Positions 1-64,000 of a DNA stretch of 64,000 nt are shown here, in pieces; position 1 is the stretch's first letter, and each line of letters begins with the position of its first letter. The position numbers were made by a program, and so were the translations under genes. The stretch spans positions 17,593 through 81,592 of the forward strand of contig CALXHF010000001.1 of NCBI GenBank assembly GCA_944388035.1, read 5' to 3'. The notes below the pieces were generated by a model that searched no databases, was not told where the DNA came from, and saw only the letters and a program-made list of their open reading frames with translations. The DNA comes from an uncultured Clostridia bacterium. GTDB taxonomy: Bacteria; Bacillota; Clostridia; TANB77; CAG-508.

Positions 1-1
1 G

Positions 2-71
2 TCTGGAACAGAAGAGCCAGACGACGAAGTAGGAAATAATGGAGATTTATATATTCAGTATTTAGAATAGG
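2..71 (+). CDS. C-terminal end of an upstream phage protein (partial; ...GNNGDLYIQYLE*)
   Basis: Open frame from the window edge to TAG at 69-71. Context is a phage structural cluster. Confidence 0.3.
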
Positions 72-82
72 AGTTTTAAAAA

Positions 83-1162
83 ATGGCAAGTGGAAGAATA
101 AATGGTAGTGTAAGTCAAAGACCAGACAGTTATAGTTACTATATAGATTGGTCAGAAGATAGTATAAATGTAGAGGAAAATTCAAGTATAGTAAGAGCTT
201 GGGTTCATATTTATTGCAGCAAACACACAGCTTATCAGAATAACTGTTCACAAACATTATATATAAATGGTGTTCCTTTTTCTAGTTCACCTTATGTTAA
301 CTTATCTCCTGGTGCAGACGTGCTATTAGTTTCTGGCGAAACTAAAGTATATCACGAAGCCGACGGAACTAAGAGAATTAATATTAGTGCAAGTGGAACA
401 TTGCCATACGGAAGCGGCTGGGGTCCAAACTCTGGAAGTGCAAGTGGAGATGTTACTTTAGACACAATTCCAAGATACGCAGAATTTAACGAAAATGCAA
501 TAGATAGTGTAGAATTAGAAAGTGTAGATGCGGCTTATAATTCTAATAAAAGCTTGGTTGCTGTAGAAAGTTCTCTAAATGGTGGGGCTTGGCAACCAAT
601 TACAGTTGTTAGCGGAAATTGGAGTGCTGGAAATAATAGAGTAGTCTATAGAATTACAGGCTTAAATGCTAATACAAATTACAGAATAGAAACAAGAATA
701 GCAAACGTAAGCGGTTTGTGGAGATATGGTGGACAACTAAGCTTTAAAACAAAAGATTATATTAGAATTGGAAACGTAAATGCTATAGAATTTGGAGAAA
801 ATGTAAATTTAACATTTTCTAATTTACAAAATGGAACAGGAAAACTTGTTGTTAAAATTGGAGATACAGAAATTTGTACAAGAGAAAATTTAACAGCAAA
901 TTATACACTAATATTTAGTAAAAAAGAATTAAGTAAAATAGTTAGCTTATTAAAAGAAGAAACAACACAAATTACTTACATAGTTTATACAAATAATAAA
1001 TATACACACTCTATAACAAGTACAATAATTCTAAAATCTTGTGTTTTTATAAAAATAGGGGGAACTTGGAGAAAAGCAAAATTATATAAAAAAGACAGTA
1101 ATTTGTGGAAACTATGTAGACTATATATTAAAAAATCTGAAAGTTGGAGGAGTACAATATAA
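83..1162 (+). CDS. Phage structural protein (putative tail / receptor-binding protein)
   Basis: 359-aa ORF with a good RBS (aggag upstream). Lies in a cluster with tail-fiber genes. Ser/Gly/Asn-rich beta-type composition. No family recognised with certainty. Confidence 0.4.
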   Translation: MASGRINGSVSQRPDSYSYYIDWSEDSINVEENSSIVRAWVHIYCSKHTAYQNNCSQTLYINGVPFSSSPYVNLSPGADVLLVSGETKVYHEADGTKRINISASGTLPYGSGWGPNSGSASGDVTLDTIPRYAEFNENAIDSVELESVDAAYNSNKSLVAVESSLNGGAWQPITVVSGNWSAGNNRVVYRITGLNANTNYRIETRIANVSGLWRYGGQLSFKTKDYIRIGNVNAIEFGENVNLTFSNLQNGTGKLVVKIGDTEICTRENLTANYTLIFSKKELSKIVSLLKEETTQITYIVYTNNKYTHSITSTIILKSCVFIKIGGTWRKAKLYKKDSNLWKLCRLYIKKSESWRSTI

Positions 1163-1350
1163 TGGCTGCTAAGATTACAGAAAAGATTTTAGAACCTACA
1201 AAAATTTATGTAGGTTCTAAATTTTTATTAAAAATAAAAGTAGAAGATGATTTTGCCTTTACTAAGCAATTAAAAACAGAAGATAATAAAAACTTCTTAA
1301 CAGAAGATAATAAATTAATCTTAACTGAGTGGGGTGAGGAAAATGGATGA
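1144..1350 (+). CDS. Phage hypothetical protein
   Basis: 68-aa ORF with a 4-nt overlap onto the previous gene (coupled translation). Lies in the phage late cluster. Confidence 0.3.
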   Translation: MEEYNIMAAKITEKILEPTKIYVGSKFLLKIKVEDDFAFTKQLKTEDNKNFLTEDNKLILTEWGEENG

Positions 1351-1699
1351 ATCAGAAGGAACAAAAGTGAGTGAGTTAGTAGAAGCAACAGAAGTGGACA
1401 GCGAAGATATAGCAATGATTGTGCAAGGAAATGCAAACAAGAAAATCAAGATTACTAATTTATTAAAAGAAACTAGAGCTTTAGTAATAACAGATGAAGA
1501 AATTCCAGCAAACACAGACTACACAATACCAATTCCATATCTGCCAGGAACTCTCAAAATTTATTGCGAAGGAAGTAAATTAATCTATGATGAAGAATAC
1601 ATAGAAAGAAATTCTAGTTCTGGGAAAAGTACGACTATACAATTTAAAGACTGGAACGTTCCAGAAAATACAAAATTAGAATTTATTGTTAGAAAGTAG
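1334..1699 (+). CDS. Phage protein with the C-terminal 'KDW[ND]VP.N..LEFIVR[KS]' module
   Basis: 121-aa ORF. Its C-terminal ~60 aa are homologous to the C-terminus of ORF 2943..3320 (EIPANTDYT...KDWNVPENTKLEFIVRK versus EIPQNTNYT...KDWDVPANSNLEFIVRS). Confidence 0.4.
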   Translation: MRKMDESEGTKVSELVEATEVDSEDIAMIVQGNANKKIKITNLLKETRALVITDEEIPANTDYTIPIPYLPGTLKIYCEGSKLIYDEEYIERNSSSGKSTTIQFKDWNVPENTKLEFIVRK

Positions 1700-1711
1700 G
1701 AGGAACTTCAA

Positions 1712-2053
1712 ATGAATTTAATTAGAGGTGATACGCTAAATTTAAAATTTAAAAGAATTGATAGAAACGGCGAAGTAATAAAAGAAAAGCCAGAAAAATT
1801 ATTCTTTACTGTAAAAAACAGTTATTATGATAAAAATTATTTGTTCCAGAAAAGTTTAGAAAAAAACACCATTTCTTATGATGAAAATGATAATTATTAT
1901 AGATTTACAATAGAACCAGAAGATACAAATACTTTAGTTTTTGGAAAATATGTCTACGATATAGAAGTTGTAAATCTTGGTACTGTAAAAACTATAGCAA
2001 AAGGAACTTTAGAAATAGAAGAAGAAGTAACTTTTGCAGAAAATGAGGTTTAA
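1712..2053 (+). CDS. Phage hypothetical protein
   Basis: 113-aa ORF with RBS aggagg 8 nt upstream. Lies in the phage cluster. Confidence 0.35.
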   Translation: MNLIRGDTLNLKFKRIDRNGEVIKEKPEKLFFTVKNSYYDKNYLFQKSLEKNTISYDENDNYYRFTIEPEDTNTLVFGKYVYDIEVVNLGTVKTIAKGTLEIEEEVTFAENEV

Positions 2054-2055
2054 AA

Positions 2056-2289
2056 TTGGAAAATGAAGAAGAAATAGCTGTTTTAGAAGAAGAAACAGAA
2101 AAAGAAATAGTAACTTTTGAGGAAGATGCTAAAGTTGGAACAAATAATTATGAAAAGTTGTTAAACAAACCTAAAATAAACAATATAGAATTAATAGGTA
2201 ACAAGAAAAGTAAAGATTTAAAAATACAAGATGAAATGGAAGTTTTATCTAATCTAGAGATAGAAGAAATGATTAATAATTTTATTTAG
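2056..2289 (+). CDS. Phage hypothetical acidic protein
   Basis: 77-aa Glu-rich ORF packed tightly against its neighbours. Confidence 0.3.
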   Translation: MENEEEIAVLEEETEKEIVTFEEDAKVGTNNYEKLLNKPKINNIELIGNKKSKDLKIQDEMEVLSNLEIEEMINNFI

Positions 2290-2301
2290 GAGGATTTTAA
2301 A

Positions 2302-2937
2302 ATGAAAAAATTTATAGATGATAATGGTTTATTATATTTCTTACAAAAGATAGTTAATGTTTTTGTTAAAAAAGACGGGAACAAAGTTTTAAGTGATAAC
2401 AACTATACAACAGAAGAAAAAAATAAATTAGCAGGACTAAATAATTACACACTACCTAAAGCAAGTTCTAATAGTCTTGGAGGAATTAAAGTAGGTGCAG
2501 GACTAGAAGTTTCTGAAGATGGAACTTTAAGTGCAACAGGTGGAGGAACAGCAGATGCTGTAGATTGGGATAATGTTTTAAATAAGCCAACGAAAGTTTC
2601 TGAGTTCCAAAATGATAGTGGTTTCCAGACAGCCACTCAGGTGCAAACAGCAATACAAAATGCAACACAAGATTTTGCAACAGAAGAATATGTAAACAAT
2701 AAAGTTAGTACTGCTTATAAATATAAAGGAAGTGTTGCAAATCAATCTGCATTGCCAGATAATGCTGAAGCAGGAGCTGTCTATAATCTAGAAGATACAG
2801 GTATGAACGTTGCTTGGGACGGAACTAAGTGGGACAACTTGGGTATGATAATTGATTTAAGCGGATATGTAAAAGAGGAAGATTTGAAAGCGGTTACAAA
2901 TCAAGAAATAGATGTTATAGTTTCTAGCGTTGCTTAA
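2302..2937 (+). CDS. Phage tail fiber protein
   Basis: RBS aggagg. The N-terminus MKKFIDDNGLLYFLQKIVNVFVKKDGNKVLSDNNYT...EKNKL and the motif VDWDNVLNKP are typical of Firmicutes phage tail fibers. The N-terminal module is duplicated in the next ORF. Confidence 0.55.
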   Translation: MKKFIDDNGLLYFLQKIVNVFVKKDGNKVLSDNNYTTEEKNKLAGLNNYTLPKASSNSLGGIKVGAGLEVSEDGTLSATGGGTADAVDWDNVLNKPTKVSEFQNDSGFQTATQVQTAIQNATQDFATEEYVNNKVSTAYKYKGSVANQSALPDNAEAGAVYNLEDTGMNVAWDGTKWDNLGMIIDLSGYVKEEDLKAVTNQEIDVIVSSVA

Positions 2938-2942
2938 GTGAG

Positions 2943-3320
2943 GTGGAGAATATGACAAAATATATAGATAATAACGGTTTAAAATATTTTCTACAGAAAA
3001 TAATAAATGTCTTTGTAAAAAAAGACGGGAACAAAGTTTTAAGTGATAATAACTATACAGATATAGAAAAAAGCAAATTAGCAAGTTTAAAAAATATAAC
3101 CTTTTCACACACGAAAATTTTAACAACACAAGAAATACCACAAAACACAAATTACACAGTGCCTCAATATACACTTGGAGATAATTCTCTAAGTGTTATT
3201 TTTGAAGGTTGTAAATTAATTAAAGATGTAAATTACCTAGAAGTAGATACAACTCATATTAAATTTAAGGACTGGGATGTACCTGCTAATAGTAATTTAG
3301 AATTTATAGTAAGAAGTTAG
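2943..3320 (+). CDS. Mosaic tail-fiber-related protein (N-terminal module of 2302 plus C-terminal module of 1334)
   Basis: The N-terminal ~50 aa and the underlying ~36-nt core (aaaaaagacgggaacaaagttttaagtgataa) are near-identical to ORF 2302. The C-terminus is homologous to ORF 1334. Confidence 0.45.
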   Translation: MENMTKYIDNNGLKYFLQKIINVFVKKDGNKVLSDNNYTDIEKSKLASLKNITFSHTKILTTQEIPQNTNYTVPQYTLGDNSLSVIFEGCKLIKDVNYLEVDTTHIKFKDWDVPANSNLEFIVRS

Positions 3321-3333
3321 AAAGGAGAGAATT

Positions 3334-3720
3334 ATGAGCGAACCTAAAATTTTAGAAATTGAAAAACAATATAAAAGAGAAACAGGAATAGAAGCAAAAA
3401 CAAATGAGTTTGTGGACGGTAAGCAAGTATATGTAAAAAGATTTAGTTGTGGAGATTTACCAACCATAAATCAAATTGATTATGGTATGAAAGATATAGA
3501 ATTAGGTTTTAATTTTAATACAGAAATAGATATTATTAGACTTGAAGGAATAGCAAAGTCTAAAACTACAGGAGCCATTATTCCTATGAATTACGCAAAT
3601 CCAATTGCGTCAGAAAATATTGCTTTAAGGACTAGAAGTACAAATCTACTTTCTATATATGTTGGAATAGATAGAAGTGATTATGAAGGATTTGTAGATG
3701 TGTATTATACAAAAAAATAA
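3334..3720 (+). CDS. Phage hypothetical protein
   Basis: 128-aa ORF with RBS aaaggagag. Confidence 0.35.
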   Translation: MSEPKILEIEKQYKRETGIEAKTNEFVDGKQVYVKRFSCGDLPTINQIDYGMKDIELGFNFNTEIDIIRLEGIAKSKTTGAIIPMNYANPIASENIALRTRSTNLLSIYVGIDRSDYEGFVDVYYTKK

Positions 3721-3737
3721 AAAAGGAGTAAATAGAT

Positions 3738-3839
3738 ATGAAAATGAAATGTAAAATCCTTATGGCTGTAGAGAGAGAGAGAGAGAGAGAGCTACAGTTT
3801 AATAAAATAAAAAAGATAGGAGGTGAAGATAATGTCTAA
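3738..3839 (+). CDS. Small ORF containing a (GA)10-11 microsatellite (MKMKCKILMAV-(ER)n-...); candidate repeat-number-dependent leader or contingency ORF
   Basis: Strong RBS aaggag 9 nt upstream of the ATG. (AG)11 at 3770-3791 is flanked by the inverted repeat ctgtag / ctacag. The frame and stop downstream of the repeat depend on unit number. A paralogous element is at 48978. Confidence 0.2.
   Translation: MKMKCKILMAVERERERELQFNKIKKIGGEDNV
3770..3791. repeat. (AG)11 dinucleotide microsatellite flanked by the 6-bp inverted repeat ctgtag / ctacag
   Basis: Read directly: gctgtag(ag)n ctacag. Confidence 0.9.
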
Positions 3840-4188
3840 ACCTCTTATTTTAGAATTGAAAGAAAAAGTTGAAAATTTAGACACAAATATAACAAATTTA
3901 TTACTTACAGGTAGTACAGGAAACAAAACTTTAAATGATAGTTATTTAAATTACAAAAAATTAATTTTTAAAGTTAGAAACACCGAAACCTTACCTAAAA
4001 CAGGAATTGTTGTAATCCCTGTTGAGAGCATATCTAATGGAGAAATATATGTAGTTTCTTCTTTTCAAGATGCTTCATATCATATTTCGGCAAGTATACG
4101 TTTTATAGATGAAAATACAGTTAACATTTCTGAAATTAAAGATACAGGATGGGCTTTTGGCAGTCTTGTAATAGATGGAATAAATTAA
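3832..4188 (+). CDS. Phage hypothetical protein
   Basis: ATG at 3832 with RBS aggagg 9 nt upstream. The track's GTG at 3823 is less likely. Confidence 0.35.
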   Translation: MSKPLILELKEKVENLDTNITNLLLTGSTGNKTLNDSYLNYKKLIFKVRNTETLPKTGIVVIPVESISNGEIYVVSSFQDASYHISASIRFIDENTVNISEIKDTGWAFGSLVIDGIN

Positions 4189-4211
4189 TAAAAAAGAAAG
4201 CGAGAATTAAT

Positions 4212-4529
4212 ATGATGAATGAAATTATAAAAATAATTTTAAATTGGGCAATACCAATAATATTAACAGGAATATTTGGTTTTTTAGTAAAAATAATAAA
4301 AGACAATAAAACTATGAAAAACAGTATGCTGAGCTTAATTAGAAGCCAGATAGTAGGAAAATGCGAAACTTATATGGCTCAAGGATTTTTACCAGAGTAT
4401 GCTAGATATTGTTTAGAAGAATTATTTAAGCAATATCAAACTTTAGGAGGAAATCACGGCGTAGAAGCACTGGTAAATAAATGCTTCGAGTTACCACCAT
4501 CAAAAAAGGAGGAAGAAAATGATGAATAA
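4212..4529 (+). CDS. Putative holin-like small membrane protein
   Basis: One strong TM helix (IIKIILNWAIPIILTGIFGFLVKII). Sits immediately upstream of the endolysin-like gene and overlaps it. The start codon is uncertain. Confidence 0.3.
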   Translation: MMNEIIKIILNWAIPIILTGIFGFLVKIIKDNKTMKNSMLSLIRSQIVGKCETYMAQGFLPEYARYCLEELFKQYQTLGGNHGVEALVNKCFELPPSKKEEENDE

Positions 4530-5916
4530 TAATAAGAAAAAGAAAATAATTGTAATACTTGCAGCTATTGTAGTTGGAATTTTAAGTGGATTTGGATTTT
4601 ATAATGCAAACAAAGATAATTCTACAGAAGAAATAGTAGGAAGTGCTGTAGAAGAATTAAAAGATTATATTAGCACTTATGAAATGTCTAAAGAAGAAAT
4701 AGAAGAATTGCCTTCTACTCAAATAGTAGAGCAAACAGAAGAACAAGAAGAAGCAGTAGGAGAAGAACAGGAAGTAGAAAGCGAAGCCTTTGAACAACAG
4801 GGAGAAATAGCATATGAAGGTTCTAGTGAATATCCTAGTGTGAGTTTAGGAAATTATACAGGACTTACATATTACAACCAAACAGACAGTAGATGGGCAA
4901 GTCATCAATATAGTTCTGTAGGAGATAGTTCTCAAACAATAGGAACAAGTGGTTGTGGACCTACAAGTGCTGCAATGGTAGTAACTGCTGTAAAAGGAAC
5001 AATAACTCCACCAGAAATGGGAGATTTATTTGTTCAATATGGATATAGGAGTGCTAATAATGGAACTTATTGGAGTGCTTTTAGGTGGGTAGCAGATGTT
5101 TTTGATATTGGATATCAAGAGTGTTCTAGTTTAGATACTGCTGTAGATTTAGTAAGAAACAATAACTATGTAATAGTTAGTTGTGCAAATGGTTTATTTA
5201 CAACAGGAGGACATTTTATAGTAATCGTTGGTATAGATGGAGATACACTTAAGATTTACGACCCATATTTATATAGTGGAAAATTTGACACATCTACAAG
5301 AAGAGGCAAAGTAACAGTAAGTGGAAATACTGTGTATTGCAGTATAGAAAATTTTAGAAATTATGCAAATTATAGAGGCTTTTTTGCTTATCAACATAGC
5401 GGAAATGTACAAGAAAATACAGGCAATGTAACAACTTCTACATATACAAGATATGTTGCAACAAATAGTAAAAACTTAAATGTTAGAAGTGGAGCAGGAA
5501 CAGGATATAGAGTAATAGGAAGTTTAAGAAAAGGAACTGCTGTAACAGTTGCAGAAACAAATGGAAGTTGGTCTAGAATAACAAGTCCAGTAAGTGGTTG
5601 GGTAAGCAACTCTTACTTATCATCTAGTTATGTAAGTTCTACAATAACTATAACTGGATATAGAACAGGAAAATACAAAGTAACAAGAGTTTCTAGAAAC
5701 AGTGTGCTATGTGTAAGGAGCGGACCTTCTACAAGATACAGTAGAAAAACATACAGACAACTAACAGCTAATGCTAGAAGTCAAAACCGAGCAAATGGCA
5801 ATTACTATGCAAATGGTTATAAAAATGGAGTAGTATTTACAGTATCTAGAGTATCTGGAAACTGGGGATTAACTCCAAGTGGATGGGTATGTTTAGATTA
5901 TTGCACGAAACAATAA
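4519..5916 (+). CDS. Endolysin-like cell-wall hydrolase: N-terminal membrane anchor, peptidase C39-like cysteine peptidase domain, two SH3b repeats
   Basis: Motifs NQTDSRWASHQY...GTSGCGPTSAAMVV (C39-like). Two SH3b-like repeats (NLNVRSGAGTGYRVIGSLRKGTAVTV...WSRI and LCVRSGPSTRYS...GWVCLDYC). Lies at the distal end of the phage cluster. Confidence 0.5.
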   Translation: MMNNNKKKKIIVILAAIVVGILSGFGFYNANKDNSTEEIVGSAVEELKDYISTYEMSKEEIEELPSTQIVEQTEEQEEAVGEEQEVESEAFEQQGEIAYEGSSEYPSVSLGNYTGLTYYNQTDSRWASHQYSSVGDSSQTIGTSGCGPTSAAMVVTAVKGTITPPEMGDLFVQYGYRSANNGTYWSAFRWVADVFDIGYQECSSLDTAVDLVRNNNYVIVSCANGLFTTGGHFIVIVGIDGDTLKIYDPYLYSGKFDTSTRRGKVTVSGNTVYCSIENFRNYANYRGFFAYQHSGNVQENTGNVTTSTYTRYVATNSKNLNVRSGAGTGYRVIGSLRKGTAVTVAETNGSWSRITSPVSGWVSNSYLSSSYVSSTITITGYRTGKYKVTRVSRNSVLCVRSGPSTRYSRKTYRQLTANARSQNRANGNYYANGYKNGVVFTVSRVSGNWGLTPSGWVCLDYCTKQ

Positions 5917-6029
5917 AGTAAGGTAGGCTATAATAGTCTACCTTAAAAAAAAGAAATAGTTGGTTGGTAAAACTATTTCTTTAAACATATCCGAAAAGGA
6001 CTATTTATATTATTTCTATAATTATAATA

Positions 6030-6449
6030 TTATTTTCTCGTTTTGTCAAGATTTAATGTATCTTTTAAAGCTTTTTGCAATAATTGTGAAAAATTAATAT
6101 TTTCTTTTTCAGCCATAGTATTTAACCAAGCTGGAATAGATAAAGTTTTCTTAACGGATTTATTTTCATATTTCTTTTTGTGTTCCTCTAAATTTATAGT
6201 TACAAAAGAAATTATTTGATTGTCTTCTAATTTAATATTTTTTATATCAGTAGTGCATTTTGGATATTCTTCCAAATCTTCAAGATATAATCCCATAGCT
6301 TCTTTGGCATTTTCCATAGCTTCTGCTAAAGTTTTTCCATCAGAAAAACAACCTTCTAAGTCAACAAATTCAACCCAATATTGATTATCTTCATATGTGA
6401 AGATAGCAGGGTACGTTAACAACACTTCCTTTTTCATATATTTATACAC
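6030..6449 (-). CDS. hicB: HicB-family antitoxin (UPF0150-like)
   Basis: 139-aa ORF with a HicB-like N-terminal domain (LTYPAIFTYEDNQYWVEFVDLEGCFSDGKTLAEAMENAKEAMGLYLE) and a C-terminal DNA-binding tail. Lies downstream of hicA. Confidence 0.6.
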   Translation of the reverse strand: MYKYMKKEVLLTYPAIFTYEDNQYWVEFVDLEGCFSDGKTLAEAMENAKEAMGLYLEDLEEYPKCTTDIKNIKLEDNQIISFVTINLEEHKKKYENKSVKKTLSIPAWLNTMAEKENINFSQLLQKALKDTLNLDKTRK

Positions 6450-6486
6450 CTCTTTATATTATATAGTATGCACAATCAGGGAGGAC

Positions 6487-6673
6487 TTATTCAAGTCCCG
6501 CCTGTTTTAATAGTTTTCTTAGTAATCCTTTTGCTAAATCTCTATTATGCATTGGAACGATTATATCTGTATAACCTTCTTTTCTTAATCTTAAGTGGGA
6601 GCCTTCTTGTTTTACTTCATACCAACCGATTCTTTTTCAAAAGTCTTACTAATTCCTTTGGTGTCATACTCAT
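6487..6673 (-). CDS. hicA: HicA mRNA-interferase toxin, read through an extra sense-strand C (+ strand G 6628; AAT-C-GGT)
   Basis: With the C skipped it reads MSMTPKELVRLLKKNGWYEVKQEGSHLRLRKEGYTDIIVPMHNRDLAKGLLRKLLKQAGLE, a canonical HicA. As written the frame stops after KKNRLV. Confidence 0.5.
6628..6628 (-). other. Extra sense-strand C site (AAT-C-GGT) in hicA
   Basis: See that feature. Confidence 0.5.
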
Positions 6674-6923
6674 AATATAAATAATCCTCCTTCCTTCTAA
6701 ATTATAATTCTATTATACACTATACGTTACGTATTGTCAAGTATTTTTCAAAAAAAGTTTTAAATTTTAAGAATCTTTCAAAATGCCTAAAAATCAATGA
6801 ATAAGTACTTAACTAAAAAAATAAAACGCCTTAAAATTGATTTTGAAATGCCGATTTTTAGGGACATTCGACAAAATTCGACACAAAAAATCTACAAAAT
6901 ATTGTATAATAAATGTAGAGGTG

Positions 6924-7103
6924 ATGAATATGAATTTCAAAGAAGCATATGAAAAATCTCTACAAATGATGAAGGATAAAAATATAAAAAATTTAAAAGA
7001 ATATACTAAATTAGCTAAGAAAGAAAATCTACTAAGTGCTACCAGTTTGGAATACATTAGTAGAAAAGAATTTAATAATTTGATAAAAGATGTGAAAAAA
7101 TAA
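6924..7103 (+). CDS. Small hypothetical protein (MNMNFKEAYEKSLQMMKDK...)
   Basis: 59-aa ORF with RBS agagg in an AT-rich intergenic island. Confidence 0.25.
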   Translation: MNMNFKEAYEKSLQMMKDKNIKNLKEYTKLAKKENLLSATSLEYISRKEFNNLIKDVKK

Positions 7104-7291
7104 TGAAAATATTTACGAACAAAAGTATCAAAAATTTCCCGACTTTTTCCCGACTTAGTTTTGAATAACTATAAAAAACTATAAAGAACTAAAATACAAA
7201 AACGTTGATTTTAATATAGTTTGAAGGCTTTGAGAAAAACGTAAAAAGACTATTTTTGTTTCACATCTTCGCTACCAATATAAAAAGATAA

Positions 7292-7329
7292 ATAAGATGT
7301 TTTTATGTGAAGACATCTTATTTTTTTTC
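7292..7329 (+). terminator. Rho-independent terminator (ataagatgt-loop-acatcttat plus T8)
   Basis: 9-bp stem, 12-nt loop, then tttttttt. Confidence 0.5.
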
Positions 7330-7481
7330 AAAAATTTTAAAATAGTGATGTTAACAAAAGTATGTATATAGTAAAATTCTTAATAAGAAAAAATTTCGAA
7401 TAGTCGTTCAAATTAATATAAAACTATTGCAAACTTTAATAAAAATATATATAATAATAATCGGTTATCACAATATGAAAG

Positions 7482-8066
7482 GTGGTAAAAATGAACAAGA
7501 CAAAAAGAAAAATATTTGAAACTTCGATGAAACTGTTTGCAGAAAAAGGATATGAAGCAACAAGTATAGAAGAAATAACAGCAACTGTAGGAGTAGCAAA
7601 AGGTACACTTTATTATCATTTTTCAAGCAAAGAAGAAATTTTTAATTTCTTAGTTGAAGAAGGAATAAAATTATTACAAAATAGTATAGATATAAAAACA
7701 GCTAAATTTCCTAATTATATCGATAAAATAAAAGCGATTATATTGATACAAATAAAAATAGTTGCAAAATACGAAGATTTAATAACAATATTCTTGAGTC
7801 AATTTTGGGGAAATGGTGAGAGAAATAAAACCTGTAAGAAATATATTTTATCATATATAAGTAAAATAGAAGAAATAATACAACAAGGGATGGATAAAGG
7901 AGAAATAAAGAAAGGAAATGTTCAAGTAGTAGCATCAGAAATATATGGTTTAATAGCTTCTAGTTTAGTTTATAAAATAAGAAACAATAAGGAGATAGAC
8001 ATTATGAAATTATATAAAGAATTTGAAAATACAATAATTGAAGGTTTAAAAGTAAAGGGGAAATAA
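7482..8066 (+). CDS. TetR/AcrR family transcriptional regulator
   Basis: N-terminal HTH (RKIFETSMKLFAEKGYEATSIEEITATVGVAKGTLYYHFSSKEE), a TetR signature. Confidence 0.7.
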   Translation: MVKMNKTKRKIFETSMKLFAEKGYEATSIEEITATVGVAKGTLYYHFSSKEEIFNFLVEEGIKLLQNSIDIKTAKFPNYIDKIKAIILIQIKIVAKYEDLITIFLSQFWGNGERNKTCKKYILSYISKIEEIIQQGMDKGEIKKGNVQVVASEIYGLIASSLVYKIRNNKEIDIMKLYKEFENTIIEGLKVKGK

Positions 8067-8069
8067 AAA

Positions 8070-9782
8070 ATGAGAGAACCAATTCATAGTTTTGTAGAAT
8101 TTAAAGATTTAAAAGATATGCTTAAAAAATCTGGAGAAAAATATGGTGATAGACCAGCATATATATTTAGGACAGATGTACCAGGAAAATTCAGAGAAAT
8201 TACACATAAAGAATTTAGAGATGAAATAAATGCTTTAGGAACTAAATTAGTAGAAATGGGGCTAAAAGATAAAAGAATTGCAGTTATATCAGAAAATAGA
8301 TATGAGTGGGCAGTAGATTATTTAGCGATTGCAACAGGGACAGGTGTTGTAGTCCCACTAGATAAAGCATTACCTGATAATGAAATAGAAAGTTTAATAA
8401 TTCGTTCAGAAGTAGAGGCGATATTTTATTCTAAAAAATATGACGAAGTAATGAATAGAATAAAAGAACAAAAAAACACTAATCTAAAATATTTTATTTC
8501 TATGGATTTAAATAATGAAGAAAAGGGTGTGTTATCACAAAAAGAATTGACAGAAGAGGGAAAAAAATTATTAGAAGAAGGAAATAGAGCGTTTTTAGAT
8601 GCAGAAATTGATAATGAGAAAATGGGTATAATGTTATTTACATCAGGTACAACAGCAATATCAAAAGCAGTAATGTTATCTCATAAAAATATTTGTAGTA
8701 ATCTTCAAGACATTACATCTGTAATAAAAGTAGATGAATATGACAGGTTTTTATCATTTTTACCATTACACCATACATTTGAGTGTACAGTAGGTTTCTT
8801 ATATCCAGTATCTGCTGGTGGAGCAATAGCCTTTTGTGATGGAATACGTCATATTGCAGAAAATATCAAAGAATACCAAATAACAGCAATGATATCTGTT
8901 CCAATATTATTTGAAGCAATGTATAGAAAAGTAATGAAAGGAATTGAGAAGAAAGGTAAACTAGAAACAGTAAAAAAAGGAATAAAAATAAGTAGTTTCT
9001 TATTAAAATTTGGTATAGATATTAGAAAAAAATTATTTAAGGAAATACACGAAACATTAGGTGGAAAAGTAAGGCTATTTGTAGCAGGTGGTGCAGCATT
9101 AGACCCAGAAGCAGAAAAAGGGTTTAATGATTTAGGTTTTACAATGTACCAAGGATATGGTTTAACAGAAAGTTCACCAGTAATTGCAGCAGAAGATGAT
9201 AAATATAGAAGATTAGGTTCAATTGGAAAAGCATTTCCAAGTTTAGATGTTAAAATTGATAACCCAAATGAAGAAGGAATAGGAGAACTTTTAGCAAAAG
9301 GACCTTCAATAATGCTTGGATATTATAATAATGAAGAGGCAAATAAAGAAACATTAGAAGATGGATGGCTTCATACAGGAGATTTAGCAAAAATAGATAA
9401 AGATGGATATATATTTATTTCAGGAAGAAAGAAATTTGTAATAGTATTAAAAAATGGTAAAAATATTTATCCAGAAGAATTGGAAATATTGATAAATAAA
9501 ATTGAAGGTGTAAAAGAAAGTTTTGTATATGGTAGACCAGAAGATGATGGAGATTATAAAATTTGTGCAAAAATAGTTTATGATAAGGATAATGCAGAAG
9601 AAATTTTTGGTACAGTAAATGAGAGTGAAATAAAAGAAAAAATTTGGCAAGAAGTAAAAAAGGTAAATAAACAAATGCCAGCATATAAATATGTAAGAGA
9701 CATAATTGTTACAGATAAAGAATTAATAAAAACAACAACACAAAAAGTAAAAAGAGCAGAAGAAATAAAAACAGTATTATAG
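8070..9782 (+). CDS. AMP-dependent synthetase/ligase (long-chain fatty-acid-CoA ligase-like)
   Basis: AMP-binding motif MLFTSGTTAISKAVMLSHKN. ~570 aa with typical domain order. Contains an unmodified in-frame ATG-CTT-GGA-TAT (9312-9323), useful as a control for the C-insertion phenomenon. Confidence 0.75.
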   Translation: MREPIHSFVEFKDLKDMLKKSGEKYGDRPAYIFRTDVPGKFREITHKEFRDEINALGTKLVEMGLKDKRIAVISENRYEWAVDYLAIATGTGVVVPLDKALPDNEIESLIIRSEVEAIFYSKKYDEVMNRIKEQKNTNLKYFISMDLNNEEKGVLSQKELTEEGKKLLEEGNRAFLDAEIDNEKMGIMLFTSGTTAISKAVMLSHKNICSNLQDITSVIKVDEYDRFLSFLPLHHTFECTVGFLYPVSAGGAIAFCDGIRHIAENIKEYQITAMISVPILFEAMYRKVMKGIEKKGKLETVKKGIKISSFLLKFGIDIRKKLFKEIHETLGGKVRLFVAGGAALDPEAEKGFNDLGFTMYQGYGLTESSPVIAAEDDKYRRLGSIGKAFPSLDVKIDNPNEEGIGELLAKGPSIMLGYYNNEEANKETLEDGWLHTGDLAKIDKDGYIFISGRKKFVIVLKNGKNIYPEELEILINKIEGVKESFVYGRPEDDGDYKICAKIVYDKDNAEEIFGTVNESEIKEKIWQEVKKVNKQMPAYKYVRDIIVTDKELIKTTTQKVKRAEEIKTVL

Positions 9783-9971
9783 TAAATGGGGGAAGGCTAA
9801 AAGTAGCTTTCCCTAATACTTTGAAGAAAAATGTAATATTTTTGTAATATTTCTGTAACAAAAACTTAATAAAAAAATAAAGGGTATTATCTTGTAGTTT
9901 TTTGTAGGTTAATGTATAATAATAAAGAAAGCAAAGGCAAATATGCGTAAGATAAAAGGAGGTAATTTACA

Positions 9972-10835
9972 ATGTCTAAATCTGGCATAGTAAATGTGAG
10001 AATGGTTATCACAGAAGAAAAAATATTAATGAATATAGAAAAGGTTCAAAAATTAATAAATCCAAAAAGTAAAAAACAAATAGTACAATTAGAAGATGAT
10101 ACATATTTTAAGGACTTAGTTGAATCTGTAAAAACATATTTAATTGAATATCCAAAAAAGAAAAACTTCCCAGCAAGCGTATATAAAGCAGCTTATGGCT
10201 TAGTTGAGTTTGCAACAAACCAATTTGAAGAAAACACTAAAAAAATAGAAGAACTAATTAGACAAAGAGAACAAAATATAGCTTTGGCAGGAAGATTAAA
10301 AGAAGCCTTAGAAGCTGTAGAAGAAAAAGAAGAAGATTGGAAAGATAAAGTAAAAAATTTAGAAGATAGCTTTGGGGAAGATATAATAGAAACATTAAAT
10401 ATCGTTGGAAAAGCTAAAGGAACAACATCTCAAAATTACCAAGATGCTATGAAACTTTTAAATGCTAGAATAAATAATTTAGAGTCTAATTTACATATTG
10501 AAATTGATATGGAAAGAATAGAAGATAGATCAAAAGCTTTAAGTTATATTGGAATAGAAATAGCAGATGCATTAAAATCTATACCAACACCTTTAGAAGA
10601 AGTAACAGAACAACAAGTAGTAGAAGAACCACAAGAAACAGTAGTAAATAATGTAGTAGAAGAACAACAACAATATGCACAAGAAACAACATTTGAAGCT
10701 AAACCAAGTTTATGGCAAAGAATTAAAAATAGTAAATTTGTAAGAGCAATCAAAGCTATAACAAGAATAAGAATAGTACTTGATTACTCAGATGCACTTC
10801 CAGAAGGAAGAGGAGAAAATAATCAAAATCAATAA
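9972..10835 (+). CDS. Hypothetical coiled-coil protein
   Basis: 287-aa ORF with RBS aaggagg. No recognised family. Confidence 0.45.
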   Translation: MSKSGIVNVRMVITEEKILMNIEKVQKLINPKSKKQIVQLEDDTYFKDLVESVKTYLIEYPKKKNFPASVYKAAYGLVEFATNQFEENTKKIEELIRQREQNIALAGRLKEALEAVEEKEEDWKDKVKNLEDSFGEDIIETLNIVGKAKGTTSQNYQDAMKLLNARINNLESNLHIEIDMERIEDRSKALSYIGIEIADALKSIPTPLEEVTEQQVVEEPQETVVNNVVEEQQQYAQETTFEAKPSLWQRIKNSKFVRAIKAITRIRIVLDYSDALPEGRGENNQNQ

Positions 10836-10857
10836 AAATGATTTTAATATTTAAGAT

Positions 10858-10888
10858 AAACCAGAAAAACAATTCTGGTTTATTTTTG
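10858..10888 (+). terminator. Rho-independent terminator (aaccagaa / ttctggtt plus T-run)
   Basis: 8-bp stem with a 6-nt loop, followed by tttatttttg. Confidence 0.55.
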
Positions 10889-10917
10889 TAATTAAATAAA
10901 TTTACATAAAACAGAAT

Positions 10918-10946
10918 TTGACTTTTAAAGGAAATTATTGTATAAT
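10918..10946 (+). promoter_or_regulatory. Sigma-A-type promoter: TTGACT, 17-nt spacer, TATAAT. It precedes a ~240-nt structured leader upstream of rnj
   Basis: Perfect consensus hexamers read directly. The leader downstream contains several hairpins (10998-11033, 11075-11098). Confidence 0.55.
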
Positions 10947-11187
10947 AATAAACAGTTGTTAGCAATTAGTTGCTTTAAAAATGAGATTTTTAAAACTTTA
11001 ACCTAAATTATGTATTAATAAGACAATTTAGGTAAATAATAATTTGGTGAACGGAAAATTAAATAAGAAAATTAGTTTATAATATGGTTATAAACTTGAT
11101 TTTTGCGTACATAGGATTTTATGAATAATTTTCTATTTATTAAAATTTAAAATAAGATTAAAGAGAAAGAAAAGAAAGGAGATTTTG

Positions 11188-13060
11188 ATGTCAGAAGAAA
11201 AATTTGAAAATAACAATAAGAAAAATGTGAGAAGTAGCAGAAGGACAAACTCACAAGTAAAAAAAACAAGAGTTAAAAAAATAAATAAAAAAGAAGGAGA
11301 AGAAAAAAAAGAAGTTTTACAAAAAAATACCAAAAGAAATACAAAAGTAAGAACTGAAGGAAAAACTAAAAATAGAAATATTCAAAAAGAAATATTTAAA
11401 GCTTCAAAACTAAAAATAATACCACTTCGGTGGTTTGCACGAGATAGGAAAAAATATAACAGTTTTTGAATATGAAAATGAAATGATAATAGTAGATTGT
11501 GGTTTATCATTTCCAGAAGATGATATGCTAGGAGTAGACTTAGTAATACCAGATATCACATATTTAGAACAAAATGTAAATAAAATAAAAGCTTTAGTAA
11601 TAACACACGGTCACGAAGACCATATAGGAGCGGTTCCATATTTATTAAAGAAAATAAATATCCCAATTTATGCAACAAAACTAACAGCAGGTTTAATAAG
11701 AAATAAACTAGAAGAACACAAATTAGTAAATTCTACAAAATTGATAGAAGTAAATCAAGGACAAACAATAAATTTAGGAAAATATTTTAAAATAGAATTT
11801 ATAAGAAGTTCACATAGTATTCCAGATTCAGTAATGCTTGGAATAACAACACCAGCAGGAACAATATTACACACAGGAGACTTTAAAGTAGATTTTACAC
11901 CAATAGATGGAAAAATAATGGATTTAGGAAGAATTGCAGAATTAGGAAACCAAGGTGTTTTAGCTTTAATGTCAGATAGTACTAACAGTGAAAGAAAAGG
12001 CTTTACTATGTCAGAAAAATCAGTAGGAGATGTTTTTGATAAGCTATTTTTACACTGTACGAAAAGAATAGTAGTAGCAACATTTGCATCAAATGTCCAT
12101 AGAGTACAACAAATAGTAAATTGTGCAATAAAATATGGAAGGAAAATTGCAGTGTGTGGTAGAAGTATGATAAATATGATTACAACTGCAAGAGAACTTG
12201 GATATATCGAGTGTCCAGAAAATTTATTTATAGACATTGATATGATTAAAAATTATACAGATGAACAGCTAGTAATAATAACGACAGGAAGCCAAGGAGA
12301 AACAATGTCAGCACTAACAAGGATGGCAAATGGTGAACATAGAAAAGTAAAAATAACACCAAATGATTTGATAATAATTTCAGCAACACCAATACCAGGA
12401 AATGAAAAATATGTATCAAAAGTAATAGATGATTTGATGCAAATAGGAGCAGAAGTTGTATATAGTTCACTAGAAGATGTACACGTATCAGGACACGCTT
12501 GCCAAGAAGAACAAAAATTAATAATAGCTTTAGCAAAACCAAAATATTTCATACCAGTACACGGCGAATATAGACAACTTGTAGCACATAGTGAGACAGC
12601 TCAAAGTATGGGAATAGAAAAAGAAAATATAATTATGATGCAAAATGGTAGAGTGTTAGAGATAAATAAAAATGGTGTAGAGTTTACTGGAGTAGTTCCA
12701 AATGGTAGAGTATTAGTAGATGGACTAGGAGTTGGAGATGTCGGAAATATTGTTTTAAGAGATAGACAGCATTTATCACAAGATGGTTTAATAATAATAG
12801 TATTAACGATGGACTCAGGAACAGGAGAAGTTATAGCAGGACCAGATGTAATATCTAGAGGTTTTGTATATGTAAGAGAATCAGAAAACTTGATGGATGA
12901 AGTAAAAGCAGTGGTAAGAAAAGAAATAAGAAGATGTGAAGAAAATGGAATTCGAGACTGGTCAACTATAAAATCAACAGTAAGAGACAATTTAAGAGAT
13001 TATGTATTTGCAAAAACAAAAAGAAACCCAATGATTATACCAATTATTATGGAAGTATAA
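11188..13060 (+). CDS. rnj: Ribonuclease J (metallo-beta-lactamase / beta-CASP) with a Lys-rich N-terminal extension, read through an extra C at 11428 (CTT-C-GGT)
   Basis: The downstream frame gives ...IGKNITVFEYENEMIIVDCG...HGHEDHIG, the RNase J signature. The upstream frame gives ...KIIPL. Skipping C11428 restores KIIPLGGLHEIGKN. RBS aaggag sits 6 nt before ATG 11188. Confidence 0.7.
11428..11428 (+). other. Extra sense-strand C site (CTT-C-GGT) in rnj
   Basis: See the rnj feature. Confidence 0.6.
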
Positions 13061-13063
13061 AAT

Positions 13064-13148
13064 GAGACAAAAGGGGACGGGGCTTTTTTGTCTCATTTTT
13101 CCAAAAAACGTAAAAGTGAGAAAAAAAAGCCCCGTCCCCAAAATTCTC
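13064..13148. repeat. REP-like palindromic intergenic element with core GGGGACGGGGC / GCCCCGTCCCC (copy A), likely terminator
   Basis: gagacaaaaggggacggggcttttttgtctc, a spacer, then gagaaaaaaaagccccgtccccaaaattctc. A second copy is at 32000-32071. Confidence 0.7.
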
Positions 13149-13170
13149 ATTTTAATAGGAGTGATTATTA

Positions 13171-14822
13171 TGAATTATAAAGATTTAGCAGATATGATAT
13201 TTCCTGAAGCAAAAGATATATCATATTATGAAGAAAAATATCCAAGAAGAAATTTAAAAGAAGGTGCTATTGTTACAAGGTTTGCACCAAGCCCTACAGG
13301 TTTTGTACATATTGGTGGTTTATACCAAAGTTTAATTGCTAAAAAACTTGCAAACCAAACAGAGGGTGTCTTTTTCTTAAGAATAGAAGATACTGACCAA
13401 AAAAGAGAAGTTGAAAATGGAGTAGAAAACATAATAAATTCGTTAAAAGATTTTGGCTTAGAACCAGATGAAGGCATGATTTCAGAAACAGAAGAAAAAG
13501 GAAAATATGGACCTTATAAACAATCTGAAAGAAAAGAAATTTATCAAGCATATGCTAAATATATGATAGCACAAGGTAAAGCATATCCTTGTTTTTGTAC
13601 TCCAGAAGAAGGGGAAGAATTAAGAAAAAAGCAAGAAGCAGCTAAAGTTAGACCTGGCTATTATGGGGTTTGGGCAAAATGTAGGCATTTAACAATTGAA
13701 GAAATGGCTGAAAAAATTAAAAGTGGAGAAAGTTATATAATTAGATTTAAGTCTCCAGGTAGAGAAGATAGAAAAATAAAACATAAAGATGTTATTAAAG
13801 GAAATGTAGAATTTCCAGAAAATGACCAAGATATAGTAATTATAAAAGCTGATGGTTTACCTACATATCATTTTGCACACGCAGTTGATGATTATTTAAT
13901 GGGAACAACTCTTGTAATACGTGGAGATGAGTGGTTATCTTCAGTTCCATTACATTTACAATTGTTCTATGAGTTAGGATTTAAAGCTCCTAAATACGCT
14001 CATATTGCACCTATTATGAAAAATGATAATGGGAATAAAAGAAAATTAAGTAAAAGAAAAGACGAAGAAGCAGCTGTAAGTTATTATGAAGAACAAGGAA
14101 TTCCAGAAGAGGCTGTTAAAGAATATTTATTAAATATTGCAAATTCTACATTTGAGAATTGGAGAAGAGCAAATCCAGATAAAGATATTTCTGAATTCCA
14201 ATTACAAATAAATAAAATGAGTGTAAGTGGTGCTCTTTTTGATATGGTTAAATTATTAGATGTAGGGAAAACTGTAATTTCTAAATTTACTGCTGAAAAA
14301 GTGTATGAAGAAGCTTTAAAATGGGCTAAAAGACATGATGAGGAATTGGAGAAATTACTAGAAAATAAAGAATATTCATTAAAAGTATTTGGTATAGAAA
14401 GAGGTAATAAAAAACCTAGAAAAGATATTGCAAAATGGTCTGATGTAAAAGATAATATTGAATATATGTATGATGAATTATTCTATAGTAAAAAACAAGA
14501 TTATCCTTATCAAACGATTAATGATAAAAACGAAATAGAAAAAATACTAAATCTTTACATAGAAAAATATTATGATGAAAATGATGATAAACAAGTATGG
14601 TTTGATAAAATAAAAGAATTATCAGGAGAACTTGGTTATGCAAAAGAAGTCAAAGAATTTAAGGAAAACCCTGGAAAATATACGGCTCATGTAGGTGATG
14701 TAAGTACTGTTTTAAGAGTTGCATTAACTTCTAGAACTAATACACCAGATATGTATGAAATTATGAAAATTTTAGGCAACAAAAGAATTGAGGAAAGATT
14801 TAGAAAAGCTATAGAATGCTAA
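13171..14822 (+). CDS. gltX: Glutamate-tRNA ligase (GluRS)
   Basis: Class I motifs PSPTGFVHIGG and KLSKRK. Start at MNYKDL with RBS aggagtg. The track's upstream extension reads through the REP-like element and is rejected. Confidence 0.8.
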
Positions 14823-14836
14823 AGGAGAAAATAGGT

Positions 14837-15041
14837 ATGGAATACAATATTGGTGATATTGTAAGAACTAAGAAACAACATCCTTGTCGGAAGTAAGTTA
14901 TGGGAAATAACAAGAGTAGGAGTAGATTTTAAACTAAAGTGCAAAGGCTGTGGACACGTGGTTACTTTGGATAGAGAAAAAGCTAAAAAAATAATTACTA
15001 AAATTGAGAGAAAAGCTATAGAAAACCAAGATAATAAATAA
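14837..15041 (+). CDS. DUF951-family small zinc-ribbon protein, read through an extra C at 14888 (TGT-C-GGA)
   Basis: With the C skipped it reads MEYNIGDIVRTKKQHPCGSKLWEITRVGVDFKLKCKGCGHVVTLDREKAKKIITKIERKAIENQDNK. As written the frame stops after HPCRK. Confidence 0.5.
14888..14888 (+). other. Extra sense-strand C site (TGT-C-GGA) in the DUF951 gene
   Basis: See that feature. Confidence 0.55.
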
Positions 15042-15113
15042 CCAAAAGACAAAATTAGACATATAATACAATATAGTATTAATCAAAATACTATATTGGA
15101 GGTGCTATAAAAT

Positions 15114-15389
15114 ATGGAACCACAAGATACAATTTATTGTTTTGATAACAAAGATAAAAAGTGTGATAATAAGAAGAATTGCTTAGGTATAGTAGCTATT
15201 ATATTACTTTCTCTATTTACTTTAGTAATTGGCTTAATTATTGGTGCAGCTTTATCTAGTGCTATTTTAGCAGCATTACCTGCAATAATTGTTTTAGCGA
15301 TTGTACTTGGTATTTTATTGTTATTAACTATAATTTTAATGCTTTGCAATAAAAAGAAAGATAAAAAGACTTGTTGTTGTAAATGCTAA
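15114..15389 (+). CDS. Small Cys-rich membrane protein (N-terminal CFDNKDKKCDNKKNC, two TM helices, C-terminal KKTCCCKC)
   Basis: 91-aa ORF with RBS ggaggtg. Strong hydrophobic core flanked by cysteine clusters. Confidence 0.4.
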   Translation: MEPQDTIYCFDNKDKKCDNKKNCLGIVAIILLSLFTLVIGLIIGAALSSAILAALPAIIVLAIVLGILLLLTIILMLCNKKKDKKTCCCKC

Positions 15390-15439
15390 TATAAATATAA
15401 AAATAGTCATATAAATAATTTATATGGCTATTATTTTTG

Positions 15440-16342
15440 CTATACAATTGTTCCACCATTTACGTGTATTATTTGACCTGTTACATATCTAGAATCATCA
15501 CTTGCAAGATATAAGTATGCAGGAGCTAGCTCAAATGGTTGACCTGCACGTTTTAGAGGTGTTTCTGTACCAAATATTTCAACTTCTTTTTCATTAAAGG
15601 AAGAAGGTATAAGGGGTGTCCATATTGGACCTGGTGCAACAGCATTTACACGAATTTTTTGATCAGCTAAAGAAAGTGCAAGTGATTTGGTAAATACAGT
15701 TATAGCACCTTTAGTTGCAGAATAGTCGATTAAATTTTTCTTGCCATCAAATGCTGTTATAGAAGTTGTATTAATAATACTACTATTTGCGCCTAAGTGT
15801 GGAAGAACAGCTTTTGTTAAATAGAAAAATGTAAAAATATTTGTTTCAAAAGTATCTCTTAATTGCTGATTTGAGATGTCTAAAATACTATTTTGTGGGA
15901 ATTGTACTCCACAGTTATTAATTAAAATATCTATTTTTCCAAATGTATTTAAAGTAACATCTACTATATATGAAGATAAATTTTCATCTCTTAAATCTCC
16001 AGGAACTAATAGACATTTTCTTCCATAACTTTCAATAATTTTTTTAGTAAGGTTTGCATCATCATGTTCATTTAAATAACTAATTACAATATTTGCACCT
16101 TCTTTAGCAAATAAAACACTTACAGCTCTTCCTATTCCACTATCACCACCAGAAATAATAACAACTTTATCTTTTAATTTACCAGAAGGAACATAGTTTG
16201 GGTCTTCAAATATTGGGTTTGGTTTCATTTCATATTCCATACCTGGCTGTATGTTTTGGTGTTGAGCAACAAAAGTAATTGGTGTTCTAACATTTTCATC
16301 TTTAAAACCAACATATGGTATCATTGGATAATTTTCAAACAT
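15440..16342 (-). CDS. Short-chain dehydrogenase/reductase (general stress protein 39-like)
   Basis: Rossmann motif VIISGGDSGIGRA and an active-site region consistent with SDR. Confidence 0.75.
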   Translation of the reverse strand: MFENYPMIPYVGFKDENVRTPITFVAQHQNIQPGMEYEMKPNPIFEDPNYVPSGKLKDKVVIISGGDSGIGRAVSVLFAKEGANIVISYLNEHDDANLTKKIIESYGRKCLLVPGDLRDENLSSYIVDVTLNTFGKIDILINNCGVQFPQNSILDISNQQLRDTFETNIFTFFYLTKAVLPHLGANSSIINTTSITAFDGKKNLIDYSATKGAITVFTKSLALSLADQKIRVNAVAPGPIWTPLIPSSFNEKEVEIFGTETPLKRAGQPFELAPAYLYLASDDSRYVTGQIIHVNGGTIV

Positions 16343-16506
16343 ATAAACAACTCCTTCAAAAAATATTTATATATTTTATTGGAATTGTAATCAAAATAAA
16401 ACTAAAATTAAAAAAATTTAAAAAATTTAAAACTTATTTGCATTTTGGAAAAAAATATGATACAATACAAAAGTAGTTTAAAGTAGACCGTTAAGGAGGA
16501 GCAAAA

Positions 16507-16755
16507 ATGGAAATAGTAAAATGGATATTAATAGTAATATATTTAATAATATCACTTGCTTTAATATTATTAACATTAATACAATCAAAAGATGATGCAG
16601 GCCTATCATCAACAATAACAGGTTCATCTACAAATAACTTCTTTGAAAAAAATAAAGGAAAAACAAAAGAAGGAAAACAAAAAAGATGGACAGTTATATT
16701 ATCAATTGTATTTGCAATATTAACAATAGTTTTAGGAATTTTGTATATGGCATAA
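16507..16755 (+). CDS. secG: Preprotein translocase subunit SecG
   Basis: 82 aa, two TM helices. N-terminus MEIVKWILIVIYLIISLALILLTLIQSKDDAGL is typical of SecG. Lies upstream of rnr as in many Firmicutes. Confidence 0.6.
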   Translation: MEIVKWILIVIYLIISLALILLTLIQSKDDAGLSSTITGSSTNNFFEKNKGKTKEGKQKRWTVILSIVFAILTIVLGILYMA

Positions 16756-16831
16756 AAGTATAAGGGGCGGTTTGTAAAACAAGCCCTTTTATTAGTAGTA
16801 AATAAAAAAGAAAGAAGGAATAAAGGTTTAA

Positions 16832-18952
16832 ATGGAAGAACAAGCGAAGAAGATTTTAGATTTAATGAGTGATGATGATTATGTCCCGATGAAAGCTAAA
16901 GAAATTGCAATGATAATGCGAGTACCAAAAAATGAATACCATAATTTCTTAGAAGTAATTGGAAAATTAGAATTAGAATTAAAAATCGAAAAGAATAGAA
17001 AAAACAGATATAAATTAAGTGATAAAACTTATTATGAAGGATATTATAGGAAAAACCAAAAAGGTTTTGGTTTTGTTAGAATAGAAGATAGAGAAGATGA
17101 AATATATGTATCAAAAGAAAATTCTCTAAATGCATTAAATGGAGATCATGTCTTAATTGAAATTATAGATGAAGAAAACAAAATAAAAAGTGCAGAAGGA
17201 AAAGTGGTAAGAATATTAAAACACGAAAAAGATACTCTTGTGGGGACTTTTCAATATAATAAAAACTTTGGTTTTGTAATACCAGATGACAAAAATTTTG
17301 GAACAGATATATTTATTTCAAAAAAGAATTTTGGAAAAGCAAGAAATAACCATAAAGTATTAGTGAAAATAATAAAATATCCAGAAAAGGGTAAGAAAGC
17401 AGAAGGTAAAATAATAGAAGTATTAGGTAATGTAAATGAAGCAGGAGTTGATATGTTATCAATAATAAAAGAACACAATCTGCCTGCAAGATTTCCTGAA
17501 AAAGTTGTAGAAGAAGCTAAAAAATGTGGAGATAAAGTTTCTGAAAAAGATATTAAAAATAGAAGAGATTTTAGAAGCGAAAATATTTTTACGATAGATG
17601 GTGAAGATGCAAAAGATTTAGATGATGCTGTAAGAGTAGAAAAATTAGAAAACGGAAATTATAAATTAGAAGTACATATTGCAGATGTAAGTAACTATGT
17701 AAAAGAAAATAGTTTGTTAGATAGTGAAGCACTAATAAGAGGAACAAGTATATATATGTTAGGTAGAGTAATACCAATGCTTCCAAGAGAACTATCAAAT
17801 GGGATATGTAGTTTAAACCAAGGAGAAGATAGATTAACTTTATCTTGTATAATGGAAATAGATAGTAAAGGAAATGTGATTTCTTCCAATGTATGTAAAG
17901 GTGTTATTTGTGTAACAAAAAGGATGAGTTACAAAGATGTACAAAAAATATTAGACGGAAATGATAAAGAAATATTAGAAAAATATAGACCATATATAGA
18001 AGATTTTAAACTAATGGAAGAACTTGCAAATATATTAAAACAAAGAAGATTAGAAAATGGATATTTAAATTTAGATTTGCCAGAAACAAAAATAGAATTA
18101 GACATTGATGGTAGAGTTGTTAATATTGGAAAATATGAAACTACATTTGCAAATGAAATAATAGAACATTTTATGCTAACAGCAAATGAAACAATAGCAG
18201 AAAAATTTTATTGGTTACAAGCACCTTTTATTTATCGTGTACACGAAGAACCAGATTTAGAGAAAGTAAAAGAATTAAATAAATTTCTATTTAATTATGG
18301 ACTAAAAATAAAAGCTTCTAAAGATAATATTTATCCAAAAGAATTTGCAAAAGTGATTGATGAAATAAAAGGTAAAGAAGAGGAAAGAGTAATTTCTACA
18401 TTAATACTAAGAACACTTAAACTTGCAAAATATGATTATGAAAATAAAGGACACTTTGGTATCGCAAGTAAATTTTATTGTCATTTTACATCACCAATTA
18501 GAAGATATCCAGACCTTTTTATACATAGAGTAATTTCTAAGTATTTAGAAAATAATTATGTATTAGATGATGAAGAATATAATTTATTAGAAAAACAAGC
18601 AGAAGATAGGAGTGTTAAGTCATCAGAAAGAGAAAAAATTGCAACTGAAGTAGAAAGAGAAGCTTTAAAAATGAAAATGGCAGAATATATGGAGGAAAGA
18701 ATTGGTGAAGAATATGATGCAATTATATCTTCTATAACTTCTTTTGGAGTTTTTGCAGAACTTGAAAATACAATTGAAGGTTTGATTAGATTTGAAAATT
18801 TAGGTGATGAATATTTTATATATGATGAAGAAAGAAAAATTTTAATTGGAGAAGTAACAAATAAAGTATATAAAATTGGTGACAAGATAAAAATTAGAGT
18901 AATACGTGCAAGTAAAGAGTTAAAAGAAATTGATTTTGAGTTAGTAAAATAA
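16832..18952 (+). CDS. rnr: Ribonuclease R
   Basis: 706 aa with RNB-domain motifs (HFTSPIRRYPDLFIHR), a cold-shock domain and a C-terminal S1 domain. Confidence 0.85.
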   Translation: MEEQAKKILDLMSDDDYVPMKAKEIAMIMRVPKNEYHNFLEVIGKLELELKIEKNRKNRYKLSDKTYYEGYYRKNQKGFGFVRIEDREDEIYVSKENSLNALNGDHVLIEIIDEENKIKSAEGKVVRILKHEKDTLVGTFQYNKNFGFVIPDDKNFGTDIFISKKNFGKARNNHKVLVKIIKYPEKGKKAEGKIIEVLGNVNEAGVDMLSIIKEHNLPARFPEKVVEEAKKCGDKVSEKDIKNRRDFRSENIFTIDGEDAKDLDDAVRVEKLENGNYKLEVHIADVSNYVKENSLLDSEALIRGTSIYMLGRVIPMLPRELSNGICSLNQGEDRLTLSCIMEIDSKGNVISSNVCKGVICVTKRMSYKDVQKILDGNDKEILEKYRPYIEDFKLMEELANILKQRRLENGYLNLDLPETKIELDIDGRVVNIGKYETTFANEIIEHFMLTANETIAEKFYWLQAPFIYRVHEEPDLEKVKELNKFLFNYGLKIKASKDNIYPKEFAKVIDEIKGKEEERVISTLILRTLKLAKYDYENKGHFGIASKFYCHFTSPIRRYPDLFIHRVISKYLENNYVLDDEEYNLLEKQAEDRSVKSSEREKIATEVEREALKMKMAEYMEERIGEEYDAIISSITSFGVFAELENTIEGLIRFENLGDEYFIYDEERKILIGEVTNKVYKIGDKIKIRVIRASKELKEIDFELVK

Positions 18953-18989
18953 ACATATATATTTTCCTAAAAAAGTGGAAGGATAAACA

Positions 18990-19226
18990 ATGCAAGAAAA
19001 AGAGATGAAAGAAATACTAGAAGAATTAAAAGAACAACTTAGTTATTTCCAAGATATTGTAACTGAAGATGAGGTAAGTATTGAAAACAAAAAGTTTTTT
19101 TCTGAAATAAATTGGCATACAGAAGACGAAATTAATTATGCCAAGAAAATTATTCCAGAACTAGAAGCCAAAATTACAGAATTGGAAGATAAAATCACAC
19201 TTGCTAAAATCTTAAAAGAGCTTTAA
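18990..19226 (+). CDS. Small hypothetical acidic protein
   Basis: 78-aa ORF with RBS ggaagg. Followed by a terminator at 19236-19266. Confidence 0.35.
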   Translation: MQEKEMKEILEELKEQLSYFQDIVTEDEVSIENKKFFSEINWHTEDEINYAKKIIPELEAKITELEDKITLAKILKEL

Positions 19227-19235
19227 AGGAAAACA

Positions 19236-19266
19236 GGGAAGAGTTTAATTGCTCTTCCTTTTTTAT
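19236..19266 (+). terminator. Rho-independent terminator (gggaagag / ctcttcc plus T6)
   Basis: Read directly. Confidence 0.5.
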
Positions 19267-19389
19267 AGAAAAATTATTTTTTAATAAAATTTTTAAATAT
19301 AGAAAAAGTGATTGACGAAACAAAAACAAATGTTTTATAATATATATACTTTAAATAAATTTTAAAAAATATAAAAGGATGTGTTGATT

Positions 19390-20289
19390 ATGGAAAATCA
19401 AAAAGAAAAGTTAGAAGAAAAAGAATTAATACAAAATGAAGAAATAAAAAATCTTATTTATACAATAAGAGGAAAACAAGTGATGTTGGACAGTGATGTG
19501 GCTATGCTATATCAGTGTGAAACTAAATATGTTAATAGAGTAGTAAAAAGAAATAAGGAAAGATTTCCGGAAGAGTTTTGTTTTAAATTGACTGAAGATG
19601 AATTCGAAAACTTGAGGTTCCAATTTGACACCTCAAGTTTCGAAAAAAATAATTATGGAGGAAGGAGATACTTACCAAATGTATTCACAGAACAAGGAAT
19701 AGCGATGCTTTCAGCACTATTAAAAAGTAATATAGCAGTTAAAATTAGCATACAGATTATGAAAGCATTTATAGAAATGAGAAAATTTATAATGTCAAAT
19801 GCACAAGTATTTGATAGATTAACAAATGTGGAATATAAGTTAATAGAACACGATAAGAAATTTGATAAAGTGTTTAATGAATTACAAAGAGATGAAAATA
19901 TAAAACAGAAAATATTTTTCAAAGGACAAATATATGATGCATATAGTTTAGTGGTAAAACTAATAAAAAGAGCAAATAAGAAAATAGTAATAATAGATAA
20001 TTATATAGATGATAGTGTATTAGATATATTAATGAAAAAGAAAAAAGATGTAGAAGTAGAAATTGTAACATCAAATAATTGTAAAATAGAAAATTTAGAT
20101 GTAAGTAAATTTAATGAAGAATATCCAAGTTTAAAAATAACGCAAAACAATAAATTTCACGATAGGTTTATACTAATAGATAATAAAGAATTATACCATT
20201 TAGGTGCGTCAATAAAAGATTTAGGTAAAAAATGTTTTGGGATAACAAAAATAGAAGATGAAGACATATTAAATAAATTTGTTGCATAA
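19390..20289 (+). CDS. ORF6N / KilA-N-like domain protein (phage-associated DNA-binding family)
   Basis: The N-terminal IRGKQVMLDSDVAMLYQCETKYVNRVVKRNKERFPEEF matches the ORF6N family. Promoter-like TTGACG...TATAAT at about 19311-19345. Confidence 0.45.
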   Translation: MENQKEKLEEKELIQNEEIKNLIYTIRGKQVMLDSDVAMLYQCETKYVNRVVKRNKERFPEEFCFKLTEDEFENLRFQFDTSSFEKNNYGGRRYLPNVFTEQGIAMLSALLKSNIAVKISIQIMKAFIEMRKFIMSNAQVFDRLTNVEYKLIEHDKKFDKVFNELQRDENIKQKIFFKGQIYDAYSLVVKLIKRANKKIVIIDNYIDDSVLDILMKKKKDVEVEIVTSNNCKIENLDVSKFNEEYPSLKITQNNKFHDRFILIDNKELYHLGASIKDLGKKCFGITKIEDEDILNKFVA

Positions 20290-20450
20290 AAAATTTTAAC
20301 ATTGATTAGTTGTAATTTTTCATCAATTTACTATTGATATTTATAAAATATAAATTTAAAAATTTAAGGTTCCAATTTGGAACCTTTGGTTAAAAAATAA
20401 CTAATAAGCAAAAGGAAGGGAGAGAGTAGAATTTTACTCTCTTCCTTATT

Positions 20451-20639
20451 TTAGGTAAAAAGAATTACTATATTAAAAAAGATAAAAACAATAACTGAAA
20501 AACTAATAACAACAATACCACCTGTTTTATTATCATTTTCTTTAATTTCATAAAGACCATAATAGATTGTTTTTATTAAAACATATAAACTAATTAAAAT
20601 AAATAATAAATCATAAATAAAATTTTGCAAAATAAACAC
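20451..20639 (-). CDS. Small hypothetical membrane protein
   Basis: 62-aa, two-TM ORF downstream of gerAC. Confidence 0.2.
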   Translation of the reverse strand: MFILQNFIYDLLFILISLYVLIKTIYYGLYEIKENDNKTGGIVVISFSVIVFIFFNIVILFT

Positions 20640-20644
20640 CTCTT

Positions 20645-21896
20645 TTAAGTTTCATTAATTAACATACCAGATTTTACTGAAGTTTCTACATTAACATCAA
20701 AAAATGCATTTTTATAAGTTTCTTCCCAATTATAATTTTCGAAATCTGTATTTGTTAAAAAATTTTTAGTAGCAAAAACACCGATTCCATTTATATCTGA
20801 TTTAAAATCTTTAGAAGATTTGTATAAGTAGTCTAAAAATACAGATTTTAAATAAGAATTACAAGAATTAGAAATGATATCTAAAACATTTGGGTCTAAA
20901 TATTTAGAGTTTTCTGTCATAGAATAAACTTGCGCAGTAAAATCAAAATTTATCTTTATAAATGGTGAATTGGTAGAAGTATTTACTTTTATATCTGTAG
21001 AATTTTTTGGTGTAATATAAATATCCAAATAATTATTTTTATCTAATGGGTCTGGAATAGAAATAAGAAATCTATCAACCTTATTTCTAATATTTAGAAA
21101 AGCTATTGTTTCAATCGCAGAAAGTTCACCTACTAATTTATCTTCTTTAAAGACAGCGACACCTAAATTTTCAACTTTATTTTCACCTTCCACAGTAGAA
21201 TCATTTGCTTTTATATCAAAATCATTTTTAAATTTAGTATTAGTATTTATACTAGAATTATTTTTATTAATACCACCGAAGTATTGCATAAGGTTCACAA
21301 GTTTTACAAATTAAACTATTAAAAAAGTCACCAATTGTAGCATTGGGAATATGTCCAACATATTTACTAGACTCTGCTAGAAGTTCGTAATAATTAGAAA
21401 GTAAGTTTTCAATTTCAGGTTTAACCTGCTCCATATAATATTTAGCATTACATTTGCTAATAATAATATTTGCAGAAGGACGAATTTGAGTATCATTTAT
21501 CAATGTGTAAATTTCATCTGAAATACCATTTTTAGCAATCTCTTCAGAAAAAATAATAACTTTACAATGAGATAAATTAAGTTGTCTTCCTTGATAGCCA
21601 TTAACTAAATTAATAGCATTACTAATAGAAGAAGCAGTAACGGTATTAATTATAGGGCTTACCTTTTCACTAGCGCTAGATTCAGCTGGGATGGGATTTG
21701 AAAAGTGAAAACTAACTTCTATTTTGTCATTATCAGAAACATCTACTCCAATTGCTAAAACATATGTTAAATTATCTATACTTAAAGAAGAATAGGAGCT
21801 AGAAAATGCAGAAACAATAACTAAGATAATTATAAAAATAAAAATATTTCTTATCCATTTAACCATCGAGAAGCTCCTTTCTGTTATTAAAATCAT
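20645..21896 (-). CDS. gerAC: Spore germination protein GerAC-like (C subunit), read through an extra sense C (+ strand G 21278; CTT-C-GGT)
   Basis: Two adjacent ORFs (21267..21896 and 20645..21298) together give a GerAC-size protein. Skipping the C joins ...CEPYAIL to GGINKNN.... Lies in the gerAA-gerAB-gerAC order. The start is uncertain (21896 or 21866). Confidence 0.5.
21278..21278 (-). other. Extra sense-strand C site (CTT-C-GGT) in gerAC
   Basis: See that feature. Confidence 0.5.
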
Positions 21897-23007
21897 TATT
21901 TAAATTTTCATTATTTATTTGTTTCTTTTTTGCTATGTTTGCAAAAATAAGAATTCCAAGACCTAAAGCTAAAACAATACCAATTACTAATTTGGGATAA
22001 ATTTTAGTTTCAAATGCTTGTGATATTGCTAAATTTTTAGGAAGTATAGCAATTGCTAAAATCAGAATAGCAAAAATATCTATTAAAGCTTTATTATTAG
22101 TAATATTGGTGATTTTTTGGAAAATGTTTATAGAAAATCTACAAACAATACTTAAATAACAAGCAAAAACCAATATCCAAACAAGTAAAAATATAGATTC
22201 AAGTCTTTGGAAAAAAGTACCAAATTCTATATATCTAGTTGCAGTATAAAGAGGAGATATTTCACTTACATCTGTAAAAAATGTAAATATAAATAAAAGT
22301 GTTGCTATAGTAAAAATTAAATATAAGCTAGTAGTTAAAATAGAAATTATAGATATTTTTTTAAAACTTTTTTCGTCTTTTAAAAGTGGAGGTAAGAAAT
22401 ATAAGTAGGCAATACCACCAAAACAAGCAATATTTGATAATCCTAATACAAAAGTGTTAAATATTCCTTCACCTAATATTGGAAAAATTCTTTGTGGTAC
22501 AAATTTTGTTATATTTGTAAAAAACAAAAACAATACACTAAATAAAGCAATTGGAACAATTATCACATTTGTTTTAATTGCACTATTAGTATTTAATTTA
22601 TTAACAATTACAAGTGCTAATACAAATAAAAAAATGATAAATCTTATATCTGTCATAGGAAAATATAAAATTTGTACACTTTCACAAAAATTTCTAAGAA
22701 TCATACTAGAACTTATTATAAAATAAGTAATAAAAATAAAACCTATAATATTTTTAAAAACTTTTCCACCTATAGTTTCAGAGATATCTATAATATCCAT
22801 AGAAGGAAAATTTTTAAATAATCTATATATTAAGTAAGAAATAGAAACAGCAATGATACTTACAATTATTAAATTTAATATACTAGAAGATTTGTAATTA
22901 CTTAATATATCTGTGGGCATTGCAAGAACTGTATGTGTTATTATTATTGTTAAAATAAGCATAATTGCTTCGATTGTTCCTATTTTGTTATTAGACATAA
23001 ATATCAC
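21859..23007 (-). CDS. gerAB: Spore germination protein GerAB-like (APC-superfamily permease subunit)
   Basis: 382 aa with about 10 TM helices, lying between the gerAA and gerAC homologs. Confidence 0.65.
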   Translation of the reverse strand: MIFMSNNKIGTIEAIMLILTIIITHTVLAMPTDILSNYKSSSILNLIIVSIIAVSISYLIYRLFKNFPSMDIIDISETIGGKVFKNIIGFIFITYFIISSSMILRNFCESVQILYFPMTDIRFIIFLFVLALVIVNKLNTNSAIKTNVIIVPIALFSVLFLFFTNITKFVPQRIFPILGEGIFNTFVLGLSNIACFGGIAYLYFLPPLLKDEKSFKKISIISILTTSLYLIFTIATLLFIFTFFTDVSEISPLYTATRYIEFGTFFQRLESIFLLVWILVFACYLSIVCRFSINIFQKITNITNNKALIDIFAILILAIAILPKNLAISQAFETKIYPKLVIGIVLALGLGILIFANIAKKKQINNENLNNDFNNRKELLDG

Positions 23008-24732
23008 CTCTTTTTATGAAGTTTAGGGTTATACTTCCATTTCATAGAAATTTTATTTTGAGAATCTTCTTTTTTAGTTCCCATATATGGTGGTCTTTCT
23101 TCTCTTTTCCAAATTGGTTCTAACAAATATCCATTTCCTTTAGAATCTATAGTCGGTGCAATTGGAGAAGTAAAAGGTACTCCAAAAGAACTAAGACTAC
23201 AAAGTATAGATATATAACAAAAAAGACCTATACCTATTCCTAAAAAACCTGCCATAAAACCTAATAAAATAAACAAGAATCTAAAATATCTTAAATGGAA
23301 ACCAAAAGAAAAGTCCGGAATTGCAAATGAAGCAATACCTGTAATTGCAACTATAATAATAAGAATAGGACTTACAATACCTGCACTTACAGCAGCTTGT
23401 CCTAATACTAATGCACCAACAATTCCTATTGTTGGACCAATAGGAGAAGGTACTCTTAAACCTGCTTCACGTATTAATTCAAAAGAAATTTCCATAAGTA
23501 GTATTTCTGCTATAATTGGAAAAGGTACACTTGCTCTAGAGGCTAAAATAGAATATAAAAGACTAGTTGGAAGTATCTCTTGGTGAAAACTTGTTATTGC
23601 AACATAAAGCCCGGGGAAGTAATAATGTTATAAAACTTGCTAAAACTCTTAAAATCCTTAAGAAATTTCCAAAATTAACTTTTAAATTACTATCTTCTGA
23701 TGAAGTAAGAAAATCACCTATAACAGCAGGCATAATTATTGCATATGGAGTTCCATTAACTATTGCTAACACCCTACCAGAAAGCAAATATTTACAAGCT
23801 TTATCAGGTCTTTCTGTTGATAAAACTTCTGGTATTCCCAAAATATTTGAATCGACAATTAATTGTTCTAATTCACCAGCAGAAAGAAGAGAGTCAATTT
23901 CTAAATTATTTAACCTATATTTAACTTCATTTACTAAATCTTCATTTGTAATGTTTTGCATATAACAAACAGCACATTTCGTTTTAGTGATTTTACCAAC
24001 ATCTATATTTTCTATAATAAGATTTTCATTATTAATAATTCTTCTAATTAAAGAGGTATTTGTACGTATATTTTCAACAAAAGCTTCGTGTGGTCCTTTT
24101 ATTATGATTTCATTATTAGGCTTATCAACACTTCTTTGCTTAAAGCCTTTTAGTTCTATATCAAAAGCAATATTAATTGTATCAACAAATAAAGCACAAT
24201 TACCAGAATTAATTCCAGAAATAGCTTCTTCAAAAGTAGAGACTTGTTTAACAGAATTTTGTGGAATTAAAGAATTCATTAAGTAATTTGCTAAATTGAA
24301 TTTTTTAACTTTCCTAACAGTAATGTTATTTGTTATAGCTTGTGATACAACTTTATTTTGTGGACCTTCATATAAATTTGATTTATTTTTTAACATTAAA
24401 GGTTTAATAATAAAATCGTTCATTATTTTTGAATCTACCATACCGTCAATGTATAAAATAAATGCTTCATATTGTTTTCCGTGAATATTTATTATAAAGC
24501 TTCTAAGCACAATATCACTATTAATTAACGTATTATATTTTGCTTGCATATATTCTTTGTTTACTTTTATACTTGGAAAAATTTTTTCAGGTCTTTTTTT
24601 ATTATCATCATTATTATTGTTGTTATTATTTTCTTCATATTTATTTTTAATAGAATTATCAGAAATACTGAAATTATATTCTATTTGAGGTTTGTATGAA
24701 AATAATTTATTAAAAACATCTTTTAAACTCAT
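23004..24732 (-). CDS. gerAA: Spore germination protein GerAA-like (A subunit), read through an extra sense C (+ strand G about 23613; CCC-C-GGG)
   Basis: The N-terminal 389-aa ORF carries the GerA signature (...STERPDKA...). The C-terminal TM domain (MEISFELIREAGLRVPSPIGPTIGIVGALVLGQAAV...) is in the -1 frame. Skipping one C of the CCCC run restores TLLLPGLYVAITSFHQEILPTS.... The homopolymer context makes this site the weakest. Confidence 0.6.
23613..23613 (-). other. Extra sense-strand C site (CCC-C-GGG; within a C4 run) in gerAA
   Basis: See that feature. The homopolymer makes this the weakest site. Confidence 0.4.
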
Positions 24733-24893
24733 AATTTTCTCCTAAAATATTATTTCCTAAAAAAGGAAAATTCTTATAAATATATAATTATAAATGTTTT
24801 AAATAGTATAACTAAATTTTATGAAAAATATACTAGTTTTAAACATAAAAAAATGTTATAATATAAAAGATTAGTATAATTAAGGAGTTTTTT

Positions 24894-26024
24894 ATGAAGA
24901 GTAGATTTGCAAGTTTTATAATGATAATTGTTATGATTTTAATAATATGTGCTTTGGTTTTGCTTGGTGTAATTTTTTTCCAAGAGATGGAAGGAGAAGA
25001 AACAGCAAGTATGCCACAAGACTTTGTTGGTAATTATACTAGTAATGATGATACTGTAGATTTAGATAGTATAAAAACACCACAAGTTGTAGAAAATAAT
25101 CCTTTAGATAATATTCAAACTAGTGATAACAATAATGTAAATGTAGATTATAGTAATATTACAATTGATAAATATTTTTATAATCAATTAGAAGAACCTT
25201 CTAAAACTATTTATAAAGCTTTAGAGAGCAATAAAGAAAATATGATAACAGGTACATATAAGATAGAGTTTGGAAATACTTTTTCTGATATATTAGATAG
25301 TGCAGATGGACAAAATGAGCTTGGCGATTATTATCAATCAGCTATAGAAGCATATACTTATGATAATCCAGATGTTTTTTACTTAAGCCCAAGTAAAATG
25401 TATCTAAATATAGAAACAACAACTTTTGGTTCTAGTACAACATATAATGTTTTTATAAATAATGGAAGTGATGCTAATTATTTTACAGATGAATTTTCAA
25501 GTGAAGCAGAAGTAAGAAGTGCAATTAATAGTATAGAACAAGTAAAAAATACTTTAGTATCAAGAAGAACAGGAAATACCTATGAAGATATTAAAATGAT
25601 CCACGATTATTTAGTTGATAATATAGAATATGATACAAGTTTATCTAAAGACAATATTTATGATCTATATGGAGCTTTAGTAAATAGAGTTGCTGTTTGT
25701 GAAGGATATGCTAGATCTTTTAAATATATTTTAGATGAAATGGGTATTTCATCTGTTTTAGTTATTGGTACTGGTACAAATTCAAGAGGCGAAACTGAAA
25801 GACATGCTTGGAATTATGTAGAAATAGATGGAAATTGGTATGCAGTAGATTGTACTTGGGATGATCCTGTAGTTGTAGGTGGGGGAAATTTACCACAAAG
25901 TTCTAAATACAAATATTTCTTAAAAGGTGCAAATGAATTTAACCAAGACCATATATCTAGTGGACAGTTTACAGATGGAGGAAAAGTTTTTTCTTATCCT
26001 AGTTTAAGTAGTAGTTCATATTAA
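24894..26024 (+). CDS. Transglutaminase-like domain protein with N-terminal signal anchor
   Basis: Catalytic-core-like motif VAVCEGYARSFKYIL...HAWNYVEIDGNWYAVDCTWDD (Cys-His-Asp). Confidence 0.55.
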   Translation: MKSRFASFIMIIVMILIICALVLLGVIFFQEMEGEETASMPQDFVGNYTSNDDTVDLDSIKTPQVVENNPLDNIQTSDNNNVNVDYSNITIDKYFYNQLEEPSKTIYKALESNKENMITGTYKIEFGNTFSDILDSADGQNELGDYYQSAIEAYTYDNPDVFYLSPSKMYLNIETTTFGSSTTYNVFINNGSDANYFTDEFSSEAEVRSAINSIEQVKNTLVSRRTGNTYEDIKMIHDYLVDNIEYDTSLSKDNIYDLYGALVNRVAVCEGYARSFKYILDEMGISSVLVIGTGTNSRGETERHAWNYVEIDGNWYAVDCTWDDPVVVGGGNLPQSSKYKYFLKGANEFNQDHISSGQFTDGGKVFSYPSLSSSSY

Positions 26025-26199
26025 AGAATAAATTTTAAATTTTTTATGAAATTTGTTTGATAAAATATATAAATCGAAGTAATACATATTTACTTCGATT
26101 TATTTTTCTATTAAAAATTAAGAAATTCTTAAAAAATACTGTTTTTTTTCAAAAAGTATGATAGAATAAGCTAGAAAATAAAATTAAGGAGAGAAGAAG

Positions 26200-26907
26200 A
26201 TGCAAGAAACAAAATACAAACGAGTATTATTAAAACTAAGTGGAGAAGCATTAGCAGGAGAAAAAGGAACAGGAGTAGATGCTAAAACAGTAGGAGCTAT
26301 TTGTGATAAAGTAAAAGAAGTAGTAGAAATGGGAGTACAAGTAGCAATAGTAGTAGGAGGAGGAAACTTCTGGAGAGGAAGAAACGGACATCAAATGGAA
26401 AGAACAACAGCAGATTATATGGGTATGCTTGCTACTGCAATGAACGGTTTAGCGCTTCAAGATGCATTAGAAGCAAGAGGAATATATACAAGAGTACAAA
26501 CAGCAATAGAAATGAGAGAAATAGCAGAACCGTTTATACAAAGAAAGGCAGAAAAACATTTAAACAGAGGAAGAGTAGTAGTATTTGCCTGTGGTACAGG
26601 ACATCCATATTTTACAACAGATACAGCAGCAGTACTTCGAGCAACAGAAATAAATGCAGATATAATCTTACTTGCAAAAACAGTAGATGGAGTATATGAT
26701 GATGACCCAAAAATAAATTCAAATGCAAAAAAATATGAAGAAGTATCATATATGGAAGTATTAGAAAAAGACTTAAAAGTAATGGACTCAACAGCAATAG
26801 CAATGTGCAGAGACAATCATATGCCACTTCTAGTATTTGGAATAGATGACCCAGAAAATATAGTAAGAGCAGTAAAAGGAGAAAAGATAGGTACAATTGT
26901 AAAATAA
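26200..26907 (+). CDS. pyrH: UMP kinase
   Basis: [12 protein letters not shown]...[10 protein letters not shown], the canonical PyrH. Confidence 0.9.
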
Positions 26908-26927
26908 TATTTCAAGGAAAATAAAAG

Positions 26928-27566
26928 ATGAACAACAAAAGTGAAGATAAAATAAAAACAAAAGATACTAATAAAAAAACATATACTGAAACATTATTAT
27001 CAATAATAGTTTTAGCATTGATAATAGCAATATTTGTAATATTTTTCCATAAACCTAATATAGTTGATTTTCTAGAACAAATAAAAACAACATATATAAA
27101 TTCTATGTTAATAATATTAAGTTCGATAATAATTTTTAGTATATTAAGTTATTTAATATTAAAAAATAAAAAAACGTTAGTTAAAGTATTAAGATTAGTA
27201 ATAGTATTTAGTATCATATTTCTTATAGCATTTTTCTATATAGAAATAATATTAAATAAAACATATAATAATGAAGAAACATTTGCTAATTTTTATGATA
27301 CAAATTTAAAAGATGAAAATGTAAAAGAAAAAGAACATCTTGATACAATAAATTCATTACTAAATGGAGAACTCAAAACAAAAACAGATAAAGAAGTCTT
27401 TATAGAAAAAAGTTTATCACAATTTTTATATTTTAGAATAAAAGTATATTTATTATTTATATTCTACGTTATAATAATACTAATTCTAACATATCTTATG
27501 TCGAAAATAGATAGAAAAATAAGATATAGAAAAATATTAGAAAAAGACGATAAAATAATATTTTAA
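26928..27566 (+). CDS. Hypothetical membrane protein inserted between pyrH and frr
   Basis: 212 aa with 4-5 TM helices and no recognised family. Confidence 0.4.
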   Translation: MNNKSEDKIKTKDTNKKTYTETLLSIIVLALIIAIFVIFFHKPNIVDFLEQIKTTYINSMLIILSSIIIFSILSYLILKNKKTLVKVLRLVIVFSIIFLIAFFYIEIILNKTYNNEETFANFYDTNLKDENVKEKEHLDTINSLLNGELKTKTDKEVFIEKSLSQFLYFRIKVYLLFIFYVIIILILTYLMSKIDRKIRYRKILEKDDKIIF

Positions 27567-27592
27567 AATTAAATAAAAAGGAGAGATTTATT

Positions 27593-28141
27593 ATGGATTA
27601 TACAAATTTAGAGGAAAAAATGGAAAAAACAGTGGAGGTATTTTCTGAAAAATTATCAGAAGTAAGAGCAGGGCGTGCAAACCCAGCAATATTAAACAAG
27701 ATTAGAATAGACTATTATGGAACACAAACACCAATAAACCAAGTAGCCGCAATATCAGTCCCAGAAGCAAGATTAATAGTTATACAACCTTGGGACATGA
27801 GTGCTTTAAAAGAGATAGAAAAAGCAATACTTGCATCAGATATAGGAATAAACCCAAACAATGATGGTAAAGTAATAAGACTTGCTTTTCCAGAATTAAA
27901 TGAAGAAAGAAGAAAAGAGATAGTAAAAGATATAAGAAAAATGGGAGAAGAAGCAAAAGTAGCTATTAGAAATACTAGAAGAGAAGGAATAGATAAAGCA
28001 AAATCTATGCAAAAAAACAGTGAAATTACAGAAGATGAATTAAAACAAGCAGAAAACGAAATTCAAAAAATGACAGATAAATATATAGAAGAAATAGATA
28101 CAGTTTTAGAGAAAAAAGAAAAAGAAGTAATGTCAGTATAA
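27593..28141 (+). CDS. frr: Ribosome recycling factor
   Basis: 182 aa. Fragments ...LSEVRAGRANPAILNKIRIDYYG... are canonical for Frr. Confidence 0.9.
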   Translation: MDYTNLEEKMEKTVEVFSEKLSEVRAGRANPAILNKIRIDYYGTQTPINQVAAISVPEARLIVIQPWDMSALKEIEKAILASDIGINPNNDGKVIRLAFPELNEERRKEIVKDIRKMGEEAKVAIRNTRREGIDKAKSMQKNSEITEDELKQAENEIQKMTDKYIEEIDTVLEKKEKEVMSV

Positions 28142-28201
28142 TAATAAATATAAGAAAGGGCTAATAAAATATAATATGATATTTTTTAAAAGGAGTACAT
28201 T

Positions 28202-29092
28202 ATGGACTTTAAAAAAGAACTAAAACAATATCAAGAAATTATAAATAAAGAATTAGAAAAATATTTAAGAAAAAAAGATTGCCTAGAAGGAGTACTAAAT
28301 GAGTCAATGGAATATAGTCTAATGGCAGGAGGAAAGAGATTAAGACCAATCCTTGTAATTGCTACATATAAATTATTTGAAGAAAATATTGAAAAATGTT
28401 TTCCATATTGTGTGGCAATAGAAATGGTGCATAATTTTTCATTAATTCACGACGATTTACCAGGAATAGATAATGATGATTTTAGACACGGAAAATTAAC
28501 AAATCACAAAAAATTTAATGAAGCAACAGCAATACTTGCAGGAGATGGTTTACTAAACAATTCTTATATTGTAATTAGTGATGATTTAAAAAACACTGAA
28601 AATAAGTTAGAATTAAATAGAAAATTACAAATATTTGATGAATTTACTATTGCAGTAGATAGAATGATTGCAGGTGAATATGTAGATACAGAATATGAAG
28701 GAAGAAAAGTTTCAAAAGAAGATTTAGACTATATTCATAAAAATAAAACAGGAGCATTACTTAAATTGTGTGTAAGAATGGGGGCAATATTAGGTGGTGC
28801 AAACAAACAAGAATTAGAAAAATTAACAACATATGCAAAGAAAATAGGTTTAGCTTTCCAAATAAAAGATGATATATTAGGAGAAGAAGGAGACGAGAAA
28901 GTCTTAGGAAAGCCTGTTGGAAATGATAAACAATTGGAAAAATGTACATATGTATCTAAATATGGGTTAGAAGATTCTAAGAAAATATTAGATAAAATAA
29001 CAAAAGAAGCAATAGAAAATCTAAGTGGTTTTGGAAATAAAGCAGAATTTTTAAAAAATCTTGCCTTATATATAGAAAATAGGAATAAGTAA
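28202..29092 (+). CDS. ispA: Polyprenyl synthetase (farnesyl / geranylgeranyl diphosphate synthase)
   Basis: First DDxxD motif LIHDDLPGIDNDDFRHGK and second motif FQIKDDILG. Confidence 0.75.
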   Translation: MDFKKELKQYQEIINKELEKYLRKKDCLEGVLNESMEYSLMAGGKRLRPILVIATYKLFEENIEKCFPYCVAIEMVHNFSLIHDDLPGIDNDDFRHGKLTNHKKFNEATAILAGDGLLNNSYIVISDDLKNTENKLELNRKLQIFDEFTIAVDRMIAGEYVDTEYEGRKVSKEDLDYIHKNKTGALLKLCVRMGAILGGANKQELEKLTTYAKKIGLAFQIKDDILGEEGDEKVLGKPVGNDKQLEKCTYVSKYGLEDSKKILDKITKEAIENLSGFGNKAEFLKNLALYIENRNK

Positions 29093-29143
29093 TAAATAAA
29101 GTTTTATAAAGTATAAATAATGTTTTTAAGGAGAAATTAAAAA

Positions 29144-29857
29144 ATGGAATTTGATAAAAATTCAATGCCTAAACATATTGCAATAATAATGGACGGAAAT
29201 AGAAGGTGGGCAAAAAAACAAGGGAAAAATGCAAGCTATGGACATAAAGAAGGTGCAAAGACATTAGAAAAAATAGTTAGATACGCAAATAAAATAGGGT
29301 TAAAATATATTACAGTATATGCATTTTCAACAGAAAATTGGAAAAGAGCAGAAGAAGAAGTAAGTGCACTTATGATGCTTCTTCAAAATTATTTAGATGA
29401 TTATTCAAAAAGAGCAGATACAGAAAATATAAGAGTAAAAATATTAGGAGATATTACAGCTTTATCATCAGGTATGCAAAAATCTATTTTAAAATGTATG
29501 GAAAGAACAAAAGAAAATACGGGTGTTACATTTAATATTGCATTAAATTATGGCGGAAGAGATGAAATAGTAAAAGCTGTTAAAAAGATAGCAGAAGATG
29601 TAAAAGAAGGTAAAATAGATATAAATAATATAAATGAAGAAATGATATCAAATAATTTATATACAGCAGGTATGCCAGACCCAGACTTGTTGATTAGAAC
29701 AAGTGGGGAGTTGCGTCTTAGTAATTTCTTACCTTGGCAAGTAGTATATTCAGAATTTTTATTTGTAGATAAAAACTGGCCAGATTTTAATGAAGAAGAT
29801 TTAGATAATGCAATAATAGAATATCAAAAAAGAACAAGAAAATTTGGAGCAAATTAA
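29144..29857 (+). CDS. uppS: Undecaprenyl diphosphate synthase
   Basis: Motifs HIAIIMDGNRRWAKK and ...LNYGGRDEI.... Confidence 0.9.
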   Translation: MEFDKNSMPKHIAIIMDGNRRWAKKQGKNASYGHKEGAKTLEKIVRYANKIGLKYITVYAFSTENWKRAEEEVSALMMLLQNYLDDYSKRADTENIRVKILGDITALSSGMQKSILKCMERTKENTGVTFNIALNYGGRDEIVKAVKKIAEDVKEGKIDINNINEEMISNNLYTAGMPDPDLLIRTSGELRLSNFLPWQVVYSEFLFVDKNWPDFNEEDLDNAIIEYQKRTRKFGAN

Positions 29858-29878
29858 TATAGAAAAGGAAGGAAAAAT

Positions 29879-30697
29879 ATGGATATAAAAAGAATAACAT
29901 CAGGTTTACTTGGTTTTCCATTAGTATTAATAATTTTAATATTTGGAAACAATATAGTAGTATCAGTAGCTTTAGCAATCATAGCACTTCTTGCTATGAA
30001 CGAATATTTTAATGCAATATCAAAAATAGCAAAACCAGTAAAATGGCTTGGATATTTAAGTTGTATTATAATAGCATTAGTACCAATAATAAAATTAGGA
30101 ATAATACCAGAAAATATAGTAGAAATACTACAAATATTAGCAATTCCACTTGCTTTATTAATATTATTTGCACAAATAATTGCAACAGAAATGAAAACAT
30201 CTTTTAAAGATATATCATATACATTTATTGGAATATTTTATATAGTATTTTTTATAATGTTTGTTGCATTAATTGATTCTATGGAAAACGGTAAAATATT
30301 AATTTGGTATGTTATAATTGCAGCTTGGGGAACAGATATATTTGCATATTTTATAGGAAAGAACTTTGGAAAACATAAATTTAGTAAAATAAGCCCTAAA
30401 AAATCAATAGAAGGATGTATAGCAGGAACAATAGGTGCAATAATATTAATGCTAATATATACTTATATAGCAAATACATTTTGGAATATGAACTATGAAT
30501 ATTGGTTTGTAGCAATAATAGGTGCTGTACTTAGTTTAATAGGACAAATAGGAGATTTTGCAGCATCTAGCATAAAAAGATATGTAGATATTAAAGATTA
30601 TAGTAATCTAATACCAGGACATGGTGGTATGTTAGATAGAATAGATAGTTTAATATTTATAGCACCATTTGCATATATATTATTCACATTAATTTGA
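29879..30697 (+). CDS. cdsA: Phosphatidate cytidylyltransferase
   Basis: 272 aa, multi-TM. C-terminal motif [28 protein letters not shown] is the CdsA signature. Confidence 0.8.
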
Positions 30698-30713
30698 GGA
30701 GGGTTTTAAACTT

Positions 30714-32001
30714 TTGATTGGAATTATAATAACTATTATAAAAATCGTAATATTACTTGGCTTTTTAATATTAATACACGAATTAGGCCATTTCCTAGTT
30801 GCAAAATTATGCAAAGTAAAAGTAAATGAATTTGCAATAGGTTTTGGTCCTACAATATTAAAAAAACAAGGAAAAGAAACTAAATATGCGTTAAGACTAA
30901 TACCACTTCGGTGGTTTTGTTAGTATGGAAGGAGAAGAAGAGCGATCTAATAATGAAGGATCTTTCTCAAAAGCGAGTATTCCAAAAAGAATAGCAATCG
31001 TGGCAGCAGGAGCAATAGTTAATATTATATTTGCTGTAATCGTTTACTTTATTTTAATATCAACATCAGGAACATATTTATCAAATGAAGTAGATAGCCT
31101 AGTAGATGGCTTTTCAGCACAAACTTCTGGAATTCAGCCAGGAGATAAAATTATAGAAATAAATGGAGAAAAAATAAATAATAAATATGATTTAGATGAA
31201 GAAATGAATAAAGTAAATAGCAAAGAAATAAGTGTTAAAATAGATAGAAACGGTGAAATTATAGATTTAATGGTAGAACCAACTGAAGTAAAGTCGAAAG
31301 TTACAGGTATATATTTAGATGAACAAGCAAAAATAATAACAATGGATAAGGAAAGTCCTGCAGAAGAAGCAGGTATTGAAAATAATGATATAATTCTTAA
31401 AATTAATGGAGAAGATGTAAATGGTAGTAGAGAAAAAGCAATAGAGATTTTAAATAAAAACGATGAAAATATTGATAACGAACAAGGAAATGAAGAGAAT
31501 AATAAACCAATAGAATTTGTCCTAAAAAGGGATAATGCCGAAGTTACAGTTAATTTAGTACCAGATACAATTTCTACTTATTATCTAGGTGTTAATATGA
31601 AATATGCAGAAGATACTTTTTTTAATAGATGTATTAATGGAGCAATTGAGACAAAGAATTTTGTATTTTCAATGTTTGATAGTTTAAAACAATTATTTAC
31701 AGGAGATGTTGGAATAGACCAAATGATGGGACCTGTTGGTATTTCAGAAGTAGTTGCTAAAACAAATGGTATAAGAGAATTTTTTGAAATGATGGCTTTA
31801 ATATCACTTTCACTTGGAGTTACAAACCTTTTACCAATACCAGCATTAGACGGTGGAAAGATTTTAATTTTAATAATAGAAGCAATAAGAAGAAAACCTC
31901 TAAAACAGGAAACAGAAATAAATATACAACTTTTAGGTTTTGCTATTTTAATTGGAATATTTTTACTTGTTACTTATAATGATATATTAAGAATTTTTTG
32001 A
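30714..32001 (+). CDS. rseP: RIP metalloprotease RseP (site-2 protease, PDZ), read through an extra C at 30909 (CTT-C-GGT)
   Basis: N-terminal [10 protein letters not shown] in one frame, PDZ and C-terminal LDGG in the next. Skipping the C restores ...[18 protein letters not shown].... TTG start at 30714. Confidence 0.7.
30909..30909 (+). other. Extra sense-strand C site (CTT-C-GGT) in rseP
   Basis: See that feature. Confidence 0.6.
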
Positions 32002-32071
32002 GACAAAATGGGGACGGGGCATTTTTGTCTCATTTTTTATGAGAAAAAAATGCCCCGTCCCTAAAATTCTC
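32000..32071. repeat. REP-like palindromic element copy B (GGGGACGGGGC / GCCCCGTCCC), exactly filling the gap between convergent rseP and tyrS stops
   Basis: gagacaaaatggggacggggcatttttgtctc, then attttttat, then gagaaaaaaatgccccgtccctaaaattctc. It overlaps the rseP TGA. Likely bidirectional terminator. Confidence 0.7.
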
Positions 32072-32074
32072 ATA

Positions 32075-33286
32075 TTAAATTAATTTATAAAATACTTTTT
32101 TTCCTTTTTTTAGAATCGCATAATCATTTGCAAAGTCTTTTTCTGAAAGGGTATAATTTGTATCTGTTATTTTTTCATCATTTAATGTAATTCCACCTTG
32201 TGTAATTAATGTTCTTGCTTGTCCTTTGGAAGGAGCTATATTACACTTTATTATTGCATCTAAGATTGATATGTTTTTATCATCTAATGTAACAGTTGGC
32301 ATATTATCAAGGCTTCCTTTGCCACTAAATAATGCATTTGATGCTTCTTCAGCTTTTTTTGCTTCTTCTTCTCCGTGAATTAATTTTGTAATTTCAAATG
32401 CTAATATTTTTTTTGCATCATTTATTTTTTCATCTTTATAACTTGCAAGTTCTGCTATTTTTTCATCTGGTAAGAAAGTAAGCATTTGTAAAACAATTTG
32501 TACACTTTCATCTTCAACATTTCTCCAGTATTGGTAAAATTCATATGGAGAAGTTTTATTTGGGTCAAGCCATAAAGCACCTTTTTCAGTTTTTCCCATT
32601 TTTTTACCTTCTTTAGTTGTAAGAAGTCTAAATGTTAAACCAAAAGAATCGTCTTTACCAATTTTTCTAATTAAATCAACTCCACCAATTATATTAGACC
32701 ATTGGTCATTTCCACCCATTTCTAATTTACAACCATATTTGTTATATAAGTACCAAAAATCATAAGATTGCATAAGCATATAGCTCATTTCAAAAAATGT
32801 AAGACCAGTTTCTAATCTTTGCTTGTAACATTCAGCAGCAAGCATCTTATTTACTGAAAATAGACTTCCGATTTCTCTTACAAAATCAACAAATTTTAAA
32901 TCTAAAAGCCAATCAGCATTGTTTACTATTATTGCTGCATTTTCACCTTCAAAACTTACAAATTTTTCAACTTGTTTTTTTATACAAGCAACATTATGGT
33001 CAATTTCTTCACGAGAAAGCATTTTTCTCATATCTGTTTTACCGGAAGGATCACCAATAGTTGCTGTACCACCACCAACTAAAATAATTGGTCTATGTCC
33101 TGATTTTTGCATATGAGATGCAACCATAAGTGAAACAAAATGACCAACGTGTAAACTGTCTGCTGTTGGGTCTATACCAATATAAAAAGAAATTTTTTCT
33201 TTTCCTAAAAGTTCTTTTAATTCTTGAGGGTGTGTAATTTGTTCTATGTAATTTCTTTTGTTTAGTATATCAATAACATTTTCCAT
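32075..33286 (-). CDS. tyrS: Tyrosine-tRNA ligase
   Basis: Class I HIGH-type motif ([13 protein letters not shown]), a KMSKS-type motif (KFGKTE-like KMGKTEKG) and a C-terminal S4 domain. Confidence 0.9.
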
Positions 33287-33305
33287 TTAAAAAATCTATC
33301 CTTTC

Positions 33306-33593
33306 TTAATTTAGTGTAATTCCGTTAAAACCAGAGTTTTGGTTTTGTAAAAGTCCTTCTTTAAATTCTTTTTTATAATTTTTAAATTCAGGGTATTCAA
33401 CAAAACGGTTTAAGTTTTTAATAGAAATTCCTGTTATATTTGAAATTGTATCTAAAGAGTTATCAAAACCATTTTCTTCTAAATAAGATGTAAATTGCAT
33501 AAATTCAGCTCCATCTTTTTTAGAACATCTTGGGCAAACATTTCCTTCAGATACATAAAAACTACCACATCTACTACATCTGTTAAATTCCAT
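33306..33593 (-). CDS. Small zinc-ribbon protein (CxxC...CxxC)
   Basis: N-terminus MEFNRCSRCGSFYVSEGNVCPRCSKK. Confidence 0.4.
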   Translation of the reverse strand: MEFNRCSRCGSFYVSEGNVCPRCSKKDGAEFMQFTSYLEENGFDNSLDTISNITGISIKNLNRFVEYPEFKNYKKEFKEGLLQNQNSGFNGITLN

Positions 33594-33672
33594 TATAAAA
33601 GTCCTCCTTAAATCTTATCTTTTGACAAATTGTTTTTAAATTTACTACATTGTACCATAAAAATTGGTAAAT

Positions 33673-34095
33673 TTAAAGACTTTTTTCTTTTAAATTGTTA
33701 AATTTTTCATAAAAATTTGGGTTTGCTTTTTGAAGTCTTAATGGTCTTAAATTTTTATCTGTAAAACAATGCTTAGTTTCTCCTGTAAAAACAACTTCAC
33801 TACTATTTTTTTTAGTTGCAATATAACTCATAGTAAGTCTTACACCATTAAATTCTTTAACAAATAATTTAATTGAAATAGTATCGTCAAAAGTTACATG
33901 ATGTTTAAAATCACAATTAACACCAAGTACAGGAATCATAATACTGTTTTCTTCAAAAGCAGAATATGGCATACCTACTTTTTCTAAAAGATAACATCTT
34001 GCTTCTTCCATAAAACGAATATAATTTGAGTGATGTACAATTCCCATTCTATCTGTTTCATAATAATTTATTTTTCTTTCAAAAATATTTTCCAT
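33673..34095 (-). CDS. Acyl-CoA thioesterase (4HBT / YbgC-like hotdog fold)
   Basis: N-terminal motif YYETDRMGIVHHSNYIRFMEEAR. Confidence 0.6.
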   Translation of the reverse strand: MENIFERKINYYETDRMGIVHHSNYIRFMEEARCYLLEKVGMPYSAFEENSIMIPVLGVNCDFKHHVTFDDTISIKLFVKEFNGVRLTMSYIATKKNSSEVVFTGETKHCFTDKNLRPLRLQKANPNFYEKFNNLKEKSL

Positions 34096-34271
34096 ATTAT
34101 CAAGTCCTTTCAGAGAAAAATTATAGATGAAAAACGTTAATATGTCAAATGGTTAAAGGTGAAAGTTAGGATAAAGATAAAAGAACTTTATTTTTTTTTG
34201 TGTTTGTGATAGAATAAGCAAAAATAATATTTAATAAGTCAATAAAAGTAATTTAAGTGTAGGAGAAAATA

Positions 34272-35715
34272 ATGAAAAAAATAAATGGAATAATAATGCA
34301 ATATTTTGAGTGGTATATGAATTGTAATCAAAACTTGTGGAATGATATAGCAAAAAATGCATCTGAATTAGCAGATATGGGAATAACAGCATTATGGCTT
34401 CCACCAGCATATAAAGGAATAGGCGGAAAAGATGAAGTAGGCTATGGTGTTTATGATGTGTATGATTTAGGAGAATTTAACCAAAAAGGAACAATAAAAA
34501 CAAAATATGGGTCAAAAGACGAATATTTAAATTGTATACAAGTATTAAATCAAGCTGGAATAGAAGCATATGCAGATATAGTATTAAACCATAAAATGGG
34601 AGCAGATATGCTTCAGACAATACCGGCAAATAAAGTAGAATGGGGAAATCATAATGTAGAAGAGCCTAAAGAAGAAACAGTAAGAGTAGCAACAAAATTT
34701 ACATTTCCTGGAAGAAAACATAAATATTCAGACTTTGAGTGGAATTGGACACATTTTGATGGAATAGACTATGATGAAAGATCAAAAGAACACGCAATTT
34801 TTAAATTCAAAGATAAAGACTGGAGTATAGCAGTAGATGAAGAATTCGGAAACTATGATTATTTAATGGGAGCAGATTTAGACTTTAAAAACCCAGAGGT
34901 AGTAGAAGAGTGTAATAAATGGGGAAAATGGTATCTGGAAGAAACAAAAGTTAATGGCTTTAGACTAGATGCGGTAAAACATATAAATGCTCTATTTTAC
35001 AGAGACTGGATACGTAATTTAAGAAAAGAAACAGGAGATGGTTTATTCACAGTAGGAGAATATTGGAGTCGGAGATGTATCAAAATTACATAGATATATA
35101 ACAGAAACAGAAGGAGAAATATCATTATTTGATGTGCCATTACACTATAATTTCTATAATGCATCAAAAGATCCAAATTATGATTTAAGTAAAATATTAG
35201 AACATACATTATTAAAAGAAAACTCAAGTAAAGCAGTAACATTTGTAGATAATCACGACACACAACCAGGACAAAGTTTAGAGAGCTTTATAGATCCGTG
35301 GTTTAAACAAGCAGCATATAGCATAATTTTATTAAGGCAAGAAGGATATCCTTGTGTGTTTTATGGTGATTTTTATGGAATACCGCATAATAAAATAGAA
35401 CCAATGAAAGACTTAAAAATATTAATTGAACTAAGAAAAGAAAAAGCATATGGAGAAGAACACGATTATTTTGATAATAAAAATTTTATAGGTTTTACAA
35501 GAGAAGGAGACGAAGAGCATTTACAGTCAGGACTAGCAGTAGTAATATCAAATGCAGGAGATGGAGAAAAGAAAATGTATATAGGAAAGCAATATGCAGG
35601 AGAAAAATACATAGATAGTTTAGGAAATTGTAATGATGAAATAATAATAGATAACGAAGGATATGGAATATTTAAAGTAAAAGGAAAATCAACCTCAGTT
35701 TGGGTTGAAGGATAG
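34272..35715 (+). CDS. Cytoplasmic alpha-amylase (GH13), read through an extra C at 35070 (AGT-C-GGA)
   Basis: N-terminus MQYFEWY...GITALWLPPAYKG. Catalytic regions GFRLDAVKHI and EYWSGDVSKL are recovered only when the C is skipped. The C-terminal half continues in the next frame (FVDNHDTQPGQ). Confidence 0.7.
35070..35070 (+). other. Extra sense-strand C site (AGT-C-GGA) in the amylase gene
   Basis: See that feature. Confidence 0.6.
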
Positions 35716-35772
35716 GGATGTTTCATTTTGTGGCATAAATGTCACTAAAAAATGTTATCGAAAGGAGAAAAT

Positions 35773-38700
35773 ATGTCAAAGTTTGTGCATTTACATATAC
35801 ATAGTGAATATAGTTTATTAGATGGAGCAAATAGAATAAAAGATTTACCGGTAAGGGCAAAAGAATTAGGTATGGATGCTATGGCAATTACAGACCACGG
35901 TGTTATGTATGGAGCCATTGATTTTTATAAGGCTTGTAAAAAAGAAGGAATAAAACCAATAATTGGTTGTGAAGTTTATGTTGCACCTAGAAGTCGTTTT
36001 GATAAAGAACCTAATATTGATAATAAATATAACCATCTAATTTTGCTTGCCAAAAATAACCAAGGTTATAAAAATTTAAGCAAATTAGTTTCTTTAGGTT
36101 TTACAGAAGGATATTATTATAAACCTCGTATAGATTTAGAAATTTTAGAAAAATATAGTGAAGGTTTAATATGTTTAAGTGCTTGTTTAGCGGGAAGTGT
36201 AAACCAAGCTCTTTTAAACGGTAACAATGAAAAAGCAGAAGAAATTGCTCTATGGCACAAAAGAGTTTTTGGAGAGGACTATTATATAGAAATTCAAAAC
36301 AATGGAATTAAAGAACAAGTGCTAGCTAATCAAAAACTAGTTGCACTTGCAAGAAAATTAGATATACCACTTGTTGCAACTAATGATGCTCATTATTTAA
36401 AAAAAGAGGATAGCTATAACCATGAAGTTCTACTTTGTATACAAACAGGCAAAAGAACGAGCGATGTAGATAGAATGAGGTTTGATACAGATGAGTTATA
36501 TGTAAAATCTCCAGAAGAAATGATAGAATATTTTAAAGCATTTCCAGACGCAATTGAAAATACGGTTAAAATTGCTGAAAAATGTAATGTTGAATTTGAA
36601 TTTGGACATACAATACTTCCTAATTACGATGTACCAGAAGAATTTCCAACACATTTTGATTTCTTTAAAAAGTTGTGTGATGACGGAATTAAAAAAAGAT
36701 ATGGTGAAAATCCAAGTAAAGAGATATTAGATAGAGCAGAATATGAAATTAGTGTAATTAAGAAGATGGGATATGTAGATTATTTCTTAATTGTATGGGA
36801 CTTTATCCATTTTGCAAAAACTAATGGAATATCAGTAGGACCAGGTCGTGGTTCTGGTGCTGGTTCTATTATTGCATATGCAATTGAAATTACAGATATT
36901 GATCCTATGAAATATGATTTACTTTTTGAAAGATTTTTAAACCCTGAAAGAATTAGTATGCCAGATTTTGACGTAGACTTTAGTGATACACATAGACAAG
37001 AAGTAATTGATTATGTATCAGAAAAATATGGACACGACCACGTATCACAAATTATTACTTTTGGAACAATGGCTGCAAAAATGGTTATTAGAGATGTTGC
37101 AAGAGTTCTAGATGTTCCATATTCAGAAGCTGATACTTTAGCTAAAATGATACCAAATGAATTACATATAACAATTAAAAAAGCACTAGAACAAAATAAA
37201 GAATTACGTGATATATATGAATCAGATGAAACAGTAAAAAAAGTATTAGATGTTGCGATGGGACTTGAGGGTATGCCAAGGCAGGCATCTACTCATGCAT
37301 GCCGGAGTTGTTATTACAAAAGACCCAGTAGACACTTATGTTCCACTTTATGTCCGTGATGGGCAAATTTCTACACAATATATAATGACAACATTAGAAG
37401 AATTAGGTCTTTTGAAAATGGACTTTTTAGGATTAAGAACTCTAACTGTTATACAAGATACAATGGAAATGGTAAAAAAAGATAGAGGAATAGATGTAGA
37501 GTTTGATAAAGAAATGTCAGACCCAAAAGTATATAAATTATGGCAAGAGGGGAAAACTTGTGGAATATTCCAATTTGAGTCTCAAGGTATGACAAACTTT
37601 ATGAAAGAATTAAAACCAGACTGTTTGGAAGATTTAATAGCAGGTGTATCTCTATATAGACCAGGACCTATGGATCAAATACCAAGATATATAAAGGGTA
37701 AAAGACATCCAGGACATAATGAGTATACACACCCAAGTCTAGAACCAATTTTAAATGTTACTTATGGATGTATGGTTTACCAAGAGCAAGTTATGCAAAT
37801 AGTAAGAGATTTAGCAGGATATTCTTTGGGAAGAGCTGATTTAGTAAGACGTGCTATGGGTAAGAAAAAACTTGATGTTATGGCAAAAGAAAGAGAAATT
37901 TTTATTAATGGACAAGTAGATGAAAATGGAAATGTAGTGGTACCAGGTTGTGTAAGAAATGGAATAGATGAAGTTTCAGCAAATAAAATATTTGATGAAA
38001 TGGCTGAGTTTGCAAAATATGCATTTAATAAAAGCCATGCTGCTTGTTATGCAGTAGTAGCGTATAGAACAGCTTATTTAAAAGCATATTACCCAGCAGA
38101 ATTTATGGCAGCTACACTAAATAGTTATTTAGGAAATTTAGATAAGATACCACAATATATTGATGAGTGTAAAGAACTTGGAATTCAAATTTTAAAACCT
38201 GAAATTAATAAAAGTTATGAAAAATTTACAGTTGAAAATGGTAAAATACGTTTTGGACTTGGAAGTATTAAAAATGTTGGAACAAAACCTGTAGGAAATA
38301 TCGTAGAAGAAAGAAAAGAAAACGGGGAGTTTAAAAGTTTTACAGATTTTTGTGAAAGAATTGCTGAAAAAGAAGTTAATAAAAAATGTATAGAAAGTCT
38401 TATAAAATCTGGAGCATTTGATGAATTTGAACAAACACGAAGTACACTTTTAGCATCTTTTGAAGGAATAATAGATATAATACAAAGTGAGAAGAAAAAA
38501 GGACTATCAGGTCAAGTTAGTATGTTTGATTTAGGAACAGAAGAAGAAAAAGAAGAATTAAACGAGAAAAAATATACTTTTGAAGAACATAATGAGCTTC
38601 CAGAAAAAGAACTATTATCATTAGAAAAAGAAATGCTTGGAATTTATATATCAGGACATCCGTTAGAAAAATTAAGAGAACAAATAGAAAAACAAACAAA

Positions 38701-39278
38701 TATAAATACTATTGATTTAAAAGAGCTAGATGAACAAATGCAAACAAATGGTGATGATGAAGCTTTAGAATTAATAAAACAAAATACAAAACCAAAATTC
38801 CAAGATGGTCAAAATGTAAAATATGCAGGTATAATTACTTCTATAAAAAAGAAATACACTAAAAATAATAAAATAATGGCATTTGTAACAATTGAAGATT
38901 TATATGGTACAGCAGAAGTCATTGTATTTGAAAATGCATATTTAAAAGCAGGGAAAAGTTTAGTAGAAGAAAATATTGTTTTAGTAGACCGGTAGATTAA
39001 GTATTAGAGAAGATGATACGACAACTATTATTGCAAATGAGATTAAAGATTTTGGAGAACAAAAACAAAGAATATTAACTTTGGATATAACTAATTTAGA
39101 CGAATCACATAAAGACAAATTACGTGGAGCAATATGTTATTTTAATGGTGATAAAAATAATATAAATGTTCAGGTAAAAGTTGGAGAGGAATTAAAACCT
39201 TGTGGGCAGATGTATTTAACTGAAGATATATTAAATTTCTTTAAAAATTTAATAGGAGCAGAAAATGTTAAAGTTTAA
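35773..39278 (+). CDS. dnaE: DNA polymerase III alpha subunit DnaE, read through two extra bases (37303 in ...CATGCATGC-C-GGA; 38990 in GAC-C-GGT)
   Basis: PHP domain (MSKFVHLHIHSEYSLLDGA). The polymerase core and OB fold span three frames. Skipping the two bases joins them into a ~1167-aa DnaE. For site 1 the inserted base could alternatively be T37300 (HAAGVV versus HACGVV). Confidence 0.75.
37303..37303 (+). other. Extra base site 1 in dnaE (TGC-C-GGA; alternatively T37300)
   Basis: See that feature. Confidence 0.5.
38990..38990 (+). other. Extra sense-strand C site 2 in dnaE (GAC-C-GGT)
   Basis: See that feature. Confidence 0.6.
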
Positions 39279-39454
39279 AAGTTGCACAACAAAACTACTA
39301 AAAATTGCACAATAAAATGCTTAAAAAGTGTATATTAAAATCATTAAAAAATGTATATTGGCAAAAAGGACCTAATTTTTTAGGTCTTTTAGTATTTTTC
39401 TTGACATTTTCTATAGCTATTGATAATATATAATTACTAAATTGGGAGGAAAAA

Positions 39455-39961
39455 ATGTTAATATATCCAAAGGAATATTTTAATAAAATAGAAGAAATAA
39501 CAATAGAATATTTACAAAAACATAAAATAAAAGCATTAATATTAGATATGGATAATACATTAATAAACTATAAAAAAGAAATGCCAGAAAGAATAGAAAT
39601 GTGGGCAAAAGAATTACTTGGGCAAGGAGTAAAATTAATAATAGTATCTAATAGTAATAGAAAAGAGAAATTAGAAAAAATATCCAAAGTTTTAGGAATA
39701 AAATACATTATATTTGCTAAAAAACCATTAAAAAGTGGACTTATGAAAGCTAAAAAAATATTAAATGAAAATGTAGAAAATATAGCAGTTGTAGGAGACC
39801 AAATATTTACAGATGTAATTGGTGGAAACAGATGTAAAATGTATACAATACTAGTAGATGAAATAGAAGAAAAAGACTTTTGGTATACAGCTTGGAAAAG
39901 ACCATTAGAAAGAAAAATAAAAGAAAAAATTAAAAGTAAAAACAAAGGAGAAGGAAAATAA
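39455..39961 (+). CDS. yqeG: HAD-superfamily phosphatase, YqeG family
   Basis: Motifs ALILDMDNTL and GDQIFTDV. Confidence 0.6.
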   Translation: MLIYPKEYFNKIEEITIEYLQKHKIKALILDMDNTLINYKKEMPERIEMWAKELLGQGVKLIIVSNSNRKEKLEKISKVLGIKYIIFAKKPLKSGLMKAKKILNENVENIAVVGDQIFTDVIGGNRCKMYTILVDEIEEKDFWYTAWKRPLERKIKEKIKSKNKGEGK

Positions 39962-39962
39962 G

Positions 39963-40716
39963 ATGTATATAAATGATGTACATATTGCTTATTATATAGT
40001 AGCAGCAATATTTGGACTATTTGTTGGGGAATTAGTCAATTGGGCAAATAAAAGACTTCCAGAATATAAAAAAGTATTTTCAAAAGATTTTTTTATAGAA
40101 AAAAGATTTGAATTTAAACCAAATTATATATTAATGATATTAACAGCGATTATATATGTAACACTAATATATGTATTTGGAATAAAAGAAACCCTAATTG
40201 CAAATTTAGATTTAATAAAATATATGGTATTAGCACCAATGTTATTATCAGTATTTGTAATAGATTATAAATTACAAATAATACCAAATAGGCTAAACTT
40301 AAGCTTATTTGAAATAGGAATTATATTTGCTTTCCTTTATGGCTTGTCAGACGTAGCAATAACAATAAATATGTTACTTGGAATGCTTGCAGGAGGCGGT
40401 ATCTTCCTACTAATAACCTTAGTTGGAGGAATATTTTATGGAAAAGAAGCAATGGGTTTTGGAGACGTAAAATTAATGGGAGCACTTCGGACTATATTTT
40501 GGACTATCAAATATAATTGCCATTACATTATTATCTTTTTTAATAGGAGCAATTTTAAGCATAATATTATTACTAACAAAAATTAAAAAATCAAATGAAT
40601 ATATACCATTTGGACCTTTTATAGTAATAGGAACATTTATCAGTATATATATTCCATTTGAACAGATAAAAAATGTATTATTACAAATATTTACACTAGG
40701 TATGTTTAACAAATAA
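39963..40716 (+). CDS. Prepilin peptidase (A24 family), read through an extra C at 40488 (CTT-C-GGA)
   Basis: Multi-TM with GFGDVKLMGAL. Skipping the C continues GLYFGLSNIIAITLLSFLIGAILS...GPFIVIGTF to TAA at 40714-40716. No pilus assembly genes are adjacent. Confidence 0.55.
40488..40488 (+). other. Extra sense-strand C site (CTT-C-GGA) in the prepilin peptidase gene
   Basis: See that feature. Confidence 0.55.
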
Positions 40717-40754
40717 TGGACGTTAAAATATAGAAAATTTAGGAGATGATTTTT

Positions 40755-41814
40755 ATGAACTCTAAATTACAATGGCTAAGAAATACAATGCAAAGTTTAG
40801 ATATGCAAGGGCTAATAATATCAAACCCAGTAAATATAAAATATTTAACAGGAATAGATGCAGAAGGAACTTTGCTTTTAACAAGAAAAGATAATATATT
40901 TATAACAGATGGAAGATATATAGAACACGTACATAGTATATTAACACTATATGATGAAATAATAGTATATAATATAAATGATGTATCAAGTGATGATTAT
41001 GAAAATTTCTTTATGTTTTGTGAAAATGTAGGTTTTGAAGAATATTTTGTATCATATGCAGAATATAAAGAATTGATTAGAAAATATAAAATTAATAATT
41101 TAGTAGAAACAGAGCATATAATAGAAAGACAAAGAATGATAAAAGATAAAGAAGAAATATCAAATATAGAAAAGGCGTGTGAAATAACTGATAATTGTTT
41201 TAGTTATTTACTTACATACATAAAGCCAGGTATGACAGAAAAACAAATAGCAGAAGAAATAGAAGAATATTTTAAAGAAAGAACAGATGGTTTAGCTTTT
41301 GAAACAATAGTTGCATCTGGAGAAAATACATCGATGCCACATGCTATCCCGACAAACAGAAAAATAGAAGAACAAGATATAATAACAATAGATATGGGAT
41401 GCAAAGTTAATCGGATATTGTTCAGATATGACAAGAACATTTTTTGTAGGAAGTGTGCCAGACTATGTAAAACCAGTATATGATTTAGTATTAAAAAATC
41501 AGAAACAAACATTAGAAGAAATGAAAGATGGAGAAAGTACAAGATTACTTACGAAAATGGTAGAAAATGATTTTAAATTAAATGGATATGATTTAATACA
41601 CGCATTAGGACACGGAGTAGGTATGGAAATACACGAAGCACCATATATTAATTATAAAACAGATACACAATTAAAAGAAAATATGGTAGTAAGTAATGAA
41701 CCAGGAATATATATAGCAGGAAAATTTGGAGTAAGAATAGAAGATACTGTTCAAATAACAAAATTTGGTTGTATAAGTTTAACAAAATCTGAGAAAAATT
41801 ATATTATAATATAA
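40755..41814 (+). CDS. pepP: Xaa-Pro aminopeptidase (M24B), read through an extra C at 41412 (AAT-C-GGA)
   Basis: N-terminal creatinase-like domain in one frame. The pita-bread catalytic domain (HGVGMEIHEAP, NEPGIY, GVRIEDTV) is in the next. Skipping the C restores IDMGCKVNGYCSDMTRTFFVG. Confidence 0.65.
41412..41412 (+). other. Extra sense-strand C site (AAT-C-GGA) in pepP
   Basis: See that feature. Confidence 0.6.
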
Positions 41815-41904
41815 AAAATGTTAGTATTGATTTTTCTTGAGAATTGTAGTAAAATATGTAAAGTAAAAAAAGAGTAAATTTTGAAATTGAAAGGAGAAAT
41901 AATT

Positions 41905-42471
41905 ATGGCAGCAGTATATTCAGCAGGAGATTTTAGAAATGGAACTACATTTGAAATGGAAGGAAATGTATATAGAGTTGTAGAATTCCAACACGTAAAA
42001 CCAGGAAAGGGGTCAGCTTTTGTTAGAACAAAAATAAAAAATGTAATAACAGGAGCAACATTAGAAAAAACATTTAACCCATCTGATAAATTCCCAGCAG
42101 CAGAAATTGAGAAAAAAGCAATGCAATATTTATATAATGATGGAGGTTTGTATTATTTTATGGATAATACAACATATGATCAAATACCATTAAATGAAGA
42201 TCAATTAGGTGATTGCTTAAAATATTTAAAAGAAAATATGGAAGTAACAATGCTTTCATATAAAGGAAATGTATTTGCAGTAGAACCACCAACATTTGTA
42301 GAATTAGAAGTTACATATACAGAACCAGGATTTAGTGGAAATACTACAACTACATCAGGTAAACCTGCAAAATTAGAAACAGGTTTAGAAATACAAGTTC
42401 CATTATTCGTAAATATAGGAGATGTTCTTAAAATAGATACAAGAACAGGAGAATATATGGAAAGAGTTTAA
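41905..42471 (+). CDS. efp: Elongation factor P
   Basis: N-terminus [47 protein letters not shown] is the canonical EF-P. Confidence 0.9.
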
Positions 42472-42484
42472 GAAAGGAGACTAA

Positions 42485-42943
42485 ATGGGTACAATTAAGA
42501 CAGAATATAAAAACTTTTTAGACGATATTGAAAAAAATATAAAAGATAAGGAAGATTTAGAATATATAAAAAAGAGATTTGCAAGTTTTGTAGATGTTAT
42601 GTTAGATCAAATAGACTATATATTAGACTATAAAAAAGATGAAATAAGCAAATTAGAAGAAACACAAAAAGAATTAGAAACTAATATGAAAAAAATACAA
42701 CAAGTAGTTAATAATATAGAAAGAGACATCTATGATGATGACTTTGATTTTGAAATAATTTGTCCTTATTGTAATTATGAATTTTTTATAGATGTAGACG
42801 AAAATAAAACAGAAATAGAATGTCCTGAGTGTGGAAATATGATAGAATTAGATTGGTCAGGAGATGTAGAAGACGACCAAAATAATTGTAATGGAAATTG
42901 CAAAGGATGTTCTGGATGCGAAGATGAAGATGACGATATGTAG
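42485..42943 (+). CDS. Hypothetical zinc-ribbon / coiled-coil protein with an acidic Cys-rich tail
   Basis: CPYCN...CPECG ribbon. C-terminus NCNGNCKGCSGCEDEDDDM. Confidence 0.4.
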   Translation: MGTIKTEYKNFLDDIEKNIKDKEDLEYIKKRFASFVDVMLDQIDYILDYKKDEISKLEETQKELETNMKKIQQVVNNIERDIYDDDFDFEIICPYCNYEFFIDVDENKTEIECPECGNMIELDWSGDVEDDQNNCNGNCKGCSGCEDEDDDM

Positions 42944-43545
42944 AAAGCCACAAAGGTGCTTTCTATTTTTTTCTTATTTTAAAGTTGCAATAGTTGCTAA
43001 AGTATCTCCAAGTTGTGTGAAAAATACAGAAAGAATAGCAATTTCATCAGAAGATTTATCCTTAGAAATATTACAAGCAAGAAAAGATACAAAACTAACA
43101 AAAGAACAATAGTCCATAGAAAACACCTCTATAATATATTATTAAAAAACAAATTATTAGTGAGGATAAATATTTTAAAATAAAACAACAAATACTATTA
43201 TAAGGTGAATTGCTTTGAAAAAAAGAGAAATAATAGAGAAATGGAAACAAGGACTTAGTAAAGAAACTTTAGCAAAAATGTACAGAAGAGAATATAACCA
43301 AGGAATTAAAATTATAAGATTAAGTTTAGAAAATAGACATAAGGGAAGATTTATTACAAATTATGAGGCACTTTCTTATGTGGAAAAAATAATATATATG
43401 TATATAAAGAATAAAAAATAATATTTGTGAAGTTAATATTCTTTGTTTTACTTACTTGTAAAATTTAGGAAAATATAGTATAATACCCAAAGAAAACGAA
43501 TAAATTTTGATAAAAAAGAAGATGAAAAATAAGGGAGTTTTTATT

Positions 43546-64000: not shown

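Follow-up and report, generated by a model that had tools for sequence, protein, structure and literature searches.

Phase variation through simple sequence repeats (SSRs) has been documented mostly in pathogens (Neisseria, Haemophilus, Campylobacter, Helicobacter, and mycoplasmas). Ribosome-dependent attenuation is known from E. coli pyrBI and trp, where the input is a metabolic signal, for example ribosome stalling or an RNA polymerase pause. In the Firmicute S. gallolyticus, mutagenesis proved that pil1 and pil3 are controlled by a leader-peptide attenuator containing a (GCAGA)n repeat (Danne et al., 2014; PMC3894217), in a study that also discusses trp attenuation. When the stop codon of the pil1 leader falls in or next to the hairpin, expression is high, and a stop at least 28 nt upstream gives low expression; mutations of the leader ATG, added stops, and terminator mutations at pil1 and pil3 behave as predicted (PMC3894217). 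The repeat number differs between S. gallolyticus isolates, and several loci per genome share the repeat (PMC3894217).

Two other systems are close in part. The outer-membrane protein genes of H. pylori, such as oipA with its CT repeats, carry a dinucleotide tract in the N-terminal leader coding region that turns the frame on and off through slipped-strand mispairing (PMC10564699). In Clostridioides difficile, a clostridial relative, cwpV and flgB produce stochastic ON/OFF expression of surface structures via premature termination in the leader, through inversions by site-specific recombinases and with neither an SSR nor a leader peptide (PMC12360218). Our literature search found no second organism with an SSR leader-peptide attenuator beyond S. 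gallolyticus and no precedent for an SSR-switched phage tail or late gene, and a 2025 review of phase variation leaves the SSR leader-peptide attenuator unmentioned.

The DNA analyzed here, which we call the window, is the whole stretch of 64 kb from an uncultured gut Clostridia bacterium and has a GC content of about 27%. Its first ~6 kb are the end of a prophage, with PHROG hits to tail proteins, a holin-like gene, and a Peptidase_C39_2/SH3 endolysin gene (4519-5916). The remainder is bacterial chromosome, including genes for Obg, dCMP deaminase, an acetyltransferase, DUF362, and TsaE. A near match to the 6-kb prophage end was absent among 50,697 deposited phages. Rfam at gathering thresholds matched no family over the window, and ARAGORN found no tRNA or tmRNA in it.

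Two exact AG tracts were found, one in the prophage (copy 1) and one in the chromosome (copy 2; Table 1). The sequence-only reading had described them as lying in small ORFs preceded by a Shine-Dalgarno sequence (SD) and sharing their flanks. Both points were confirmed by the sequence and by an in-register alignment, in which the copies have in common TAAAATCCTT on the 5' side of the repeat and CTA-NNN-TTTAAT-N-AAATAAA on the 3' side. A 12-nt AG probe allowing one mismatch gave 11 overlapping matches, every one in the two tracts, against 0.36 expected from shuffles. The 64-kb window contained no other di- to hexanucleotide repeats of comparable length and no long homopolymers. The CTGTAG/CTACAG inverted repeat said to bracket the tract does exist in copy 1. 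It is missing from copy 2 and from many family members, and we rejected it as a functional element; because it is absent in copy 2 and unconserved in the family, it is probably incidental. The alternating Glu-Arg peptide, (ER)n, had been singled out as unusual; this was unsupported, and the peptide is probably a by-product of the AG unit.

Table 1. Coordinates of the two repeat-bearing leaders and their neighboring genes in the window, and number of AG units (n) at related loci
Feature	Position	Strand	Remarks
SD of copy-1 leader (AGGAG)	3724-3728	+	9 nt 5' of ATG; kept in every contig with the prophage
Copy-1 leader ORF	3738-3839	+	33 codons at n = 11, the ON frame; TAA 3837-3839 overlaps ATG 3832
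(AG)11 tract	3770-3791	+	Exact; putative slippage-prone frame selector of copy 1; ON would need n = 8, 11, 14...
Early stops of OFF frames, copy 1	TAA 3800-3802 (+2 frame), TAA 3808-3810 (+1 frame)	+	Within conserved TTTAATAAAATAA
Predicted SD/ATG-sequestering hairpin	3813-3851	+	Pairs SD GGAGG 3819-3823 and ATG 3832; leader stop in loop
118-aa prophage gene	3832-4188	+	Presumed target of copy-1 switch; last gene before holin-like and endolysin genes
Sigma-70-like promoter of copy-2 leader	48905-48933	+	TTTACA, 17 nt, TAAAAT
SD of copy-2 leader (GAGGAG)	48963-48968	+	5' of ATG 48978
Copy-2 leader ORF, current reading	48978-49034	+	18 codons, OFF frame; stop 49032-49034
(AG)10 tract	49011-49030	+	Exact; copy 2; ON would need n = 9, 12...
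ON-frame extension of copy-2 leader (LTFNEINNNKLNIDYNLKDSDKSLRN)	49031-49111	+	TAG 49109-49111 just 3' of terminator loop
Intrinsic-terminator-like hairpin (putative attenuator)	49082-49132	+	Stem of ~20 bp, GAAA loop, hairpin to 49129, then T6
Pilin-like gene, 470 aa	49191-50603	+	KGITLIALVITIIVLLILAG near N-terminus; presumed target of copy-2 switch
n at copy 1			11 in the window and seven public contigs; 10 in L007; 16 in L004 (leader N-terminus diverged)
n at copy 2			10 in the window, L010/L051, L052, and L053; 11 in L054; 7 in L025
n at L018 / L030			12 / 11
n at L041 / L042 / L045			15 / 13 / 13
n at L020 / L043 / L044			11 / 26 / 10
n at L017 / L027 / L031 / L033			14 / 19 / 17 / 17 (paralogues in one MAG)

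Copy 2 has the layout described for pil1 and pil3: a promoter, a leader ORF led by an SD and bearing an SSR with a unit length not divisible by three, a terminator with a T-tract, and a putative surface-appendage gene. At n = 10 it reads the +1 frame (AGC TAA), which is OFF, and encodes an 18-aa product, MIKTLKILDTLRERERES. In the ON frame, 26 codons are free of stops (P = 0.04 in shuffles). The ON stop lies inside the hairpin, and 43-50 nt separate the hairpin from the two OFF stops on its 5' side (49032 and 49039). A terminator scan returned three overlapping matches, all of them this hairpin, with 0.0 expected. The hairpin has a predicted energy of -27.9 kcal/mol (z = -7) and was still dominant when the whole leader was folded; an alternative antiterminator in the leader was sought by folding, and none was predicted.

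This arrangement can also be read in another way, namely that the small ORFs are genes themselves, coding for phase-variable small peptides (a toxin, a signal, or a membrane peptide), and that the neighbor is expressed independently. The chromosomal copies, with promoter, SD, ORF, and terminator, do have a complete gene layout. Independent expression of the neighbor agrees poorly with copy 2, since no promoter-like site was scored in the window between its terminator and the pilin-like gene. The same question arises at copy 1, where the 33-aa leader was called as a gene in public contigs and is predicted by gene callers; against this, its tail, GGEDNV, merely translates the SD region of the next gene. 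We describe the leaders below as parts of candidate switches and weigh the small-gene reading again with the family.

Copy 1 sits inside a phage operon. A promoter was not found for it, a terminator-like site was absent in 3300-4300, and the intrinsic terminator that stands between leader and target in a pil1-type attenuator is thus lacking. Its anatomy is that of translational coupling: the leader stop overlaps the start of the next gene (ATGTCTAA at 3832-3839), and in the predicted fold that gene's SD and ATG are both paired. The leader at n = 11 reads MKMKCKILMAVERERERELQFNKIKKIGGEDNV; as stated earlier, the ORF at its present repeat number runs into the start of the next gene. The hairpin is predicted at -16.7 kcal/mol (z = -5.3 against shuffles) and is the most structured among the 44 gene starts of the window (mean -3.4, sd 3.0). 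Both OFF-frame stops (3800 and 3808) precede it.

The hairpin was kept in the phage relatives L011, L034, L036, L037, and L047 (-16.6 to -17.8 kcal/mol), with different upstream ORFs (uORFs). The uORF of L037 is repeat-free, has 15 codons (MIKLIKSFVGGEDNV*), and stops at the same TAA; in L047 the repeat is degenerate and the 28-codon uORF is fixed in the frame that gives coupling; and L034, L035, L036, L011, and L039 have just four to six AG units and are in OFF frames. Since related phages retain the predicted hairpin and the overlapping stop although their uORFs differ, these two elements are, as judged by comparison, the conserved core of the copy-1 type. In the copy-1 phage lineage, the long AG tract seems to have been added to this core, and it would make the coupling switchable. 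The downstream gene may be expressed to some degree without coupling, because it has its own strong SD and because of the relatives that carry four to six AG units in OFF frames.

The gene following copy 1 had been called a phage structural gene, which is undemonstrated; what we found is an unannotatable prophage late gene of 118 aa between the tail genes and the lysis genes. The protein had no Pfam or NCBIfam match, and its sole PHROG match was weak and to an entry of unknown function. A homologue search of 5.8 billion proteins returned only the protein itself, and a single-sequence AF2 model was unusable (pLDDT 44). Among related phages the first 12 residues are conserved, and the body occurs in four unrelated forms; the three variant forms were likewise unannotatable.

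To find further members, we scanned public collections with the pattern AGAGAGAGAGAGCTANNNTTTAAT and carried out extra scans with the copy-1 junction sequence. The pattern occurred in 22 stretches of genome contigs, 21 of them from uncultured gut Clostridia or Clostridium MAGs (at most five per MAG), and in nine metagenome contigs and one viral contig; the junction scans added five viral contigs. One stretch, L029 (Rubritalea), was rejected as a chance pattern match, with no SD, leader, or pilin-like gene. The cassette family totals about 40 loci, which come from MAGs of uncultured gut Clostridia, from metagenomes, and from related phages. The members have in common, in this order, an SD, an ATG, a run of 8-14 codons with ..K.(L/V)..(V/L) as its last residues, (AG)4-26, and CTA(C/T/A)A(C/T)TTTAAT(G/A)AA. 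Most chromosomal members have a promoter-like motif, TTG(A/C)AA-17-TAtAAT, 40-60 nt 5' of the leader ATG. A pilin-like ORF (GITL(I/V)AL...; GITLIALVITIIVLLILAG; KGITLIALVITIIVLLILAG) follows 30-500 nt 3' on the same strand in 26 of 28 chromosomal members, a count that leaves out L018, whose sequence extends only 54 nt past the repeat.

At six loci the cassette is fused directly to the pilin-like ORF. The open +0 frame enters an ORF of 312-468 aa in L022, L024, and L032, and L020, L043, and L044 are fused via the +1 frame. These predicted fusions tie the cassette to expression of the pilin-like gene, and they speak against the leaders being genes in their own right. They represent a second putative wiring, the classical SSR in a 5' coding region, and it is these six that match the H. 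pylori genes. Only in these relatives does the repeat lie within the ORF of the regulated gene; the leaders of the window are separate upstream ORFs, and taxon and protein family also differ from those of H. pylori.

The three reading frames that follow the repeat behave very differently. We defined the +0 frame as the one that reads L-(H/Y/T/Q)-F-N-(E/K) after the repeat and designated it ON. Throughout the family the +2 frame ends after two codons, at the TAA within TTTAAT, and the +1 frame ends after 0-15 codons (0-11 in a set of 12 divergent representatives). No stop interrupts the +0 frame for 18-52 codons. With mononucleotide shuffles of each segment, the probability of an open +0 frame was 0.001-0.14 per locus; the product over the 12 divergent representatives, ~1e-19, is overstated, as the loci are homologous. 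Because the +0 peptides are unrelated between groups past their first five residues, L-x-F-N-(E/K), the comparison suggests that conservation acts on the openness of the frame and not on the peptide that it encodes.

The same peptides bear on the possibility that the ORFs are small genes. ON tails are conserved within paralogue groups, as in four 43-aa tails (LHFNE...IARLNL) from MAG BRZ_HT bin69, which speaks for it. Their lack of relationship between groups, except for LxFN(E/K), speaks against it, and the arms of the hairpin encoded in the same DNA explain part of the conservation within groups. At 21 loci the leader is separated from the pilin-like gene by a hairpin with a T-tract (dG -9 to -31 kcal/mol), and in 19 of these the +0 stop falls inside it, at the end of the 5' arm, in the loop, or in the first bases of the 3' arm. 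A stop at the hairpin apex would be unexpected for an ordinary gene terminator. The exceptions are L028, with its stop 9 nt upstream of the hairpin, and L026, with its stop beyond it; L026 and L021 depart from the stop-in-hairpin geometry. In one group of loci, stem pairing was kept through one-sided and two-sided substitutions, and other groups have unrelated hairpin sequences at the same position. Taking these points together with the fusions, we consider it unlikely that the leaders serve as independent small genes, and we favor their being switches for the gene downstream.

Frame asymmetry also bears on whether the AG tracts are mutational debris, that is, neutral microsatellites that came along when a 5' leader segment was duplicated. 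An open frame of 18-52 codons would be unexpected of neutral sequence at 27% GC. The tracts always have an SD and ATG on their 5' side, two frames that stop early, and a third that is open exactly up to the hairpin; tracts of 10-26 units persist over many diverged loci, and other long SSRs are missing from the 64 kb. Two observations speak for debris. Some phage relatives have short, interrupted, or degenerate tracts, and n is identical in several independent samples (four assemblies share n = 10 at copy 2, and seven share n = 11 at copy 1). The shared n may reflect slow switching, recently related strains, or selection on one state. On balance, we regard neutral debris as very unlikely and retain the reading of the tracts as frame selectors.

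A comparison of repeat number had been put forward as a check on that reading, and n was found to differ among orthologous loci (7/10/11; 10/11/16; 11/12; 13/15; 10/11/26). Among attenuator-type loci, the assembled states were seven ON and 16 OFF, near the one third expected by chance. The six direct-fusion loci were all assembled OFF, for which the chance is (2/3)^6 = 0.09. Two Logan contigs, L005 and L007, start exactly 31 nt (one k-mer) before the first post-repeat base. Such breaks are expected where mixed repeat lengths branch the de Bruijn graph, and they hint at such mixtures here; a search for a graph branch among contigs that reach the repeat from upstream and end there gave nothing new.

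The anatomy of the two leaders, its conservation across the family, the asymmetry of the frames, and the differences in repeat number between loci make it probable, in our view, that both elements are slipped-strand phase-variation switches located in a translated leader ORF. The sequence-only reading had offered a phase-variable contingency leader or a translational-coupling switch; the comparative data support both, the former for copy 2 and the latter for copy 1. From the anatomy, the comparative data, and the S. gallolyticus precedent, we infer that slippage would occur within populations and would alter transcription or translation in the following way. Gain or loss of one AG unit would move ribosomes among the three frames. 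Two of these would stop within a few codons 3' of the repeat, in the conserved TTTAAT-N-AAATAA, and the third (ON) would remain open up to an RNA hairpin that would keep the downstream gene from being expressed.

In the ON state of copy 2, the ribosome would end on the terminator hairpin and prevent its folding, which would allow read-through into the pilin-like gene. In the OFF state, which n = 10 in the window would represent, the ribosome would leave about 50-75 nt earlier and the transcript would terminate. At copy 1, the present state (n = 11) would be ON: the ribosome would melt the SD/ATG hairpin and terminate 5 nt past the ATG, leading to translational coupling. In both cases translation of an upstream ORF would act as it does in SD-hairpin coupling and in pyrBI and trp, by opening a blocking structure (copy 1) or preventing a terminator (copy 2); in contrast to pyrBI and trp, the input here would be the length of the repeat, changing heritably and reversibly. 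Ribosome-mediated antitermination needs a ribosome close behind RNA polymerase, which is not known to be general in Firmicutes, although pil1 is a demonstrated case.

Translation need not be the level at which a repeat acts. The (GA)n tract could bind a protein or the 3' end of 16S rRNA, form H-DNA, or alter promoter geometry, with graded tuning of expression by tract length as the outcome. Triplex structures are possible in homopurine tracts, and in Mycoplasma gallisepticum a (GAA)n repeat upstream of vlhA promoters controls transcription (PMC6258824). In the present leaders, the tract lies 3' of the promoter and within a translated ORF, the fold of the whole leader predicts no pairing partner for it, and no Rfam family matches. 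An effect at the RNA or DNA level would also leave the three-frame stop architecture without a role, and we consider it extremely improbable.

The gene that the copy-2 switch would control is the sole pilin-like gene of its kind in the window and lies directly 3' of the leader. Its 470-aa product gave only sub-threshold matches, to N_methyl (PF07963; 16.7 bits against a cut-off of 21.2) and to GspG (E = 0.009). The N_methyl/TIGR02532-type motif, with G at -1 and E at +5, was not matched: the sequence reads KG-ITLIA, with Ala instead of Glu at +5. A confident AF2 model built from 37 sequences (pLDDT 85) has a long N-terminal helix (3-57, 62-92) followed by a beta-rich domain, and a Foldseek search with this model against the PDB gave no significant match. 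The protein is pilin-like in its predicted shape only, and the Ala at +5 means that it cannot be counted as an established type IV pilin. Its family has more than 7,800 metagenome relatives, none of which has a Pfam domain.

We also put forward, as a tentative and rather speculative extension, that a single portable phase-variation cassette, deployed in a lineage of gut Clostridia, underlies all these loci. It would consist of SD, ATG, a short N-terminus, (AG)n, and LxFNE with its off-frame stops, and would be used in three wirings (in-frame fusion, terminator attenuator, and SD-hairpin coupling). A temperate phage of the same hosts would have captured it, and a hypervariable late gene of this phage, located where the tail and lysis genes meet, would be switched stochastically. 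For populations of the phage or of lysogens this would be a form of bet-hedging, for example in host range or superinfection behavior.

Compared with pil1 and pil3, the repeat unit here is AG (n = 4-26) instead of GCAGA (13-26), and one frame of three would be ON, against two of three in pil1. The cassette is found in uncultured gut Clostridia, at five or more copies per genome. Its presumed targets are single pilin-like genes, whose N-terminus resembles that of type IV pilins, whereas in S. gallolyticus they are sortase-pilus operons. The cassette also occurs as a predicted in-frame fusion and as a putative terminator-less coupling device in a prophage. With C. difficile cwpV and flgB, the proposed switches would share stochastic control of a surface structure by premature leader termination. 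What is new relative to the precedent is the dinucleotide unit, the multi-copy family in gut Clostridia, and the three wirings and the prophage capture that we propose.

The signature could be used to predict heterogeneity of surface antigens directly from metagenomes, and the leaders provide a simple set of constructs for probing ribosome-polymerase coupling in Clostridia. If the proposed mechanism is true, the leader-peptide attenuator would be a recurrent, multi-copy strategy in abundant uncultured gut Clostridia. The switch would then control a very large and uncharacterized family of pilin-like surface proteins, and a prophage would be using the same switch.

Two of the public Logan contigs that carry the leader cassette (L005 and L007) begin precisely one 31-mer ahead of the base that directly follows the AG tract, the composition of their first 31 nt (positions 1-31) being 8+22+1 and 10+20+1. 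These start points are as expected if the assembly graph had branched at the repeat, from reads of differing repeat length in the sample.

In L025, the locus orthologous to copy 2, the orthologue of the window's pilin-like gene carries a break close to an A7 run, immediately 5' of the GITLIAL segment and approximately 200-300 nt past the repeat. Either a second site prone to frameshifts or a fault in the assembly could account for the break. The search for metagenomic relatives of the pilin-like protein (49191-50603) revealed more than 7,800 proteins without a Pfam domain. Its AF2 model was confident (pLDDT 85), and the beta-rich domain of this model had no significant match in the PDB. The pilin-like proteins make up a family of surface proteins that is large and uncharacterised. 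At L020, L043, and L044, three of the relatives in which the leader frame is fused to the pilin-like ORF, GC-rich palindromes (e.g., GGGGCACAGTGCTCTGTGCCC and GTAGGGGTCGGCGTCCTCGACGACCC) occur around and inside the leader regions, 5' of the leader promoter and inside the long leader-to-pilin linker, in an otherwise AT-rich genome background; they resemble REP or MITE-type elements.

Downstream of the pilin-like gene lies tsaB, normally an essential gene. In the window, a single additional C around 51308 (GGACCT-C-GGTTCT) divides it in two and disrupts its GPGSFTG motif, and the gene calls of an independent assembly (L010) are split identically. The split could be a genuine frameshift or pseudogene, recoding, or an assembly error common to both assemblies. 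Two separate tandem arrays were also present: a 40-nt repeat in the gap that separates obg from the dCMP deaminase gene (46531-46619; 2.2 copies, 89% matches, unit TGAACAAAACAAATAAAAATAACAATTTTGTACAGTACAC), and one with a 23-nt unit (39275-39359).

Coordinates of the tail-module, border, and tsaB features
Feature	Position	Strand	Remarks
121-aa tail-module protein	1334-1699		C-terminal FKDW.VP...LEFIVR motif
211-aa tail-module protein	2302-2937		N-terminus shared with 125-aa protein
125-aa tail-module protein	2943-3320		N-terminus like 211-aa, C-terminal motif like 121-aa protein
HicB-like antitoxin gene	6030-6449	-	Directly after prophage lysis genes
Split tsaB	50752-51508	-	Two ORFs, 72 aa and 136 aa

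The HicB-like gene lies at the prophage-chromosome border. In the prophage end, the gene after copy 1 (3832-4188) has a 12-residue N-terminus, MSKPLILELKEK, that is kept across the related-phage loci L011, L037, and L047, and whose coding sequence also supplies the SD hairpin's 3' arm. Among the window and these three phages, the body of the gene occurs in four unrelated versions, 100-127 aa long; the gene thus behaves as a hypervariable cassette gene. The tail module (1334-3320) is a mosaic, in which the N-termini of the 211-aa and 125-aa proteins are near-identical and the C-terminal motif is common to the 121-aa and 125-aa proteins. These common segments suggest fibre or receptor-binding modules that can be exchanged.
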